Positions 1-64,000 of a stretch of 64,000 nucleotides of DNA are shown here, one piece after another. The number at the start of each line of letters is the position of its first letter. Positions within the stretch are counted from its first letter, which is position 1. Source of the DNA: a virus (Duplodnaviria; Caudoviricetes); IMG/VR virus record IMGVR_UViG_3300025653_000020, positions 44,872 to 108,871 of that record; one strand, given 5' to 3'. Both the position numbers and the translations under genes were made by a program. Below the pieces are notes generated by a model. It worked only from the letters and a program-made list of their open reading frames with translations. It had not been told where the DNA came from and did no database searches.

Positions 1-3000
1 TACCCTAACATCTTTTAGACCCAAAGGTTCTGCCAAAGTAGTTTCAAATGAAGTTGAAACTATAGGAGATTGGATCATATTGTCAATAGTAATTAATGAT
101 CTTTCATTCCCTCTTTTTCCAGTTAAAGTATGAGTTGTTCCTGTTCCATATGAAATCAAATCAAGATAATCTGGAACAGATTTTAGTGCTTGAGATGCAG
201 AAGCTGCGACTCTAACACTTAAATTATTATCTTTAATAATGTAAAGTTTTGTAGGTAGTATATCAGTCAATCCTATTCCAGGAACTGAAGTTAAAGCAAT
301 TCCAATTGGATCATCACCATTAGTATCATAAGTAACTTCTTCACCAGTACTGAAGTAATGATTTGGAATAATCAACTTATCATTATTAAGATCAACTGAT
401 GTAAAACTTGATGCATTAAAAGTTCTTCTTAAAATAGGATATCCATCATAGAATAAATCAAACTTTCTTTTAATTTCATTCTGAGTTCCAATATAATCCG
501 TGGTATATGAATTAATTTGTGATTCATTTAAATCTAAAATCAATTCATCAGGATTTTCTGGATTTTCCGTAATAGTCTTAACGCCTTGATAGAAAAACTT
601 AATAGCAATATTTTCACCAGCAACTGCAGGTGTAAATGATAATATGCAATTTTTACCGGAAACGGAAACACTAAAATCTCCAAGTGTATTTACGGTTGGA
701 TCATTTAAAACACTACCATAAACAGTAATATATGCATCAGAATCATTATTAACAGTTACAATTTCAAGAGCTTGGAGTTTTGAATTAAATCCTCCAAAAT
801 TTGAAGTGACAACAGCATAATAATATGCTCCACCATAAACTCTATTATGACGATGAACTTCAGCAGTATTTGTTGTTATTCCAATATTTACAATTCCACT
901 TTCAAGTCTAGTATTTGAAAGAACTAGAAGATCTGTATCAATAGCATCAAAGTCAGTATCAATGGAGGTTGATACCGTATTAACTTCTAGTGTGGCACCA
1001 TAAGATACTGAAGGAGTTGCTTCTACGATAATATCGTCTCCAGAAATTCTTGCAGAATATGCCGCATATCCAATTGGAGGATTTAATGCTTTTGTAAATA
1101 ATTTTCCATATTCTGTTATATAAACATCATTACCATCACTAACAATATTAAGTTCCACAGATTCTCTATAATCACCATTTTCATCATTTAATGTTGTCAG
1201 CAATTTATTTGCTTTGTATTCAGTTCCAACTCTAGCAATTTCAATTGCAGATGTGGTTCCGGCGGAAATTGATGCAGTTTGGTTTGTAAAAGTAACAACT
1301 GTACCTAAAGAATAAGTTTCTTGAGAAGTTGACCCCAATCCAACAAATGTATCAAATAAACTATAAGATACAAGTTCAATATCAAAATCATTAAATTCAA
1401 AGTCAAATGGATTGAATGTAATTTCTCCAAAGAATCCTCTAATTCTAAATTCAAATGTCCCCAACTCCCCAAAAGTTTCTACTTGACCATATTGTCCAAT
1501 ATAACCTTCCAAATCATCATGAATTAAAGAAATTAAACCAAATTGCCTTTCATTAAAGAATAGTTTATCTTTAACATATGCAAAGTATTTTCTATATCTA
1601 GTCTGGAATATTGGGAATTTGTCAACAACAACAAATCTCTCATCTCTTGGTACATTATTAAATTGACTACTAATATCCTCAATCACCAAAACTCTATTAT
1701 TAATAGATTCTGCATAGTCTTGAACAGGTATTGTATTAAATACCACTTGGTCAGATACAGTTCTACCATCAAGAAGGTATGTATTTTCTGAAACCATATC
1801 AAAATCAACATATGAATTGATATCAACAATTGAGAATATATCAGAAACTGAGTTCAATTCGGAATATGAAATTGAAGTTCTGTTTACTTCATCTGGTGTA
1901 GATTCAACTTCAAAAGTTGAAAACTTTTTAAATCCGGAAGCATGATTTAAACTTGATACAGCATCTTGCCATTCAGAAAACTGAGTTTTTGATTTCAGGT
2001 CATATGAGAAATATTGATAGTAAAAACTATCTTGTATTCTTTGAGTATTATCATTCAAGAATCCAACTCTGGTATCCCATCCTCTAGATACCACGGAAGA
2101 AGACCCAACCTTATATTCTGCATCATAGAACTGAACTTTTCCAACTATTCCACTCAAATTTGATGTTCTTCCCGTAATTCTGTCACCAGTTATAAATTTA
2201 TCCCCAGAAAGAACGCTTACAAATTCATTGTCTCTATCCCAATATTCTACTATTCCAGTAAATCCACTAGAAGTAAATACCTCTTCTCCAAGAATAAAGT
2301 TATTTTTCTGAAGAGTTATATTAAAAGTTGGGAAATATTTTTCTGGAACAAAATATCCAAACGTATTTACAGGTCTATATTCTCCAGGAATTTCATCTCC
2401 TTCAAGATATTCTGACATATCAATAGAAAATCTAGAAACATTTCCACCAATACCCTTAGCAACATTACTGACTGTGAATAATGCATAATTATAATTTGAA
2501 GAATTAATTCCCTTAACATTTTCATTAAAGGTTACTTCATTTGTTATTGGATCTACATTGACATCATTTACTTTGAAGTTTTCTAATAGAACTCTATCTC
2601 CATCATCGAAAGGAAAATCTGCAGTTGAACTAAACCCTTGATTTAAAGTAAATGTTAAAATCTTATCTTCAGGAACGTAACTTACAGAACTTACAGTAAT
2701 TCCATTGGAATTGTTAATTGGAATAATTATAGGAGTTTTATTAAACAATCCAGAACTATTTTGAATTATTTCAACCTTAACTTCTTCAGGAACAAATTTT
2801 AACTCAGATTGAGTATCGACCTTTCCAGACAACCCATCAATAACGACTAGATTTGGAGTAAGAGTATAATCCTTACCAGTAGAAACAACCTTAATACTTT
2901 CAAAAATACTTAAAGGCTCAACATTAATCAATTGAGGAAGATTTCCAGTGGGACGTAAACTATAGTCAACACTATAATCAAATCCGATATTCTTAAGATC

Positions 3001-6000
3001 TACTTTTGCCACAGATCCAATCTTATTACTGGATGGGAATAATAATGCACCTGTACCTGTTTTAGAGGTAATAGAAGTAATTCCTGGCAAAACTCTGTAC
3101 TTTCTATCTCTAGAAAGAACAGAAGCTTTTGTTATTTCCCCAAGAGTTGAATAAGAGTCTGTAGTATATAAAATAGATGCATTTGTTCCAGAATAAAAAG
3201 ATTTTTCAGGTTTCTTTTTTAAGAAATAATCAAAAAATGAAGTTCCTGTAAAAGAAACTTTATTATGACCAGAATATACACTATCCAAAATAGTTATTGT
3301 GCTATTTTCTTTAATATTATCATCATCAATTCTATATTCAGTTTTTGAAATTGGAACGCTTAATGAAGTATTAACTAGTGTAAGCTTATAATATAATTTT
3401 TTAGGTGTGGTGTCATTTATTGATAAAGTTACTTTTGCATTATTTGTAACTCCTATAACACCAGTTTTAGTTACTTCAAAAGATGAATCATCTTTAGTCT
3501 TTAAAAACTTTTGCAAGAAATTTTCATCTTCATAAATGTCAAAGTCAAATGCAGGAACACTTGATTGATTGCTTATGAAAGAAAGTGAAGAATCGGTCAA
3601 ATCAAAATTGACAGTATCATTTCTATAAAGGTTTATGTTTGGATTAACTTCGGATATTTCCCCAAATAATGGAGTTGTAAGATCAATAACTACTGGATTC
3701 CTTCTAATAGACTCCTCATATGTAAGTGATAATTTAAATTCATTTTCATTTTCCACAACAACATAATAAATTTTATCATTCTCAAGGTCTGTTGGAGATA
3801 ATGTATTATGAATAATCTTTTGTCCTGTAAAGTAACCATGATTATTAATAATTAATGTATTTTTATCGAGGTTGGTATTATTATAAGATTTGGGATTAAA
3901 TACTAGTCTTCTATTTGCATCATTATATTTTACTTTTACACTTATTTGTTCATTCGATTTAAGATTGACAAAAATATTTTCATTGTAAAATAGTGATGGA
4001 TCTGATGAAGTATTTACTCTAGCAATATTTCTAGTCAAAATACCTTTTTGAACTTCCAAATCAGTTCTAAAGCTATGATAATCTCTAGTTCCCGAAGATA
4101 CAAAATATAATAACGACTCATTAGTTTCTGGATTTAAATATTCTCCTGTTGTACTCAAACCAACATATTGTGTAGAAATTCCAATATGATTTTCATCAAA
4201 TGCATATGCATAAAGATTATCAAAATCATCTAAAGCAACGGGACCACTTACTAAAATTGATGATCCACCATTATTTTTGTATAATAACCTATCCCCAGTC
4301 TTAATTCTGTGGTCCTTTAAGTATATACTTCTTGAAGGAATGCTTCTAGTAATCCATTTATCTACATAAGAAGTAACACCAGAACCCGCAATTGAAATTA
4401 TTTGATCAGTAGTAAGGGAAGATACATTATAATCTAAAACAATTGAATTTATACCAACATTAAGAACTTTTATCTTATCAATTATTGAATTGAAAGTAGT
4501 ATCTGTAGATCCTGTCAGAGAAACATAATCTCCAACTCTAAATGCAGATACATTTGTTAAATTGTTAAACACCAAACCAACTTTAAAATTTGGATCATTT
4601 GCAACTAAACTATCAGAAGAAATTCCGCATTGGTAGTTTGATGAATTTTTTTCAATAAATGCATTTGTTGTAGTAGTTCCAACACCAACAGAAATTTCTG
4701 GATTAAAATATAATTCTTTATTTACGGGATAATCCTTTTCTCCAGAATATGTAATTGTTGAGTTATTATCAACAGATGAAACACTAATAACTCTAGGGTC
4801 TTCAATAAGACTGGTTCCCGAAGGATATGATGTTGTAACACCACTTCTCAAAACTCTAATTTGAGAATTTATTGGGTCTACATTTAAGATTTTGAAAAAT
4901 TCTACATCATTTCCATTAAATATCTTATATACATCATTAGATCTAATTGCTGTTGGCTTTAAATTGCCAACAACTGTTATTTTTTCAGATTCATTTGGAG
5001 TAGACACTCCAAGTTCTTGATTTAATACAAGTCTATTTGAGGTAACATCAACAATAGACGTTACGTTTTTTTCTTTATTTGTAAGGAGTTCATTCAGACC
5101 AATAATATTTACAACATCATTATCGTTTAAACCATGTGGTGAAGAGGATATTCCAATAATAGTGTTTTTATTATTTGATGTCCCAAATTCAACATTCTCT
5201 ATTCCAAATGAATCCAATATAATCGAAGTAACGTCCTTACCCTTTACTTCAGAAACCTCGGCAAAAGATTTATTCCCATTTTCATCTTCACCAAATTCTA
5301 TAATATCTCCTACCTTATAATTTTCTCCACCAGATATGACATCAACTGTTTCAATTATACCTCTTTGAGTTCTAGAAACACTATTCAGTTGATTTTCATA
5401 TTCAATTGGATTAAAAATGTAATTATAAGTAGAAGTATCGCTAAGTAAATTGTATTGGTTTGTATTTCTTATAAGTTGATTTTCTTCAAATGAAATTATA
5501 TTTTGATTTGCACTTATATCAAAATTAAAGTCTATTACTTTCGACTTAAAATAATTTCCAATAAAATATGGGAAACTAGGTCTAAGGTAAGTTGTGCTGA
5601 ATTGAGCATCATATCCACCCAAAGATGAAAAATATGCATATATTCCATTTGGAAACTCTGGTGTTACACAAAATCTTCCATTATAATCATCAAGATCACC
5701 ATCTCCAACAAAAACATAGTCCTCAACAAAAAATCCTAAAGGAAAATCATTCAAACTTGGTCTATTTGTACCAGATATTGTTCGATAACCTGTACTTAAT
5801 TTTTTAATTGAACCTCCACCAGAAGGATTTGCAAATCCAAATGGACCATAAATTGGATTTCCGTCATATGCCCACCCAATAATAGGAGAGTGATATTCTG
5901 ATGTTATAGATTCTCTTCCATCAACAATCTCAAGATCTTTTTTATAAAAATCATTACCACCAATTCTTTTAGAAACAAGTAAGTCTTCTCTTAGTCTTCT

Positions 6001-9000
6001 TGGAGCATATGAATGAGTTATTTGAGTAATTCTTTCGCCATATTCATTTTTAGTATCAAGTAAAAATACATCATTATTCAATATTTGCTTTTTCAGAATT
6101 GCTCTTTCAACAGAATTGACATTCCACTTTTGAATTACCGCATCAAAAGAAGCGCCAGAACCTGAAGAAATAACATTTAAAAGTGTTCCATTGGTTTTAT
6201 AGTTTATACCTTCAGAAATTACATTTACTTCAACAATTCTTCCATTGGAAATAATTGGTACTAGTTTTGCCCCACTCCCCTCACCTTGTATTTCTATAGT
6301 AGGAGTTGAATTGTAAAATGAACCACCATTAACAATCAATACTCTCTTTATTTGTCCATTTGAAATAATTGCTTTCAACTCAGCGCCCGAACCATTTCTA
6401 ACCTCAATATTTGGCTGTCTGTTATAATTTAATATATCAGAAGAACCATAATTTAAACCAGAATTTTCGATGCAAGTCGATACAATAGAACCCCTAAATG
6501 CGGGAATAATATTTGGTTTAATATCATCAAGAGGTAAAGACTTATTCTTAAAATTACCAACAATATCAACTCTTATTGGTCTATAGTTTATTTCATAAGA
6601 ACCAGAACCAAAATTTTCAAAGTTTACAAAAATACTTCTTTTTAAGTTGAAATCTGGCGGATTTCCTGGAACTGTATTAATTCCACACAAATTAAATTCG
6701 TTAGAATTTATTACATTTACATAATATTCTGTATTTGTTGATAATCCAGATATGGGAGATCCACTAGAATTATATACTATAACCTCTCCCGTTTTATATC
6801 CATGATCTTCAATTTTTATAGAATTTTTATATAAATCTACATTCGAATTTGAAAATACGATCTTTTTATTGGTATAATTTTCTCCGGTTCTTGTAATTTT
6901 TATAGAACCTATAGTTGATTTTTTGTTAGCACTTTTCAAAAAGTGCTTTCCTGAAGCAAGAGAATCTAATTCAAACTCAATTGCATTTTCTCTATTAATA
7001 GAATCTGTAAAGTTTTTATATACCTTTAGAGTAAAATCTGTTTCCGGAGAAACAAAATAATCAATTTCTCTTTCCAATCCTTCAAGAGGAGCGTCGGTGT
7101 AATCATATAAAATTCTTTCACCCTCATAAAATTTATGTTTTATACTAAAAGTTATATTTCCTGATGTTGGAGTTGCAGTCGTAACATCTATTTGATTAGT
7201 ATTTGCAACAAATTCTACAAAATGATCAAAAACTGTCATTTCAGGAATTGCTATTGCACCAAATCCATTTCCTCCTGATATTTTTATTTCAGGAATTCCA
7301 TCCCAATCAAAACCACCCCCTAAAACGTCAATTTTTTCCAAAAATCCTTGAACATGAGATATTACAGAAGCTCCAGTTCCTGATTTGTCAGAAATATTTA
7401 AAATTGGTGGATTTATTACATCATATCCAGAACCCAAAGACTTTACATCAATTTTTTGTATAGATCCATAATATATAAAATCATTTGACTTATAATTAGC
7501 AATCTCAACTCCATTTGCCAAAACGCCAATAGTTCCCGAAGGTGTTAAAGTTTTTTCTTTAGGTATTTCTGGAGAAGATACTTTTTTGAAAATATTTTTT
7601 GGAGAAATTTTTCTAGAAAAATTCTGATTAGAATTTTCACTTTGATTTTGGAAAAATATTAATTCATTGGTAGACTTAAATATTTTATTCTGATTTCCAG
7701 TAAGTTTAGAAGTTGGAGAATTTACTGAAACATCAATAAAAATATTATTATCAAGATTACTTCTACTACTTGAAAGTTTTATTTTTGTGGAATTACTAAA
7801 TGTACCCAATGCTTTGACATAGTAAACTCCATTTGCAATATTTAAAGAATTGACTCCTTCTCCACTTTGATAATACAAAGCATCCCCAGTAACAAAGGCA
7901 TTTTTTCCAATATTTAAAACCTTATCTAAAATTTGAGGATTGCTTGGGTTTTGTTCTTCACTAATAAAGAAATCTTCACCCAAAACAACAGTATCATCAG
8001 TAATAATTAATGATTCCTTTCCATATTTTGGTAAAGATTGTGATGCAAGATATAAACTTCCACCAGAATCTCTATAAGTATTTTGAGTGTCAGTAATGTA
8101 GATATCATTATTATCAAATACTTCAGAATTATAATTGTAAGTGAATTTAGAAATTTCTCTTTCAATATTATATTCTTGCGTAGAATCAAAATTAAATGGC
8201 AATGAAACATTTATAGAAAAATCATCGACAATGGATTCAACTACAGCTTTATACTCATTAAGCAATCCGGAAGTTGATATTAATCTTGCACCATCTCCCA
8301 AATTGAAAAGATGTTTGTCACTTAATTGAACTCTAAAAATATTGTTTAGTGTATTGATTAATGATAAATTTTTTATTTTATAAGATGGTGATATATTCAA
8401 TCTCCAACAGTTAAATTGAGGATCTTTAATATCTTTTCCTAAAGTTCTTAAATTTATTCTATTTCCAGGAACAATATAACGAGAATTTTTATCAACTACA
8501 GGATCTGATAAAACTCCAGTAATTCTAAACTTAATTGGATTTTCATCATTACCAACCGTTAATCCACCTTCACAAACATAATCCAAGTAAATTTCCGTTT
8601 TAGAATCAATATTTCTATTGATTCCAGAGCAACCCAAAAACTGATTCAAATTTTTTCTTTGATAATCGATTTGTTGAGTTGTACCATCTTCATAATATAC
8701 AACCAACTTTCCATTAGTTTCTGGAAATCCATATGTAGAATCTACGGTAATTGACGAAGATCCGATGTCAATTCTTTCCAAAATAATAGTTTTTGGACCG
8801 ATAACAAATTCACCATAGACCGATCCTCTAAGATTAATATCTTTATTGAAATCAAAGTCAAGACCTATGGTATAGTAAGTTTTATCCTTTCTTGTAATTG
8901 TTTCAACTTTATTTACAGTTCCATATGCAGAGGATATAAATTCTTCACCATCAATTGATAGAGTATTTTGGAAAATTGTAGTATTAACTAAGTCTTTTGG

Positions 9001-9738
9001 ATCTCCTTCAATTGCTTCAATAACTAATTCCTGATTAATTCTATATTGAGCATCTGAAGGTCTAATCAAATAATCTCTTGGTTTGATGACTTTAACATCA
9101 TCCCCAAATAATGCTTTAAATAAAATTTTATAGGAAGCATCAGTTCCTTTAGAAGTATAAAAATCTTTTAACTGTTTGATCAAAAGATTTTTATTTACGC
9201 TTAGAGTATCGCTAGAAAAAAACTTTCTATTCTCAAATCCTGGTGCAAATTGAGTTTTTATTTTCTTAAAGAACTCATTTAAGAATAAAATATTTAAATT
9301 TTTGACAGATGCAGAATTTAAATGATCGCTTGCATTAGTTTTTTGAAAATCTAGACCATCTTCATATGAGGTAATCGCACTAAAACCTCTAACACAATCA
9401 TTAAATGTATTATATGTTTTTGACTTGTATAAAATAACCTCAGAATCGATTTGAATCAATCCATAACTATCAGGAAATCCTCTAGTACTAGATACGCGAA
9501 TACTATCATCAGCAAAAGAAATATCTTGAGTTAATTCCGTATATTCAATTAGAGATGCAATATTGTCAAGTTTTACATACTTATCAATATTTTGAAGTAT
9601 GTCCAGTACACCACCCTGATATTCTAATCCAGCGTAATATTCTTGGAATAGTTTTTCAACTAAAGGGTAAGTCTCCCTAACAAAATTTGGGAGTTGATTC
9701 TTTACAACATTACTAATTTTAACTCTTGTGCTTTGCAT
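1..9738 (-). CDS. gp7: Baseplate wedge initiator, gp7-like giant cyanophage protein (>3200 aa, 3' end outside window)
   Basis: Missing from the ORF track because it has no stop in the window. ATG at 9738 reads MQSTRVKISNVVKNQLPNFVRETYP...KDFYTSKGTDASYKILFKALFG; HSPIIGWAYDGNPIYGPFG near 5.85 kb; same frame at position 1 (EPLGLKDVRV). Directly follows gp6. Confidence 0.85.
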   Translation of the reverse strand, partial: MQSTRVKISNVVKNQLPNFVRETYPLVEKLFQEYYAGLEYQGGVLDILQNIDKYVKLDNIASLIEYTELTQDISFADDSIRVSSTRGFPDSYGLIQIDSEVILYKSKTYNTFNDCVRGFSAITSYEDGLDFQKTNASDHLNSASVKNLNILFLNEFFKKIKTQFAPGFENRKFFSSDTLSVNKNLLIKQLKDFYTSKGTDASYKILFKALFGDDVKVIKPRDYLIRPSDAQYRINQELVIEAIEGDPKDLVNTTIFQNTLSIDGEEFISSAYGTVNKVETITRKDKTYYTIGLDFDFNKDINLRGSVYGEFVIGPKTIILERIDIGSSSITVDSTYGFPETNGKLVVYYEDGTTQQIDYQRKNLNQFLGCSGINRNIDSKTEIYLDYVCEGGLTVGNDENPIKFRITGVLSDPVVDKNSRYIVPGNRINLRTLGKDIKDPQFNCWRLNISPSYKIKNLSLINTLNNIFRVQLSDKHLFNLGDGARLISTSGLLNEYKAVVESIVDDFSINVSLPFNFDSTQEYNIEREISKFTYNYNSEVFDNNDIYITDTQNTYRDSGGSLYLASQSLPKYGKESLIITDDTVVLGEDFFISEEQNPSNPQILDKVLNIGKNAFVTGDALYYQSGEGVNSLNIANGVYYVKALGTFSNSTKIKLSSSRSNLDNNIFIDVSVNSPTSKLTGNQNKIFKSTNELIFFQNQSENSNQNFSRKISPKNIFKKVSSPEIPKEKTLTPSGTIGVLANGVEIANYKSNDFIYYGSIQKIDVKSLGSGYDVINPPILNISDKSGTGASVISHVQGFLEKIDVLGGGFDWDGIPEIKISGGNGFGAIAIPEMTVFDHFVEFVANTNQIDVTTATPTSGNITFSIKHKFYEGERILYDYTDAPLEGLEREIDYFVSPETDFTLKVYKNFTDSINRENAIEFELDSLASGKHFLKSANKKSTIGSIKITRTGENYTNKKIVFSNSNVDLYKNSIKIEDHGYKTGEVIVYNSSGSPISGLSTNTEYYVNVINSNEFNLCGINTVPGNPPDFNLKRSIFVNFENFGSGSYEINYRPIRVDIVGNFKNKSLPLDDIKPNIIPAFRGSIVSTCIENSGLNYGSSDILNYNRQPNIEVRNGSGAELKAIISNGQIKRVLIVNGGSFYNSTPTIEIQGEGSGAKLVPIISNGRIVEVNVISEGINYKTNGTLLNVISSGSGASFDAVIQKWNVNSVERAILKKQILNNDVFLLDTKNEYGERITQITHSYAPRRLREDLLVSKRIGGNDFYKKDLEIVDGRESITSEYHSPIIGWAYDGNPIYGPFGFANPSGGGSIKKLSTGYRTISGTNRPSLNDFPLGFFVEDYVFVGDGDLDDYNGRFCVTPEFPNGIYAYFSSLGGYDAQFSTTYLRPSFPYFIGNYFKSKVIDFNFDISANQNIISFEENQLIRNTNQYNLLSDTSTYNYIFNPIEYENQLNSVSRTQRGIIETVDVISGGENYKVGDIIEFGEDENGNKSFAEVSEVKGKDVTSIILDSFGIENVEFGTSNNKNTIIGISSSPHGLNDNDVVNIIGLNELLTNKEKNVTSIVDVTSNRLVLNQELGVSTPNESEKITVVGNLKPTAIRSNDVYKIFNGNDVEFFKILNVDPINSQIRVLRSGVTTSYPSGTSLIEDPRVISVSSVDNNSTITYSGEKDYPVNKELYFNPEISVGVGTTTTNAFIEKNSSNYQCGISSDSLVANDPNFKVGLVFNNLTNVSAFRVGDYVSLTGSTDTTFNSIIDKIKVLNVGINSIVLDYNVSSLTTDQIISIAGSGVTSYVDKWITRSIPSRSIYLKDHRIKTGDRLLYKNNGGSSILVSGPVALDDFDNLYAYAFDENHIGISTQYVGLSTTGEYLNPETNESLLYFVSSGTRDYHSFRTDLEVQKGILTRNIARVNTSSDPSLFYNENIFVNLKSNEQISVKVKYNDANRRLVFNPKSYNNTNLDKNTLIINNHGYFTGQKIIHNTLSPTDLENDKIYYVVVENENEFKLSLTYEESIRRNPVVIDLTTPLFGEISEVNPNINLYRNDTVNFDLTDSSLSFISNQSSVPAFDFDIYEDENFLQKFLKTKDDSSFEVTKTGVIGVTNNAKVTLSINDTTPKKLYYKLTLVNTSLSVPISKTEYRIDDDNIKENSTITILDSVYSGHNKVSFTGTSFFDYFLKKKPEKSFYSGTNASILYTTDSYSTLGEITKASVLSRDRKYRVLPGITSITSKTGTGALLFPSSNKIGSVAKVDLKNIGFDYSVDYSLRPTGNLPQLINVEPLSIFESIKVVSTGKDYTLTPNLVVIDGLSGKVDTQSELKFVPEEVKVEIIQNSSGLFNKTPIIIPINNSNGITVSSVSYVPEDKILTFTLNQGFSSTADFPFDDGDRVLLENFKVNDVNVDPITNEVTFNENVKGINSSNYNYALFTVSNVAKGIGGNVSRFSIDMSEYLEGDEIPGEYRPVNTFGYFVPEKYFPTFNITLQKNNFILGEEVFTSSGFTGIVEYWDRDNEFVSVLSGDKFITGDRITGRTSNLSGIVGKVQFYDAEYKVGSSSVVSRGWDTRVGFLNDNTQRIQDSFYYQYFSYDLKSKTQFSEWQDAVSSLNHASGFKKFSTFEVESTPDEVNRTSISYSELNSVSDIFSIVDINSYVDFDMVSENTYLLDGRTVSDQVVFNTIPVQDYAESINNRVLVIEDISSQFNNVPRDERFVVVDKFPIFQTRYRKYFAYVKDKLFFNERQFGLISLIHDDLEGYIGQYGQVETFGELGTFEFRIRGFFGEITFNPFDFEFNDFDIELVSYSLFDTFVGLGSTSQETYSLGTVVTFTNQTASISAGTTSAIEIARVGTEYKANKLLTTLNDENGDYRESVELNIVSDGNDVYITEYGKLFTKALNPPIGYAAYSARISGDDIIVEATPSVSYGATLEVNTVSTSIDTDFDAIDTDLLVLSNTRLESGIVNIGITTNTAEVHRHNRVYGGAYYYAVVTSNFGGFNSKLQALEIVTVNNDSDAYITVYGSVLNDPTVNTLGDFSVSVSGKNCILSFTPAVAGENIAIKFFYQGVKTITENPENPDELILDLNESQINSYTTDYIGTQNEIKRKFDLFYDGYPILRRTFNASSFTSVDLNNDKLIIPNHYFSTGEEVTYDTNGDDPIGIALTSVPGIGLTDILPTKLYIIKDNNLSVRVAASASQALKSVPDYLDLISYGTGTTHTLTGKRGNERSLITIDNMIQSPIVSTSFETTLAEPLGLKDVRV

Positions 9739-9743
9739 TTCTA

Positions 9744-11657
9744 TTAATCTCTAATTAATTTTCCATTCGTATAACTTGAGGTTGTAATATAATTACTTCC
9801 AGAAATATCATTTCCAGAAGAAATATTGTCACGAACTGCAGTAACGGTTATTTTATTGGTATCAAGCTGTAAATAAAGATCCTGTAAACCAATAACATCA
9901 TTTGATTTTGGTGTGGCAGAAATTTCCACAATAGATTCTCCACTATCTATAATCGTAGAAACAATGTTAATTGGATTCAATATAATTTCCCCTTTCACAT
10001 AATCTACAGTTCCAATAGATTGTCTAACCTGGACAGGTTCATCAGATTCTGTTGATATTTTGAATAAGAATAAACTTCCCGTTTTTAAATTTGCATTTGG
10101 TTTATCAGAAATGTAAACCGTTCCACTAATTCCAGCAACACTAAATCCAGATGTTTTTATATTAAACCCATCTCTATTTCTTACAAAAAGTTCGTTACCA
10201 AAGCAAATTTCATATTCTGCAAATTGATTAATAGATGCCCTAAAATCTCTTCTCAAAGAGACTTTAGTAATGTTTGAAGTAATAGAAGCATCGCTTTCGT
10301 CAATAATATTTAAAACTTTACTATACTTAAATCTAATATCACTACTATCAGATTCAAGAGATTTTGAGTACTTTTCTAAATTGGATATTACTTTATTTTT
10401 TGGTACTTGATCATTATTAGTTAAATTTTCATTATAATAAATTGTAGTATCCAGTTCAATGAATAAGTTTTTCAAATCAATAACTTCAACTACAATACCA
10501 GCAACTGTATATTTTCTTAGAAGATTTTTCAAATTTTGAGCAGCACTTGAAGATATAAAAGTACCACTCTGTGGTTTAACTGCAACAAAAACCTTTCCAT
10601 ATCTTGGTGGATTTAAGTCTTCACCACCAAAAACATTAACAGACTCCAGTTCTGGATATATTCTTGGGATAATTGCCTTAAAATCATTCGCGGTTACTGC
10701 TCTATTTTGAGAAGAGTAGTATTTTGGTGCGTAATTTCTAATTGATTGTACAGATTCAATCTCAGATCCACCAAATGAATTGGTGTTTGTTACAATATTT
10801 GAGATTCCGCGAGTAATAATTCCAATATTAGAGTCTAACTTACCAGCAAATGCAAATTGTGAAAGATTATTTCCCAATGATCCATTCGAAACCACATACG
10901 ATGCATTAATCAAATTAGATTCTTGTAATTTATCACCAAAAATACCATCACCAAAGATTATTTCATAGTACTGATTTTGTATTTCTTGAATAAAGAAAAT
11001 CTTGGAATCCGATCCAACATCAATAATATCCTGTGCTAAAGAATATTTTGTAGAAAGACTGGATAAAGGACTAGTATATACACGAACTGATAAAGTGCTA
11101 ATGTCAACATTTACATTATCAATGATATATCTTTGTGGTGGGTTTGGTATCTGAGAATTTACGAAAAACTCTGAACTTACTAAAGTTCCTTCATAAACTT
11201 CAATATTTTCAAAAAATGCAACTCCATTTACCACAGGAACTGAAATATCTTCTGTAGTAACAAATGTATAACTTTCTCCACTAAACTCAGATTCCGTAGT
11301 ACAAACTATACCCCTATTTAAGGTTATAACTCTTGGAATTGATGCGTAATTTGAAACATCAACAAAAAAGGATATATTTGCTCTTGCTGCAGTTCTTGAT
11401 CTTGGAACATATCCAATATTCCTTGCAAGGGAAACAATATTTTCTCTTAGTGTTGCACTATCAATAAAAACCTCACCGCTAATCATATTAGCGTTATACG
11501 AGGAAATATACGTATTATATGCAAGAATATCTATCAAGACCGACAAATTCGATCCTTCAAAATCATAATCCGTGAAATCTGAGCTTGATCCTAGGTAATC
11601 CTTAATAGATTGCCTTAATTGATCAAAATCTAAGTCTGTAAAATTTACTATTGCCAT
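9744..11657 (-). CDS. gp6: Baseplate wedge subunit gp6
   Basis: LDFDQLRQSIKDYL...DYDFEGSNLSVLIDILAYNT, SQNRAVTANDF, IIFGDGIFG; gp25-gp6-gp7 order typical of T4-like cyanophages. Confidence 0.93.
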   Translation of the reverse strand: MAIVNFTDLDFDQLRQSIKDYLGSSSDFTDYDFEGSNLSVLIDILAYNTYISSYNANMISGEVFIDSATLRENIVSLARNIGYVPRSRTAARANISFFVDVSNYASIPRVITLNRGIVCTTESEFSGESYTFVTTEDISVPVVNGVAFFENIEVYEGTLVSSEFFVNSQIPNPPQRYIIDNVNVDISTLSVRVYTSPLSSLSTKYSLAQDIIDVGSDSKIFFIQEIQNQYYEIIFGDGIFGDKLQESNLINASYVVSNGSLGNNLSQFAFAGKLDSNIGIITRGISNIVTNTNSFGGSEIESVQSIRNYAPKYYSSQNRAVTANDFKAIIPRIYPELESVNVFGGEDLNPPRYGKVFVAVKPQSGTFISSSAAQNLKNLLRKYTVAGIVVEVIDLKNLFIELDTTIYYNENLTNNDQVPKNKVISNLEKYSKSLESDSSDIRFKYSKVLNIIDESDASITSNITKVSLRRDFRASINQFAEYEICFGNELFVRNRDGFNIKTSGFSVAGISGTVYISDKPNANLKTGSLFLFKISTESDEPVQVRQSIGTVDYVKGEIILNPINIVSTIIDSGESIVEISATPKSNDVIGLQDLYLQLDTNKITVTAVRDNISSGNDISGSNYITTSSYTNGKLIRD

Positions 11658-12059
11658 TTATCGGGTTGGCTGTAATACAAAAACTAACTTTTGTGGTGGA
11701 ACATCTATACCTATAATATTATATTTTATAGTAACGTTAAATTCATTATTATCATAAATTGGATTTACAATAACATCAATTAATGAAACTCTTGGTTCAT
11801 AATTTCTAATTGTATTTTCAATTTGGGATTTAATACCATCTGCAGAAATTGAATCAATATTTTCAAATAAAGATCTACCAATATCAGATCCAACATCTGG
11901 ATTAAAAAACCTTTCACCTGGCAAAGTTAAAACCAGATTACGAACCGATCTTGCAATCGCGGTTTCATTTTTAATCGCTAAAATATCATAAGTCAATGGA
12001 TTGACCTGAAGAGATAAACTAATATCCTTAAATGATTTACTAATTCTCTCTACAGGCAT
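11658..12059 (-). CDS. gp25: Baseplate wedge subunit gp25
   Basis: AIARSVRNLVLTLPGERFFNPDVGS...NYEPRV, gp25/GPW signature. Confidence 0.93.
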   Translation of the reverse strand: MPVERISKSFKDISLSLQVNPLTYDILAIKNETAIARSVRNLVLTLPGERFFNPDVGSDIGRSLFENIDSISADGIKSQIENTIRNYEPRVSLIDVIVNPIYDNNEFNVTIKYNIIGIDVPPQKLVFVLQPTR

Positions 12060-12083
12060 TTATGAAAAGATATAGTCTCAAGT

Positions 12084-12091
12084 TATTTATT
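12084..12091 (-). promoter_or_regulatory. T4-type late promoter (AATAAATA)
   Basis: NATAAATA about 25 bp upstream of the gp25 start. Confidence 0.65.
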
Positions 12092-12350
12092 AAGGATTTT
12101 GACCATAAAATGGTTCAGTTCCATAAGACCAATCATCATAATCATTGTCATTGCGAATTTTCTCATGAATTTCATTCTGAAGAGAAAAATCATGCTTTTT
12201 TGGAGTAATATCATCGTTATTAATCTCCCTGAGCATCTGTTTTTTCGAGTCTCCAGGAGTTTTGCTCCAATAATCAGTAATTAGACTCGTTGTTCCCCAA
12301 ACTTCTTTCATATAATTTACGTCCCTATCTGGATTTGGTTGAATTGCCAT
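12090..12350 (-). CDS. Hypothetical cyanophage protein (86 aa)
   Basis: ORF with AGGA RBS-like sequence upstream, in series with neighbours. Confidence 0.7.
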   Translation of the reverse strand: MAIQPNPDRDVNYMKEVWGTTSLITDYWSKTPGDSKKQMLREINNDDITPKKHDFSLQNEIHEKIRNDNDYDDWSYGTEPFYGQNP

Positions 12351-12397
12351 CTGTTTGTTCCTTTTTTGAGGGTAAAACAGAACTTTTTAAGGGGTTT

Positions 12398-12853
12398 CTA
12401 TCCCTTTTGAGGTATTTTATGGTCCTTACCCAAAATTTCCTCAAGCATTTCCTTGTCCCAATGTTCGTAATATTCAGTTTTTGATAGATTTTCTCTCGAT
12501 TTTTCTAATTTTTCTCTAGATTGGCATAAAATTAAATTATATTTGCCATTATTTGTTTGAATACCTTGTATAAAGGTTTTATAACGACCACAATCCTCTA
12601 AAAATATGTAGTCTTTGTAGATGTTATTGTAGATTTCACACCACAATTGGATTGCAGAGGCATCTAGATAGTCCTCAACAACAAAAATGACGACATCATA
12701 CCCCTTTAAAGGCATAATATCGTCAATATTTGATAGTACAATCTTATAAGAAGCAGTTGAAGAGAAGGGGCAAATCGCAAAATTACCCAATTCGGGTCTT
12801 AATTTTGATATTTTGAGGATCCAATTCTGGATATGTTCTTCAATTTCCTTCAT
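12398..12853 (-). CDS. Hypothetical protein (151 aa, N-terminal ICPF motif)
   Basis: ORF track; ELGNFAICPF. Confidence 0.7.
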   Translation of the reverse strand: MKEIEEHIQNWILKISKLRPELGNFAICPFSSTASYKIVLSNIDDIMPLKGYDVVIFVVEDYLDASAIQLWCEIYNNIYKDYIFLEDCGRYKTFIQGIQTNNGKYNLILCQSREKLEKSRENLSKTEYYEHWDKEMLEEILGKDHKIPQKG

Positions 12854-12914
12854 TTTGGATTTTCCCTTCTACTTTTGCCTCATATGAGAGACTTTGGATG
12901 ACCGGATATAAGGA

Positions 12915-13061
12915 TTAACCCTGCCCTTGCCCTCTACTACGCTTACGTGCTTTATTACGAGACGTTGCGGCATACTTGGTGTGTTTACCAGAACCCTGCC
13001 GTGTTTTCTTGGGTTTTGATTCAATAAGATCTCCACCGCTAAAAGAAGGTCGCCTAGCCAT
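12915..13061 (-). CDS. Small basic protein (48 aa)
   Basis: Read by hand: MARRPSFSGGDLIESKPKKTRQGSGKHTKYAATSRNKARKRSRGQGQG; GGAGG RBS upstream. Confidence 0.75.
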   Translation of the reverse strand: MARRPSFSGGDLIESKPKKTRQGSGKHTKYAATSRNKARKRSRGQGQG

Positions 13062-13206
13062 TTACAATTTCCTCCAATTTAAGTTCATTCGGATCAATTT
13101 CACTACCCTCATAAAATTCATATGAGAGTTCTGAAAGGACTTCCGCACATTCTTCATACGAAAGCCCTGTGTACATTATTTCTCCCTTGTAGAGAATATT
13201 AAACAT
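13054..13206 (-). CDS. Small acidic protein (50 aa)
   Basis: Read by hand: MFNILYKGEIMYTGLSYEECAEVLSELSYEFYEG...; tightly packed between neighbours. Confidence 0.65.
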   Translation of the reverse strand: MFNILYKGEIMYTGLSYEECAEVLSELSYEFYEGSEIDPNELKLEEIVNG

Positions 13207-13208
13207 TA

Positions 13209-14009
13209 TCAGATAACACGAGTCTTTTCGTGCCCAACGCGAATGCGAGGATCACACCAAATCTCATATCCCTGATCTTTTGCATCGAGACAGAAGGAAA
13301 CATCCTCTCCACACATATCTTGTACTGCACCAGATTCAAAAACTTGCATCTTCGGAGCAAACCAAGGATATTCAAGATTCTCAAAGACTCCCTTCTGAAT
13401 CAATACCCAACCAAATCCTGTGTAATCAACAGTAAATGGTTTCTTACGCTTACCCATACTATCAACGGTTTCATGATTCATCACACCACCATTGTTACGG
13501 AAATCATCTTCCTCCAACCAATGAGCAACAGAAGTCGTGCGCCCATCCTCTGTAGCATACCATCCAGCAACAATACCACGCTTCTTCGATTCATCAACAA
13601 CTCCCTCTTCATCAATTGCTTCAGCAGGGAATGCCAAATCACAAAGTTGCCAAAACTTCTCAGTGTTGAAAACAATATCACTATCAATCCATAGTTGATA
13701 ATCATATTGCAACTTACCATCCCAGGGAATCTGTTTCGGACCCCTCAGAACATTTGCACCAAGACACTTACAACGTGCGAAGTTTACCATTGATGAATAA
13801 TCTTGAGAAATTTGAATTCCACATCCATTTTGTACAAGATCAAAACAGAGTTGAACAAATGCCTTCAAGAATGTAAAAGAACATCCACGTCCTGGTAGAC
13901 AGAACACAATGCTCTTACCTCGCATTCTTGCCTTGATTGCATCAATATCCCAATCCCCAGATTCCTGTGCTGTGGGAGGTTTTGCTTTAACTGTAAATCC
14001 TTTTGCCAT
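13209..14009 (-). CDS. Conserved cyanophage protein, GT-A/GT2 glycosyltransferase-like fold
   Basis: WIDSDI (DxD), TGFGWVLI, GEDVSFC, RVGHEK motifs. Confidence 0.75.
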   Translation of the reverse strand: MAKGFTVKAKPPTAQESGDWDIDAIKARMRGKSIVFCLPGRGCSFTFLKAFVQLCFDLVQNGCGIQISQDYSSMVNFARCKCLGANVLRGPKQIPWDGKLQYDYQLWIDSDIVFNTEKFWQLCDLAFPAEAIDEEGVVDESKKRGIVAGWYATEDGRTTSVAHWLEEDDFRNNGGVMNHETVDSMGKRKKPFTVDYTGFGWVLIQKGVFENLEYPWFAPKMQVFESGAVQDMCGEDVSFCLDAKDQGYEIWCDPRIRVGHEKTRVI

Positions 14010-14044
14010 GAGTAATAAAATCCTTCAGATCAATTTTATCGTGT

Positions 14045-14052
14045 TATTTATC
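14045..14052 (-). promoter_or_regulatory. T4-type late promoter (GATAAATA)
   Basis: About 36 bp upstream of the 14009 start. Confidence 0.55.
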
Positions 14053-14066
14053 TTTTGTAAACCCCT

Positions 14067-14261
14067 TCAAAACGAAGACTCAGATACTGATTTTTTATTT
14101 ACGATTAATTCTTCGTAATTTAAATCCTCTTTCTGATACTCGCTTGAAGTCAAATCTACAAGTGTAAGTAGAGTGTTCCAAGTCTTGTAAAACTCCTCTT
14201 CCTTGAGTGAGTGATACAAACATTTCTCCTTTGCGTATATGTGATATACCTTTTCTAACAT
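14067..14261 (-). CDS. Hypothetical protein (64 aa)
   Basis: ORF track, in series. Confidence 0.65.
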   Translation of the reverse strand: MLEKVYHIYAKEKCLYHSLKEEEFYKTWNTLLTLVDLTSSEYQKEDLNYEELIVNKKSVSESSF

Positions 14262-14270
14262 ATTGAATTC

Positions 14271-14426
14271 TTATTGTTTCAATGCATTATATATCATCAC
14301 TACAACTGCCCCAAATAAGACCATCAGCGGAAATCGGAATACATCAAAAAATCTTTCAGGATATCTTATGATCCACCCCGCAAAAATAACTTTCCAAAAA
14401 CTCCAATACGGTTTACGTTTACTCAT
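14271..14426 (-). CDS. Small membrane protein (51 aa)
   Basis: Read by hand: MSKRKPYWSFWKVIFAGWIIRYPERFFDVFRFPLMVLFGAVVVMIYNALKQ. Confidence 0.65.
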   Translation of the reverse strand: MSKRKPYWSFWKVIFAGWIIRYPERFFDVFRFPLMVLFGAVVVMIYNALKQ

Positions 14427-14621
14427 CTCTACATACCAAAAAATTTTTCCGGGATTTTTTTTATTTTATTTGATACCCTTCGAGGTCTTTTGAAAAAAGT
14501 CTTAGAGTGATATAGATCTCTTAGGGGCATACTTTTATAGCTTAGGGGTACCTTAAGAAAATAATATACGAGGGCCGCCTTATACTTAAGGGGCAAACTT
14601 TTTTCTAACTGCCTATCACGA

Positions 14622-14663
14622 ATGCTCCGAACGAATAAGGAATATCCCCATTCGTTCGTGCAT
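14622..14663 (-). terminator. Long RNA hairpin closing the early gene block
   Basis: Minus-strand CGAACGAAUGGGGA-UAU-UCCUUAUUCGUUCG: 14-bp stem with two G-U pairs that form only on the minus strand; just after the stop at 14673; no clear U-tract. Confidence 0.55.
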
Positions 14664-14672
14664 CGCTAAGTG

Positions 14673-14909
14673 TCAACGAAGGGCAGACTTAAGTGCAATC
14701 TCTTCAGGGCGGAGTTGCCCTGCTTTGAGTCTACCATTGCCACCCGTAGAGTTATTCCAACGGGTGCCAGCACCGCCTACACGACTCATCACCAATTCAC
14801 TGCGGCGGGGTTTACGTTGCGGCAAACGAGTAACCTTCACCTTCCCTTGAATCTCAGCGATGAGAAGGTCAGTGGAGGATGCAGCAGCAAGTGTCGAAAT
14901 GTCGGTCAT
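14673..14909 (-). CDS. Hypothetical early protein (78 aa, basic)
   Basis: ORF track. Confidence 0.65.
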   Translation of the reverse strand: MTDISTLAAASSTDLLIAEIQGKVKVTRLPQRKPRRSELVMSRVGGAGTRWNNSTGGNGRLKAGQLRPEEIALKSALR

Positions 14910-14954
14910 CAGTGAGTGTCGTTTAGGAATGAATGAGAGTATAAAGGAACCCGA

Positions 14955-15134
14955 TCAATCTAGGCATCCCTTATCGTCTAGAATGCCCCAACAAATGTCC
15001 ACTCCGTTGACAGCAGGATAGATTCCAAAGTAACAGCGCCCCACAGAAATGGCGAAGAATTCGTCACCTGTGCGTGCGGTGCGATCTAGCGCAACGTAGA
15101 AAATGTTGCTGAGAGAGATAGGAGTTGAAATCAT
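14955..15134 (-). CDS. Hypothetical early protein (59 aa, MISTPISL...)
   Basis: Internal ATG of the listed 110-aa ORF; the upstream part overlaps another ORF. Confidence 0.55.
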   Translation of the reverse strand: MISTPISLSNIFYVALDRTARTGDEFFAISVGRCYFGIYPAVNGVDICWGILDDKGCLD

Positions 15135-15171
15135 CTTAAGTGTCAACGAATGGGAGATGTATGGGAAAGAG

Positions 15172-15348
15172 TTAACCTTGCTTCCCAACGTAGTCTGTAT
15201 GCAACCCTGCAAGTTCAGCAGTAGGGTAACCATCGATTTTCCAACCACGGGTATGGGAATTCGCTTGAGATTTGCCCTTTGAAACATTAGTCCCCACCCA
15301 GATAGTTTGGCGGGTTTTGATGTCAGTTGCTTGCGACCAGAGTGCCAT
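15172..15348 (-). CDS. Hypothetical early protein (58 aa, MALWSQATDIKTRQ...)
   Basis: Read by hand; below the track threshold. Confidence 0.6.
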   Translation of the reverse strand: MALWSQATDIKTRQTIWVGTNVSKGKSQANSHTRGWKIDGYPTAELAGLHTDYVGKQG

Positions 15349-15376
15349 AGGAATTCAGGTAAAAGTTACAGAGAAA

Positions 15377-15622
15377 TCAGAATGCAATCTGCTCAAGAGT
15401 AGGAGACGAAATTGCCGCATAATGTGCAGCGCAATCGTTAATGTTCTCTTCTACGATTGCATCAACCAAAGTGTCAAGGATTTCAAGGATTTGAGTTCCG
15501 TTAGCACCTTGGCGAAGCATACCGATAGAGGTCGAACGATCGAACATTTGAGAAAGAAAGAAACAACGTTTTGGGGATTTGCCCTGCTGAGAGAATCGAA
15601 CTCTCACACCGTTAAGTGTCAC
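15377..15622 (-). CDS. Hypothetical early protein (start uncertain)
   Basis: ORF track; the true start may be the internal MFDRSTS. Confidence 0.5.
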   Translation of the reverse strand: MTLNGVRVRFSQQGKSPKRCFFLSQMFDRSTSIGMLRQGANGTQILEILDTLVDAIVEENINDCAAHYAAISSPTLEQIAF

Positions 15623-15676
15623 CAGAGCAGAGAAGAAAGGCAGAGTTGATGTAGGGAACTCTGCAACCCTTAGTGA

Positions 15677-16114
15677 TCAGTTATCGGAGAAAATGTGGAT
15701 GGGGCAATAGGTATCACCGTCATTGCAGGCAGTGAAATCATAGCGAAGATTGGTGTCCCAAGTTGCTTGCCAATCGACAACAACATAGGAAGGAACGTCA
15801 CCGTAAACTTCAACGGTATATTCTTCGGCAAAATCTGCCTCAGATTGATAATGTCCACGGTAGCGATCGTCGCAGTCCTGAATGTAGGAGATGCACCCCA
15901 TTTCTTCGATCAAAGCGTCAACCGCTTCATAACCGATTGCTTCACCACAGCGCACATATTCTTCATAATAAGTCACGAAATCGGACTCATTTTGCTCATC
16001 AATGAACTCTAGCATTGCTGCCAGTTCATAGTTCTCATCCAGCAATTCGTCGATCTTGCTCACAGTGTTAGCGGCAAGCATTTCACGATAGTTTGCAGTC
16101 AGAGTCACGGTCAT
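15677..16114 (-). CDS. ardA: ArdA-like antirestriction (DNA mimic) protein
   Basis: Very acidic; YRGHYQSEADFAEEY...VPSYVVVDWQATWDTNLRYDF matches the ArdA C-terminal pattern. Confidence 0.75.
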   Translation of the reverse strand: MTVTLTANYREMLAANTVSKIDELLDENYELAAMLEFIDEQNESDFVTYYEEYVRCGEAIGYEAVDALIEEMGCISYIQDCDDRYRGHYQSEADFAEEYTVEVYGDVPSYVVVDWQATWDTNLRYDFTACNDGDTYCPIHIFSDN

Positions 16115-16174
16115 TTGAGTTAGTTAAGAGGTGAGCAGTGAGGCGGGGTTCGTTTCCCTCCCCCCGTTGAAACC

Positions 16175-16244
16175 AATATAGGATTTTTGGGGGGGCAGGT
16201 CAAGGGGTTTCAGGGCATTTGGGTCCAGTTCGGGAATTGGCACA
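16175..16244 (-). promoter_or_regulatory. Early promoter with upstream palindrome (TTGACC-17-TATATT; palindrome 16221-16244)
   Basis: Drives ardA; palindrome lies 40 bp from the -10 box instead of the usual ~29. Confidence 0.75.
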
Positions 16245-16329
16245 CGGGCGGCTGACTTAAGTATAAAGAAACGCCCAGAGATGCCTCTAGAAGGCGCTAC
16301 AATGCCCCTGAAACATTCTCAGGGTGTCT

Positions 16330-16536
16330 TCACACGAATTCCATCAGAATGTAGTCTGTCGGCAACTCATACTCTTCTGCCATCTTGTTAACTTGAGTCC
16401 AGAATTCTTCGGACTCTTCATGATGCTTAATGAACAGGTCTAGAGTAGAGTCACTCATCCAAGATTTCTGATTCAGACTTGACATAGGGTCTCCTTTTGA
16501 TGTATAATGTGCCTTGTCACCAATGATGACAATCAA
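16330..16536 (-). CDS. Hypothetical early protein (start uncertain)
   Basis: ORF track; acidic C-terminal half. Confidence 0.55.
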   Translation of the reverse strand: MIVIIGDKAHYTSKGDPMSSLNQKSWMSDSTLDLFIKHHEESEEFWTQVNKMAEEYELPTDYILMEFV

Positions 16537-16545
16537 GACTCTAAG

Positions 16546-17445
16546 TTAACTAGAAACAGAGAACTTAGAGTTGTTGAAGTTTGCCATACTGAACACTTCA
16601 CGATTTACCAACTTAATTGACCCCAAGGCATTAGAAAAGACGTAACCTTCGGCATCAATTCGATCATAACCAATGTAAGCAGCAGGACCCAAGTTACGGC
16701 AGAGGAATAGAGCATCTTCTTTGATGGACTTAACGAGTTTCCAGAATTCAATCAGAAGGTGATCACAATCGAAGTCTTTTGCATCGATTTCCTGACCCTC
16801 ACGAATGCACTTGTTGAGTTGCCTTGTGATCTTGATTGCTTCCTTAGGAGTTGCAAAATTCACAAGTTGTGCCATTTGCTTAGCGAAACCAATAACTTCC
16901 TTAAGGTCATGAAACTGGTTGGAATCACTGTGCTGAACGTAGCACTCTGGTTTCAGAAAGTAACACGTTTCAGTGGAAGAAAGGTTATCAACCAAAGGGT
17001 AACATACAGCGTCACGAAGGTCATTTTCTGCGAAGTATTCGGTATGGGGAGCAATAATGATTTGCTGATCGATTACCTCACCAAACTTGTAAGTGATCGT
17101 GTTGGGAGTAAACTCATCGCTATCGCCAAACCCAATAAAATCACCTTGGATGATAGAATCGGTGTGAGGAAGACAATCAAAGCAGCAATGCAGAATAACC
17201 GCAACCTCACCCGAATAGAACTGGTCAATTTCTTCATGAGAGTGTGCAATTCGGATTTTAACCTTGTTAAAAACTGCCTTAGTTCCTACGAAACGAAGAC
17301 CATTGGCGGGGTTAATCCCCCAAACGATTGCAGGTGCTCCGTCAAGTTTGACGGAGAGGTGACCCTCATGGAGCAGACAATCAAGTGCTTTAAGGTCACC
17401 CGAGAGAACCGTATCTTCAGGGTGTTCGAGGTGGAGATTTTGCAT
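16546..17445 (-). CDS. Conserved phage protein with ligase/nucleotidyltransferase-like motifs
   Basis: HLEHPED; SVKLDG (KxDG), IQGD, EGYV, IKLV; start moved to MQNLHL because the listed start lies inside the promoter. Confidence 0.7.
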   Translation of the reverse strand: MQNLHLEHPEDTVLSGDLKALDCLLHEGHLSVKLDGAPAIVWGINPANGLRFVGTKAVFNKVKIRIAHSHEEIDQFYSGEVAVILHCCFDCLPHTDSIIQGDFIGFGDSDEFTPNTITYKFGEVIDQQIIIAPHTEYFAENDLRDAVCYPLVDNLSSTETCYFLKPECYVQHSDSNQFHDLKEVIGFAKQMAQLVNFATPKEAIKITRQLNKCIREGQEIDAKDFDCDHLLIEFWKLVKSIKEDALFLCRNLGPAAYIGYDRIDAEGYVFSNALGSIKLVNREVFSMANFNNSKFSVSS

Positions 17446-17459
17446 TTGAGTGTCAGTGA

Positions 17460-17542
17460 GGTTCCCTTTGTTCGTTACTTCGTAACAATAGTCGATCACG
17501 GTGCCCTTTGGGGGGAATGGTGGGCACTCCCCCGATTGGCAC
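17460..17542 (-). repeat. 83-bp promoter cassette, copy 1 (copy 2 at 18972-19054)
   Basis: About 6 mismatches between copies; last 43 bp identical. Confidence 0.9.
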
Positions 17543-17590
17543 AGGGGGTCGGCCGACCTGAGTATAAAGAACTCAGGGGCACGGTTAGTG

Positions 17591-17908
17591 TCAGCAAACC
17601 AACTCCATGTTCAGGTTATTCACACACTGAACACCGCAATAGTATGCATCCAACCAGTTAGAGAAAAATTCAACAGTTTCAGTAACAGAGTGGCGAGAAT
17701 TCACCTCTTTACGATAAGAAACTGCGAACACATCCACAGTTCCGTTGTCAACGTACTTTGCAGAGTGAGTGATAGCAATGGCGCTATTCTCCTTGAAACG
17801 ATACACTGAACGAGTGTTCAGGTGATGAGCAGTCAACTCACTGCCAAAGTGTTGCTCTGCCTTCCAACCTTGGGAGAAAAGTGACATTTGAGTTGCGTTG
17901 TTTTCCAT
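17591..17908 (-). CDS. Hypothetical early protein
   Basis: ORF downstream of a palindrome promoter. Confidence 0.65.
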   Translation of the reverse strand: MENNATQMSLFSQGWKAEQHFGSELTAHHLNTRSVYRFKENSAIAITHSAKYVDNGTVDVFAVSYRKEVNSRHSVTETVEFFSNWLDAYYCGVQCVNNLNMELVC

Positions 17909-17992
17909 GATCCTATAATTGCACAGATCGCCGCCAATTTCAACCGCTCTTGTGCCACTCTGCCAACTGGTTGCGGCGGCTGACCTGAGTAT

Positions 17993-18018
17993 AAAGAAAG
18001 GGGAGTTAATCCTCCCCT
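17993..18018 (-). terminator. Intrinsic terminator
   Basis: AGGGGAG-GAUUAA-CUCCCCU followed by UUCUUU. Confidence 0.75.
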
Positions 18019-18108
18019 GATGTAGAGTGTTGAGAGTTTATCACCAGCAGTAGAGTTGCCAACTGACTCACTAGGAGTGGTGATCGGGTGTCCTGTGCCC
18101 CTCTCAAC
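17993..18108 (-). ncRNA. Candidate structured small RNA (~115 nt)
   Basis: Own palindrome promoter (-10 at 18115-18120) and terminator; no ATG ORF; nested stems GUUGAGAG/CUCUCAAC and AUCACCA/UGGUGAU. Confidence 0.6.
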
Positions 18109-18181
18109 TTCTATACAATACACGATTTAGGTGCCCTGTGTTGAAATAGTGGACACCTTGCCAACTGTTCGGGCATCCGAC

Positions 18182-18373
18182 TCAGTTAGTGTTACTTTCC
18201 TCCAAAATGTGTGGGTAGTATTCATTAACTTCTTCAGTCAATTCATCATCCGAATACTTATCATAACCTTCCATCAGGTAGTCATAACAAAGGCAGGTCA
18301 TTGTCTTAAGGTCCATGTCATCAATTATTTGCTGGACCATTTGATCTTGGAGGTCTTTGCGGTTCATTGTCAT
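18182..18373 (-). CDS. Hypothetical acidic early protein (63 aa)
   Basis: ORF track; ATGA overlap with the upstream gene. Confidence 0.7.
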   Translation of the reverse strand: MTMNRKDLQDQMVQQIIDDMDLKTMTCLCYDYLMEGYDKYSDDELTEEVNEYYPHILEESNTN

Positions 18374-18687
18374 TTGAGAATGGTACGGTAGTCAATAGAT
18401 TTGATGCACCAACCTGTAGCATCACTAATCCCATCAACTAAATCTTCTTCATTGTCTACCTCCAAGATTTGCCCAATGTATTCTTGAGCAAGTTTTTCTT
18501 CGGTGCAGATTCTATCACTCTCAGACCAGTAATCTTCAGGGTTTGCACCTTCATTAAAGATGTCTTCATCAAGACTACAATCGAACTCAATGTTGGTGAT
18601 TTGAAATTGCATACTCAATTTTCGTTCGGGAATGTCAAAGATTTCACCAGGCATGTCTTGAATCTCTTGCCAAAGTTCATCAAACAT
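18370..18687 (-). CDS. Hypothetical acidic early protein
   Basis: ORF track; ISDATGWCIKSIDY. Confidence 0.7.
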   Translation of the reverse strand: MFDELWQEIQDMPGEIFDIPERKLSMQFQITNIEFDCSLDEDIFNEGANPEDYWSESDRICTEEKLAQEYIGQILEVDNEEDLVDGISDATGWCIKSIDYRTILK

Positions 18688-18730
18688 TGTAGAATAGGAA
18701 AAGGGGTTTGAGTTAATTAACGAAGGGGAT

Positions 18731-18970
18731 TTACCCCTTCATTTCAGTCAGCATCTCATCAAGTTCTTGAGTATTGATGAGTCCATCCATCCAACGTACA
18801 CCATCAGGAGTCATCTGACCCCACAAAAGTTCAAGGCGGGGAATGCACGAATCATAGGAAGTTTCACCCAGACACTTACGATAGGTTTCATAATCGTTCT
18901 GGATCCATAATGAAACATTCCATGTTTCGTAGTTTGCCCAACCATTAAATCTAGTGGAAGTTGCAGTCAT
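18731..18970 (-). CDS. Conserved phage hypothetical protein (NGWANYETW motif)
   Basis: Start moved downstream of the promoter (MTATSTRF). Confidence 0.7.
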   Translation of the reverse strand: MTATSTRFNGWANYETWNVSLWIQNDYETYRKCLGETSYDSCIPRLELLWGQMTPDGVRWMDGLINTQELDEMLTEMKG

Positions 18971-18971
18971 C

Positions 18972-19054
18972 GGTTCCGTTTGTCCGTTACTTTGTAACAA
19001 TAGTCGGTCGAGGTGCCCTTTGGGGGGAATGGTGGGCACTCCCCCGATTGGCAC
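18972..19054 (-). repeat. 83-bp promoter cassette, copy 2
   Basis: Near-identical to 17460-17542. Confidence 0.9.
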
Positions 19055-19063
19055 TAAGGTCAG

Positions 19064-19225
19064 TCATTGGCGTCCCCAAAATTCATCATCAGCATACATT
19101 TGATGCCAACCATAGTTCAATTCTTCAAAGAATGCACAACGATCAATGTTGTCATTGTATTCACTGAACCTGAAGTAAAATACATTACGCCAGTGCCAGT
19201 AGGCATCACTGAACCATTCGGTCAT
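19064..19225 (-). CDS. Hypothetical aromatic-rich early protein
   Basis: MTEWFSDAYWHW...; downstream of a palindrome promoter. Confidence 0.6.
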   Translation of the reverse strand: MTEWFSDAYWHWRNVFYFRFSEYNDNIDRCAFFEELNYGWHQMYADDEFWGRQ

Positions 19226-19369
19226 TGGTTTCGTTTGAACTTCAGTCATTATAGGCACGGGGTAGGGCGGTTTCGGGGCAGGAGTGGACAGTCTGCCAAC
19301 TGGCACACGGGCAGCCGACCTGGGTATAAAGAATGGGAGGATATTTCACCTCCCGTTGTTGTCTAGAAC

Positions 19370-19735
19370 TCACGCATAGGCATACACAAATGCACCACCA
19401 ATCTTGTTACGATAATCATTCAGAGTTGCCAGGATTTGATTGCGGCGGGTATAAAGAACCACGCAACCTTCCCAGAACAGAATGCTCACGAAGATCACGG
19501 CAGCAATGAACTTAATGGTCCATTCTTTCACCGTAGCATGTAGATGGTGGCGGTAGAATGTGCCCACAATGTAACCAGCATTGTATACCTTTTCAATACC
19601 CGTAGCAAGGGCATTCAGGCACCACAGGAGTGCAGAAATGGTGAAGATTTCAGATGCAAACATGTAAACTTTGGTTCCGTAAGTAGCAACAGTTTCGATT
19701 GCCTCAATGGCAGGAGCGATAGAAGAAATGTTCAT
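19370..19735 (-). CDS. Hypothetical membrane protein (121 aa)
   Basis: MNISSIAP...; two hydrophobic segments. Confidence 0.65.
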   Translation of the reverse strand: MNISSIAPAIEAIETVATYGTKVYMFASEIFTISALLWCLNALATGIEKVYNAGYIVGTFYRHHLHATVKEWTIKFIAAVIFVSILFWEGCVVLYTRRNQILATLNDYRNKIGGAFVYAYA

Positions 19736-19869
19736 TGTTCGAGTGTAGAGAAAGGAACGAATTTGATTGTGGGAGAATGCGTTTCTCAACCACGAATCCA
19801 ACCTAGAACATTTTGGGGGGATCCACAAGGGGGGTTTGTGCCACCTTGTGGACTGGCACAAGAAAAATA

Positions 19870-19998
19870 TTAATTAGATGCGTTTTCTGCAAAGTCCTGT
19901 ATACCTTGCACGGCACGATTGCCAATTGCTGCAATACCATTGAACCCAACGGTTGCAATCACAATTCCAGTTACGATTCCGAAAAGAAATTTACCCAT
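19870..19998 (-). CDS. Small membrane protein (42 aa)
   Basis: Read by hand: MGKFLFGIVTGIVIATVGFNGIAAIGNRAVQGIQDFAENASN. Confidence 0.6.
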   Translation of the reverse strand: MGKFLFGIVTGIVIATVGFNGIAAIGNRAVQGIQDFAENASN

Positions 19999-20052
19999 TG
20001 GTTTTAAACGAAAGGTACAAAAAAAGGGGGAAGGATTAATCCCCCTTAGGTG

Positions 20053-20241
20053 TCACGAACCGAAGAATTCTTCAAACTCATCAGCAACACGATCGATGAT
20101 AAAATCGGTGGCATCAATGTTAAACACGTCACAAACCCAATCGACGCAATCATTCAGATCGGTGTGATAGTTGCACATAAATTCACGAAGTGCAGGTGCA
20201 ATTTCAAGATCGAACTGATGAACTTCGGAGGCAGTAGGCAT
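20053..20241 (-). CDS. Hypothetical acidic early protein
   Basis: MPTASEVHQF...EFEEFFGS. Confidence 0.65.
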   Translation of the reverse strand: MPTASEVHQFDLEIAPALREFMCNYHTDLNDCVDWVCDVFNIDATDFIIDRVADEFEEFFGS

Positions 20242-20591
20242 TGGTGAATTCCTGAACATTTAACTACAATACACGATTTTGGGCGCTGTGCTCTTTTATT
20301 GTGCCACTAATACTTTTGGCACAAGGTATAATTTAGTCCCGAGAGAGTTCTCTATACACTCGGGCAACTTCCTCCCAATGCTCATCACGAAGTTCGCCAC
20401 ATTGAGATTCCATAAAGTCATAAACCATACACCAATCTGCCTGAGTTTGTATAACGAACTGGGGCAAAGATTTCAGAGCAGAATAGAACAAAAAAGATGC
20501 CTTTTTCGAGGATGTGTATACACTACCACGCCGAAGGCATCTTTGGGGATTATAGTGTGCACTTTAGATATTGGCACAAGGTGTCACGAAT

Positions 20592-20768
20592 TCAGGCAAC
20601 ATCTGGGTAATCGTGTGTATCTACCAGAGAATTATCAGGAAGATTATTAGTTCGAGAGGTGATACGGTTTCGTTTAGAAATCCTCCAACCATTAAGGTCA
20701 CTATCTACAATCACACCATCGAGTTGCCTACGCTCAGATTCTGTGTGATAATGGCGTTCTTGATTCAT
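20592..20768 (-). CDS. Hypothetical protein (58 aa, MNQERHYHTESERRQ...)
   Basis: Read by hand; GAGGAG RBS and a sigma70 promoter upstream. Confidence 0.65.
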   Translation of the reverse strand: MNQERHYHTESERRQLDGVIVDSDLNGWRISKRNRITSRTNNLPDNSLVDTHDYPDVA

Positions 20769-20803
20769 TTTAGAAATCTCCTCAAATCTTAAGGAATAAT
20801 GAA

Positions 20804-20832
20804 ATTATAATGGATTTTGATCCATTTTGCAA
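20804..20832 (-). promoter_or_regulatory. Sigma70-type promoter TTGCAA-17-TATAAT with palindromic spacer
   Basis: Spacer contains ATGGAT-CAAA-ATCCAT. Confidence 0.7.
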
Positions 20833-20847
20833 GTCACTTAATGAAAC

Positions 20848-21021
20848 TTACCATCTATCAGGGGTTGACAAATCCTCCACATATGCCTTAACCTTTTCAG
20901 CAGGTTCAAGATCTAGAACCTTTCCCCATTGAATCTGATGTGGGTTCATATCTTGGAAAACATCAAGTTCTAGAGTAATGCGATACTTTACCTTAGAACT
21001 TGTTGAGTGGATGCTGGGCAT
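20848..21021 (-). CDS. Hypothetical protein (57 aa, MPSIHSTSSKVKYRITLELDV...)
   Basis: Read by hand; AGGAG upstream; promoter TTGACT-17-TATACT at 21049-21077. Confidence 0.65.
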   Translation of the reverse strand: MPSIHSTSSKVKYRITLELDVFQDMNPHQIQWGKVLDLEPAEKVKAYVEDLSTPDRW

Positions 21022-21161
21022 TGGGTCTAGTGCTCCTTAACTTTGTTAAGTATACTGGATGGGCATCAGGAAGTCAATGTCTAGAAACCACTTCTAGAAC
21101 TGGCACATATCTGTGTGGGTCTCTTATTTGTATATATTATGTTATGTGTAATTGTGTGCAT

Positions 21162-21378
21162 ATCTCGTGTTCATATGCACATATCTCGCACAAGCACACA
21201 CACAATCTCGTAAGCATTACATAAGGTGCTTATATTGTATATGTGTTATTGTATAAGGCACACAGGATCTCGTAGCATGTTATATCTCGTATGTGCTCTT
21301 ATATGTGTATATTGTATATTGTTATTATGTGTATATCTCGCACACAATCTCGTAGTGCACATCTCGTACATGATCTCG
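21162..21378. repeat. Nine direct ATCTCG repeats in AT/TG-rich non-coding DNA (iteron-like)
   Basis: At 21162, 21183, 21205, 21267, 21284, 21335, 21347, 21361, 21373. Confidence 0.85.
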
Positions 21379-21431
21379 TAGTGCCTTAGAGTATAACGAA
21401 GTCCCCCTGTGAATTTTTATTTCGCGCCCCC

Positions 21432-21460
21432 TTGACTTTTTCGTGCCCTCGTGTTAGAAT
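21432..21460 (+). promoter_or_regulatory. Sigma70-type promoter TTGACT-17-TAGAAT
   Basis: Exact 17-bp spacing; points into the tandem repeat. Confidence 0.75.
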
Positions 21461-21480
21461 GCGGTCTAAAATCACAAGAA

Positions 21481-21745
21481 TCTGAAGGTTTCTGAAGGAT
21501 TTCTAAGGGTATTAGAAGGGATTATCTGAAGGTTTCTGAAGGATTTCTAAGGGTATTAGAAGGGATTATCTGAAGGTTTCTAAAGGGATTATCTGAAGGT
21601 TTCTGAAGGTTTCTAAAGGGATTATCTGAAGGTTTCTAAAGGGATTATCTGAAGGTTTCTGAAGGATTTCTAAGGGTATTAGAAGGGATTATCTGAAGGT
21701 TTCCTAAGGGTATTAGAAGGGATTAAGAAGGATTAATAAGGTATT
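21481..21745. repeat. Tandem array of about 24 10-13-bp AAGG-core units with a 44-bp higher-order period
   Basis: Units TCTGAAGGTT / TCTGAAGGATT / TCTAAGGGTAT / TAGAAGGGATTA / TCTAAAGGGATTA. Confidence 0.92.
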
Positions 21746-21781
21746 AAAAAGATATTAAGAACCATATAAAAGACAAGAAGT

Positions 21782-21789
21782 TATTTATA
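21782..21789 (-). promoter_or_regulatory. Perfect T4 late promoter TATAAATA facing the tandem repeat
   Basis: tatttata on the + strand; no ORF downstream on the minus strand. Confidence 0.45.
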
Positions 21790-21887
21790 CGATCCGGAGA
21801 ATAAGTATACCAGAATACACCCAAGTATTAGTATCCTATCAGTATATTAAATAGAGTATCAGTATAGTAGAATTACCCTATCAGTCT

Positions 21888-22676
21888 ATGCAAGGATTAA
21901 TATACTCTATCTACTCTAGAGACACAGATAAGCACTACATTGGATCAACTACCAAACCATTGAATAAGGAATGGAAGGAACATTTAGATAAAGCAAACAG
22001 AATGTCTTCTAAACACTTATATAAAGCAATAAGGAAATATGGTGCTGGTAGTTTTACTTTAAAGGTCTTAGAAGAATGTCATGAATCCTTATTGAATGAG
22101 AAACTATCTTATTGGATAGAACAGTATGATGCTTACAATAAAGGATATAACATTAAACCTAAGGATATACCTTCTCCTATCATTGATCCTTCTCCTATTA
22201 TATCAGAACCTATAGTTGAAGTCAAACCTAAGAAAAAGAAATCACCTTTTGGTAATAGAACATATAAGCATTGTGGAATACATCATAAAAGAGCAATTAA
22301 GACAATAAACGTCGATACACTTGAAGAGAATGTGTATGAGAGTTTAGTTGAATGTGCAGAAGCATTAGGTGTGATTCCTTCTAACCTTTCACGTTCAATG
22401 AATAATGGATGGAAAGTTAAAGGTCACCGTATCATTAAATTAGATGATCGTCCTATATCAAAACAAATATATGGATTAGATAAGCGCACCAATAGGATAC
22501 GATTTACATTTAACAGTATCAGGGAAGCTTGTGAAACATTAGAAGGTTGTCAGAGTGGATGTCACAAATCATTGAAGCATCCACATAAGTACAGTTGGTG
22601 TGGGTGTTATTGGTTTTATGTGCATCCAATCAGTGCACCACCAACAGCAGCACCTACGGGAACTGACCATACATAA
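21888..22676 (+). CDS. GIY-YIG (Seg-like) homing endonuclease with NUMOD1-like HTH repeats
   Basis: GLIYSI...HYIGST, LYKAIRKYG, GYNI; YESLVECAEALG and FNSIREACETL; the only convincing plus-strand gene. Confidence 0.85.
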   Translation: MQGLIYSIYSRDTDKHYIGSTTKPLNKEWKEHLDKANRMSSKHLYKAIRKYGAGSFTLKVLEECHESLLNEKLSYWIEQYDAYNKGYNIKPKDIPSPIIDPSPIISEPIVEVKPKKKKSPFGNRTYKHCGIHHKRAIKTINVDTLEENVYESLVECAEALGVIPSNLSRSMNNGWKVKGHRIIKLDDRPISKQIYGLDKRTNRIRFTFNSIREACETLEGCQSGCHKSLKHPHKYSWCGCYWFYVHPISAPPTAAPTGTDHT

Positions 22677-23020
22677 GCATCTGGTTTTGAGACTCCAGCA
22701 GCAATACCACCACCTAACAATCCACCTAGAACTGTAGGAGTTGTGCGACAGGAAGAATGTTCATACCTTTCTTGACGATGTTCATTCCTTCTTTCATCAG
22801 TATAGCGATTCTTCCAACAAGGTGCTTCGTCGCGGAAGATTTGTACATACCCTTTTTGATACCTACCGTGAGCATCATACCTTCCAGGAATATACTCCTC
22901 TCTCACCTGAAACCTTTGACAGTATTCAGTTCGATGAGTATATGCAGAGCGGCGGTGTTCGGCAAGTGCAGCAGTAGGCATAAGAGTGGCAGCAGCAAAT
23001 GCAAGTGCTAGAAATTTCAT
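22616..23020 (-). CDS. Signal-peptide protein with C-terminal glycine zipper
   Basis: MKFLALAFAAATLMPTAALA; LGGLLGGGIAA...VGAAVGGALIG. Confidence 0.75.
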   Translation of the reverse strand: MKFLALAFAAATLMPTAALAEHRRSAYTHRTEYCQRFQVREEYIPGRYDAHGRYQKGYVQIFRDEAPCWKNRYTDERRNEHRQERYEHSSCRTTPTVLGGLLGGGIAAGVSKPDAYVWSVPVGAAVGGALIGCT

Positions 23021-23312
23021 GACAGTGATTTAACGTAAACAGTTTCTAATTGACCAGTGTGATCAGATCTCTTCAGTTCTTCTGCAAGTTCAGTCGAAGA
23101 AAGAGAACTTTCAAACTCTATATATTCTTCTCTACCATCTACCCATCGAAATCCAACTCTATACCTCTTCATTTTGTTTTCGATTTAACTCTACATTGTG
23201 CCAATAGATCTCAAGTGCTTTGACACTTTCTGGTGTCTCTTCCCATTCCCAAATCTCACCTTTGGTGCTTTCATAAGTTCGAATTGCCATAATTTTGTTC
23301 TCCTTTTTTTAA

Positions 23313-23621
23313 TTACAGTTTACCACCAACAATGCCATCATTCATCACATTGCTATTACTTCCATCCCATCCTTCTTGCCTTCCTTTAAGATAAAAGCGC
23401 GTTGCTTTTACACATTGCTCCTCACTTAAGGAACTAATCAATTTCTCACCATTCTTTGCTTCACTATGCCATAAACCAAATCGTGTCTTATACACCTGAA
23501 AGGCATCATCAATCCACTGTATCTCTTGGTTTTGTTTTGAACTTTTTGAATCGTTTTCCGCCATCTCTTTTGTATTGTTGGATGTATTTGGTTCGGTAGT
23601 CGTCATAAGGGAAGTAAGCAA
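23313..23621 (-). CDS. Hypothetical protein (true start likely MAENDS)
   Basis: WIDDAFQV...ATRFYLK...VGGKL. Confidence 0.65.
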   Translation of the reverse strand: MLTSLMTTTEPNTSNNTKEMAENDSKSSKQNQEIQWIDDAFQVYKTRFGLWHSEAKNGEKLISSLSEEQCVKATRFYLKGRQEGWDGSNSNVMNDGIVGGKL

Positions 23622-23754
23622 AGTGTTCTAAAGTTTTCTTTCCGAATTGTGTTGTCCAACTTAATCCATAAGGAAATGTTTTGTGAAATGGTTTAACAAC
23701 AATTAAATCATCCTTCTTTAAAGATTTTGATTTTTTCATACTTATCAGGAACAA
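23509..23754 (-). CDS. Hypothetical basic protein
   Basis: ORF track. Confidence 0.55.
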   Translation of the reverse strand: MFLISMKKSKSLKKDDLIVVKPFHKTFPYGLSWTTQFGKKTLEHFAYFPYDDYRTKYIQQYKRDGGKRFKKFKTKPRDTVD

Positions 23755-23873
23755 CTACAATATTTACATCCTGAGAACGATGCTCTCCATAATAAACTGT
23801 CACAGTGCAATAATACTCTGAAACAAAATTAATGAATCCAACCTGATTCTCATAGAGAACCATCATTCCCTGT

Positions 23874-24140
23874 TCAAATATCACTCATATCCTCCAGAAA
23901 TACCCACTCACTTGGTTCCTCACCATCAACTACAAACTCCTGATACAATGCATCAGAATCATCAATTCGATCGGCAGTGACAAGTTCACACATTCGCTCA
24001 CTCCAATATGCCTCCAGATTGATAATTTGCTTTTCTTTCATTCGATCGTTGCTCAGTGAAAACATTGTTCTAAAATTGATAGTTTGAGTTGCATTGCAGA
24101 GTATGGAGTTGTATCCCCAAACTCTACCGAATCTCCGCAC
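23874..24140 (-). CDS. Hypothetical acidic protein (true start likely MKEKQ)
   Basis: ORF track. Confidence 0.55.
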   Translation of the reverse strand: MRRFGRVWGYNSILCNATQTINFRTMFSLSNDRMKEKQIINLEAYWSERMCELVTADRIDDSDALYQEFVVDGEEPSEWVFLEDMSDI

Positions 24141-24373
24141 TTGGAGGAGTTAATAGGGGCGTGATAGGATTCGGTTTTGGTGTTGAAGAATCCCCAAATA
24201 CTTCGCGCACTAGCACCATCGTTGTAAACAAATTTATAATGATTGCGAATCCAAATAGCAATGATGTTGCGTTTAAATTCTTCAACTTCATAACTGTAAC
24301 CCTCTGGTGCTGTGTGTTGAAATGATTCAGGTAAGGAAAGAATCAACGATTCCGATTTCTTCGTCTTCTTCAT
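24053..24373 (-). CDS. Conserved cyanophage hypothetical protein
   Basis: HTAPEGYSYEV...SIWGF...HAPIN...TTPYSAMQ. Confidence 0.7.
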   Translation of the reverse strand: MKKTKKSESLILSLPESFQHTAPEGYSYEVEEFKRNIIAIWIRNHYKFVYNDGASARSIWGFFNTKTESYHAPINSSKCGDSVEFGDTTPYSAMQLKLSILEQCFH

Positions 24374-24566
24374 TACTTAACATTAAACGAGTTGCTTTGT
24401 AAACATTTTCCTGAATCCGATCATCATAAGAACTCTCACATTCATCACGCCAATCAATCAAAACATCATGGCACTGATTGTCATTCTCAGCAACAACTGC
24501 AATCAATCCTCCATACTCAGAACTTGGAAAAGGAACCCAGTAATTAACAAGATACAAATACTTCAT
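24327..24566 (-). CDS. Conserved cyanophage hypothetical protein
   Basis: YWVPFPSSEYGG. Confidence 0.7.
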   Translation of the reverse strand: MKYLYLVNYWVPFPSSEYGGLIAVVAENDNQCHDVLIDWRDECESSYDDRIQENVYKATRLMLSNEEDEEIGIVDSFLT

Positions 24567-24801
24567 TGATCAAGAAACCATAATTTTTTCAAAGAGTTCA
24601 TCAAATACATCTTGATCATACCTTGCGTACATACCACTGTCCCGTAGATCAATCATAATTTGTTGAAGAAGTACAAGTTCCTCATATGCAAGGTTGTCGA
24701 TAATCAATTGTTGTTGCATCAGCATTGATTGTTTTGGTGATTTACATTACAATTATACCATAAAGTGAGAGGAAATCAATACCTCCCACTTTTATATCAT
24801 A

Positions 24802-25041
24802 TCAGCACATCACAGGAGAATAATCATCACCAGTGTAAGAATGGAGATTGAAGTCAGTCACCGTAGCACCATTAGCAATCAGATTGCTGATGGAATACAG
24901 AGCATCGCTCTTGACAACGGTAGAGAAAGAGATCATCTCACTCTCAGCACCAGGATGCCAGATCACACGCTTCACAAACCGCTTTGCAGCAGGAGTGCAA
25001 GGGTAGAAGTCGATTTGATTGGCAAAGGTTTGGAGTTGCAT
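24802..25041 (-). CDS. Hypothetical early protein (79 aa)
   Basis: Directly downstream of a palindrome promoter. Confidence 0.7.
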   Translation of the reverse strand: MQLQTFANQIDFYPCTPAAKRFVKRVIWHPGAESEMISFSTVVKSDALYSISNLIANGATVTDFNLHSYTGDDYSPVMC

Positions 25042-25328
25042 CGGGTGTTCTCTTGATTACCTTGTTATTATAGGGTGAAATGGGTGCCGTGGAAGCAGCA
25101 GTGTGCCACTTCCTCAACTGTCCATCATCAGGCACCAATAACAGAAACGTCGACCTCTTTGATGTTCAATCCACACAACTGATTGTAGACTCGCTCTTGA
25201 ATCTTGGCACAAGTATTACCCTTTGCGTTGAGTTTGACACGCTCATACCAAATAGTCGTGCATCCATCATTAGTGGAAACTTGAATTCGGATGTCCTTCA
25301 AAGCGTGCTTCTCTTGATTACCTTGTAA

Positions 25329-25895
25329 TCATACAGGCAACCGTGCTTCACTGGGGGATCTCTGTGCCAGTTTGGAAGGTGGTACACTCAACTCCTCCAT
25401 AATAATTTGTTTTGGTAGAAAGTTCCAGCAATAGTAACTACTACTGAAGGTAATCTTATCATTTGGACGACCATCAGGACTATGAAACTTCATCCGCTTG
25501 TCAAACATCAACAGTTGTAAATCCTTATCCTTAAACAATTGCTTTGGAGCACTATCATTCAACCAAGTGTTAGTCATAATCAATGCAAATGGTTTGTTAA
25601 ATGATAATGCTCTCTCAAAGAACTTACGTTTGTTTGTGAATGGTGGATTGGATACAATCACATCCCAGTGACCCTCTGGTTCATAAGTGAGGAAGTCTTG
25701 ATTATACTTAATGTGAGTAAAAACTACCTCATTCTGTTCCTTAATCTGCTTTACAAACTCACTATCAATCGTGTCAAATGGACACCAGACAACTGCATCT
25801 TTAGGAATATATTTGAGGATAGGAGTTACACCATAATTTGGAGTGTAACACTCATCGTTGTTACCCTCAGAGTACATCAGTTCTTTAGAATCCAT
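25329..25895 (-). CDS. DNA adenine methyltransferase (small, NPPF type)
   Basis: NDECYTP, VWCPFD, DVIVSNPPF. Confidence 0.8.
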   Translation of the reverse strand: MDSKELMYSEGNNDECYTPNYGVTPILKYIPKDAVVWCPFDTIDSEFVKQIKEQNEVVFTHIKYNQDFLTYEPEGHWDVIVSNPPFTNKRKFFERALSFNKPFALIMTNTWLNDSAPKQLFKDKDLQLLMFDKRMKFHSPDGRPNDKITFSSSYYCWNFLPKQIIMEELSVPPSKLAQRSPSEARLPV

Positions 25896-25897
25896 AT

Positions 25898-26398
25898 TCA
25901 ACCCAGAATACATTTACCAACTGCATAGATCTCTTTCTTAGAAATAGTGATACCGATACGGGGATCTTTAGCATTACCGTTCTTTTTCTTCGGATACTGT
26001 TTCTTAGCCTTGGGAAGGAGAATGGCAAGAACGTCGTTACAATCTAACTTCCACACTTCCGCAATTTTACCACCATCATAACGAGCATAATAGTGATTCT
26101 TATACTTACCAATCTTATCCTCAATCAGATACCGTTCTTGTTCTTCCCAAGTGTCTTGAACGCTAATGCCATTATACGTTGCATTGATAGAATTTGCAAT
26201 AGTGGACTTATACTCTGCACCACCATCTTCATCAAAAGCATCAGCACCACTATAATCTTCAGCGATAGAATGACCTAACACTCCCGCCATATGTATTTCA
26301 CGAGAGCGAGCATAACTGAAAGGATCACCCCAACCTTGTTCTTCACAAAGTTTATACATCTCTTCATAGAGTGCTTGGTAGCGTTCTTCAGGAGTCAT
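25898..26398 (-). CDS. Putative PD-(D/E)xK restriction-like endonuclease
   Basis: GADAFDEDGGAEYKS; stop lies 2 nt before the MTase start. Confidence 0.6.
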   Translation of the reverse strand: MTPEERYQALYEEMYKLCEEQGWGDPFSYARSREIHMAGVLGHSIAEDYSGADAFDEDGGAEYKSTIANSINATYNGISVQDTWEEQERYLIEDKIGKYKNHYYARYDGGKIAEVWKLDCNDVLAILLPKAKKQYPKKKNGNAKDPRIGITISKKEIYAVGKCILG

Positions 26399-26478
26399 CA
26401 GTGCCTTGCGTATCCACTTATTATAGGGCACTCTGTGCCCCTACAAGGGCACTCTAGTCCAGTTTCCAAATCGTCCCA

Positions 26479-26952
26479 CTAGAAAGCATAATTAATCCAT
26501 TCTGGATCATTTGTGTCAAGAATAGAAAGCATCACACCATTATAATGAGATTTTGGTTCTTTCATCAGTTTCATACCAGTTTGCTCAAGAAGTTTGTTTC
26601 CTTTCTTGACATTACAGGATGAGCAAGCAACTACCATATTCTCCCAAGTATCTCCACCACCTTTAGAACGTGGAACAACATGATCTATAGTTAGTTTCTT
26701 TGTTGCTCCACAATATTGACACTTATTTCTATCCCGTTTGTATATCATACTGCGGGATGGTTTTGTAATACTAAAAGAATTATATGGTATCTTAATGTTC
26801 TCAACCAATCGAATTACCTTGGAAGAAAGAACCTGTGCCTTTTCCTTCAGTATGAGAACAACTGCTCTCTTCCAAGATGTAAAGTTGATTGGCATATAAC
26901 CAGAACTTAAGACTAATATCGTCTTATATGGTTGTATCTTGAGATGGTTCAT
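26479..26952 (-). CDS. HNH endonuclease
   Basis: RDRNKCQYCG...TIDHVVPRSKGG...NMVVACSSCNVKKG. Confidence 0.92.
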   Translation of the reverse strand: MNHLKIQPYKTILVLSSGYMPINFTSWKRAVVLILKEKAQVLSSKVIRLVENIKIPYNSFSITKPSRSMIYKRDRNKCQYCGATKKLTIDHVVPRSKGGGDTWENMVVACSSCNVKKGNKLLEQTGMKLMKEPKSHYNGVMLSILDTNDPEWINYAF

Positions 26953-27419
26953 TGCTGCTGAAGTTGTTGGGTTTGAGTTGTTTCAGTGTTGATGCTTTCC
27001 TTAAAGTTGTTACCTTGAACAAAACCAAATCCACCAAGAGCAAGAGTCGATGCAAGAATAATTGCAATTGCTTTACCATTCTCATCTTCTACTGCATCAG
27101 ATAATCCAGTACCACATAGTTTCTTAGAGACCCAATATCCAAGTGCTCCACCTGCTGCCATAAAAACCCAAGGAGCAAGAAATACAACAAGAAATAGAAT
27201 TGCTGCCCCTCCTAGCAATATACCGCTTCCCTCCATTGACCCTCCACCAGAAGAATCTGAAGAGTTGCTTACTTGCCTCACATTGTAGATGTCATTTTCA
27301 TCAGCATTGTAAATTTCTGCCATCATTCTTTTTGCACCATAAGCGGTGTTAGAACTAACAGTAACTGTCTGACGACCAACATCGGAACCCATCCAAACAT
27401 CACCAGAATACTGAGCCAT
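26949..27419 (-). CDS. Hypothetical membrane protein (156 aa)
   Basis: Two to three hydrophobic segments; own palindrome promoter. Confidence 0.7.
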   Translation of the reverse strand: MAQYSGDVWMGSDVGRQTVTVSSNTAYGAKRMMAEIYNADENDIYNVRQVSNSSDSSGGGSMEGSGILLGGAAILFLVVFLAPWVFMAAGGALGYWVSKKLCGTGLSDAVEDENGKAIAIILASTLALGGFGFVQGNNFKESINTETTQTQQLQQQ

Positions 27420-27443
27420 TGATCTAAATTTGAATTGTTTTTA

Positions 27444-27674
27444 TTATACAGCAGGTCTGTCGATTTGATCAAGTGGGTGTGACAGTTTATTTTGTGGACC
27501 ACTGTAAGGAGTTTCAATGTAACTCCAACTCTTTACTAGAAGTTCTGTAAATCGTTCCTGTTTTTCTGGAACTACTGATGCGGGTCTAAGTGTAATTGCT
27601 ACTTTGAGATCCTTAAGTTCCTGCCATTCCTCTTTAGTCATAATCCAACTGCAATTATGAGCATATTCTAACAT
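27444..27674 (-). CDS. Hypothetical protein
   Basis: EWQELKDLK...ERFTELLV; 3' end runs through the next promoter. Confidence 0.6.
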   Translation of the reverse strand: MLEYAHNCSWIMTKEEWQELKDLKVAITLRPASVVPEKQERFTELLVKSWSYIETPYSGPQNKLSHPLDQIDRPAV

Positions 27675-27737
27675 ATGTAGAAGAATGGTCTCATTTTTTT
27701 AATATTGTCTTTAAGTTTGGGAAAATATTCTTTACAA

Positions 27738-27968
27738 TTACTCAGAATCAGTAAAGAAATCTCCCCAGATACCTTTACTACCAGGCTTTCTTGATTCCAA
27801 CTTATCCAAAAGAGAGTCCGTTGAAATTAAAGAATCAATTTTATGAATCATTTCCGCAATCACACTTGTTACCATTGGACGCTCACCTCTAGCAGCAAAT
27901 GCCAGAGCATTTCTTAGATTAGATTCTGCATCTTTAAGTGATTCTTCTACTTGTTTTGCCAGTGCCAT
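27738..27968 (-). CDS. Conserved cyanophage hypothetical protein
   Basis: SLKDAESNLRNALAFAARGERP; AGGAG RBS. Confidence 0.75.
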   Translation of the reverse strand: MALAKQVEESLKDAESNLRNALAFAARGERPMVTSVIAEMIHKIDSLISTDSLLDKLESRKPGSKGIWGDFFTDSE

Positions 27969-27987
27969 ATCTTTCTCCTAATTAAAA

Positions 27988-28512
27988 TTAAAGGTGCTTG
28001 TTTTCCCAAAAATCATCCCAATCTTTTTGATCTACATTTTCGGAAAGTATAGACTTTGGTGCCATATCCAGTTTAGCACGTTTATTATAGTATTCTGCTT
28101 CACGCAGGTTATACTCACGACATTGTTGCTTCTCCTGATCTGATGCTGCTTTGTTGCACATTGAGTTCAGTTCTTCTTCAGTGTAGTTTGTATTAGTATT
28201 GAACTGAATGATACTCCTATCAGGATAACTAAAATTTCCTGTTATATGCTGAGAATGACCAGTAAACAGTTGCATCATTGCTGATACTTTTTCCAGTTTC
28301 TTTTTATGATAGTCTTGCCAAGTCTTAAGTTCATCAATCAAATCATTATAAAATGTTAAAGGGGAATAGTTATCATCATCAAGATATTCTGCGATTGTGT
28401 CACCTATGTTGTCTTTCATTCGAATACGATGAAGATCGACATCACCACTACTAATTTCCTTTGTCATTAAGTTTATCCTCCAGTTCTTCAATTCTAACAT
28501 AAAGGTCTTCAA
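27988..28512 (-). CDS. Hypothetical protein (start uncertain)
   Basis: ORF track. Confidence 0.6.
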   Translation of the reverse strand: MKTFMLELKNWRINLMTKEISSGDVDLHRIRMKDNIGDTIAEYLDDDNYSPLTFYNDLIDELKTWQDYHKKKLEKVSAMMQLFTGHSQHITGNFSYPDRSIIQFNTNTNYTEEELNSMCNKAASDQEKQQCREYNLREAEYYNKRAKLDMAPKSILSENVDQKDWDDFWENKHL

Positions 28513-28732
28513 TTAGTGAAGTCAACTTATAGAAGTTTACTTTACCAAACTCATAGTATCCATTGTCTGCTGTAATTTCACTGAAGATTTCTCTCCATTT
28601 ATGTGTTCTTTCAGTCATCACAAGTGTCCGTAGTTTTGTTGATAATATAGAAATCTTTGCATTGATGGTCTAATACCTAGACTCTCACAACATCTCAAAT
28701 AAGAGATGAATTCATACCAAGGTGCTGTAGGG

Positions 28733-28942
28733 TCAGTGTCCGCCATATCTACACCTCATTGTGTGAAGATAATTAAGAACTTCTTCCCTAATCTCCATCA
28801 GTTCATTGTAGCACTTTTGATTGTGTGCACATTGGCGAAGTGTTGAATCTGGTTTGTGAACAGATTCAATAAAGATGTCAAGTCCCCTCAACATCTTATC
28901 TTCTTTAGATTCACCGTCAGGAATGCTGTTCTGGTCTTTCAT
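28733..28942 (-). CDS. Conserved cyanophage hypothetical protein
   Basis: ESVHKPDSTLRQCAHNQKCYNELM. Confidence 0.7.
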   Translation of the reverse strand: MKDQNSIPDGESKEDKMLRGLDIFIESVHKPDSTLRQCAHNQKCYNELMEIREEVLNYLHTMRCRYGGH

Positions 28943-28945
28943 TGG

Positions 28946-29467
28946 TTAATCCCACCAATACTGTAAGTTATTTAAGCAAGAATAAAATGCCGAAAATGGT
29001 TCACAATGCCCATAAACAATTCTATCCTTAAGATTATCAATATAAGTTATGATACCTCTAGTTACAGGGTTGTCCTGAAGATAGTCTCTAAATTGAAATG
29101 TATCAAACTTTTCATTGTAAACAAAATGGGGAAATTGGTGCTCCCATCCCCTAAAGAATATATCATCTCTTTTTAGACCTTCTTCGTTGTAAGATACCCA
29201 TTCTCCAGTATCTTCATCCCTCCGAGTTTCTAATCCATCAAAATACTTTTCTGCAACATTCTTATCTTGAACGTAGATCTTCTCTACCCACTCTGAACAT
29301 AATTCATGACACATCTTCTTAAATGTGCTATTTTGGGCAGTAAAAACAAGATTGTAATCAATGAAGGTCCAGTTAGAAGTTTGCTTCGTAGTTTCTTTGT
29401 ACCTTGCAGAATGATGAAGGATTGTGAATTGAGTTTCTAAATCATATTTTTTCATCTTATTACACAA
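28946..29467 (-). CDS. Hypothetical protein ending in YWWD
   Basis: ORF track. Confidence 0.65.
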   Translation of the reverse strand: MCNKMKKYDLETQFTILHHSARYKETTKQTSNWTFIDYNLVFTAQNSTFKKMCHELCSEWVEKIYVQDKNVAEKYFDGLETRRDEDTGEWVSYNEEGLKRDDIFFRGWEHQFPHFVYNEKFDTFQFRDYLQDNPVTRGIITYIDNLKDRIVYGHCEPFSAFYSCLNNLQYWWD

Positions 29468-29649
29468 TTTTTGGGTTTAATTTTCACAACCTCAACAATA
29501 AGTTCTTCTTTCATTTGGGAAGAAAAATCTTCGATATTTTTGATGTTGTTTACTATTTGATTTACATCTTTGCAAGAAAGAGTAAAAGACGTTGCTGATG
29601 CCAAGAGAATGCTAAACATAGTCAATAATCCTCCAACTTCAATTGATAT

Positions 29650-29853
29650 TTATTTTTGAAGTGTCCAATGCTCATTACCTTTTTTCTGAACCCAGAAACA
29701 GTATTGCCGATTCAAAGAAACTAGAAAGAACTTATCAGCAGTTTCCTGTTCAATTTGGCAAGAATGGAAACTATCCATAATGTTACAAAAACGATTCTTT
29801 GCCTTTGAACTCTTCGGAGTTACGTTAATAAACTTCTTTTTGGTTGCAGTCAT
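29650..29853 (-). CDS. Conserved cyanophage hypothetical protein
   Basis: VTPKSSKAKNRFCNIMD. Confidence 0.7.
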   Translation of the reverse strand: MTATKKKFINVTPKSSKAKNRFCNIMDSFHSCQIEQETADKFFLVSLNRQYCFWVQKKGNEHWTLQK

Positions 29854-29917
29854 ACCAGTTTTGAATCTCCTGTAAGTTTAGGTGATTTTGAGTGAATTGT
29901 GGGATGTTGTGTGCCAG

Positions 29918-30115
29918 TTAGTCGATTGGCAACTTTGCTACACTCTTTCCCTTACGATGCTTTTCAATAAAGTTCCTTGCAGATTTTTCATTGCGGCAGA
30001 GTTTAATTTGCTGCCCCTTATGTATAATCATAAGTTGGGTGCTGTCTACACCAAAGGGTACAGCAGCATAGACATTCGGATCCTCCCATTTGCCAACGAT
30101 AAATCCTTTTTCCAT
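29918..30115 (-). CDS. Hypothetical protein (65 aa)
   Basis: AGGAGG RBS supplied by the upstream repeat. Confidence 0.7.
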   Translation of the reverse strand: MEKGFIVGKWEDPNVYAAVPFGVDSTQLMIIHKGQQIKLCRNEKSARNFIEKHRKGKSVAKLPID

Positions 30116-30231
30116 AAAATCCTCCTTTTTATTGCGGTCCAGGTGCCATAGGGCGTTTCAGGTGAAATTACAAGTTTTTTGGGTTTTTGCTCTAGTGGTG
30201 GACTGGGTTCTCAGTGGGACTCAGGCAAGAC
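30116..30231. repeat. 116-bp direct repeat, copy 1 (flanks the HNH gene)
   Basis: About 5 mismatches to 30580-30695. Confidence 0.9.
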
Positions 30232-30245
30232 ACCGAAGAGATGGG

Positions 30246-30563
30246 TCAGTTCTTCAGAATACTATTACCCTTTTTCCTGTTGCAGTGGTTACATGCAATA
30301 GCGATGTTTTCAACGTCAAATGCAAGGTGAGGTGCTTCAACGTATGGAATAATGTGATCCAGACAAAAGTGAGTTTCCTTTGTTCTTGGACCTTTCCAAC
30401 CGCAGTAAGAACATTTTACGACATAACCATCACAGCAAACTGCAGGAGCAATGATTTCATTCCAATACCAATACCTAAATTGTGCCCACTGTTCTGTTTG
30501 GCAAAGATACCAAGAATTTGGAAGAGTTGTCACGCCATCCCACTGCGCTAACATTGATCTCAT
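30246..30563 (-). CDS. Small HNH endonuclease
   Basis: CSYCG...LDHIIP...NIAIACNHCNRKKG. Confidence 0.85.
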   Translation of the reverse strand: MRSMLAQWDGVTTLPNSWYLCQTEQWAQFRYWYWNEIIAPAVCCDGYVVKCSYCGWKGPRTKETHFCLDHIIPYVEAPHLAFDVENIAIACNHCNRKKGNSILKN

Positions 30564-30579
30564 AAATTATACTTTGATA

Positions 30580-30695
30580 AAAATCCTTCTTTTTATTGCG
30601 GTGCAGGTGCCATAGGGCGTTTCAGGCGAAATTTCAAGTTTTTTGGGTTTTTGCTCTAGTGGTGGCCTGGGTTCTCAGTGGGACTCAGGCAAGAC
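30580..30695. repeat. 116-bp direct repeat, copy 2
   Basis: Near-identical to 30116-30231. Confidence 0.9.
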
Positions 30696-30721
30696 CCTTG
30701 AGGGGTCCTGCCCGAAGCGGA

Positions 30722-31912
30722 TCAGCGGCGCACCACAGAATCCAGCATCTCACCGCGTTCAAACACAGCGTCAACAACGTTCTGCAATGCTCGCTCGGTA
30801 GAGACACCAACCTGAGAGTAAACAGGAACAACACAGAGACCAAACTTCTTGGTATCGCTACCCAAACGCAGCACACGTCCGATCGTCTGAGTCATCTCAA
30901 TCACATCCATATTGCGAAGGAAAACAACAGTCTCCAGTTCACTCACGTTGATACCCTCAGAGAGAATAGAACGGTGAAGAACAACAAAGTGTTTGTTGGG
31001 ATCCTTACCCCAAGCGTTGAGAGTGTTGAAGAACTCTTCACGGTTCACTTTCTTGCCATCAATCACAGCACCAGTTTTGCTGGTGATGTAGAGGTAAGAG
31101 TAACCACGTTGATGCAATTCAGAAGCAAAATCAGTGAATCCCATCAGATTAATGAGTTGCTTGCTTGTCTTAACACAAACAAGAATCTTCTTGGTCTGAG
31201 TGTCATCAATGGTTTCCAGCACGTTAGCACAATCAATGTTAGGATTGATCTGCTTTGCCTTATGCATATCAAACTTCTTTGCCTGAATCTTAGGAGGAAT
31301 GATGTAACCACCCTCTACCAGTTCAGGAGCAGAAACACGGCAAATAATGTCACCATAAACCTCAACATCGTTCATACCAGGTTTGTTGATAGTGACAGAA
31401 GTCTTGCGGGTTGCAGTAAAGAAGTAGCAACGTTCTGCATCGCCAGAGAAGAACTCTGTAGGAGCAAAGAAGTTACGTTTTACAGAATTGTGTGCTTCAT
31501 CAAAGTAAATGGTGTTCACTTCGATGTCTGCTTGACGCAAACGATCAAGAGAATTGTAGGTGGTGAAGATAATGCAAGCATCGCCAGCAGTGCGAGCAAC
31601 GTTAGCAAACATATGAATTTGCTTGGGGTTGGTGCTGCTGAAGTGAGAAGTTTCACCACTGTGAGCGTGCATTACGTGCACATTCTTGGTGTCGATAACC
31701 TCAAGAAATTCGCTACAGAGTTGCTCTGCAAGCAAAATACGAGGGCAAACAACAACAATGGTGGTGGCACCAATGTTGTCAATCTGTGCCTTAGCATCAG
31801 TAATCATGGTGAGAGTCTTGCCTGCACCAGTAGGCATAATCAACTGCCCCTTCATATGGGCAACCATTGCATCAACACCGCGTTGCTGGTGGGGGCGAAG
31901 GGTCAGGGTCAT
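30722..31912 (-). CDS. SF2 DEAD/DEAH-box helicase (ResIII-like)
   Basis: LRPHQ, MPTGAGKT, DEAH, TAT, LSEGIN, QTIGRVLR; start set at MTLTLRP, downstream of the promoter. Confidence 0.9.
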   Translation of the reverse strand: MTLTLRPHQQRGVDAMVAHMKGQLIMPTGAGKTLTMITDAKAQIDNIGATTIVVVCPRILLAEQLCSEFLEVIDTKNVHVMHAHSGETSHFSSTNPKQIHMFANVARTAGDACIIFTTYNSLDRLRQADIEVNTIYFDEAHNSVKRNFFAPTEFFSGDAERCYFFTATRKTSVTINKPGMNDVEVYGDIICRVSAPELVEGGYIIPPKIQAKKFDMHKAKQINPNIDCANVLETIDDTQTKKILVCVKTSKQLINLMGFTDFASELHQRGYSYLYITSKTGAVIDGKKVNREEFFNTLNAWGKDPNKHFVVLHRSILSEGINVSELETVVFLRNMDVIEMTQTIGRVLRLGSDTKKFGLCVVPVYSQVGVSTERALQNVVDAVFERGEMLDSVVRR

Positions 31913-32003
31913 CAACGAATCAATTTCAATACATACATAATAACCCCCCTGACCGCGAAAGTCAAGGGGGTTGTGTAGGTTATTCAACTGTCACACTACA
32001 TTC

Positions 32004-32222
32004 TCACCACTCGGGTTGATGAGAACGATGGTTCATAAGGTAAGTTAGACAATCATCCGCTTTCTTAAGTTCCTTTTCTTTCTGATACCTGTCAGAATGA
32101 TACACACTCAAACGGTCAACTTCTTTGAGAAGATTGAGTCGAAAGAAAGTGAACTCATCATCAGCAAAAAGTGTGCGGGGGTCTTGTCTTTTCATTGTTA
32201 AGTGATAAATTGGGAGTTGCAA
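32004..32222 (-). CDS. Hypothetical protein
   Basis: ORF track. Confidence 0.55.
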   Translation of the reverse strand: MQLPIYHLTMKRQDPRTLFADDEFTFFRLNLLKEVDRLSVYHSDRYQKEKELKKADDCLTYLMNHRSHQPEW

Positions 32223-32237
32223 TAAACCGAACTTTAA

Positions 32238-32657
32238 TCAGACAGCAAGTGCGCCGCTGGGAATCTCAACAACCTCAGGCAGCGGTTTTCTATCATCAAA
32301 CTGGTGCATATCATAACATACCCATTCACCATTGCGGAAGACATATGCAAACTCTTCGCTTTTATCGGGCAGCAAATACTCTGCAAGGTTAGCATCAAGG
32401 CGTGGAGGAGTATCTGATGCCCGTTGAGAATAATACTCAGGAGCATATTGACCCTCAGGAAGTTTACCCTCCCAAGTGCGATTAGACCAGCAAGAACTCA
32501 TATCACCACCATCAATCAGTTCGGATACTTTATCCTTAGTGTTGTAGTGTGTGGTGAGAATACGACCCAACCACTGAGGATAACCATCATAGTGGTGATA
32601 AGCAGAAAGAATAGAACCGTCTTTGAGTTCGATACCAATGCGAGAACGGGTTGCCAT
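32238..32657 (-). CDS. Conserved phage hypothetical protein (MATRSRIG...YHHYDGYP)
   Basis: Recognisable widespread phage motif; start set downstream of the promoter. Confidence 0.75.
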   Translation of the reverse strand: MATRSRIGIELKDGSILSAYHHYDGYPQWLGRILTTHYNTKDKVSELIDGGDMSSCWSNRTWEGKLPEGQYAPEYYSQRASDTPPRLDANLAEYLLPDKSEEFAYVFRNGEWVCYDMHQFDDRKPLPEVVEIPSGALAV

Positions 32658-32742
32658 CAGTGGTTTTCTTGAGTACCTTGTTATTATAGGGCAGAGATGG
32701 GGCGGTTTCGGGGCAGGAGTGGACAGTTCTCCGATTGGCACA

Positions 32743-33282
32743 CTAATATTTCAATCCAGCAAAATATAAATCCTGAGGAACAACATTTCTAGATTCAAAC
32801 TGATAATACTGAAAATGTTTATTGAAATTGATTATATTCATAAAATCCATCTGCCCAAGATTTTTATAATAATCCCAATTTAGACCAACAGTTAAAGGTG
32901 AAGCTTCTGGACTACTCCGTGTGGTTCCATGTTCCTCCCTACCATAAGTTGCACAAGTAAAAAATACCAGTCCACCATCTTTACACATACGAATCATATT
33001 TTGAAATGTTTCCAACCAATAAGGATTATGCTCAAAACATTCGGCAGAAAGAACAACATCATAAGTTTTATCTGGAGCATTATAATTTTGCCCAGGACAA
33101 ACTATATCAACTCCAGGACCTCCTCCTACATCAATTCCAGTATAATCACAGTTCTCAAAGAAGTATCGAGCACTTCCATTAATGTCCAAACTTCCTATCT
33201 CTAAGACTTTTTTGTTTTTAAAGTGATCTGGATACTGATTTTTTACCTTTGCAATAAAGTTAAACTGTTCTTGGTGTGCCAT
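32743..33282 (-). CDS. Class I SAM-dependent methyltransferase (non-DNA type)
   Basis: VLEIGSLD...YDVVLSAECFEH...KDGGLVFFT. Confidence 0.85.
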   Translation of the reverse strand: MAHQEQFNFIAKVKNQYPDHFKNKKVLEIGSLDINGSARYFFENCDYTGIDVGGGPGVDIVCPGQNYNAPDKTYDVVLSAECFEHNPYWLETFQNMIRMCKDGGLVFFTCATYGREEHGTTRSSPEASPLTVGLNWDYYKNLGQMDFMNIINFNKHFQYYQFESRNVVPQDLYFAGLKY

Positions 33283-33285
33283 TTA

Positions 33286-33495
33286 TTACGGAAACATTGG
33301 ATAATTGTCTGGTGGTTTAGGTGGACCAGAGCGATCAAATTTGTTTAATTGATACCCTTCCCTCAATGCTTGATTGATAATGTTGTCATAAGAATGAGAG
33401 CGCAAAGGAATATTCCTATGCAGAAGAAAGTCTTCACAATCTTCTGCCAGGAGTTCCTTTTGCTCGTGAGTAAGTGTTTCTAAATCAAGCATCAT
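33286..33495 (-). CDS. Hypothetical protein (69 aa)
   Basis: ORF track. Confidence 0.6.
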   Translation of the reverse strand: MMLDLETLTHEQKELLAEDCEDFLLHRNIPLRSHSYDNIINQALREGYQLNKFDRSGPPKPPDNYPMFP

Positions 33496-33956
33496 TCATA
33501 ATCAAAAGTGACATTTTCTTCTGGAAAATCAGATTCAATTTTCTCAATCATTTCTTCCAAATCATATTCTTCAAATTCGATCATTGCAAGCAGTTTACGG
33601 TCAAGCATAACTTCTTCAGTGGTAGACATCAATTCGAAAACAGACATTTTGATTGGGGGAATGAAGTTTCTTACTAATAATTTAGCATAGAAACAAAATT
33701 AAATCAAGTGAGATTTTTGTCGTTCAATTTCACACTTAATTGGAATCAACTTTGAATACAAATAGTTTTCATATTCATTATCTTTGAGCAATTCAACCAG
33801 ATTATCAATTTGAATTTCTGCTAGTACGAGTTTTGTGAGTTCGTTCATTGTAATCCTTCAAGAATTGCTTTTCAATGTTGTCCAGATGATTAAACTTTTC
33901 GGAGAATAAAGCAAAGAATGCCCATCCAACTCCAGCACTAATGATTAGAAAGTAAA

Positions 33957-34157
33957 TCAACATTCATCCATAGGAAGATGATCCGATTTTTCTTCAGTTT
34001 TCTTTTGAGTTACACGAATGTTATAAGGAGAATTGAAAAAGCGACGGAAAGCAACCACAACAATGAGTAGCGCCGAAGTAACTCCAACAAGACCAAGGAA
34101 GGTGGTAGCATCACCAGTAAAAGTGTAGGTGTCAGGTGTCATTTTGCGTAGATACAA
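33957..34157 (-). CDS. Small membrane protein
   Basis: One hydrophobic helix followed by RRFFNSPYN. Confidence 0.6.
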   Translation of the reverse strand: MYLRKMTPDTYTFTGDATTFLGLVGVTSALLIVVVAFRRFFNSPYNIRVTQKKTEEKSDHLPMDEC

Positions 34158-34281
34158 TTGGGGTTTGCAGGTTGCTTAGCACAGATTTTATCATATGCTT
34201 CTAACATTTTAGCATCTCTTTGTGCCAGAAATACATTGTACATCAGAATGCCAATGAGCGCAAGAAAAATGTAGGATGTTT

Positions 34282-34482
34282 TCATTTTAGTTCAATACGA
34301 TCAAAGAGAAGCATACCAATTTCAAATGCCAAATCCTCATCCATCTCACCCATCAGAGAGTAAATAGCATCAGGAATCAAATCCTGCATGAGTTCAGCAT
34401 ACTTTTCATTCATATAGATATGCTCAATCACATCTTTCTTAACAGCATCAGCAATTTTGGAAACGGTTTTGTTAGAAAGCAT
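34282..34482 (-). CDS. Hypothetical early protein (66 aa, MLSNKTV...)
   Basis: Downstream of the palindrome promoter at 34540. Confidence 0.65.
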   Translation of the reverse strand: MLSNKTVSKIADAVKKDVIEHIYMNEKYAELMQDLIPDAIYSLMGEMDEDLAFEIGMLLFDRIELK

Positions 34483-34564
34483 TGCTTTTCTCAGGTACTT
34501 TGTAAGTATAGGGCATGGGAGCGCCCTGTGGATGCTCCGTGTGCCAGTTGTTTGAGTGTCACAG

Positions 34565-34795
34565 TTATTTGTACTTTGGAGGGCGAAGTTTAAGAGTATC
34601 AAGATCAATAACCATGACAGGATCTTTCTTATTAATATAATCTAACCACTCTTTGATCGCTTTCTCTGTCAATTCACTCTTTTGTTTTGGATAATTTATG
34701 GGTGGATAAAACCACCCACGTTTTGTTATGTCATACTGGAAGTCTTCCATATAAACTACTTTCAAATATCTTTTTAGCATCTGGATTGATATCAA
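34565..34795 (-). CDS. Hypothetical protein (true start likely MEDFQ)
   Basis: ORF track. Confidence 0.5.
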   Translation of the reverse strand: MISIQMLKRYLKVVYMEDFQYDITKRGWFYPPINYPKQKSELTEKAIKEWLDYINKKDPVMVIDLDTLKLRPPKYK

Positions 34796-35645
34796 ACAAT
34801 TGATATTGCCTATTAAGTTTTATTGCTGCTCTACCTGTTGTTCCACTACCAGCAAAAGGATCACAAACCATATCACCTTCATTGGAAAACATACTTATCA
34901 CTCGTTCCAACAACTTTACCGGTTTTTGTGTAGCATATGAAAGTTTCTCTCCATTTTGTATTTGTGAAATATCATCCCATATATCTTTGACCTGTATTCC
35001 TTTCATCTCATGATAATATCTCTTGATTCTGGGAATGCCTTGTTTGTTATATACTAACCTATTATCCTTATCCAACTCTTCCATCTTCTCTCTTGACACA
35101 TACCATTGTTGGTTATTTCCTTTCCACTCATATCTCAGGTTCGGTCTAGGAACTACCTCAGGTTGAGAATTCTTCAAAGCGCTGGTAGAATAATATCCTC
35201 TTTCATCTTTGTTACTATTCCTCACATCATCTTCATTGTATTCCTTATACTCTGGATTAAAGGTGTGTGATGCTGTTTTACTATAAACAACAATAGTGTC
35301 GTGATTTCTTTGTAACTTTTTTTCTGTGTTGTGATTACCACCAGACTTCCACACTATCTCATTCACAAACCTATTCTCACCAAATACACTATCACACACT
35401 ATTCGAATGTGGTGAGATATACGTGGTTCTACATGAATAACAATTAAACCCTTATTTGTTAGTTTATCATGTACCGCTTTGACAACAGGCAATATAAGTT
35501 CATCTCTATATTCATTAGAGGAACTAAACCTGTCATCAAAGTTGTAAAAGTCTCTACCAGTGTTGTATGGAGGATCCATATAACATAAATCTATTTTGTT
35601 CATAGTCATAATACCATCAACTGCTGGTAGAATAGTGTATTTCAT
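34731..35645 (-). CDS. DNA N6-adenine/N4-cytosine methyltransferase, beta class
   Basis: IDLCYMDPPY...YATQKPVKLLERVI...DPFAGSGTT. Confidence 0.92.
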   Translation of the reverse strand: MKYTILPAVDGIMTMNKIDLCYMDPPYNTGRDFYNFDDRFSSSNEYRDELILPVVKAVHDKLTNKGLIVIHVEPRISHHIRIVCDSVFGENRFVNEIVWKSGGNHNTEKKLQRNHDTIVVYSKTASHTFNPEYKEYNEDDVRNSNKDERGYYSTSALKNSQPEVVPRPNLRYEWKGNNQQWYVSREKMEELDKDNRLVYNKQGIPRIKRYYHEMKGIQVKDIWDDISQIQNGEKLSYATQKPVKLLERVISMFSNEGDMVCDPFAGSGTTGRAAIKLNRQYQLFDINPDAKKIFESSLYGRLPV

Positions 35646-35673
35646 AAGGTAGTATTATATCTTTGTTATTATA

Positions 35674-36201
35674 TCACAAATTGTTCAACATGCCAATAAC
35701 CTCCACAGATTTACCCTCATACTTTTTCTTCACTTTTGCCGGTACAGTACCCACACAATATCCAGGCATATCATCACATTCCAGTTCTTCTGCTGGAATA
35801 GCAATGTAGTTCCATTCTTTGTAGTTTTCATATTGACCGTTAGGAATTACAAACAATACAACATCAAAACTATCAACAGAGTACCTTACCTGCCCATTTT
35901 TAGATCCACCTGTAGAATTTTTACCGGTAGTTCTGCGAGTTTGTTCCATATGCAGTGTTTTGCCTCCCCTGAACTTCACCTGAATTCTCAAACCACTATC
36001 CTTCACCAACAAATCATACTTTGATTGTTGTCCATCCTCATCATCGGGAGCAGATATAACATTCAAACCACATTGTTGTTTCAACCATTCGGGAGCAATA
36101 ACTTTTTCAGTTGTATATGCAAGAAACTTTCCAATTTCTCTTGTATCATTCTCCACAATAAGTTTTTCAAATCCAATTGCAACTGCTTCTGAAAGTTTCA
36201 T
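35674..36201 (-). CDS. Putative PD-(D/E/Q)xK restriction-like endonuclease
   Basis: KYDLLVKDSGLRIQVKFR; immediately upstream of the MTase. Confidence 0.6.
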   Translation of the reverse strand: MKLSEAVAIGFEKLIVENDTREIGKFLAYTTEKVIAPEWLKQQCGLNVISAPDDEDGQQSKYDLLVKDSGLRIQVKFRGGKTLHMEQTRRTTGKNSTGGSKNGQVRYSVDSFDVVLFVIPNGQYENYKEWNYIAIPAEELECDDMPGYCVGTVPAKVKKKYEGKSVEVIGMLNNL

Positions 36202-36294
36202 AATGTTTGGTGGTTACACCTAAGGAGCACTCAAAAGGAGAGAAAAGTGCCAGGAAGGCGAAACCAACACCGGCACTTATGATGAGAAAGTATA

Positions 36295-36759
36295 TCATCG
36301 CAGATAAAGATAACCACCTGCCCAATCACACTTCTCAAGCATTTCCTCACGCTCAGTGATAATTAACAAATTGTAACGAACACCTTTGGCAGGTGCTTTG
36401 ATGCTGGCAGGTTTATACACTTCACCAGTCTTCTTATCTACAAAAGCATGAATAGAACGAGAACCATTGGCACTCATCATAATTTTGTGATACTTACGTC
36501 CACTCTCAACAGTGAACTCATAACCACAGTTACCATTCTTCAGGTCTTCAATACATGCCTGATGATAGTCATACTTTACAATGTCAACATTTTGAATGTT
36601 GCCATACTCTTTAACATAACGCTGATGAGACTTGATGCTGTAATCAATGTAGTTCTGGCGCAGAGCATCACACAGCATCAGACAATACTTGGTAACATTC
36701 AACTGAATAGTGTTACGAGCATTTTGCTGGGCAACGTAGTCAGTGAAGGTGGTGGTCAT
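36295..36759 (-). CDS. Conserved phage hypothetical protein
   Basis: GRKYHKI...SIHAFVDKKTGEVYKPAS...W.GGYLY. Confidence 0.8.
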   Translation of the reverse strand: MTTTFTDYVAQQNARNTIQLNVTKYCLMLCDALRQNYIDYSIKSHQRYVKEYGNIQNVDIVKYDYHQACIEDLKNGNCGYEFTVESGRKYHKIMMSANGSRSIHAFVDKKTGEVYKPASIKAPAKGVRYNLLIITEREEMLEKCDWAGGYLYLR

Positions 36760-37108
36760 CGGTTTGTTTCGTATGAAAGTATTATAGAGGCATATGGGGG
36801 AATTTCAGCGTCCCCCTGTGCCACTTATTCAACTGTATCGAGTAGTAGTAGCAACAGACATAATTAAAGACTCTTGATAAGAGAGAGAATGGAAGTGGAC
36901 TTCATTTTACGATCCATTTTATCAGCGCGACGTTTTATATCACGTTTAGAAGGGGCAACAACAGGTCGATTTTGTTTGTATTCGAGATTGTGTTCTTTTA
37001 GTCCACGAATCATCAGTGCTTTTCTTGATTACCTTGTAATAATACGGGAAAACAGGCACCTATGGGAAAAGGGTGTGCCAGATTTTGGATTGGCACACCC
37101 CTTACTTT

Positions 37109-38431
37109 TTATTTAATACGATATGTGCCTTTTTTGTTTTTGTCTCTTTCTAGCATATTCTTCCTCTCAAGAACTTGGATTTCTCGGAGAATCGTACCAC
37201 GAAAACTTTCCTCACTCCTAAATTTGGAGATTGTAGTCCGAATTGGTCGAATTACATTATATGCTTCAGAAGCACTAAAAAATTCAGAACCAAAATGTGC
37301 TTGAAGGATTGAGAAAGTCATTTGCCACATCTTCATATTGATAGATTGTGGAGTTTCTAGTTGGTCTTCGATATCTTGAAGTTTATCATAGTCATCTGCA
37401 TCAGAAATCTGAGGAGGACGCTTACCGATAATCAGAAAATCGCAGAGATTAACATCACTATCATTGTAAATGGCATCGAGACTATCAAGAATGCCGTAAA
37501 CTTCTTTAATACGCACATTAATAACGTTCAGAAGTTCATCACCATCGGAAACATTAGTGGTATTTACATAGAAATTAACCACTGTTTTAATTCCGTTGGC
37601 AGCATTGCTAAGGAAAACAGGAAGAAAGTCTCTCAACCAAACTTTCTGACTTGCTTCATAAAGTCGATTTACAACCTTAGTAGTTACAACAGCACTAGAA
37701 TCAAGAATAACGATACCGTGCTTGTTAAAGACTTCAACGATACCACCAGGACCTGAGCGTTGAGTATAATTAGTCAAGAAAGATTCTTTGATTTCTTTCT
37801 TGAAAATTTGCTTTTTAAGATTGGTTCGGTTGATTGCAATCTCATTAACGGCAAACTTATCAACCCACTCGTCGACCATTTCCTGAGTTACAGTGATACC
37901 CTTTTCTTGTTGGCGGCGAACCCATTCAGTTCCACGACTCTTATAATCATCGTAGTTAGATTCAGTTCCATCTGGTTGTGGTTGATGAAGAAGACCAACC
38001 TCATCAATTACATCACCATTATCATATCCCTCATTGACACCGTAGACATCAACAAGCATCCACTCATAATCGTTAGCAACATACCACATCCAACGGTGAT
38101 TGCCATTTACCAACCAATCATAAAGTTGGTTGTTTTCATCATCATGAAGAATGATAGGGGGAAGTTTACCAATCTTATATCCCTTCTCCAAAGAACGAGC
38201 AACACGGTCAAATACCTTGCGATCGTTACCACGCTTTCGCCCAACATTCTTACGAAGTTTAATATCTTTGGTGTTGACGATGGTAGTGTAAAGATACTTA
38301 CAAGATGCGTATTCAGGTCGAACATAACCTTCAACCTCACGCTTTAGGTGAAGCATTTCATCAGTATTCTTCGGGTGAGGAATACGATCTGCGGGGATAG
38401 AAACTTCTTTCCCAAAACCTTTATTTGACAT
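37109..38431 (-). CDS. ParB/Srx-like N-terminal domain plus C-terminal DpnI-like winged helix
   Basis: LPPIIL...LVNGNHR; C-terminus W...EFFSASEAY...ILREIQVLERKNMLE...GTYR. Confidence 0.6.
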   Translation of the reverse strand: MSNKGFGKEVSIPADRIPHPKNTDEMLHLKREVEGYVRPEYASCKYLYTTIVNTKDIKLRKNVGRKRGNDRKVFDRVARSLEKGYKIGKLPPIILHDDENNQLYDWLVNGNHRWMWYVANDYEWMLVDVYGVNEGYDNGDVIDEVGLLHQPQPDGTESNYDDYKSRGTEWVRRQQEKGITVTQEMVDEWVDKFAVNEIAINRTNLKKQIFKKEIKESFLTNYTQRSGPGGIVEVFNKHGIVILDSSAVVTTKVVNRLYEASQKVWLRDFLPVFLSNAANGIKTVVNFYVNTTNVSDGDELLNVINVRIKEVYGILDSLDAIYNDSDVNLCDFLIIGKRPPQISDADDYDKLQDIEDQLETPQSINMKMWQMTFSILQAHFGSEFFSASEAYNVIRPIRTTISKFRSEESFRGTILREIQVLERKNMLERDKNKKGTYRIK

Positions 38432-38539
38432 AATTTTAATTTTTGCAATTTGCAATGTGGTGAGGAATCCCTCAACCACGAATACAATATAAGGTATTTT
38501 CTCTACTCTGTCAACCGTATCGTGTCAGTTCTTCAACTG

Positions 38540-39022
38540 TCACAAGAACAAACGTGCTTGACTAGGTTCATTATTTGCAGGTGGTGGAGTATAAGATTTT
38601 GGTTTTTCAATCTTTCCTAATTGAGTCTCTAGTTTTACCAATTGACCAAAAGAATAGTCATATGTGAGCGCATCATGGCAAACATAATGCGGATGATTAA
38701 TAGGAACTCCAACTCTTTCGCAGAGTTCTTTATGATTATCTTCCATTAATTCAACAGCATATAACATATTGTTTAGAATATGCTCTTCAGAATGATAGTT
38801 TAGAAGTTCTTTTTTTAATGCGAGAATAAAGTTTCCAGAACCAGCAGAGTTGTCAAGAAATTTAGAGTTTGGATTCATTCTTTTTTCAAGAGAAATCATC
38901 TGAACCATTTCTTCACACATTTCCATTGGTGTGAATACTTCTTGAGTTTCTGCAATTCTTTCATCAGATCTTTCAATCTCAGAACCAGTTTTCTTATTAT
39001 GTTTGTTCTTATCAGTGCCCAT
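38540..39022 (-). CDS. DNA methyltransferase subunit carrying SAM-binding motifs X/I only
   Basis: QEVFTP, FLDNSAGSGNF, YAVELMEDN, CHDAL; no NPPY. Confidence 0.75.
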   Translation of the reverse strand: MGTDKNKHNKKTGSEIERSDERIAETQEVFTPMEMCEEMVQMISLEKRMNPNSKFLDNSAGSGNFILALKKELLNYHSEEHILNNMLYAVELMEDNHKELCERVGVPINHPHYVCHDALTYDYSFGQLVKLETQLGKIEKPKSYTPPPANNEPSQARLFL

Positions 39023-40373
39023 TACCGTATCTTTTTGTGTAGATTGTAATCAGTTTAGTTTTACCAAGATGAGGAATACCATTAGTTGTTCCCATTGAAG
39101 TTTCACGGAAAGTATTATCACCTTTTTGTCCAAGAGAAATAATTCTTTCTAGAATCTGTTCCTTAGTATTGTTTTCATCAGGGCGAACTTTGATGTAATT
39201 ATGACTCACAGATTTCTCATAATCAGTCCATTTCTTACCACCAGCATTCTTTTCTCCTGGAAGAAACACTTTACCAGAAGCACCAGCACCATCTCCACCA
39301 ACAAATATATCCGCGTCGTACCTATTCTCGTAGCTAAGAAATTCAATATGAGGATGTTCCTTATACTCTACATCAATCTCTCGTAGTTTATCACCAATCT
39401 TCCATTCCTGAATACAAGCATCAATACTCGCAGCAAAATCATTATCCTCACAATCTTTTGTCCAAACCAGTTCAAGTTCTTGATTAATCTTATTGTAGTT
39501 AGATGAACCTTGCTTAACTGATTTGGGAAGAACAAGAATAATTTGCCCTTTCTTTTCTCTTACTTTATCTGCACATCCATTCAAGAATTGCAGTGCCAAT
39601 CTTCCACCTTTTCCATACGGAGGATTACCAATTACAGCATCAAAATCATTCATATTTGAATACTCTTCTTTTGTAATGTATTTAATAGAATCTGGAATAT
39701 TACTCATTCCTGTTGGATTCATTTCATAATCACTATCGGTAAAGATATTTGAATATCCAAGATTTGAAAGTGTAATTGAAAAATGTCCAAAAGCATCTTG
39801 AGGTACATATATTTTAGCATCTTTTGGAAGATTATTCAATTTTTTCACAATAAGATTCACCAGATGCAATTTAGGTGCACGAATTGCTTCTGGATTCTTT
39901 TCTTTGATAAGTTTTTTATGAGATTCTGGAGTGAATCCAAAGGTTTTCTGATACTCTTTAAATCTCTCATCAATGTTTAAGAGTATACTTCTCATCAGAG
40001 AAACCATCTCAGAATAAGTCTTAATATGAAGAGGAGATTCTACAACTTCATTTGAACCACCAAGAGTACTTTTTCTAAATCCAAAAGAATATAGTTCTGC
40101 TCTGAAATAATGGTCAGTAATATCCTTATGAACAGGAATCATAAAATCTGGAATCACTTCTTCTGGAAGATGAGAATAATCTCCATCATTAAATCTACCA
40201 AAACCTCTATATGTTTTTGTCATACCAACAAAAGCACAAACTGGTCTCCTTCCAAGTTCAATAAGTTCTTTGATTGATGCCTGTTGATGACAATAAATCG
40301 TCATAGTCTCATTAGAAAGTGGTTCTGGATAACCAGGATCAACTTCCTTAATCAAATTCATTAGAGGATTCAT
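39012..40373 (-). CDS. GIY-YIG-like domain fused to an Eco57I-like adenine MTase catalytic domain
   Basis: TIYCH...FVGMT...ITDHYFR...SNEVV; FDAVIGNPPY; degenerate motif I (IYVPQDAFGHF); start set downstream of the promoter. Confidence 0.7.
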   Translation of the reverse strand: MNPLMNLIKEVDPGYPEPLSNETMTIYCHQQASIKELIELGRRPVCAFVGMTKTYRGFGRFNDGDYSHLPEEVIPDFMIPVHKDITDHYFRAELYSFGFRKSTLGGSNEVVESPLHIKTYSEMVSLMRSILLNIDERFKEYQKTFGFTPESHKKLIKEKNPEAIRAPKLHLVNLIVKKLNNLPKDAKIYVPQDAFGHFSITLSNLGYSNIFTDSDYEMNPTGMSNIPDSIKYITKEEYSNMNDFDAVIGNPPYGKGGRLALQFLNGCADKVREKKGQIILVLPKSVKQGSSNYNKINQELELVWTKDCEDNDFAASIDACIQEWKIGDKLREIDVEYKEHPHIEFLSYENRYDADIFVGGDGAGASGKVFLPGEKNAGGKKWTDYEKSVSHNYIKVRPDENNTKEQILERIISLGQKGDNTFRETSMGTTNGIPHLGKTKLITIYTKRYGNGH

Positions 40374-40413
40374 AAAGTCTTTAAGTTGATATCCATCATC
40401 GGTGACAAGGCAC

Positions 40414-40476
40414 ATTATATACAAAAACAGATACCCTTGTCAAGTCATTGACTTTTTATGGATTTTTTGTTATATT
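40414..40476. promoter_or_regulatory. Back-to-back sigma70-type promoters
   Basis: Minus strand TTGACA(40438-43)-18-TATAAT(40414-19); plus strand TTGACT(40448-53)-17-TATATT(40471-76). Confidence 0.6.
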
Positions 40477-43216
40477 ATGGTACCCACGAAGTAATACCAG
40501 TAGAAACATTTCCAGTTCCTTGTGAAATAAGTGGATATGCTCTTGCACTACCCCACAATAATCTAACAGAACCAGCACCACCAGGACTTCCATTACTTCC
40601 ACTGGATGAGCTAGTTCCTCCACCACCTCCACCCCATATTCCTCCACTTACATTAGTTCCACCAGTTTCACTACCAGGACCACCAATAATTAGAGTTTGT
40701 GCTGCCCAAATATTTCCTCCATCACCAATAAAAGCATCAGAATTTTCTGTTCCTGCAGTTAATCCAGTTTTAATTGCAGACATAACAACCGCACCATCAT
40801 TTGGAACTCCATATGAAGTTGCTGCTAATGAAACATATCCAGTTGGAGGTTGAATAGTAGAAATATTTGAAATTCCAATATTATCAATCATAGCAATTGA
40901 TATTACCGCAGAGTTGTTAGAAGATGTTGTAATTTGACCAGGATCTGGAGCCTGATAAAAATTGGCATCTCCATTACCAGGATCCCCCGCATCTGGGTTA
41001 AGGGGATCAATTGTTCTATTATCCCATATTGCATATGTATTTGCGCCAGTGGTAACAGGAGTTCCACCTCTATAAACTGAAGCCATAACTGCCGACGGCG
41101 CGGCTGGGCGTGCGGGGAAATCAAGATACATAGATCCTCCATTTTGTGTTGCAAAGAAATATCCAACATAATATCCCATTCCGCCAGCACCACGAGGATC
41201 TTCCGAAGAACCATTAAATCTATTGTCATTAGAACTTGGAAATTCTTCAAATTGAATATCACTTCTCCATTGAATAGATTCTGGTGCACCCCCCACCGAA
41301 CTATAAAATCTTGCATTTGGATACTCATCAACTTGAGTTGTAATACTGGGACCATCTATTGCACATGCAACAATAATTAAATCGCCAATTTGAGTACCCG
41401 ATGGTAAAGCGAATGGAAAACCGAAATTGTAATCATCAGTAACATCTCGAAAATTGCTCGGACTCGGATTTGTTGGATCTAAAAAATAACTAGCAGTAAA
41501 TGCAGTTCCAACAAGAGTTACTGGAGTTCCTGAATTAGTTCTTCTTATTTCTAATGTATAACATCTACTATGTGCAGATGTTCCTGTTAAAAACTCATCG
41601 GGTTTAACAGTAGTTCCTGCGGAGTAAGTAGTACTTACAATAGGATTTCCACCAAAAATTGCGCCAGTAGCTTGGAATTGTGAGTCTGTATATTGCCCTG
41701 TGATACCAACACCCTCTCCAATAACTCCACCAATTCCACCATTTATGAAACCTAAGGTTAGACTATTTTGCCCAGCAGTAGTTCCTGAATTTAAAACGCA
41801 GTTTGCTAAGTATCCAGAAATAATTGAAACTGCTCCAGCAGGAACACCGGGAACCGCAGGAGGGTTTGGCATAAGAGTTTCACATCCTCCAGCAGTTGGA
41901 TTAAGTGCCGGATCTCCAGAAGTATTTCTCCATAAGAAATCTGCCGGATTTATTGTTGTTCCTGGGATAAACCTTAAAGCTACAAGATTGTGGATGCAAT
42001 TTGAATCCAAATTATCGAGACTTGTTTTAGTTAACCCACCAGAAGGTATATAAGCATACGAAGATGAAAAATTAATATCTCTTGTTGGAGATATTGAAGG
42101 ATTGGGATTGTAGGCAACTTGAAGTTTATCACCTGTCGCTATAGTAGTATCAGGTATGGATCTTATATCACTTGGGTCGTCCCATTTAGCTATATATTCA
42201 CTATTATTACTACTTACAATAGTTGTAAATCCAGATGTTGGAAAATCTGTCGAATTTGGAACTGAAATTGAAATCGGCGCTCCAGGAACAGATGTATCTG
42301 CTGCGGACAATAATACCAGAAAATCATTGTCCGAAAATGTTACCGAATTTCCTAAATTATCTTTTACATCACTATAAGATATGAAAGTTTGATCTGTTGA
42401 TGCTGATCCAACAAATTGTGCAGCAATTGGAGAACCCGGATCATTAAAAAATGATCCTCCACCGCCACCAGAACTATTATTTACGCCAGCAATACCTTGA
42501 GAAGTACCATCAAAACCAAAAGCACCAACTCCACCTCCACCATATCCATTTCCTATAGAATATCCTCCACCACCACCGCCACCACTTGCAGATGCAGCAC
42601 TTGTTGGGTTGATGGGTCCACCATCCCATCCTCCACCAACTCCACCACTACCAGTATATCCACCAGCACCACCTCCACCTGCTCCTAAGTCAGTACCAGA
42701 AAGTACTGTTCCACCGTCACCACCAGATCCACCACCCCTGACAAACATTTTAAAATTTGCTGGGCCTTGCGGATCGGGTTGAATTCCAGCTCCTCCACCA
42801 CCACTACCAGTACCTTTTGATCCACCTCTACCACCTTGTGCAAGTATTATAGTTTCATTAATTGTGACACCATTACGAGATTTTAGAACAACACTGCTAT
42901 CTCCACCATTAGTTCCACTGTTATTTGTTGATCCTCCTAATCCAGATGCACCAATATTTACAGTTAAAACATCTCCGGGTTGAACTGAAAAGATTCCCCA
43001 AGTCAGTCCACCACCTCCACCACCTCCGGATCTACCACCTCCACCACCTCCACCACCAGAACCTCCTCCACCTGCACCAACGACAACTGCTGATAGTGTA
43101 AAAACACCATCTGGAACTGTAAAATCTTCAGTAAGACTAGGTGTATTTGTTACTGTGTATGATTGTTGATACGCTGGTTGCGTAAACTGTGATATTAATT
43201 GTACTGGAAATGTCAT
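40475..43216 (-). CDS. Glycine-rich virion / tail-fibre-associated protein (913 aa)
   Basis: VVGAGGGG...GGGGG domain split by a large insertion, closing with GGAGSVRLLW. Confidence 0.75.
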   Translation of the reverse strand: MTFPVQLISQFTQPAYQQSYTVTNTPSLTEDFTVPDGVFTLSAVVVGAGGGGSGGGGGGGGRSGGGGGGGLTWGIFSVQPGDVLTVNIGASGLGGSTNNSGTNGGDSSVVLKSRNGVTINETIILAQGGRGGSKGTGSGGGGAGIQPDPQGPANFKMFVRGGGSGGDGGTVLSGTDLGAGGGGAGGYTGSGGVGGGWDGGPINPTSAASASGGGGGGGYSIGNGYGGGGVGAFGFDGTSQGIAGVNNSSGGGGGSFFNDPGSPIAAQFVGSASTDQTFISYSDVKDNLGNSVTFSDNDFLVLLSAADTSVPGAPISISVPNSTDFPTSGFTTIVSSNNSEYIAKWDDPSDIRSIPDTTIATGDKLQVAYNPNPSISPTRDINFSSSYAYIPSGGLTKTSLDNLDSNCIHNLVALRFIPGTTINPADFLWRNTSGDPALNPTAGGCETLMPNPPAVPGVPAGAVSIISGYLANCVLNSGTTAGQNSLTLGFINGGIGGVIGEGVGITGQYTDSQFQATGAIFGGNPIVSTTYSAGTTVKPDEFLTGTSAHSRCYTLEIRRTNSGTPVTLVGTAFTASYFLDPTNPSPSNFRDVTDDYNFGFPFALPSGTQIGDLIIVACAIDGPSITTQVDEYPNARFYSSVGGAPESIQWRSDIQFEEFPSSNDNRFNGSSEDPRGAGGMGYYVGYFFATQNGGSMYLDFPARPAAPSAVMASVYRGGTPVTTGANTYAIWDNRTIDPLNPDAGDPGNGDANFYQAPDPGQITTSSNNSAVISIAMIDNIGISNISTIQPPTGYVSLAATSYGVPNDGAVVMSAIKTGLTAGTENSDAFIGDGGNIWAAQTLIIGGPGSETGGTNVSGGIWGGGGGGTSSSSGSNGSPGGAGSVRLLWGSARAYPLISQGTGNVSTGITSWVP

Positions 43217-43218
43217 AA

Positions 43219-45480
43219 TTATACCAATCCTGCTCCTGTGATTACATAAGATCTAAATGGCGATACTCCTGATACATTATAGCAAAGAAGTGTTGCAACT
43301 CCATATGGAGCAAGAAATCTACTGCCTGTTTGAGTAGAACCTCCAAATCTTAATAGTGCACCTGATGCTGCAGTAATATCTATAGTATTTGTAGAGTTGT
43401 TGAATATAACGCAATTATCGCCAGCACCAAAATTGGTATTTGGAACCGTAATATCATTTCCATTAGTAAGTATGTGTTTTCCGTTATCTGTCGCTATGAT
43501 AGTATATGGGTTTGTTCCGGTAGAATTTGCTGGTATTGTTGCTGGTCCAAATGTTCCTTGTCGACCTTGAATACCTTGGATACCTTGAATACCTTGTCTG
43601 CCTTGGATACCATCAGTTCCTTGTGCACCTTGAACTCCTGCTCCTGTAGCACCTTGAATACCATCAGTTCCTTGAGTACCTTGAACACCTTGAATACCAT
43701 CAGTTCCTTGAGTACCTTGAACTCCTTGAATACCTTGGATACCTTGTCTACCTTGAACACCCCTTACACCTTGGATTCCCTGAACACCTCTAGTTCCTTG
43801 AACACCTTGAATACCTTGAACACCTTGAACACCATCAGTTCCTTGAACACCTTGAATACCATCAGTTCCTTGAGTACCTTGAACACCTTGAATACCTTGG
43901 ATACCTTGGATACCATTAGTTCCTGCTCCACCAGAGATTCCTTGAATACCTTGGATACCTTGTCTGCCTTGAACACCTCTAGTTCCTTGAACACCTTGAA
44001 TACCTTGAATACCATCAGTTCCTTGAGTACCTTGAACACCTTGAATACCTTGGATACCTTGGACACCTTTAGTTCCTGTTCCACCAGCGATTCCTTGAAT
44101 ACCTTGGATACCTTGTCTGCCTTGAACACCACCAGTTCCTTGAATACCTTGAATACCTTGGACACCTTTGGTTCCTACTCCACCAGAGATTCCTTGAATA
44201 CCTTGGATACCTTGAGTTCCTTGAACACCTTGAATACCTGTAGTTCCTTGGACACCTTGAATACCTGTAGTTCCTTGAGTGCCTTGGATACCATTAATTC
44301 CTTGGATACCTTGGACACCTTGAGATCCTAAAACACCATCAACTCCTTGAGTTCCTTGAACACCTTGAATACCTTGAATACCTTGGATGCCTTGTCTGCC
44401 TTGGATACCTGTAATTCCCTGTATACCTTGAATACCATCAGTTCCTTGAGTACCTTGAATACCTTGGATACCTTGGATACCATAAAGTGCAGCATCTTTA
44501 ACATCAACCCAACTAATTCCATATCCAGTTCTAGTAACTGGATCAAAAGTTGACATTAAAACAGTGCCAGTTGTACCAATAGAATTAAATGTTCCATTGG
44601 CAACATCTTCGGCATCATAAGATAAGTATCCTTCAAGAATAAGACCTACTGTACTTCCAAAACCAACAATAGATGATATTCCAGAAACTACTAGATTTGT
44701 AATTGATCCAATACCACCAATAACGTTGACTGCAGTTAGTGCACTACCAGTATTTCCCGCCGTTAATGCAGTAGCAACCTTAATAGGAAAATAACCATTT
44801 GGTTGAAATCTTTCACTACTTATAAATCCTGTAGTAATGTTTCCTGCATTTTCAAGATTTAAAGCAGTTGTTGCAATTCCAACTAGATTTCCGTAAAAGA
44901 ATGGTGCTGTTACAATTCCAGAAAACTCACCAGTTCCTTTAACATATAAATCTGAAGTCGGTTGGTCTGTATTGATTCCTAAGTTGGTATTGGCATAATC
45001 CCAATATATGTTTGTATTACCAGTAGCAAATCCAGTAGAAGTGTTGACAATAACTTGTCCAACATCACCTTGATTTAATAATTCATCAATAGCAATTATA
45101 ACAGTTGCAATACCAACACCAGCAGTTGGACCTAGAAGAGGAGGAACTTGAACTGTAACGCCACCTCCAACAAAGTTTATGCCATGAATTGCATTAAATT
45201 TATTGTTTGGTAGAAATCCATTATCATAAACAGAAATATATCCAAGAGTTGTTCCTATTCCTACTCCCTGTGCCCAAAATCTTTCTCCTTCAGCACCATC
45301 AACTGCAATTAATTGGTAAGGGGTTCCAACTGGAATTGGATTTGCACCCACTGAAGATGGTCCAATTTGAGGATCGCCTAAGTTTGGCTCAGCTTGCTCT
45401 AGACCAAGAAATTGGTATCTATCCGATGTTATTCCTGATTGTGGAGTTCTAATAACTCTTCCAGAATTTAATTTCGCCAT
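43219..45480 (-). CDS. Collagen-like tail fibre protein (753 aa)
   Basis: About 100 Gly-X-Gln triplets; N-terminal [16 protein letters not shown]. Confidence 0.85.
43550..44482 (-). repeat. 9-bp coding tandem repeat (G-I/V/T/R-Q collagen-like)
   Basis: ccttgaata / ccttggata / ccttgaaca units. Confidence 0.92.
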
Positions 45481-45520
45481 TTAACTTCTCTAGAGTGAAT
45501 TATATTATTCTTATTTTCAT

Positions 45521-45528
45521 TATTTATC
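45521..45528 (-). promoter_or_regulatory. T4-type late promoter (GATAAATA)
   Basis: About 40 bp upstream of the collagen-like gene. Confidence 0.6.
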
Positions 45529-45532
45529 TATT

Positions 45533-47215
45533 CTAATTTTGTCTCTTTGTTACTGTATTTCTAGTTCTTGGGTATTTAACACCATCAACTTCTGGATTTC
45601 TATTTTTAATGGATAATCTTGGAAATGAAGTTCCTTCTTCAGGTCTTTTCTTTTTATAGAAAAGATATCTATTATTTCCAACTCCAAATCCTTCATAGGG
45701 AGATGAATTTGGATTTGATCCCGGATCTCCAACTTCTGCTAAAAAAGTTTCTTTCAAATATTGAAGTGCTTCTGCTTGAGTTATATTTGGTTCTTGTTCT
45801 GCTAGACAAGCAATAACTCCAGCAACTTGAGGACTGGACATACTTGTTCCATTGATTGATGCTAACCAATAAGAAGTATTTCTAGGATCTTGGGCTAAAG
45901 ATCCATAACCTTCATTAGTTGCAGTTGTGGAATCCCAAACCGCAGAAATAATATCGCTGCCCGGCGCCCAAATATCTATTCTATTACCCCAATTACTAAA
46001 GTTAGATTTATATTCTGCAACTTTAGATCCAAGACTGCCAACACAAATAACATTATCTGCAGCACCAGGACTTGAACCCTTTGAATGTGTAATAGTAGAA
46101 ACACCAGATATTGTTACGCTGTTATTATAGTCAACTCCACCAAAAACATCAGCATTCCAAAAAGAATTTCCAGCAGAAGATATAATTATTACTCCATCAT
46201 TAATTGCATCTTGAATATCAGCATCAACTGCTGCAACTCTAGCTGGAGTAGAAGAAAGAAATGTATTAAGGGGAACTGGAACTCCATTTGCTTCTAAAAT
46301 TGCTTTTCTTTGAGCATCAGTTCCTGATACAGTTGTTATTGTTCCTCTATAATTTACAGATGTAACGTCTGTTAGAGGAATGTCCGAAAAGGAATATCCC
46401 CAACTGTGATTAGTGACTGTTGGATTTTTTCTACCAGTATCTGGATTAATTGGCTTATTTAAATGAAAATATCTTAAATAATCCCATAATTTTAATGCCC
46501 AATCAACTTCTCCTGATAAGGCATCGTTGAATGCCATATTATAGATGTTAGCATCTCTTGCCCATCCTTGAGTGTTTCCTGCAGCAGTTCCAGTAACGTG
46601 TGATCCGTGATTTTTATTTGGTAAATTACCTGTGGTTGGATAAGTATAAGTTGCTGGTGTAGAGTATCCTAATGCAGAACTGTATGAAAACCAATTAAAA
46701 AGATTAACTCTACTTCCTCCAGTTCCATCTACATTAACAGCAAATTCTGGATGGTCTGGATTTGGATGTTCATCTACAGTTATGACATCTACATTTTTTC
46801 CAGAAGAAGTTGTTGAAATTCTTCTATTTGTTATTTGGGGTATAGAATCACTTCCCCAATTTGCAACAGTCTGTCCTTCAGAAACTCTATAAAGACCCCA
46901 ATTCTTATCATCAGAACCAAATGAAGTTGTTGTTTTTTGAAAATCTCCAGTTTGTGTCCAAAAAGATTTTGCAACAATCCCAAGTTCACTTGGTATAATC
47001 TCGCAAGCAAGAACTCTAGGATCATTTCTTACTTGTCTTGCTTCCTCTTCAGAAAGCATATAATGAGTATTGCGACTTATAGGTCTTCTATCTACCAACT
47101 CAACTGCTCTGTCAGGAATATAGAGATTTCCTCCAGGAGTCTCCATATCATCATATAAACTATCTAAATCTTCCTTATTTTTACAAGTAACAATATACTC
47201 TTTTATCTCTGACAT
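45533..47215 (-). CDS. Subtilisin-like S8 serine peptidase
   Basis: VDVITVD, NHGSHVTGTAAG, SAGNS, GTSMSSPQVAG; N-terminal propeptide-like KEYIVT. Confidence 0.92.
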   Translation of the reverse strand: MSEIKEYIVTCKNKEDLDSLYDDMETPGGNLYIPDRAVELVDRRPISRNTHYMLSEEEARQVRNDPRVLACEIIPSELGIVAKSFWTQTGDFQKTTTSFGSDDKNWGLYRVSEGQTVANWGSDSIPQITNRRISTTSSGKNVDVITVDEHPNPDHPEFAVNVDGTGGSRVNLFNWFSYSSALGYSTPATYTYPTTGNLPNKNHGSHVTGTAAGNTQGWARDANIYNMAFNDALSGEVDWALKLWDYLRYFHLNKPINPDTGRKNPTVTNHSWGYSFSDIPLTDVTSVNYRGTITTVSGTDAQRKAILEANGVPVPLNTFLSSTPARVAAVDADIQDAINDGVIIISSAGNSFWNADVFGGVDYNNSVTISGVSTITHSKGSSPGAADNVICVGSLGSKVAEYKSNFSNWGNRIDIWAPGSDIISAVWDSTTATNEGYGSLAQDPRNTSYWLASINGTSMSSPQVAGVIACLAEQEPNITQAEALQYLKETFLAEVGDPGSNPNSSPYEGFGVGNNRYLFYKKKRPEEGTSFPRLSIKNRNPEVDGVKYPRTRNTVTKRQN

Positions 47216-47218
47216 ATA

Positions 47219-47884
47219 TTAAGACTCCAGTTGTACTAATGTTAGAGTAACTGTAATATCAGATGTGCTACTTTCATTGTTTACAACTTTGGCATAAATG
47301 TTAGTTGATGGTGTTGCATCATTATTCCAACCAATAATCCCTGGTGACATTATAAAAGTGCTGATGCCAGAAGTTGTTGTAAGAACTTCTGCAATTACAC
47401 CTGAACCGGGATCTGGATCTGTTGTGGAACTTCTACCTGCATCTGCAGTTCTTGAAGATGTATCAGTGTAAATAGTAACCCAAGCAGCACTAGAAATCCC
47501 TACCTTCTGTAAAGCATAAGTCTTATATCCAGTTATAGTTATATTTGCTGCTGTTCCAACTCCAATAGATCCTGTTGATGCAGATGCTGTTGTTCTTGGT
47601 GCAATAGAAACACCTCCGCCACCAGATGTAATTGTAACAGTTGCAATTCCACTAGAAAATGTGGCAGTAACTCCAGTTCCCACAAAGTTTATTGTTGATG
47701 CAATGCCAACAGGACTCCCTTCTTCTTGAACAGAAATTCCAGATCCTGTTGCATTTACAACAATATTTGATGTTCCAAAAGAAGTCCAACTTTCTCCATT
47801 CCAAGAATAAGTAATACCTGCTGCAGTATATGTAAATGATCCATCAGTTGGTTGCCCACCTGTAGCGGGAAAATTAATTGCCAT
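47219..47884 (-). CDS. Virion structural / fibre-associated protein
   Basis: MAINFP...YSWNGESW; TINFVGTGVTA. Confidence 0.7.
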   Translation of the reverse strand: MAINFPATGGQPTDGSFTYTAAGITYSWNGESWTSFGTSNIVVNATGSGISVQEEGSPVGIASTINFVGTGVTATFSSGIATVTITSGGGGVSIAPRTTASASTGSIGVGTAANITITGYKTYALQKVGISSAAWVTIYTDTSSRTADAGRSSTTDPDPGSGVIAEVLTTTSGISTFIMSPGIIGWNNDATPSTNIYAKVVNNESSTSDITVTLTLVQLES

Positions 47885-47910
47885 TTCTTAGTTGCTCCTT
47901 CCAGTTTTAT

Positions 47911-48618
47911 TTAGAGATTGGTAATAGTAACCATGATGTCACCAAGGTTTAGTGGATCCTCGTTCCATCTTCTGACACAGAATACAACGTTGCCAGCGTT
48001 CCTCTCAATACCAATCTGTGCTCCATTAGCAGAGACCCAATCAGTTCCATCGTAAGATGCATTGACAATATAGTCAGTCCTTGCTGCATATGCTGATGGG
48101 AATGTTAATGTATAGAAGACATCGCCACCAAGAGCACTTCCATCTCCACCAGACTTAGCAACTGTATAACCAGCAGTTCCAGTCCACGTTGGAGAATTAG
48201 CATTCATATTGATACATCCAGCAGCAACAGGAACATTTGGTTGTGCTAATGGTGGCGAAGCTTCAACCCATTGTGAACTATCAATATCTTGATAATAAAT
48301 GTTTAAACGACCAGTGCTGCTTTTCCACCAAAGATTTCCATCTGCAGGACTAATTGGAGCAGTATCTGAAATAGTTACACTTACTCCACCACCACCGCCA
48401 CCAACACTACTACTCCAACTAACTCCAGTACCAGTTGATGTTAAAACATCTCCAGTTGTTCCTGCATATCCTAAATGGTCAAGTAATTCCTTTTCTACAA
48501 ATAATGAAGTTGTAGATGATGTTGTTCCAAATGAAACCACAACATCTGTTGGTGACGATGTTGTAGTAGTAAACGCAACGTATTGACCAAGTTTTGAAAG
48601 TTCTCTATTAAATGTCAT
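47911..48618 (-). CDS. Virion structural / fibre-associated protein
   Basis: GDVLTSTGTGVSW; GNLWWKSSTGRLNIYY. Confidence 0.7.
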   Translation of the reverse strand: MTFNRELSKLGQYVAFTTTTSSPTDVVVSFGTTSSTTSLFVEKELLDHLGYAGTTGDVLTSTGTGVSWSSSVGGGGGGVSVTISDTAPISPADGNLWWKSSTGRLNIYYQDIDSSQWVEASPPLAQPNVPVAAGCINMNANSPTWTGTAGYTVAKSGGDGSALGGDVFYTLTFPSAYAARTDYIVNASYDGTDWVSANGAQIGIERNAGNVVFCVRRWNEDPLNLGDIMVTITNL

Positions 48619-48977
48619 TGCTTAGCAGTCTCCAGAACACTGAGTACAAGTTCAAGAACTCCATTCTCACTGCCCTGAATTTTTAGGGAATCGTTTGTTT
48701 CTAATGCCAATCTGCCATCTGGAATCAGAACAGCACTGTCATTTGGTGGAACATGGAAATTATTGGCAAACTTATAATCCCCAGTATCAATGCTAGTATT
48801 TCTTGAATGAACTGCACTAACAGTATGAACTGTTGCTGAAGTTCCAATACCAATATTGGTCACTTGTGCCAAAATAATAATTGATGCAACACCGATAGGA
48901 CAGGTATAGATGCCAACCATATCGGTGGTGACACCTACCCTAATTGTTCGGAATTTATTAAGAGCTACTGCTGCCAT
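48615..48977 (-). CDS. Conserved small structural protein (120 aa)
   Basis: ALNKFRT...YTCPIGVASIIILAQVTN...SVLET. Confidence 0.7.
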   Translation of the reverse strand: MAAVALNKFRTIRVGVTTDMVGIYTCPIGVASIIILAQVTNIGIGTSATVHTVSAVHSRNTSIDTGDYKFANNFHVPPNDSAVLIPDGRLALETNDSLKIQGSENGVLELVLSVLETAKQ

Positions 48978-48979
48978 TT

Positions 48980-51900
48980 TTACTTACCTAATGCGATAAT
49001 GAGTGGAGTTACTGTATTTAACAAACTTTGATTAAATGCTCTACCTGTAACAGTTCCAGTCAATTGATTAACTGTTACACCATCACCAATCTTGAAGTTA
49101 CCTGCTTGGTCCGTACTTGTATATACGATCTCACCGCCATCAATCTTAACAACTTCATTCTCTTGAATAACAACACCGCCCAATGCTGGTTTTGCTCTAT
49201 TGATGTCATTACCAGCACCAACCCATTCGAATGAGTGTGAAGATGCAATTTGAAGACTCAATCTGGAGAAATAAACCGTAGTTCCCACACTAACTGTATT
49301 ATTTAGATTTGTGTTTAATATGATAGTTGAAATACCTGCAACTGGTTTTGTTGCACTCTCAATAGTATAATAAATTGGAGTCATAATTGAAGTTGCAGTA
49401 GCTCCAACACCTGGACCAGAGAAACTAATACTTGGTGGAGTTAAGTACTGTGTTCCAGTGCTAACTAGATCAACAGAAACAACTTTTCCATTTTCAACAG
49501 TGGCAATTGCTTCAGCAGTAATTCCATTCTGACCTATAGGATCAGTGAATGTAACCACTGGTGGATTATCTTCAACATATCCACTACCACCATCGGTAAC
49601 TTCTACTCTTTGAACTGTTGAATAAAGTTCTCCGAAGTAAATTGCCTGACCATCATAAGGTCTGTATGAACCAATTCCAGAAACGGTAATTTCTGCCTGC
49701 TCTGCAGCAGGAACATTTCCATCACTATTCAGAATCGTCTTTCCAGTATATCTGTAAATTGATTTACTTGTGTTATCACCAACACCAACTGATACAAGAC
49801 CTAATCTTCCAAATGAAGAGTTGGAGTTTGTAATATCGCACTGTCCACCAGTTGCAGTATAAATTGCAGTGTCATTACAAATGGTAAAGATAGAAACCAA
49901 CTGGCAGTATGCACCATTGGTAATTGAAACTCCAATACCACCTTGATTATATTGAGTGTATGAGTCAACACTCATTGCACCGGTAACACCAATATCATCC
50001 TTATCTCCAGGTTCTGCATTCACACCGTCAACAAGCATTCCAATACTCTTTGGAATGAAGTTTGTGCAGTTTCTTACATATGGTCCTTGTGTGATTGGTC
50101 CAACACCCTTGGAATATGGTGGATAAATTACACCACCACTATCATAAGTATGTGGAATTGTTGATGTTCCAACTCTTACAGCAAATGTATCTGAACCATC
50201 AGCATCTCCACCAGTAATAGATTCAACTCTAAATATAAATCCTTCATTTCCAGATGGGAACTCTTGAGTTGAAGGTGCTCCTCCAGAAGAGCAAGAGAAC
50301 GTTAAGTCTCTTAGAGTTACTAAATCACCAACCTTTACCTTAGCTCCAGGTGCAGTAATCGTTGTAATGCCAGTAGTTTCTTGATAAGATGCTGTTGAAA
50401 CTCCAATTGATCTATCTACAACAAATCCGCCAGTAAAATACGTATGTTCTAAAGTAGAAACTCCAACATTAATTACAAATGTTCCATCTGGATTAATTTT
50501 ATCAACATTAAAGTCATAACCAAATCTTCCTGATGGGAACTTTTGAGTTGAAGGTGCTCCTCCAGAAGAGCAAGAGAACGTTAAATCTCTTATTTCGATT
50601 AAATCTCCCTTCTTAACATTAAGACCTGGAGCACGAATTGTTGCCTTTCCACTCAAATTATCATATGATGCATCATCAACTAATGCAATTGTTGTGAAAC
50701 CAAATCCTGCATTTCCTGGATAAGTTGTACTGAATCCAGAGAAAGCTGCAAATCCATTTTGAACAATTGATGTTACAACTCCAATACAGGAGTGAATTGC
50801 GGAAACTACATTTTGGCAAGAAGCAACACTTTCATTAAATCCTGTTGCTGGGTCTGGTTGAATTCCTAAATCTTTAACTTGACTGAATTCATTTTGGAAA
50901 TTCTTAAGTTTTTGAATTGTTCCGCCACTATTATATACATGTGGAAGTGTTGATGCTACTCCAATAAATGTAAATGTATTAACACCAACTACAGATTGAA
51001 CTTGATAAACGGTTCCATAATCGGATTCTCTTGGGAATACTACCGGAACAAGTGGACTATATGCACAAGTCCATGCCAATCCAACAATCTTTGTTGGATC
51101 ATCCACTGACAATCCATGAGGTCCGTTAGTTGTAATTGTAGTAATTCCAGTTACATTATCATATTCTGCACCTAAAACATCAATTGGCAATTGAGTTGGA
51201 TCTGCAGCAAATCCACCCCAAGTTACATTATTAATAACAGATCTTGCAATTTTAAATGAGTGCTGAAGAGTTGCGACAGTTTGTGCTTGTTCTTCTGGAT
51301 TTTTGAGAATTCCTGGTAGTAAATTACCAGATTCATCATAATATGCTTTTCCTGAAGTAACAGATCTAGAATTTCCACCTCTTGTTATATCAAAACAAAC
51401 ACCTTTCCAAATATCTTTAATATCATCTGCACAATCCTTTGTATTTAAATTTACACCATAAATTGTGGTAATACCAGCAAGATTTGCATAATTATCGAGA
51501 ATACTTGTGATAGTCGAAGCAAGACTTACTGTTTTGAGTCTTACATCTGTACATCCACCACCAACAATTATTGGTGAATAACTGAAATCTTGAGTAAAGG
51601 AACTATATGTAGTAATTCCAGGTAAAGATGCATAATCAACGTTATCAATAACATTGGTTGCAATTCCAACAGCATAGTTGATTGCATCAATTGTTGCAAA
51701 TTTAATACTTACTGGAGTTGTGTATCCAGGAACTCCATTTCCGGCAGTTCCTGTAATATGAAGAAGATTTCCAGCATCATCATAATATGAAAGACCAGCA
51801 CCAATAGAATTTCTATTACTTCCTGCCTTAAGATCGTTTGATAAAGATCTTACAATATCTTTAATATCATCCTTACAACTCTGTTTGACATAATCATTGA

Positions 51901-54496
51901 TACTAACTCCTATTGGTGGAGAAATTGGTGGGATGAATCCGGCAGTTGTTAGTGCAAGACCAGTTGGATTTCCAAACTGATCTTTTGCATCATAATCTGG
52001 AGAATATAGATATCCAACAGTTTCTTCGGCAATGAAGTCTAGATTTAAATCTAAAGTTCTTGCAGCATCCTGTTCTCTATGAGTTCCAGCAAAACCACTA
52101 TATCCACTAGTCAAGAATCCAACAGATTCTCTTGCAATATAATCTAAATTATATCTAATTAATCTCGCAGCATCAAAATATCTTCCAGTTGAAACACCCA
52201 AAAGACGCTCAAACGAAACAATAGCAGCACCATCAGTCATATCTGGACCAATGAAACTTAAGTCGGTAATATGGCATCCATTATTAACAAAGAATAAATC
52301 CTGATTTGGGAACTTTGGAGTTACGACACAGTTTCTTAATTCAGTACCTTCAACAGAAACAGTTTTCTTAAGAAGAATTGGATTTTCTTCAACATAAACA
52401 CCAGGATAAACTTTAATTGTATCACCAAACAAAGCAGCTGCAGCAGCTGCTTTAATAGTTCTCTTTGGATAATTTTCTGCTAAACCAGTGTTATCATCAT
52501 TACCAGTTTGTGCAACATAAATTGTTTTTCCAATTGGACGATATGCATCAATTTTAACAACACCTTTTCCTGGTCCACTTGTTAAATCTTGTGTTCCAAA
52601 AACATCAACTCCAATTCCAGGAACAATTTGAGTTACGATTCCTACAAGAGTATCACCATTTCCAAAGTAATCATTTTCTACTGTCAGAGAAGATCCAATC
52701 GTAATTCTATCAGTAGTTGCGGTAGATACCACTGACTGGGTGGGTCTTATCTTTGCTTCACCAGTTATTGTGTTGGTCTCTAAAGCTATATTACCAATCT
52801 TTGCATCAATAGCAGCGGTTAGATTATAATCTTCTAAAACAGTAACACCAATACCAAGTCTTGAACCTAGAGGATAGTAGATTAAAGGTGCGCCATCATT
52901 ATCAACATAAGTTTTCTTGAAGGTGCTTATGCCGTCAGTCAAATCTGTTAGATTTAATGCGTAGAATGTATTAGCAACTGAAACTGGATTGATAAATGTT
53001 TTATCTGCAAAGGAACTAATTCCCAAAACACTAATGTCATAAGTTCCACTTAATGCAACACCAACTGTTGTAATTCCACCGCTTCCTTGACCAAGAACAA
53101 ACATATTGTCCGTAAAGTCAATATAACTAGAAATACCAGGACTTGCACCCTTTTCACTAACAGTAATTGTTGCACCATCAATTAGAATTAAATCATCATC
53201 AAATGTTGCTGCAACTTCTACAATATCTCCACCAGCAGCTGGTGATGTTAATGTAAGTCCAACACCAACTCCAGAACCATTTGTTGCAATATAATCGCTA
53301 CCTTCAATCAGTTTAATACCATTCAAGAAGACTTCTAGGTATAATGCAACTGGGTTTGTTCCAATACCTGCTCTTGGAGGGTCATTTAGAGTTTGTAAGT
53401 TATATCTGAATCCACCAAATTCGGTTTGTCCTGGAGTAGCAGTAAATACTTGCTTAGTCTTAAATACACCAAAGTCATACCATTCAACACCATTAGGTCC
53501 TTTGGATCTTAAATATTGACCAAAGTTTCCATATGATGGAACATCTAAAGGAGTTCCATCTCCAGTATCATATAACTTATTGACATATAATGAATCAGTA
53601 ACCGTTGCTATACCAATATCAGCACGATTAATATTTGCATATCCAATAGTAGCAACACCAACATTAAGGTCATCGATGATTGCTTGTATATCGACGTTAA
53701 TAGTATCAAATCTTGCATTTGTATAGGTAATTGCTGTACCAGCAATGTTTGTAACTATACCTGTTTGTGCATATAAGTTATCAAAATATCCTTCAACATA
53801 ATCTAATTTTAAACCACTAAGATCGTCAATTGTTCCTTTTCCGCCACCAGTTGAAGTTGTGATTGATAGATTCTGCTCAACCGTTAAATTCGTAATAAAA
53901 CCAGTAAAGGCTCTTAAATTTCCACCCTGACCTACAGTAAAATTGGTGGCAAGTCCAGAATTAATTGTTAAATTATCTATAAAACCACTATTATAATTTA
54001 ATCCTTCTCCTCTAAGGTCATCAATTACTGCATAAGCATTTGTGTTAATTCCATTACTAATATCTAACCTATCACTTATTGTTACAATCCCGGCTTGAAC
54101 TAGAGGGAATGAAGCAACTCCTGGACCTGCATTGATATTTTTAACAGTTAAAGTATCAATTCCAGCATTTATTGCAGTGAGATTAGTAATTGTACCAATA
54201 TTATAACTTACAGATTCACCAATCAGTGTTGTTAAATCTGCAAAATTGACATTAATCTCATCATTTGCAACATCAAGATTGCCTTGAATTGTAACATTAC
54301 CTCTGAAAAAAGCAACTGTTTGAGTTGAAACTCCTGTTGTTGCTGCAACTCCAGGTAGAGGAATTTCTCGAACATCTAAAAGATATTCTGGAATATCTGT
54401 TCCTATACCAATTTTGTTTGTTACTGGGTCAGCGTGTAACAGAATATCATTAACTTCAAGACCATTTTTAACGACGAAATTCTTATCGATGGCCAT
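48980..54496 (-). CDS. Large virion structural / tail-fibre protein (1838 aa)
   Basis: KNFVVKNGL N-terminus; beta-helix-like YVAQTGND...PKRTIKAA; YTSTDQAGNFKIG. Confidence 0.8.
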   Translation of the reverse strand: MAIDKNFVVKNGLEVNDILLHADPVTNKIGIGTDIPEYLLDVREIPLPGVAATTGVSTQTVAFFRGNVTIQGNLDVANDEINVNFADLTTLIGESVSYNIGTITNLTAINAGIDTLTVKNINAGPGVASFPLVQAGIVTISDRLDISNGINTNAYAVIDDLRGEGLNYNSGFIDNLTINSGLATNFTVGQGGNLRAFTGFITNLTVEQNLSITTSTGGGKGTIDDLSGLKLDYVEGYFDNLYAQTGIVTNIAGTAITYTNARFDTINVDIQAIIDDLNVGVATIGYANINRADIGIATVTDSLYVNKLYDTGDGTPLDVPSYGNFGQYLRSKGPNGVEWYDFGVFKTKQVFTATPGQTEFGGFRYNLQTLNDPPRAGIGTNPVALYLEVFLNGIKLIEGSDYIATNGSGVGVGLTLTSPAAGGDIVEVAATFDDDLILIDGATITVSEKGASPGISSYIDFTDNMFVLGQGSGGITTVGVALSGTYDISVLGISSFADKTFINPVSVANTFYALNLTDLTDGISTFKKTYVDNDGAPLIYYPLGSRLGIGVTVLEDYNLTAAIDAKIGNIALETNTITGEAKIRPTQSVVSTATTDRITIGSSLTVENDYFGNGDTLVGIVTQIVPGIGVDVFGTQDLTSGPGKGVVKIDAYRPIGKTIYVAQTGNDDNTGLAENYPKRTIKAAAAAALFGDTIKVYPGVYVEENPILLKKTVSVEGTELRNCVVTPKFPNQDLFFVNNGCHITDLSFIGPDMTDGAAIVSFERLLGVSTGRYFDAARLIRYNLDYIARESVGFLTSGYSGFAGTHREQDAARTLDLNLDFIAEETVGYLYSPDYDAKDQFGNPTGLALTTAGFIPPISPPIGVSINDYVKQSCKDDIKDIVRSLSNDLKAGSNRNSIGAGLSYYDDAGNLLHITGTAGNGVPGYTTPVSIKFATIDAINYAVGIATNVIDNVDYASLPGITTYSSFTQDFSYSPIIVGGGCTDVRLKTVSLASTITSILDNYANLAGITTIYGVNLNTKDCADDIKDIWKGVCFDITRGGNSRSVTSGKAYYDESGNLLPGILKNPEEQAQTVATLQHSFKIARSVINNVTWGGFAADPTQLPIDVLGAEYDNVTGITTITTNGPHGLSVDDPTKIVGLAWTCAYSPLVPVVFPRESDYGTVYQVQSVVGVNTFTFIGVASTLPHVYNSGGTIQKLKNFQNEFSQVKDLGIQPDPATGFNESVASCQNVVSAIHSCIGVVTSIVQNGFAAFSGFSTTYPGNAGFGFTTIALVDDASYDNLSGKATIRAPGLNVKKGDLIEIRDLTFSCSSGGAPSTQKFPSGRFGYDFNVDKINPDGTFVINVGVSTLEHTYFTGGFVVDRSIGVSTASYQETTGITTITAPGAKVKVGDLVTLRDLTFSCSSGGAPSTQEFPSGNEGFIFRVESITGGDADGSDTFAVRVGTSTIPHTYDSGGVIYPPYSKGVGPITQGPYVRNCTNFIPKSIGMLVDGVNAEPGDKDDIGVTGAMSVDSYTQYNQGGIGVSITNGAYCQLVSIFTICNDTAIYTATGGQCDITNSNSSFGRLGLVSVGVGDNTSKSIYRYTGKTILNSDGNVPAAEQAEITVSGIGSYRPYDGQAIYFGELYSTVQRVEVTDGGSGYVEDNPPVVTFTDPIGQNGITAEAIATVENGKVVSVDLVSTGTQYLTPPSISFSGPGVGATATSIMTPIYYTIESATKPVAGISTIILNTNLNNTVSVGTTVYFSRLSLQIASSHSFEWVGAGNDINRAKPALGGVVIQENEVVKIDGGEIVYTSTDQAGNFKIGDGVTVNQLTGTVTGRAFNQSLLNTVTPLIIALGK

Positions 54497-54534
54497 AGAA
54501 ACTCCCTATCCCTAACATCAATCCTTATTATTTG

Positions 54535-54542
54535 TATTTATA
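54535..54542 (-). promoter_or_regulatory. T4 late promoter TATAAATA
   Basis: Perfect consensus about 39 bp upstream of the 54496 start. Confidence 0.75.
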
Positions 54543-54558
54543 AAACTACCAAATGTGC

Positions 54559-57500
54559 TTAATATTGTATTTCATTGCAGGGACCAAAAAGAACTCCCGT
54601 GTTTTCTGGTCCTGGAGCTATTTGAGAATCTCTAGTGCTTGGAACTCCAATCAAATTACCATTGTACGATGCATTTCCTACAGTTAGAGATGATCTAGTC
54701 GAACTAAAATTGCTGGAATTAATAAAATCTTGAAAAATTGTAGCATTACTAGTCCCATCTACCGTAGAATTCGTAAAAATTGAGAATGATAGTATTCCAA
54801 TAAAATTAGCAAATTCAATTAGATTTGGATTTCTATTATACCCAGAACTAGAACTTGGAGTTCCAGAAGCATATGTCAGTGTTGTTGTATTATAAATTGC
54901 AAAACATAAAGTTACAATTTCTGTCCAAGTAATATCTCTAGGTAATCCACCTTGTGTTACCTGAGGGCGAGCGGCTCCACCAAAAGCATCAAATGCCCAA
55001 TCAGAATAATTACCTATTTGTGATACAATATTACTGTTTACTAAAAAGTCTGATGTAGTAGTAATTGTCCCATTGGCATTTTGATATTTAGAAGGTAAAT
55101 CATATCCATTTAATATTAATACAACTGTACCTGATATAGGATTAGTAATAGTTTTTTGTGAAAAAGTAGATGGTATGCAAGGATTTGCAGTTACGGTATA
55201 GTCAATACTTCCAACAATTGTTGGTGGAGCAGTTGTGGTAGATAAAGTTAAGGTTGTTTTATTTGATGCTTGAGTTCTGCTATTTGGGGGTGCAGTTTCG
55301 TCTAAGAACGTTGTTGGTGTTTGAGCCACTAAATTAAATTCATTATTATTTGAAAGAATTTTGGAGATGGATCCATCTCCAAATGCAAATCCAGGATCTC
55401 CACTAAGTTGTCCACTTAATTGTGCTGTTATATCGACAATTCTAACAAAATCCGAACTAACATCTGATGGTGGATCTGTCTTATTTGCAGTTTTTCCTGG
55501 CACTTGTGTAATTGATGATCCATCGGCAACGAGTTGAAACTCAGGACTAGTATCATCAAGTACAACTATGGTCGTGATTCCTGTTACATACTTTCTGCCT
55601 GATCCGATAGGCGGTATCTCTGGCAAACTAACATTATTTCCTGCAGCTGGATTTGTTTCAAACTGAATCACATATTCATAAGTACCTGCTGCTGTAGGTA
55701 CTGGAATAGAAGAGAATGACCCATTAAGAGGTGTTGGAGTTGGTGGTGACCAGGGAGTTGATATTGGAGGAATTTGATAAAATTGCAAGCAATTTACTGT
55801 AGTCCATTGCAATGTAATATTTCCATTACCTGCAATTAAATCTCCAGTACCAACTCTAGAAAGAGTCACTGTTGCATCAGCAGTATCTGCAGTTGTAGTT
55901 ATGTCCCAAGTCGCATTTTCAGTTTGATTTGGAGTTGTTGGGTTTGTTGCGTTTGAGATTGTTATGACTGGAGATACTGTTGTTGAAAAGTTTGGTGAAG
56001 ATCTAACAGATACTTCCAATATATCATTCGGATTGACGGACAATGAAGAAGTTTCAGTAATGGGAGATCCATTTCTTGAAATAAAAACAGATCTAGTAGA
56101 ACCACCGGGGGTTATAGATGCTGTCATATTACAATCAGGTTCAAATCCAGAAGCTATGAATGTAGATGTTAAATCTATTGAAGGTGTAACTCCAGTTTGT
56201 GCAGGAAATTGAACAGAAAAAGGGGTAATTGGTCCACAAGATCTTGCTACTGTTGTAACTTGCCAAGTAGAAGACTGTAAAAGTCCAGTCTGTGTTATAA
56301 ATCCATTTCCACTAGTAACATTAGCAGGGCTAAGATTTTGCGTATTTTCTCCCGTTACATGGAAATTGACATTAAAAGTTCCTACACCATTAAAATTATC
56401 TATATTTGGAGTGACCATTCTCAAAGTAATTTCGTCACCATTAGTAACCGGTTGTCCTAATACTGGAACTGGATCAGTATAATTTTTAACTATAGCACCT
56501 CCTCTAACAACTCTGAATTCTGGAGCAGGGGATATTTCTGGACTAAATGAACTAATATCTGCCGAAGCAAAAAATCCAGTAGTTATTCCTGAAAGTGTTA
56601 TTGTATTACTCTCCAGAGTTACTGCCCTATTTGCGGATGGATCTACTATAAAGTTAAATGGATCTGGTTGAGTATTATATGGCTGAGGTCTTGTTGTAAC
56701 CGTGTATGTTCCACTTTGAATGGTTGGAGATTCTCCGACAAGTAAAGTTACTGTTGCATCTGTAGAAAAAGTTGTTGCTGAATCAACTCTAACTTGAATC
56801 GTATCGTCCAAATATGCAAAAGTTGTATCGGTAAGAGGATCAATTCCATTAACGTTACTTTGCCAAAATTCAGAAGCTCCTGGATTGAATGGATCTGTAA
56901 AACGTAAGGTTCCATCAGATTTTCTAACTTCATATTCGGCAGAAGATGATGAAGTTGATTCAATAGCAATGGCAACTGCAGTATCATCTAAAAATGGATT
57001 CGGATCTAATGGTCCAGAGTCAATTCCAGCAATTGTAATTAAATTACTCAAATATTGCTGTGGTATTAGTGCTGTAGATATTCTGTTTGCTTGAGGTACT
57101 GGAGTAAAACTAAACGGATCGACTAAAGTTTTTGCAAGTCTTGTTTCAATTCCCCAATTTGTGTTAAATGTTCCTGGAAATGGAGGTTCTACTGTTACAC
57201 GATATGACTCTGCAGTATTAAATGTTGATGGAGTAGTTGTTGTAAGACCTATGGTATCACCATTTCTAATTGTAGTGATTCCACTTGAGAATGGACCATT
57301 TCCGTTTTTAAAGTAATCTGTACCAATCTCAATATTAAAGTCAAAATTTGGTTCAAGTCCACCGATAGTTACTGTATTACTAGTAGTCGTTATCCCCAAA
57401 TCTAAATCAATTTGGGGTATAAAACTGAATGAATCTGGAATATTATCAATTACTCTTGTAGTAATAGTCCATGTTCCAGTTCTTTTTCCAATTCTAACTG

Positions 57501-57843
57501 TAACAACATAAGTTTCACTAAAGTCTGCTTTATCTACTAAAGGTAATGCGTATGATATGACAATATTGTCATTATCCCTAACATAAACAATTGGATCAGA
57601 ATCTAAAGCACTAACAGGACTATTTCCATTAATACTTACCAATGCATTTGAATCATCAAGAGTAATTCTGGTTTTATAATTGAGTCCAGTTACAGTTAAT
57701 GATGCAGTAACTGTGGTGCCAGGATCTTGATTGACCAGATTTTGTGATGCTAAATTGGCATCGAAAGGAACTGGCCAATCATCCAAAGTTCCTCTGTAGG
57801 ATTGTTCTGATGAACCACCAAAAGAAGAAATAAGTGGACTCAT
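54559..57843 (-). CDS. Virion structural protein with repeated Ig-like modules (1094 aa)
   Basis: Repeats of PD.F.F...SN.ITI.G...NGD.I. Confidence 0.75.
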   Translation of the reverse strand: MSPLISSFGGSSEQSYRGTLDDWPVPFDANLASQNLVNQDPGTTVTASLTVTGLNYKTRITLDDSNALVSINGNSPVSALDSDPIVYVRDNDNIVISYALPLVDKADFSETYVVTVRIGKRTGTWTITTRVIDNIPDSFSFIPQIDLDLGITTTSNTVTIGGLEPNFDFNIEIGTDYFKNGNGPFSSGITTIRNGDTIGLTTTTPSTFNTAESYRVTVEPPFPGTFNTNWGIETRLAKTLVDPFSFTPVPQANRISTALIPQQYLSNLITIAGIDSGPLDPNPFLDDTAVAIAIESTSSSSAEYEVRKSDGTLRFTDPFNPGASEFWQSNVNGIDPLTDTTFAYLDDTIQVRVDSATTFSTDATVTLLVGESPTIQSGTYTVTTRPQPYNTQPDPFNFIVDPSANRAVTLESNTITLSGITTGFFASADISSFSPEISPAPEFRVVRGGAIVKNYTDPVPVLGQPVTNGDEITLRMVTPNIDNFNGVGTFNVNFHVTGENTQNLSPANVTSGNGFITQTGLLQSSTWQVTTVARSCGPITPFSVQFPAQTGVTPSIDLTSTFIASGFEPDCNMTASITPGGSTRSVFISRNGSPITETSSLSVNPNDILEVSVRSSPNFSTTVSPVITISNATNPTTPNQTENATWDITTTADTADATVTLSRVGTGDLIAGNGNITLQWTTVNCLQFYQIPPISTPWSPPTPTPLNGSFSSIPVPTAAGTYEYVIQFETNPAAGNNVSLPEIPPIGSGRKYVTGITTIVVLDDTSPEFQLVADGSSITQVPGKTANKTDPPSDVSSDFVRIVDITAQLSGQLSGDPGFAFGDGSISKILSNNNEFNLVAQTPTTFLDETAPPNSRTQASNKTTLTLSTTTAPPTIVGSIDYTVTANPCIPSTFSQKTITNPISGTVVLILNGYDLPSKYQNANGTITTTSDFLVNSNIVSQIGNYSDWAFDAFGGAARPQVTQGGLPRDITWTEIVTLCFAIYNTTTLTYASGTPSSSSGYNRNPNLIEFANFIGILSFSIFTNSTVDGTSNATIFQDFINSSNFSSTRSSLTVGNASYNGNLIGVPSTRDSQIAPGPENTGVLFGPCNEIQY

Positions 57844-57858
57844 TTTATCTAACCTCTA

Positions 57859-60800
57859 TTATAGTGAATATTGTGCTTGGGAATAAAGAACAGTGAACTG
57901 GTCTCCAGCTCCTCCAGTATTAGATTTTCTTATTATAACATATGTATAAACATCTAATCCATCGAGATTTCCTGAATTTATAGTTTCTCCACCATAATAA
58001 TATGGTTGAATTGGTGCCGCTCCACCAGGTTGTCCAATGGCAATAGAATTATTATAGTATGCTGCTGTTGCTCCTTGAGGAGCAATAATAGCAACCGTTA
58101 TAGTTTCTCCAACTTCCATAAAGTCAGTTAAATACAACTTAGTTGGAGTAAATTGCTCTCCAAAGAATTCAATTCCCCAATTAGAAGTGCTTTCCAGCAA
58201 GTAATAATAAACGTTATTATCTCCAAGATAAATTGGTATAGTTCCAGACGCTGAGTTGTTTATTATTGTTGCTTTTTCAATAATTTCAAAAACTTTAAGT
58301 GAACCATTAATAGCTACAGATCCTTCTGCATATAACGCAAACTCCGATTTGGCACTATTTGTATTAATTCCAACTTTAGTAATAGTATGAATACCAACAG
58401 CATCTTTAACCCAAATATCAGAAACGCCAGTTAATCCAGATCCGTCACCAACAATCCTTCCTCTAACAACCAAACCAACATTAGGATCACTATCCGGATC
58501 TGTTCCAATTCCAGCTCTTCCGTCAGAAGTTACTGTAAATTGATTTGAACCAGATCCAATTACTAATGGATCAGTACCAACATATCCAGGACTATTTACA
58601 ACAATCTGATCGAAGAATTCAACATCAGCATTATCCGATAGACTAATTCCACCAAATCTTGCCCATTTATTATCGGCAGTATAAACCCAACCAACATTTC
58701 CACCAACGTTGGGGAATGCATCAAAAACAATATCGCCAGGGTTTCCTTCCTGAGCAGGTGTGGACAAACCAACAGTAACTTTTCTTGAAATAGTTGCTTC
58801 GCCCTGAATTAAAATATTATTAACTTCAATTCCATTTGCTGAATTGGAACTTATTTTCTCATTAAAAATTACTGGTCCATTAAATTGTGAAATATTATCG
58901 GATTCTAATCCACCTTCAACAATTATTGACTTACTTACTGAAACTATGTCTGGAGTAATGTATTCAATTGCTTCGTTGAAGTTTGCTTCTCCAACCACTG
59001 ATGGGATTGGAGTTTCAAATGTTTCTCCTTTTCCTGTTGAAGAAATCTTCTTATTTCCAATATAGAAATCGCCATCATTATTCATTCCAGTGTAAATGAC
59101 AGCACCTGCACCAAATTGTGAGGATTGTGAAAGAAGTTCCTCTTTTGGAGATAACTCTCTATCCTGTCTTTCTGGGAATGCTGATGAGTAATTTCCTGGA
59201 CCAAATCCAAGATATTCAAATGTGTGTCCACCTGCCCTAATAATAGAATTTCTTCTAAATTCGATTGGGAAAACATTAATCCTTCTTACCAAATCAGTTG
59301 TTACATGATTTTGTGCAATAGTTCCTAAAACTGCTCTTTCAACTTCAATGTTATTTGATAAAACAGTTCCGACAATTCTAACTATTTCATTATTAATTAA
59401 TAAGAAATCTCCAATACTAAGATCATATTTATTATCAACGACTAAAGTTGTTGCTGTCAATAAAGCATCAACCGAAGTTGTTAAATTTGTTGAAAGATTT
59501 CCATAACTATAGACCATTCTTTCAAAAACATTTTCATTATCAATAGAACTGGTTCCTCCTCTAGAAGAAAGACCATCATAATTTAAGGTTAATGAACCTG
59601 TTGTTACTGCAGTTGTTTTAACTCCAACATTAACAGTAAATGATGTTTTTGTGGGAATACTTGAAATAAGTTTTTCTCCATTAAAGAAATCGTCATCAGC
59701 ACCAGAAATGACAACCTTATTATTTTTGTTAAGACCGTGTTTTGCTGGTGTAGTTGCATATGTTGCAATTCCAGTTGCTGAATCATACGCCAATCCTAAT
59801 GCAGGTATAGTTAATGATTTTCCTGTTAAAGTATAATAAGATGGAGAAAATTCTGTTAGTGCTACACCAGCAGAAACTGATGGATTGTTAATTGGAGAAA
59901 CTGATTGTGCACTGAAACTCTTTGATCCAGTAATTCCTGTTACTTTGTATACTCCATTATATTTTTTATAATTTTGATTAACTATTCCTTCAACTTTTAA
60001 ATTGTCTCCAATATTGTTATAGACTTCACTTACGGTAACAGTTCCTGTAACGTGCCCAGATATCGTTGCAATACCAACAACATTTAAAGTTTCTCCTGAA
60101 ATATATCCACTTCCACCATCAATAATATCAACATCCAAGAGAGAACCTGAAGCGTCAACAATAACTTTCGCAGAAGCTTCTGAACCAAATCCAGTAGTAC
60201 TTACTAATTGTGCATTGTAGAAAGTTTCCGATAATCCAATTCCAGTTCCATAATTTGAACCTGGAAGTCCTATCGTTACAGAAATTGCTCTGTTTAATCC
60301 ATGCTCAATATCTGTAAATACTGTATGGTTTGATGTTGGAACGCCTACAGCACCATTACTAACAATCTCAAAAATTGTATTTTGATTTTTACCAAAGTCT
60401 AAGACTGTTTTTTGAATAGTTTCTTTTGTAATACTATCTTCAGGATCACTTACAACAACTTTTCCTATGGGATTTGGAACAGCAAATGATTTTGCTGCCT
60501 TTGGATCTGAATTTGGATTATCTCTATTGAATCTTGGATAGAGATTTATAATTGGTTGACTTATATTTAAAGAATCGTATGGAGAAACTGAAGGTGAATT
60601 TGAAGAATTTGTAACAGTTAAGTGGTATATACCATCCTGCTGCCCTTTAATATAAGTTTGTATTTCTTCAGACTCATAAATCGAATAAATTTCACTATAT
60701 CTCTTTTTAGAGAATCTTGGAAGACTTCTATCTCTTCTTGATACGTTATTTTGGAAAGAACCGGGATTACTTGAGAGAACATATTTAAAAGTTCTTCTTG

Positions 60801-63477
60801 AAGGAACTTCACTTACCGTAAATACGCCATTGAATCCAATCCTATCAGTTGCATTTGGATTTTCAGAACTTTCTATATTGCTTATTTCAACTGTAGATCC
60901 TACAAAAAGATCATGAGGAATTTCTGTAGTTATAGTAGATTGACCAGATAACCAAGAGGCATTAGATATAAATCTAAAATTTCTTAATTCTGAAATATTT
61001 TCAAGAGTTGCCGGAGTTGAAGATCCTCTAAGATATTTTGTAACTTCATTATCAGTCAATCCAGTTGTCTTATTGGATTCTTGGATAATAAATCCATCAG
61101 TTGGAGGTCTTGAAGTTATATTTGATGATGACGGAATTACATATCTCAATCTATACATTGTATCAAGTAAACTTCTAGAATCTAAAGTTCTTGTGATATA
61201 AGTTCTAGGAGTTGAATTACTTGAAAGTGATGGTAGAATTGGACCTATAGTATCATCAGAATTATCGATAGAAATATACCAGTTTCCAGTAACTGAAGCA
61301 GTTGGATCAAACTGAATTGGATGACCTATCTCTCCGGATTTCTTATCAGAAACTCTACTTACTACTCTTAAGTTTCCTCCTCTATTATTGACTATTATAA
61401 ATCTCAAACTATTTGCATCATTTAAAGATTTTGCAATCTTAAATTGAGTTAGTGGATCTGAAAGTCCATCAGTTATTGCAAAATAAACAGTATCACTTTC
61501 AACTCCATCTGGAAGATATCCATTTTCGCTAACAATTCTTATCTTTTCGCCATTACTCAGACCATGAACAGAAGAACAGTTAAAAATATTGTCAATAATA
61601 TTATTTAAATTTCCATTTTTACCAATATTTGTTGATTTTTCTTTTCCATTAGTTGTTCCTGGAATAACAATTTTTGAAGAATATGTTTTTCCATCAATGG
61701 TTACATTTAAATAATCATTTTCTTTTGCTCCAATTCTAAATCCATCAATTACAGAATTTGGTAAAATTGATCTATCTGTTTTTGTATAGAGGTATAATCT
61801 GCTTGGATTAATGAGGTTTTTGTCTATAGAATCAAACTCCAGAGAAGTTTCTCCTCCATCATTTTCTCTTGGGGGAATTATGTGGGTGACATATCCAACA
61901 TCGTCTCTTAGGAATGCTTTATTTCTAAATGCGGATGCTGTTAATGAGTTTGCACCAAAGTTTGAGTTTGAGTTTGTAATTGAAAGATCACCACCAGATT
62001 CTGCTAAGAAATGTCTGGTAAATCCAATAGCAAAAACGGAAACTACCTGAATAAATGCATTATTACTACACTTAATATGAACACTTTCATATGAAGGTTT
62101 ATGCTTTGCCAAAGAATCTGAATAGATATTTTGATCACCCGTTGCTAATTGATCAACATATTCTCCCTTTGTTGGACTATACTTAACAAATGCTTTGTTA
62201 TCTTTTTGCAGACCAATTCCCGTAAACTGGGCAACAACCATACTCTTGAATCCACCAGCTTTATCTCCATCTGCATGAAGACCATTCATTCCATAAACCG
62301 ATCTCAAAGAACAGTTAAAGATATATGGAGATGCCGAGTTAACAGTGTCTAAAATTAAGTTTACAGTTGCTCCTGTTGGATTCGCAATATTTGGAACAAG
62401 AGGTGGAATTTGAACTTGATATTCAAACTCAGTATCACTATTAACTTTACTTACTACTTGCTGTCCATTATATCCATCTTCAGCAATTCCACTAATCTGA
62501 ACTGGGGAATTGATATCTAAATTAGTAAATGGTTCGGTAAGTTGAACTGTAATTGTTTCATCTGTATTAATTCCATCTCCAGCACGAATACTAGAAATGC
62601 CAACTTCTTCACCTCTCGACCCTACAATTTGGAATTCATCAATCTTGGGTTCAATATCGATTGTTGCTGATGGATAATCTGGTTCAATACCTCTATCACT
62701 TGTTTCACCATAAGCAATACCTACTTTCTCGTAGTAAATATCAAGATCAGTTCTATCAGTGGAGAAGTTCTGAATAAATGCATCATTAATTGCTACCTTA
62801 TTGACACCATCTGCATATTCAAAACAAGTTAGTTTGTGGTGAGAAAATCTTGGGAAGAATGAATTTGCAGTGTAATCAATATAGCAAGGAGTGTTTGGAT
62901 CTGCATCAAATACAGTAAACTGCCATAAGTAACAAGCACCAGTTACTCTAAAAATTGCAGACCTTTCAACATTTACTCCATCAACATCATCTGGATTTGG
63001 AACATATCTTGGGCGAATTTTAGTCTTACGAAGATCATATCCAACGATAGAAGTTCCTCTTGGAATGATAACACCACCATAAATTGAGTTTAATTTATAG
63101 AGAGCATTATTTTCTGAGTTTAAATTAAAGTTAGTATTAATATCAAAAGGAGAGAAATCATCGCTGGAAGTGCCATTTCTTAAACGATACTGATTTACTC
63201 CTAAAGAAGCATCAGGGATCCATCCTGGTCTATTGTCAACAATATGCTCTCCAGGATAGAGGAGAATAGTTGTTTTACCAAATCTGTCATTATCAGTTCC
63301 TCTTTGATAAGAGAATCTCGCAGATTCAATTAATGCTCTTTGTATAGTTTTAAAGGGTCTAGTTAAAGAGTTGCCTTTGTTTTCTATACTATCCGTTGAA
63401 TCGATACTTGAAGGATCAACATAAAGAATTTCCCCACGAGTACTCTTCAGAAAATTATCCAGACGACTGAGACCCAT
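57859..63477 (-). CDS. Large conserved virion structural protein (1872 aa)
   Basis: MGLSRLDNFLK...PFKTIQRALIESARFSY; SMVVAQFTG; GHTFEYLGFGPGNYS. Confidence 0.85.
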   Translation of the reverse strand: MGLSRLDNFLKSTRGEILYVDPSSIDSTDSIENKGNSLTRPFKTIQRALIESARFSYQRGTDNDRFGKTTILLYPGEHIVDNRPGWIPDASLGVNQYRLRNGTSSDDFSPFDINTNFNLNSENNALYKLNSIYGGVIIPRGTSIVGYDLRKTKIRPRYVPNPDDVDGVNVERSAIFRVTGACYLWQFTVFDADPNTPCYIDYTANSFFPRFSHHKLTCFEYADGVNKVAINDAFIQNFSTDRTDLDIYYEKVGIAYGETSDRGIEPDYPSATIDIEPKIDEFQIVGSRGEEVGISSIRAGDGINTDETITVQLTEPFTNLDINSPVQISGIAEDGYNGQQVVSKVNSDTEFEYQVQIPPLVPNIANPTGATVNLILDTVNSASPYIFNCSLRSVYGMNGLHADGDKAGGFKSMVVAQFTGIGLQKDNKAFVKYSPTKGEYVDQLATGDQNIYSDSLAKHKPSYESVHIKCSNNAFIQVVSVFAIGFTRHFLAESGGDLSITNSNSNFGANSLTASAFRNKAFLRDDVGYVTHIIPPRENDGGETSLEFDSIDKNLINPSRLYLYTKTDRSILPNSVIDGFRIGAKENDYLNVTIDGKTYSSKIVIPGTTNGKEKSTNIGKNGNLNNIIDNIFNCSSVHGLSNGEKIRIVSENGYLPDGVESDTVYFAITDGLSDPLTQFKIAKSLNDANSLRFIIVNNRGGNLRVVSRVSDKKSGEIGHPIQFDPTASVTGNWYISIDNSDDTIGPILPSLSSNSTPRTYITRTLDSRSLLDTMYRLRYVIPSSSNITSRPPTDGFIIQESNKTTGLTDNEVTKYLRGSSTPATLENISELRNFRFISNASWLSGQSTITTEIPHDLFVGSTVEISNIESSENPNATDRIGFNGVFTVSEVPSRRTFKYVLSSNPGSFQNNVSRRDRSLPRFSKKRYSEIYSIYESEEIQTYIKGQQDGIYHLTVTNSSNSPSVSPYDSLNISQPIINLYPRFNRDNPNSDPKAAKSFAVPNPIGKVVVSDPEDSITKETIQKTVLDFGKNQNTIFEIVSNGAVGVPTSNHTVFTDIEHGLNRAISVTIGLPGSNYGTGIGLSETFYNAQLVSTTGFGSEASAKVIVDASGSLLDVDIIDGGSGYISGETLNVVGIATISGHVTGTVTVSEVYNNIGDNLKVEGIVNQNYKKYNGVYKVTGITGSKSFSAQSVSPINNPSVSAGVALTEFSPSYYTLTGKSLTIPALGLAYDSATGIATYATTPAKHGLNKNNKVVISGADDDFFNGEKLISSIPTKTSFTVNVGVKTTAVTTGSLTLNYDGLSSRGGTSSIDNENVFERMVYSYGNLSTNLTTSVDALLTATTLVVDNKYDLSIGDFLLINNEIVRIVGTVLSNNIEVERAVLGTIAQNHVTTDLVRRINVFPIEFRRNSIIRAGGHTFEYLGFGPGNYSSAFPERQDRELSPKEELLSQSSQFGAGAVIYTGMNNDGDFYIGNKKISSTGKGETFETPIPSVVGEANFNEAIEYITPDIVSVSKSIIVEGGLESDNISQFNGPVIFNEKISSNSANGIEVNNILIQGEATISRKVTVGLSTPAQEGNPGDIVFDAFPNVGGNVGWVYTADNKWARFGGISLSDNADVEFFDQIVVNSPGYVGTDPLVIGSGSNQFTVTSDGRAGIGTDPDSDPNVGLVVRGRIVGDGSGLTGVSDIWVKDAVGIHTITKVGINTNSAKSEFALYAEGSVAINGSLKVFEIIEKATIINNSASGTIPIYLGDNNVYYYLLESTSNWGIEFFGEQFTPTKLYLTDFMEVGETITVAIIAPQGATAAYYNNSIAIGQPGGAAPIQPYYYGGETINSGNLDGLDVYTYVIIRKSNTGGAGDQFTVLYSQAQYSL

Positions 63478-63508
63478 TTTTATTAATACTTATAGTTCCG
63501 TTATAAGT

Positions 63509-63516
63509 TATTTATC
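63509..63516 (-). promoter_or_regulatory. T4-type late promoter (GATAAATA)
   Basis: About 32 bp upstream of the 63477 start. Confidence 0.65.
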
Positions 63517-63520
63517 ACAT

Positions 63521-63546
63521 AAAAAAACCTCCCAGAGGGAGGTTTT
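63521..63546 (-). terminator. Intrinsic terminator
   Basis: AAAACCUCCC-UCU-GGGAGG followed by U7 on the minus strand. Confidence 0.85.
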
Positions 63547-63582
63547 GGTCAGCACATAAAGTGCATTTCCTTCACACGGACA
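63521..63582 (-). ncRNA. Candidate ~60-nt sRNA
   Basis: Lies between a perfect promoter and the terminator; only 3-5-codon ORFs inside. Confidence 0.6.
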
Positions 63583-63587
63583 TTAAT

Positions 63588-63616
63588 ATTATAGTGTAAT
63601 TATTCTTTTGTGTCAA
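63588..63616 (-). promoter_or_regulatory. Perfect sigma70 promoter TTGACA-17-TATAAT
   Basis: tgtcaa at 63611-16, attata at 63588-93. Confidence 0.85.
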
Positions 63617-63723
63617 GTTTTTTTATGATGGAAATAATACTCCAAGTAAAAAACAGAGTGACTGCTACGGCACCCATTGTGGTTATTGCAACTACACCAT
63701 ATCTATAAAAAAACTAAGTATTT

Positions 63724-63897
63724 TTACTTAGTTTGTGTTGATTCTAAGATATATTCTACAGTGTTTGCAATATCATTCATAGCAACACGAAGATCTTGTT
63801 GTTGTCCTGATTCTTGACGGCATATTGGACGACGATTGTCTGTAAGGGTCCAACGCCAAAGACTCATATCGTTACAATACCAAAGATTAATTCTCAT
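63724..63897 (-). CDS. Conserved cyanophage hypothetical protein (57 aa, MRINLWYC...)
   Basis: WRWTLTD...QESG...AMNDIANTVEY. Confidence 0.7.
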   Translation of the reverse strand: MRINLWYCNDMSLWRWTLTDNRRPICRQESGQQQDLRVAMNDIANTVEYILESTQTK

Positions 63898-64000
63898 TTT
63901 TGCTATGCTCCAACTTGACCCAGTTAAGGAGGGCATTGATTTCTGCTCTTTTTTCTTCCCCAAAGTCTTGCCCCTTGCTAAACATGTAGAAGTCTAATGC
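63887..64000 (-). CDS. 3' end of a hypothetical protein (partial)
   Basis: ...ALDFYMFSKGQDFGEEKRAEINALLNWVKLEHSKNEN*. Confidence 0.55.
   Translation of the reverse strand, partial: ALDFYMFSKGQDFGEEKRAEINALLNWVKLEHSKNEN

Follow-up and report, generated by a model that had tools for sequence, protein, structure and literature searches.

Organization of the locus

The window—the whole 64,000-nucleotide stretch analyzed here—is part of a 108.9-kb viral contig, whose closest relatives are T4-like Synechococcus myoviruses. Genes around 15–21 kb of the window lie on the minus strand, as do all features of the locus discussed here (Table 1). In the direction of transcription, these are a promoter box, a -10-like hexamer, an RNA of ~80 nt predicted to fold into a three-way junction, an intrinsic-terminator-like hairpin, a further promoter-like site, and an ORF of 105 aa.

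Table 1. Features of the RNA locus and its surroundings in the window.
Feature	Position	Strand	Sequence, basis, or remark
Upstream promoter box	18149–18172	minus	CAGTTGGCA at 18167–18159, then GGTGTCCAC at 18157–18149
-10-like hexamer TATTGT	18115–18120	minus	Sequence read; inferred transcript start ~18108–18109
Three-way-junction RNA, ~80 nt	18029–18108	minus	Fold, covariance model R1, covariation
P1 helix	18108–18101 with 18036–18029	minus	GUUGAGAG paired with CUCUCAAC; 8 bp
P2	18100–18086	minus	Small GGG/CCC hairpin, 9-nt loop
P3 domain	18084–18040	minus	AUCACCA 18084–18078 paired with UGGUGAU 18046–18040; further small hairpins inside
P3 apical loop, 9 nt	18065–18057	minus	CAGUUGGCA; fold
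Intrinsic-terminator-like hairpin and T-rich tail	17989–18018	minus	7-pair stem-loop 18018–17999, then TTCTTTATAC; terminator scan
Inter-cassette boundary module	17975–18015	minus	Hairpin, TTCTTTATAC, YYARGTCRGCYGMC; repeat family D2
Other boundary-module copies	16247–16287, 17548–17588, 19310–19350	minus	D2, in register
Next promoter-like site	17915–17969	minus	CAGTTGGCA 17969–17961, GTGGCAC, TTGAAA, 17-nt spacer, AATTAT
First downstream ORF, 105 aa	17591–17908	minus	No family match; ATG ~6 nt after -10-like hexamer

The first-pass annotation had read this locus as an ORF-less cassette of a full palindromic promoter, a folded RNA, and a clean terminator. The hexamer, both P1 strands, the AUCACCA/UGGUGAU pairing, and the inner hairpins lie at the coordinates given there, and the three-way junction is the MFE fold of the window copy. 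The terminator is called by the scan as well—a 7-pair stem followed by a T-run, whose hairpin begins 10 nt past the last P1 base. Regarding the promoter, the description holds for the -10 and the conserved box; the palindrome, however, is only an imperfect inverted repeat (GGTGTCC at 18157–18151 versus GGGCACC at 18136–18130), and a sigma-70 consensus scan did not call a promoter ahead of the RNA. The putative promoter status of this site rests on its conservation in homologues. The 9-mer CAGTTGGCA of the phage promoter boxes recurs in the apical loop of the RNA.

There is no ATG between 18108 and 17993. The 33-codon TTG frame without a ribosome-binding site, which had been noted before as the only frame, is present (18006–18107); a 96-codon GTG frame (17833–18123) is also open across the RNA. 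Both cross the terminator and the repeat module.

Taken by itself, the window sequence is not exceptionally stable: in a single-sequence test, the element alone yields a fold energy of z = -1.51, with 14 of 200 shuffles folding equally well, and the element together with its terminator yields z = -2.78. The evidence that the RNA structure goes beyond chance is comparative, and comes from aligned homologous sequences rather than from single-sequence folding.

A conserved RNA family

A blastn search against 50,697 phage records returned a single isolate, S-SCSM2R, whose copy (2012–2100 of locus L001) matches over 98 nt at 87.9% identity. This match falls into an unannotated gap of that genome, and the flanks do not align; compensatory changes in P1 and P3 already distinguish the two copies. 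Searches with short patterns extended the family considerably: an exact 23-nt core is present in 22 IMG/VR contigs, a P2 pattern in 33 contigs (32 real ones plus a chance match, L032), and a pattern of the 3' half in 79 metagenome contigs. The covariance model R1, built from 32 distinct copies, finds exactly one match per source in 100 of 100 phage and metagenome sources, corresponding to 66 distinct sequences with scores of 49.6–114.5 bits. Untruncated copies free of insertions score 96–114.5 bits and copies that bear insertions or are truncated 49.6–105.3 bits; the window copy scores 101.2 bits. A single copy per record is also seen in G000, G001, G002, and the complete 244-kb S-SCSM2R genome (four records, with the window's own included), and a search for a second copy in the window and its record found none.

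The element is better conserved than its surroundings. Compared with the window, it is 78–93% identical, whereas the nearby DUF6267 gene of the same loci reaches 64–70%, and little else is alignable within 6 kb of the element. The sequence groups differ by a 1-nt indel (23 of the 66 distinct rows), and P2 is longer by 14, 28, or 46 nt in some copies; because of these length differences, no reading frame is conserved. More than 50 positions are invariant, including the P3 loops, although this invariance—above all that of the 3' half—is partly built in, since the homologues were fetched with exact patterns taken from the element and the alignment (A3) was fitted to the model.

S-SCSM1 has no R1 match; it carries, in the same place, a homologous promoter followed by a mini-hairpin made up of P1 and P2 only (1460–1483 of locus L002), which precedes a Gp96-family gene. 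Among 185,579 prokaryote species, represented by one genome each, a 31-letter pattern of the element has no match. A 20-letter apical pattern has one, in a Pseudomonadales MAG (L125), which is ordinary sequence without a model match and is put down to chance.

The collection of homologues and the covariation described below, two checks that the first-pass annotation had proposed, gave positive results; the Rfam search proposed along with them, in turn, produced no matching family. At the gathering score, none of the 4227 families of Rfam 15 matches in the 64-kb window or in 13 homologous loci. With E up to 10, the region 17850–18250 holds only three weak chance matches on the plus strand (15.5–16.5 bits), and with E up to 5, one weak match appears in L031. 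ARAGORN finds no tRNA or tmRNA genes in the window. No cyanophage leader or ncRNA of this kind was found in the published literature searched—the Syn9 transcriptome (Doron et al. 2016) and supplements in general lay outside this search—and four sequence strings of the element have no match in the paper texts searched.

As judged from these sequence comparisons, the RNA is a new conserved, phage-specific structured family of ~80 nt, whose carriers are uncultured T4-like Synechococcus phages and the isolate S-SCSM2R.

Covariation and structure of the RNA

Over the 66 distinct rows, 99.8% of the pair cells are standard pairs, and four base pairs covary. Three of them belong to P1, where G-C exchanges with U-A (or A-U) and both sides are changed in 15–18 rows; the fourth belongs to P3 and is found as UA in 37, as UG in 21, and as CG in seven rows. 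The observed covariation score is 0.160; all of 500 column shuffles fall short of this value, and slid controls do not exceed 0.053. G-U wobble pairs are compatible with the minus-strand transcript only; this strand asymmetry of the wobble pairs speaks for an RNA. Hence, with covariation found in the collected homologues and no reading frame conserved among them, the earlier description of a structured and noncoding RNA is borne out.

P2 and the interior of P3 hardly vary among the homologues. For the P3 interior, two mutually exclusive folds are nearly equal in energy, with means of -18.0 versus -17.7 kcal/mol over 61 sequences. The fraction of cells that are paired is 99.8% for the whole structure with two small hairpins in P3 versus 95.0% for the structure with a long-hairpin P3. 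The long hairpin has an uncompensated U-to-C change in its stem in 20 distinct rows, yet it is the MFE fold in the window. The observed variation thus mildly favors two small hairpins over the long P3 with its D-arm-like top.

Two further structures were considered and rejected. A pseudoknot between AGGA of the P2 loop and CUCCU of P3 shows single changes in L087, L113, L059, L027, and L012, which by eye are never compensated. A hammerhead core was suggested by the majority sequence CUGAUGA; this, however, forms the 3' strand of P3, a G stands in the window at a position that has to be A in the core, and there is no Rfam match.

The P2 loop and the apical loop are 9 nt each with a central GG flanked by A, and we take the apical one to resemble a tRNA D-loop. 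The GAUCACC..UCCU portion of the element might resemble the 16S 3' end, a CsrA-type GGA hairpin might be contained in the element, and NAD-capping of its transcript is conceivable.

Genomic contexts in other phages

The position of the element relative to its upstream sequence is fixed. In 57 of 68 distinct contexts (group A), an inverted-repeat box (CAGTTGG... followed by GTCCAC or GGCAC) precedes TG and a TAnnnT hexamer at a distance of ~25–28 nt. In all 57 contexts of the group, exactly 6 nt separate this -10-like hexamer from P1; most of these contexts have the box type CAGTTGG...GT/GCCAC at the same distance from the -10; some carry a terminator-like stem-loop between box and -10. The remaining 11 contexts (group B) bear another motif, yTAAAGYGT, 9 nt before P1. 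Since the hexamer or motif is fixed ahead of P1 in both groups, the RNA would begin at or next to the inferred transcript start with either promoter type.

Downstream contexts were counted where at least 120 nt of sequence is available, which gives 75 with the window included. In all 74 others, an ATG ORF begins 24–78 nt behind the element or inside an intervening module (M2). The linker between leader and ORF is 20–40 nt long, CA-rich, and free of a Shine–Dalgarno sequence. The ORFs that follow belong to about ten unrelated families, of which one is Pfam Kyano_Gp96; none of them, those with a family name included, has a known function. Gene order and neighbors around the element vary from contig to contig. 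As an ORF stands behind the element in 74 of 74 other contexts, the RNA normally appears to be a portable 5' leader.

Some of these 5' UTRs carry additional modules. M2, found between leader and ORF, has three covarying pairs in 13 sequences, and M3 consists of a long hairpin and a U-run (e.g., in L031, L039, L040, and L118). The 8-bp P1 type of the window occurs with the ORF kept in L053, L084, and L098, where the ORF belongs to an 86-aa family, and in L058, where it encodes 68 aa; L058 also has the DUF7326 gene that lies upstream in the window.

The boundary behind the window copy

A terminator directly behind the RNA is found in the window only (one of 75 downstream contexts). It belongs to a boundary module with four copies within 3.1 kb, each of which runs from a hairpin through TTCTTTATAC and a GC-rich block to a promoter whose box is of the same family; the order of terminator and then promoter is the same in all four. 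The exact 24-nt pattern of the junction between leader and terminator has no match in other IMG/VR contigs, in a scan that possibly hid the window's own record. About 12 nt resembling the linker of relatives are kept in the window ahead of the terminator.

The promoter scan places a promoter-like site at 17943–17915, behind the terminator, and the larger site to which it belongs (Table 1) has a homologue in L012, L089, and L111, where this serves as the promoter of the leader. The 105-aa ORF that follows found no relative when the ORFs lying up to 3.5 kb from the element at 31 other loci were clustered. A 178-nt part of it matches the metagenome locus L105 with 72.5% identity (blastn), on the upstream side of the element there. 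At 18370–18687, two genes upstream in the window, lies a relative of the 86-aa leader-linked ORF.

RNA libraries cover the locus sparsely. Eleven RNA runs contain at most 0.23 of the sampled words, and four yield low-depth contigs only, with a depth of 2–5, in which ~18068–18101 is uncovered, transcript ends and strand are unreadable, and DNA carry-over is possible. Contigs from these libraries bridge the terminator: record 18 of X5 covers 17885–18067 with no differences and record 8 of X2 covers 17879–18029 with one. Because such near-identical contigs come from two studies, the leader–terminator–promoter arrangement is real in nature.

A proposed cis-acting leader and its alternatives

In our reading, to which we give a probability of roughly one in two, the RNA is a 5'-terminal domain that acts in cis by protecting the transcript and binding a factor. 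The RNA would be fused to its promoter in such a way that the transcript enters P1 at about +1 or +2, and this promoter-plus-leader unit would be a portable module, heading the mRNA of whichever small gene of the hyperplastic region follows. A helix that closes the 5' end of a transcript is a known requirement for shielding it from 5'-end-dependent RNases. The base-paired 5' terminus might hence protect the transcript from such decay, while a specific factor acting on the linked message could dock at the invariant loops. The unstructured CA-rich linker would keep the start codon accessible, and the conserved block might double as a homology patch for the shuffling of cassettes. For the window, the linked ORF is envisaged to have been lost or exchanged by recombination at the PeSL-like terminator/promoter module. 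What the promoter would yield now is a terminated RNA of ~110 nt or, with read-through, a leader of the gene that comes next. Since the window terminator belongs to this repeated PeSL-like module, cassette shuffling probably removed the ORF, and the window copy is probably a unique free-standing form of the family created in this way. The first-pass picture of an ncRNA cassette without an ORF is apt for the window, where the structured RNA stands alone, and does not extend to the family, in whose 74 other downstream contexts the RNA would head the mRNA of an ORF. Such a leader also fits these contexts better than the decoy, antitoxin-mimic, or RNAP-binding roles that had been suggested. Several points sit less well with it. 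A plain 5' stabilizer needs a stem only, which leaves the 50+ invariant positions and the single copy over; the sigma-70 scan is silent on the promoter; and the ORF-less window copy scores like the untruncated ORF-linked ones free of P2 insertions (101 versus 96–114 bits), which fits a function in trans too.

Such a function would make the 80-nt RNA itself the product—a stand-alone sRNA acting as decoy or sponge for an RNA-binding protein of host or phage, a defence sensor, or RNAP, which termination would release in the window and 5'-UTR processing elsewhere, with the downstream ORFs incidental. We consider this doubtful, albeit deserving of serious attention. It would account for the one copy per genome, for the extreme conservation of the loop sequences and of an element far above its flanking genes, for the irrelevance of which of about ten gene families follows, and for a window copy that is intact without a linked ORF and has its own terminator; the two 9-nt loops with an A-flanked central GG, which we take to be D-loop-like, may be counted here as well. 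Yet the layout of an independent sRNA gene—promoter-like site, terminator, and no ORF—is found in the window and in none of the 74 others, which lack the terminator and have an ORF 24–78 nt on. A long conserved single-stranded seed is missing, and ARAGORN detects no tRNA-like gene. That the RNA is, more specifically, an autonomous "gene" acting in trans—a protein- or RNAP-binding decoy with two D-loop-like GG loops, which spread through marine cyanomyoviruses at the 5' ends of cassette genes and has its minimal free-standing form in the window—is unlikely in our view. As the apical loop repeats the promoter-box 9-mer, the RNA might also titrate the factor that reads those promoters; if true, an entire class of phage promoters would be under feedback from an RNA.

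Control of read-through, with the nascent leader acting on the transcribing RNA polymerase as a put-like processive antiterminator or forming an attenuator together with the hairpin behind it, would let transcripts pass the hairpin at 18018–17999 into the 105-aa ORF and the DUF6267 gene. The promoter-proximal, multi-stem element would suit this, as would the window terminator 10 nt after P1 with genes beyond, the M3 hairpin and U-run between leader and ORF in several homologues, the abundance of terminator/promoter modules in the region, and—weakly, as the libraries may contain DNA—the contigs that span the terminator. Most contexts, however, have no terminator between leader and ORF, pairing with the downstream hairpins shows no consistent alternative (these differ between the window and M3), and the ORF past the window terminator has its own promoter-like site; a strict anchoring at +1 is, moreover, not known to be required by put or nut-type elements. 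We therefore regard such control as improbable. More improbable still is a metabolite or ion riboswitch aptamer in the 5' UTR. The position, the P1-closed three-way junction, the conserved junction and loop nucleotides, and the covarying, aptamer-like stems do recall one, and other candidate 5'-UTR motifs, such as manA and wcaG, have been described in cyanophages (PMC2864571); still, there is neither a conserved expression platform—unrelated, unstructured linkers offer no Shine–Dalgarno sequence to sequester—nor a coherent regulon, the about ten ORF families being unrelated and of no known function, nor an Rfam match on the transcribed strand, even with E up to 10. An element of the DNA level only, such as a recombination hotspot or a protein-binding site, conserved through homogenization by recombination, could explain why different phages have different genes on both flanks, as at a shuffling junction, and PeSL elements have been proposed as recombination sites (PMC2839356). 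We think it even a little less probable than an aptamer, since compensatory changes maintain stems whose strands are 80 nt apart and G-U intermediates occur (e.g., the 21 UG rows at one pair) with a strand asymmetry of wobbles. A small protein, finally, would need the TTG or the GTG frame, both of which are open in the window; with no ATG, no ribosome-binding site, a frame broken by the indel in 23 of 66 rows and by the 14-, 28-, and 46-nt insertions, and both frames crossing the terminator and the repeat module, it can for practical purposes be set aside.

Relation to known systems

The structured RNAs known from T4-like cyanophages, which shape the populations of marine Synechococcus, are few in number. 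The element described here is abundant in marine viral and metagenomic contigs and absent from Rfam. Because it is better conserved than its neighbors, single-copy, and fixed to the inferred start, a specific role in phage gene expression is suggested. With S-SCSM2R, a cultured carrier exists (host Synechococcus WH7803), which makes this function directly testable, and in the ORF-less window copy, nature itself provides a test of whether the RNA needs a linked gene.

5'-terminal stabilizer stem-loops, e.g., in the ompA leader, have their helix within 0–2 nt of the 5' end, and a stem suffices. The element resembles them in its fixed distance of 6 nt between -10 and P1 (57 of 57) and differs by conserving a large domain with invariant loops. 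The put RNAs of phage HK022 are cis-acting antiterminators behind early promoters—multi-stem, ~70–80 nt, and without need of a linked ORF. The element is likewise promoter-proximal and multi-stem, and in the window has a terminator behind it; in contrast to put, it is strictly anchored at +1 and has an ORF immediately behind it in 74 of 74 other contexts. A likeness to a tRNA D-arm is found in one candidate fold, a 4-bp stem with the 9-nt loop CAGUUGGCA that we take to be D-loop-like; the element lacks a T-arm and an anticodon loop, however, and the fold favored by the variation splits the D-arm-like hairpin.

Closer in habitat are the motifs manA (RF01745), wcaG (RF01761), and PhotoRC-II (RF01717), which are conserved and structured, occur almost exclusively in marine metagenomes and T4-like cyanophages, and are presumed to lie in 5' UTRs (PMC2864571). 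They are tied to particular gene functions, whereas the element precedes about ten unrelated ORFs and has no match to their covariance models.

The arrangement of the locus is reminiscent of the promoter-early stem-loop (PeSL) cassettes, by which T4-type phages gain, lose, and exchange ORFan cassettes (Arbiol et al. 2010, PMC2839356; PMC4122927). PeSLs have been described in coliphage, Yersinia, and Vibrio phages; the 2014 text does not mention cyanophages (Comeau et al. 2014, PMC4122927), and a 2015 paper on S-PM2 has PeSL-like features as only sparse (PMC4503421). In the window, a terminator hairpin and an early-type promoter lie between small ORFan genes of a hyperplastic region in four modules; some homologues have a stem-loop between box and -10, and the neighbors of the element vary by phage. 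PeSLs, however, are multi-copy, about the size of a promoter, and without a long conserved transcribed RNA domain, while the element is single-copy and adds an 80-nt covarying leader past the start. PeSLs carry a strong sigma-70-like promoter with consensus -35 and -10; at the putative promoter ahead of the RNA, a -10-like hexamer is conserved and an inverted-repeat box takes the place of the -35, and the consensus scan is silent on the site. Being single-copy, the 80-nt RNA is hence not a PeSL, although the boundary module behind it shows both the layout and the repetition of one. The locus thereby displays PeSL-style modular shuffling in cyanophages—with an RNA domain inside the mobile module.

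Variable forms of the leader RNA and modules behind it

The P2 loop of the conserved leader RNA—a three-way junction built from the stems P1, P2 and P3—accepts insertions of 14, 28 and 46 nt (loci L012/L089/L111, L103/L115 and L063). On visual inspection of the sequences, these inserts appear to add further helices and a duplicated GGACACC motif. In the isolate S-SCSM1 (L002, positions 1401-1513), the same promoter type is followed by a minimal hairpin of only 24 nt, which bears P1 and P2 without P3 and is positioned 5' of a Kyano_Gp96-family gene. This hairpin represents either the ancestral form of the leader or a reduced one.

In some homologues, the interval between leader and downstream ORF bears extra structured modules, M2 and M3 (table). 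M2 folds into a GAGAGG/CCUCUC outer stem that encloses an inner hairpin, with three covarying pairs among 13 sequences. It also carries a Shine–Dalgarno-like GAGG together with an AUG, but the short frame displays no conservation. In M3, CUGGG/CCCAG closes a long hairpin with imperfect pairing, behind which comes a run of 7-9 U; this terminator-like module lies within the phrog_1987 gene's 5' UTR.

Features in the neighbourhood of the leader RNA and in homologous loci (L-numbers; L001 is the isolate S-SCSM2R). Positions without an L-number refer to the window.
Feature	Location	Strand	Remark
Composite inter-cassette module	16247-16287, 17548-17588, 17975-18015, 19310-19350	minus	4 copies
DUF6267 protein	16549-17445	minus	Pfam E = 1.6e-71
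Promoter-region pair, 83 nt	17460-17542, 18972-19054		93% identity
105-aa ORF	17591-17908	minus	
9-mer CAGTTGGCA	17961-17969, 18057-18065, 18159-18167, 19294-19302	minus	4 exact occurrences
Short-repeat array	21458-21754		dense; tandem or interleaved
M2, second conserved structured module	L031:9105-9151, L001:2099-2145, 11 other loci		leader–ORF interval, some phages
M3, third module	L031, L039, L040, L052, L066, L069, L118		leader–ORF interval

Neighbouring genes

For the 105-aa ORF, neither Pfam nor PHROG yields a family match. A -10-like hexamer (ATTATA/AATTAT) lies only ~6 nt before its ATG and, hence, its mRNA may have no 5' leader, or almost none. The gene of the DUF6267 protein is found within 3.5 kb of the leader RNA in 11 of 32 loci, and the protein encoded in the window bears a VKLDG motif, which looks similar to KxDG, a motif known from nucleotidyl-transferases and ligases.

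Repeats and promoter architecture

Of the four exact copies of CAGTTGGCA, three are placed in upstream boxes of promoters; the remaining copy falls in the leader RNA's apical loop. When up to one mismatch is allowed, 19 matches are observed versus 12.7 expected, which corresponds to chance level overall. Each copy of the 83-nt promoter region has the inverted repeat GTGCCC...GGGCAC together with a -10-like TATTGT hexamer; ORF callers misread these copies as N-termini 'MPIGGVPTIPPKGH', which are spurious. The short-repeat array comprises units such as TCTGAAGG and TCTAAGGG at spacings of 10-44 nt.

The four copies of the inter-cassette module share one order of elements: a hairpin, TTCTTTATAC, a GC-rich block and a promoter box. 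With these composite modules, the cyanophage displays an architecture similar to that of PeSLs, the promoter-early stem-loop cassettes of T4-type phages.

Follow-up and report, generated by a model that had tools for sequence, protein, structure and literature searches.

Genomic Setting and Anatomy of the Unit

The putative transcription unit described here lies in a window (the whole stretch of DNA analysed, 64,000 nucleotides) that is part of a 108.9-kb contig from a T4-like cyanomyovirus with 36.3% G+C, a contig estimated to represent about half a genome. The minus strand carries all large genes in the window, and the nearest named relatives at the locus of the unit are the Synechococcus phages Bellamy, S-SM2, and S-SCSM1. 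Read toward and through the unit on the minus strand, the features are as follows.

Minus strand, first in order toward the unit: 79-aa open reading frame (ORF), PHROG of unknown function
63600..63677, minus strand: 25-aa hydrophobic ORF MGAVAVTLFFTWSIISIIKKLDTKE, upstream context, whose 3' end holds the -35 hexamer
63616-63588, minus strand: whole sigma-70 promoter, 12/12, 17-nt spacer
63611..63616, minus strand: -35 hexamer TTGACA, overlapping the final codons of the 25-aa ORF
63588..63593, minus strand: -10 hexamer TATAAT, separated from TTGACA by the 17-nt spacer
63560..63580, minus strand: antisense block TCCGTGTGAAGGAAATGCACT, 19/21 identical to the reverse complement of the host tRNA-Val(CAC) gene
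63577-63563, minus strand: family seed within this block
63547..63559, minus strand: continuation with weaker likeness to the antisense of the tRNA D arm, from gapped alignment and fold
63564-63552, minus strand: small hairpin GCAC-TTTAT-GTGC, mirroring the D arm, with its 3' half inside 63547-63559
63521..63546, minus strand: intrinsic terminator with a 10-bp stem, 3-nt loop, and seven T (stem-loop 63546-63524)
63516-63509, minus strand: late-promoter-like word GATAAATA before the fibre gene, called by sequence
63494-63487, minus strand: late-promoter-like word TATAAGTA before the fibre gene, called by sequence
57859..63477, minus strand: tail-fibre gene of 1872 aa, downstream of the unit (phrog_529 tail fiber, E = 0)

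The promoter is the only 12/12 site among the 16 promoter-like sites found between positions 60000 and 64000, an interval that is not enriched in such sites (17.6 were expected). Its spacing predicts an RNA start at approximately 63582-63578, and 10 nt separate the end of TATAAT from the GTGTG that opens the seed. Five of the 10 base pairs in the terminator stem are G-C, and the 65-nt RNA folds with a free energy of -21.6 kcal/mol (z = -3.75), a stability reached by none of 200 shuffled sequences. A first-pass annotation of this DNA had described the promoter, small hairpin, terminator, and coordinates, and that description proved correct in every detail. Its view of the locus as a stand-alone promoter-to-terminator unit lacking a conserved ORF also holds, with TTGACA and TATAAT 17 nt apart, a terminator, and no ORF of 20 aa or more in the unit interior. 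The five-codon ORF MHFMC, which the annotation had raised as a possible conserved element, does exist but lacks conservation, its letters differing in S-SM2 and Bellamy. A PHROG search with the upstream 25-aa ORF (63600-63677) returned no match.

The two words between 63516 and 63487 resemble the T4 late-promoter consensus, and the fibre mRNA is probably transcribed from them without any involvement of the small unit. They fall in a stretch of the type GATAAATAA..CATAAC.GAAC.TATA, located 20-40 nt before the fibre start codon (63487-63516 in the window), which was noted by eye and without counting in most of 59 distinct fibre-upstream regions, with or without the small RNA. This stretch probably supplies the fibre gene with its late promoter and leader. 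Metatranscriptome contigs from three studies (X1-X3) cover the fibre gene without differences and end at 63487, 63482, and 63475, leaving 63520-63817 uncovered, although contigs of this kind cannot show small RNAs, transcript starts, or strand. Their ends fit, as a weak hint, a separate start of the fibre mRNA near the late-type words. In a relative, a single contig (X5) extends over 63251-63572, from the fibre gene across the terminator to a point inside the seed; this one contig hints at some read-through from the promoter of the small unit. The metatranscriptome contigs of identical sequence come from runs labelled freshwater metagenome.

Elsewhere in the window, an ORF resembling a homing endonuclease of the GIY-YIG/NUMOD type is located at 21888-22676 on the plus strand, amid minus-strand genes, and near it lie a DNA methylase (34731-35645) and a helicase (30722-31987).

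A Family of Related Elements in Cyanomyoviruses

The first-pass annotation would have been undermined by a seed lacking conservation. The single-stranded 5' part of the RNA is in fact kept in many cyanomyoviruses, in which a promoter lies 6-10 nt ahead of the family word GTGTGAAGGAAGTGC and a hairpin, variable in sequence and covarying in its pairs, follows it. Bellamy and S-SM2 have, at the same place in their genomes, TTGACA, 17 nt, TAATAT, then GTGTGAAGGAAGTGC, and then a terminator of different sequence. A scan of IMG/VR for GTGTGAAGGAANTGC returned at least 117 loci, to which strict rules were applied (word behind a promoter and before a hairpin). These rules retained 67 of the listed loci, distributed over several settings: 23 follow gp23, the gene for the major capsid protein, 18 precede a fibre gene, 25 belong to tRNA arrays, each immediately ahead of a tRNA gene, and one is located elsewhere. 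A promoter-like site was present in 64 of the 67, and its -10 element ended 6-10 nt before the word in 63 of these and 3 nt before it in the remaining case. Among the hairpins there are 59 distinct sequences (median z, -4.9). That the 15-mer does not vary over the 67 loci is in part built in, since the search required the word. At the other 50 loci, the free position of the pattern was A in 16, C in 10, G in 17, and T in seven. Several of the 17 loci with G look real by eye and follow a late-type CTAAATA that the rule does not score. The family was collected by pattern and alignment scans, which may miss diverged copies.

Among 17 copies in the gp23 context the seed is invariant, while compensatory change is seen in six of the eight hairpin pairs. 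Copies directly before tRNA genes have the hairpin and lack the T run, and thus the hairpin is not merely a terminator; 5' processing of the adjoining tRNA would release the same small RNA from these copies. In some tRNA-array copies (L043, L048, and L098; L050 and L091) the hairpin is replaced by a longer stem enclosing an extra domain of 40-70 nt, of which there are two types, each present in more than one contig and neither with an Rfam match.

The element is abundant and occurs in both marine and freshwater cyanophage contigs, as well as in the named phages S-SM2, S-RIM8, Syn30, S-SSM5, S-RIM2, and Bellamy, all of which have Synechococcus hosts. At the loci of Syn30 (L447), S-SSM5 (L440), and S-RIM2 (L441), no sigma-70 promoter precedes the seed and terminator, which instead come after the late-type word CTAAATA or ATATAAATA at a distance of 6-8 nt, and the same late-type arrangement lies upstream of the seed at L018, L028, L046, and L095. 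The late-type words in the three named phages imply that the element does not simply serve an early host-takeover function, and, judging by the promoter sequences, the time at which the RNA is made, early or late, may differ from phage to phage.

The unit in the window is a somewhat diverged member of this widespread cyanomyovirus family of very short predicted RNAs. Its promoter ends 6-10 nt before the seed and lies on the same strand as the neighbouring genes; a stable hairpin, in this case the 10-bp terminator, comes after the seed and leads into a T run, where other members have a T run or a tRNA gene; and its word is complementary to the tRNA-Val(CAC) anticodon loop and one strand of that tRNA at 19 of 21 positions. 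A close relative, L281, has a different upstream gene and a different promoter sequence, yet the same RNA.

Complementarity to Host tRNA-Val(CAC)

Searches of host-family genomes connected the seed with a single tRNA gene. The 12-mer GTGTGAAGGAAG occurs in 68 of 121 host-family genomes, nearly always once, with 72 matches compared to 24 for the reversed control. When 30 of these loci were fetched, 27 proved to be the reverse complement of one tRNA gene, which ARAGORN called as tRNA-Val(cac) in four of four tested loci, while three loci of the other kind lacked a tRNA. The 15-mer of the family is the exact reverse complement of the tRNA-Val(CAC) anticodon loop (7 nt), the 5' strand of the anticodon stem (5 nt), and the three preceding bases, and the family word as a whole is exact against the antisense tRNA over 15-16 nt. 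In a larger set, CGTGTGAAGGNNNNGC matches 202 of 301 host-family genomes as a single copy, and all but 16 of the matches listed read CGTGTGAAGGAAGTGC. Host genomes without CGTGTGAAGGNNNNGC are mostly smaller than ~1.9 Mb, and five small, Prochlorococcus-sized genomes contain only a tRNA-Val(gac) arm that is three mismatches away.

Because a pattern search fixes the word that it finds, an unbiased set of 77 fibre-gene homologue loci with 59 distinct upstream regions was also assembled. Against the antisense tRNA, 18 of the 59 regions reach scores of 13-19, whereas scores in the sense control stay at or below 12. The exact word is present in ten of the fibre-upstream regions, L281 is of the window type, and L304 and L321 differ in the stem part of the word. 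The remaining variants follow other parts of the same tRNA: L282, L283, L330, L318, and L286 are antisense to its 3' half, from the anticodon loop and the 3' strand of its stem through the variable loop to parts of the T arm and acceptor end, and L336 is antisense to the 5' half as far as the acceptor stem. Over the variants, identity is highest on GTGTGA, the complement of the anticodon loop and the part common to all of them. Together, the variant halves and the shared GTGTGA suggest descent from an inverted tRNA-Val gene with selection for ~15 nt, and this pattern suggests that the selected stretch starts at the anticodon loop and may run from there in either direction.

The complementarity is specific. 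When 41 distinct tRNAs from one marine Synechococcus genome were compared with the coding strand of the 77 fibre loci, only Val(cac) gave an antisense match of at least 13 nt (17 nt), and the other 40 tRNAs gave matches of 9-12 nt. Two further phage matches were set aside: that in S-CAM4 is the phage's own tRNA-Val(UAC) gene, and that in S-SSM6a is coding. Host genome G148 has CGTGTGAAGGTAGTGC at a putative tRNA site in place of the usual word, and phage locus L321 reads GTGTGAAGGTAGG, a pair of differences that may reflect phage and host changing together.

These comparisons bear on two explanations that do without pairing to the tRNA. The seed might instead serve a different function: it might act on a site in an mRNA of host or phage, be bound by a protein, or work at the level of DNA as a promoter-proximal operator. 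The seed does contain a Shine-Dalgarno-like AAGGA, and its position at +1 to +15 would suit an operator too, but a function of this kind would explain neither why the identity with one tRNA is exact over 15-16 nt nor why some variants follow other parts of tRNA-Val(CAC), and the covariation of the hairpin is at the RNA level. We consider such a function rather improbable. Alternatively, the shared word might mark a recombination site, serving as an att-like core through which the phage integrates at the host tRNA-Val gene or exchanges sequence with it. The core sites of integrases often lie in tRNA anticodon loops and have a length close to that of the seed, and a Prochlorococcus podovirus reportedly carries a stretch identical to a host tRNA gene. 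Carriers of the present element are T4-like lytic myoviruses, however, the word comes with a promoter and a hairpin on the strand that is transcribed, and which half of the tRNA is retained varies from one variant to another. In an attP-type comparison, the likeness in the window runs toward the 5' side of the tRNA instead of its 3' end. A recombination site is extremely improbable.

The Copy in the Window

The window copy, TCCGTGTGAAGGAAATGCACT, departs from the antisense tRNA at two positions, both of them G to A. Its local alignment score of 17 was reached by none of 2000 shuffles (sense control, 6), and when the alignment is extended with gaps through the D-arm mirror, 27 of 36 columns are identical. 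No antisense-tRNA match in the 108.9-kb contig ranks above this copy. Two likenesses scoring 14, located outside the window at positions 15943-15966 and 18283-18300 of the contig (G000), belong to a repeated coding segment of a fibre-like protein, in which a hairpin-like word resembles a tRNA anticodon arm, and were judged to be chance within coding repeats. The locus itself is neither a tRNA gene in the sense orientation nor a tRNA-like element, as no cloverleaf was detected, and ARAGORN finds no tRNA genes on either strand of the window or of the whole 108.9-kb contig.

As predicted from its sequence, the window RNA would pair with the host tRNA over 14 contiguous plus 3 plus 2 bases, interrupted by two A-C mismatches. 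The exact 15-mer of the window, GTGTGAAGGAAATGC, was found in none of 121 host-family genomes, and no host arm with U opposite the A variant of the window (the AAAT form) is present among the CGTGTGAAGGNNNNGC matches listed. The 3' bases of the window seed can also fold into the small hairpin of the RNA. Taken together, the two mismatches, the lack of an exact host arm, and this hairpin indicate that the window copy may be weakened or decaying.

A rival reading takes the block to be a fossil, an inverted tRNA-Val remnant that is eroding between a promoter and a terminator and does nothing in trans. The role of the unit would then be local, either to shield the late fibre gene from early transcription arriving from upstream or simply to end upstream transcripts. 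Besides the two mismatches of the window copy and its lack of an exactly matching host arm, the deletion variants resemble pseudogene decay, the terminator also ends the upstream genes while the fibre mRNA seems, on weak evidence, to start just downstream, and the X5 contig crosses the terminator and ends inside the seed. On the other hand, decay would not preserve one 14-16-nt word in three unrelated genomic settings, always 6-10 nt past the promoter word and in front of a hairpin, when the hairpins themselves have come to differ so far as to have 59 sequences, nor does it account for the anticodon-loop complement being the part retained in all variants. The tRNA-adjacent copies, with their hairpin but no T run, likewise require of the hairpin more than termination. 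A fossil or purely cis-acting element is unlikely on this evidence, and if the element is one, inverted tRNA-gene remnants would still be selectively kept beside promoters, which would call for an explanation.

Relationship to Yfr1 and Yfr2

The first-pass annotation had proposed that the RNA is a phage sponge that titrates the host sRNA Yfr1 or a related sRNA. The Yfr1 motif on which it relied, ACUCCUCACAC, is correct, as it appears in the description of Yfr1 in PMC2190773 and Rfam model RF01116 matches in three Synechococcus loci. Both Yfr1 (RF01116) and Yfr2 (Cyano-1, RF01701) were found in marine Synechococcus genomes. The claimed complementarity to Yfr1 is real and also short: the window seed reads GTGTGAAGGAAA, and pairing requires a bulged A after 6 bp, followed by 3 bp. 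Cofolding with Yfr1 is nonetheless favourable, with a gain of -10.2 kcal/mol for the window RNA and -15.8 kcal/mol for the S-SM2 type.

On this reading the RNA would be a phage version of the Yfr1 antagonist Yfr2, pairing with host Yfr1 and with Yfr10, which has the same motif. Yfr1 is described as abundant, with its motif single-stranded (PMC2190773), and Yfr2 is described as binding Yfr1 through its conserved 5' motif and relieving Yfr1 repression (PMC6778093). Yfr2 and the phage unit are alike in architecture, each a short RNA in which a conserved single-stranded 5' motif precedes a stem-loop, and Yfr2 acts by pairing with another small RNA (PMC6778093), as is proposed for the phage unit. 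The motif words are also similar, the 5' consensus of host Cyano-1, UGUGUGAGGAG, resembling the phage seed. This consensus is a perfect complement of the Yfr1 motif, however, whereas the phage word contains two additional A residues, the very bases that give it an exact 15-nt match to host tRNA-Val(CAC). The phage unit also lacks the GGAAACA-type loop of Yfr2. Moreover, variants L282, L283, L330, L286, and L318 keep GTGTGA or less of the Yfr1-complementary part (about six bases) and yet retain 12-15 nt matching tRNA-Val(CAC).

Covariance models gave a similar picture. At the gathering score, Rfam has no match anywhere in the window, and a search of 63400-63750 at E values up to 10 returned, with no Cyano-1 match, only the sub-threshold, terminator-driven hits STnc370, Phe_leader, and Yfr10. 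The last of these (RF02362) scored 15.9 bits against a gathering score of 43, with E values of 9.6 and 0.7, and was rejected. Seven related loci gave only tRNA and wcaG matches. In outline, therefore, the unit resembles a phage base-pairing RNA or sponge and Yfr2, but by these comparisons it is not recognised as a Yfr2, Yfr10, T-box, or tRNA element. We regard action on Yfr1 as quite improbable; as a target it is displaced by the stronger and more specific match to host tRNA-Val(CAC). What survives of the sponge proposal is its general form, in that a trans-acting antisense RNA against a small host RNA remains the best kind of explanation, while Yfr1 as the target is unsupported.

A Proposed Antisense RNA Against tRNA-Val(CAC)

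The observed anatomy of promoter, seed, hairpin, and terminator, its conservation, its exact complementarity, and its specificity for one tRNA lead to the reading favoured here, in which the unit would be transcribed as a phage antisense RNA that pairs with host tRNA-Val(CAC) and alters its function. We judge the chances of this reading to be evenly balanced. The strong promoter would place the 5' end of the RNA at, or a few bases before, the conserved single-stranded word, with the hairpin following. The first seven bases of the seed would form a toehold on the exposed anticodon loop of tRNA-Val(CAC), and those that follow would open the anticodon stem by pairing with one of its strands. The paired tRNA would then be withdrawn from decoding and charging or exposed to nuclease, which would slow the translation of GUG-rich host messages while the GUG-poor phage is spared, its relatives bringing a tRNA-Val(UAC) of their own. 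An inverted copy of the host tRNA-Val(CAC) gene would be the most likely ancestor of the family.

Predicted energies are consistent with preferential pairing to the host tRNA. The seed duplex has -28.3 kcal/mol with host Val(CAC) compared to -15.4 and -10.7 kcal/mol with the phages' own tRNA-Val(UAC), and cofolding of whole molecules with tRNA-Val(CAC) gains -19.3 kcal/mol for the window RNA and -17.0 kcal/mol for the S-SM2 type, although these duplex and cofold energies ignore the tertiary structure and base modifications of a tRNA, which when folded and modified resists invasion. Two relatives carry tRNA genes, S-SM2 (G001) 11 and the complete relative G002 12, each including tRNA-Val(UAC).

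Codon usage differs strongly between phage and host. GUG makes up 5.8% of valine codons in this phage (4.1 per 1000 codons) and 5.8-10.7% across the phages examined, compared to 50% (32.9 per 1000) in host loci, a difference that involves no GUG-specific avoidance, since all G-ending four-fold codons are rare in the three phages. The host also has a tRNA-Val(UAC) that may read GUG, so that loss of tRNA-Val(CAC) need not stall translation. With respect to host range, the element (two or fewer mismatches, in the right setting) is present in six of eight phages isolated on Synechococcus and in none of four isolated on Prochlorococcus, a sample of 12 phages for which a one-sided exact test by hand gives approximately 0.03, uncorrected for relatedness.

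A fuller version of the proposal is offered tentatively, and we hold it to be somewhat doubtful. In this version, T4-like cyanophages of Synechococcus would encode a dedicated anti-tRNA of 45-65 nt, derived from a captured host tRNA gene turned around behind a promoter, that docks on the anticodon loop, unzips the stem, and disables tRNA-Val(CAC), resulting in codon-selective host shut-off while the phage relies on its own tRNA-Val(UAC).

Comparison With Known Systems and Implications

Several known systems share one or another feature with the proposed RNA. T-box leaders read a specific tRNA via its anticodon, using 3-4 nt of pairing within a large structured leader that acts in cis on a terminator. 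The phage unit would likewise be an RNA that reads a specific tRNA through the anticodon, but its pairing of at least 15 nt would open the anticodon stem, it has no conserved antiterminator, and its tRNA-adjacent copies have no terminator. As a candidate assignment the T-box leader was rejected, as there is no Rfam match and the ~60-nt RNA has no structures other than a small hairpin and a terminator. Primer-binding sites of retroviruses and retrotransposons pair with the 3' end of a tRNA, or with the internal part of a cleaved tRNA, and prime reverse transcription. These too are viral sequences kept exactly complementary to one host tRNA, whereas the phage unit involves no reverse transcriptase and has the anticodon arm as its target.

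The anti-sRNAs AgvB and AsxR of E. coli O157 are encoded by prophages and sponge Hfq-dependent regulatory sRNAs. They resemble the proposed RNA as short phage-borne RNAs that neutralise a small host RNA by base pairing, and differ from it in that the complementary partner of the phage unit is a tRNA and that the cyanobacterial hosts are largely without a working Hfq pathway. Hfq is described as absent from most Prochlorococcus strains (PMC2518516). Phage tRNA genes are described as replacing host tRNAs cut by anticodon nucleases (PMC10264068, PMC11464382); there too a phage alters the tRNA pool with the anticodon loop as the focus, but such genes supply tRNAs, while the phage unit would remove or mask one. 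Finally, the cyanophage non-coding RNAs described in PMC9964418 are CfrI, PhotoRC-II, wcaG, manA, glnA, and abiF, which share with the present family the character of small conserved RNA elements of T4-like cyanophages. In contrast to it, they are cis-regulatory motifs or a psbA antisense RNA, and none matches the unit. A search of the full-text literature, with a coverage outside which most subscription journals fall, found no paper in which a phage RNA is described as antisense to a tRNA of its host.

It is established that phages supply tRNAs and that hosts cleave tRNAs in defence; a virus-made antisense RNA against one host tRNA would, if real, be a third way to contest the tRNA pool. Because tRNA-Val(CAC) reads the commonest valine codon of the host, disabling it would amount to codon-selective shut-off executed by an RNA, and would explain how host shut-off could be codon-biased in viruses that keep a large part of the ocean's primary producers in check. 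The combination of a loop toehold with stem invasion would also be a natural design rule for RNAs that inactivate a chosen tRNA. Since the element occurs in named, cultivable phage-host pairs, these ideas are directly testable.
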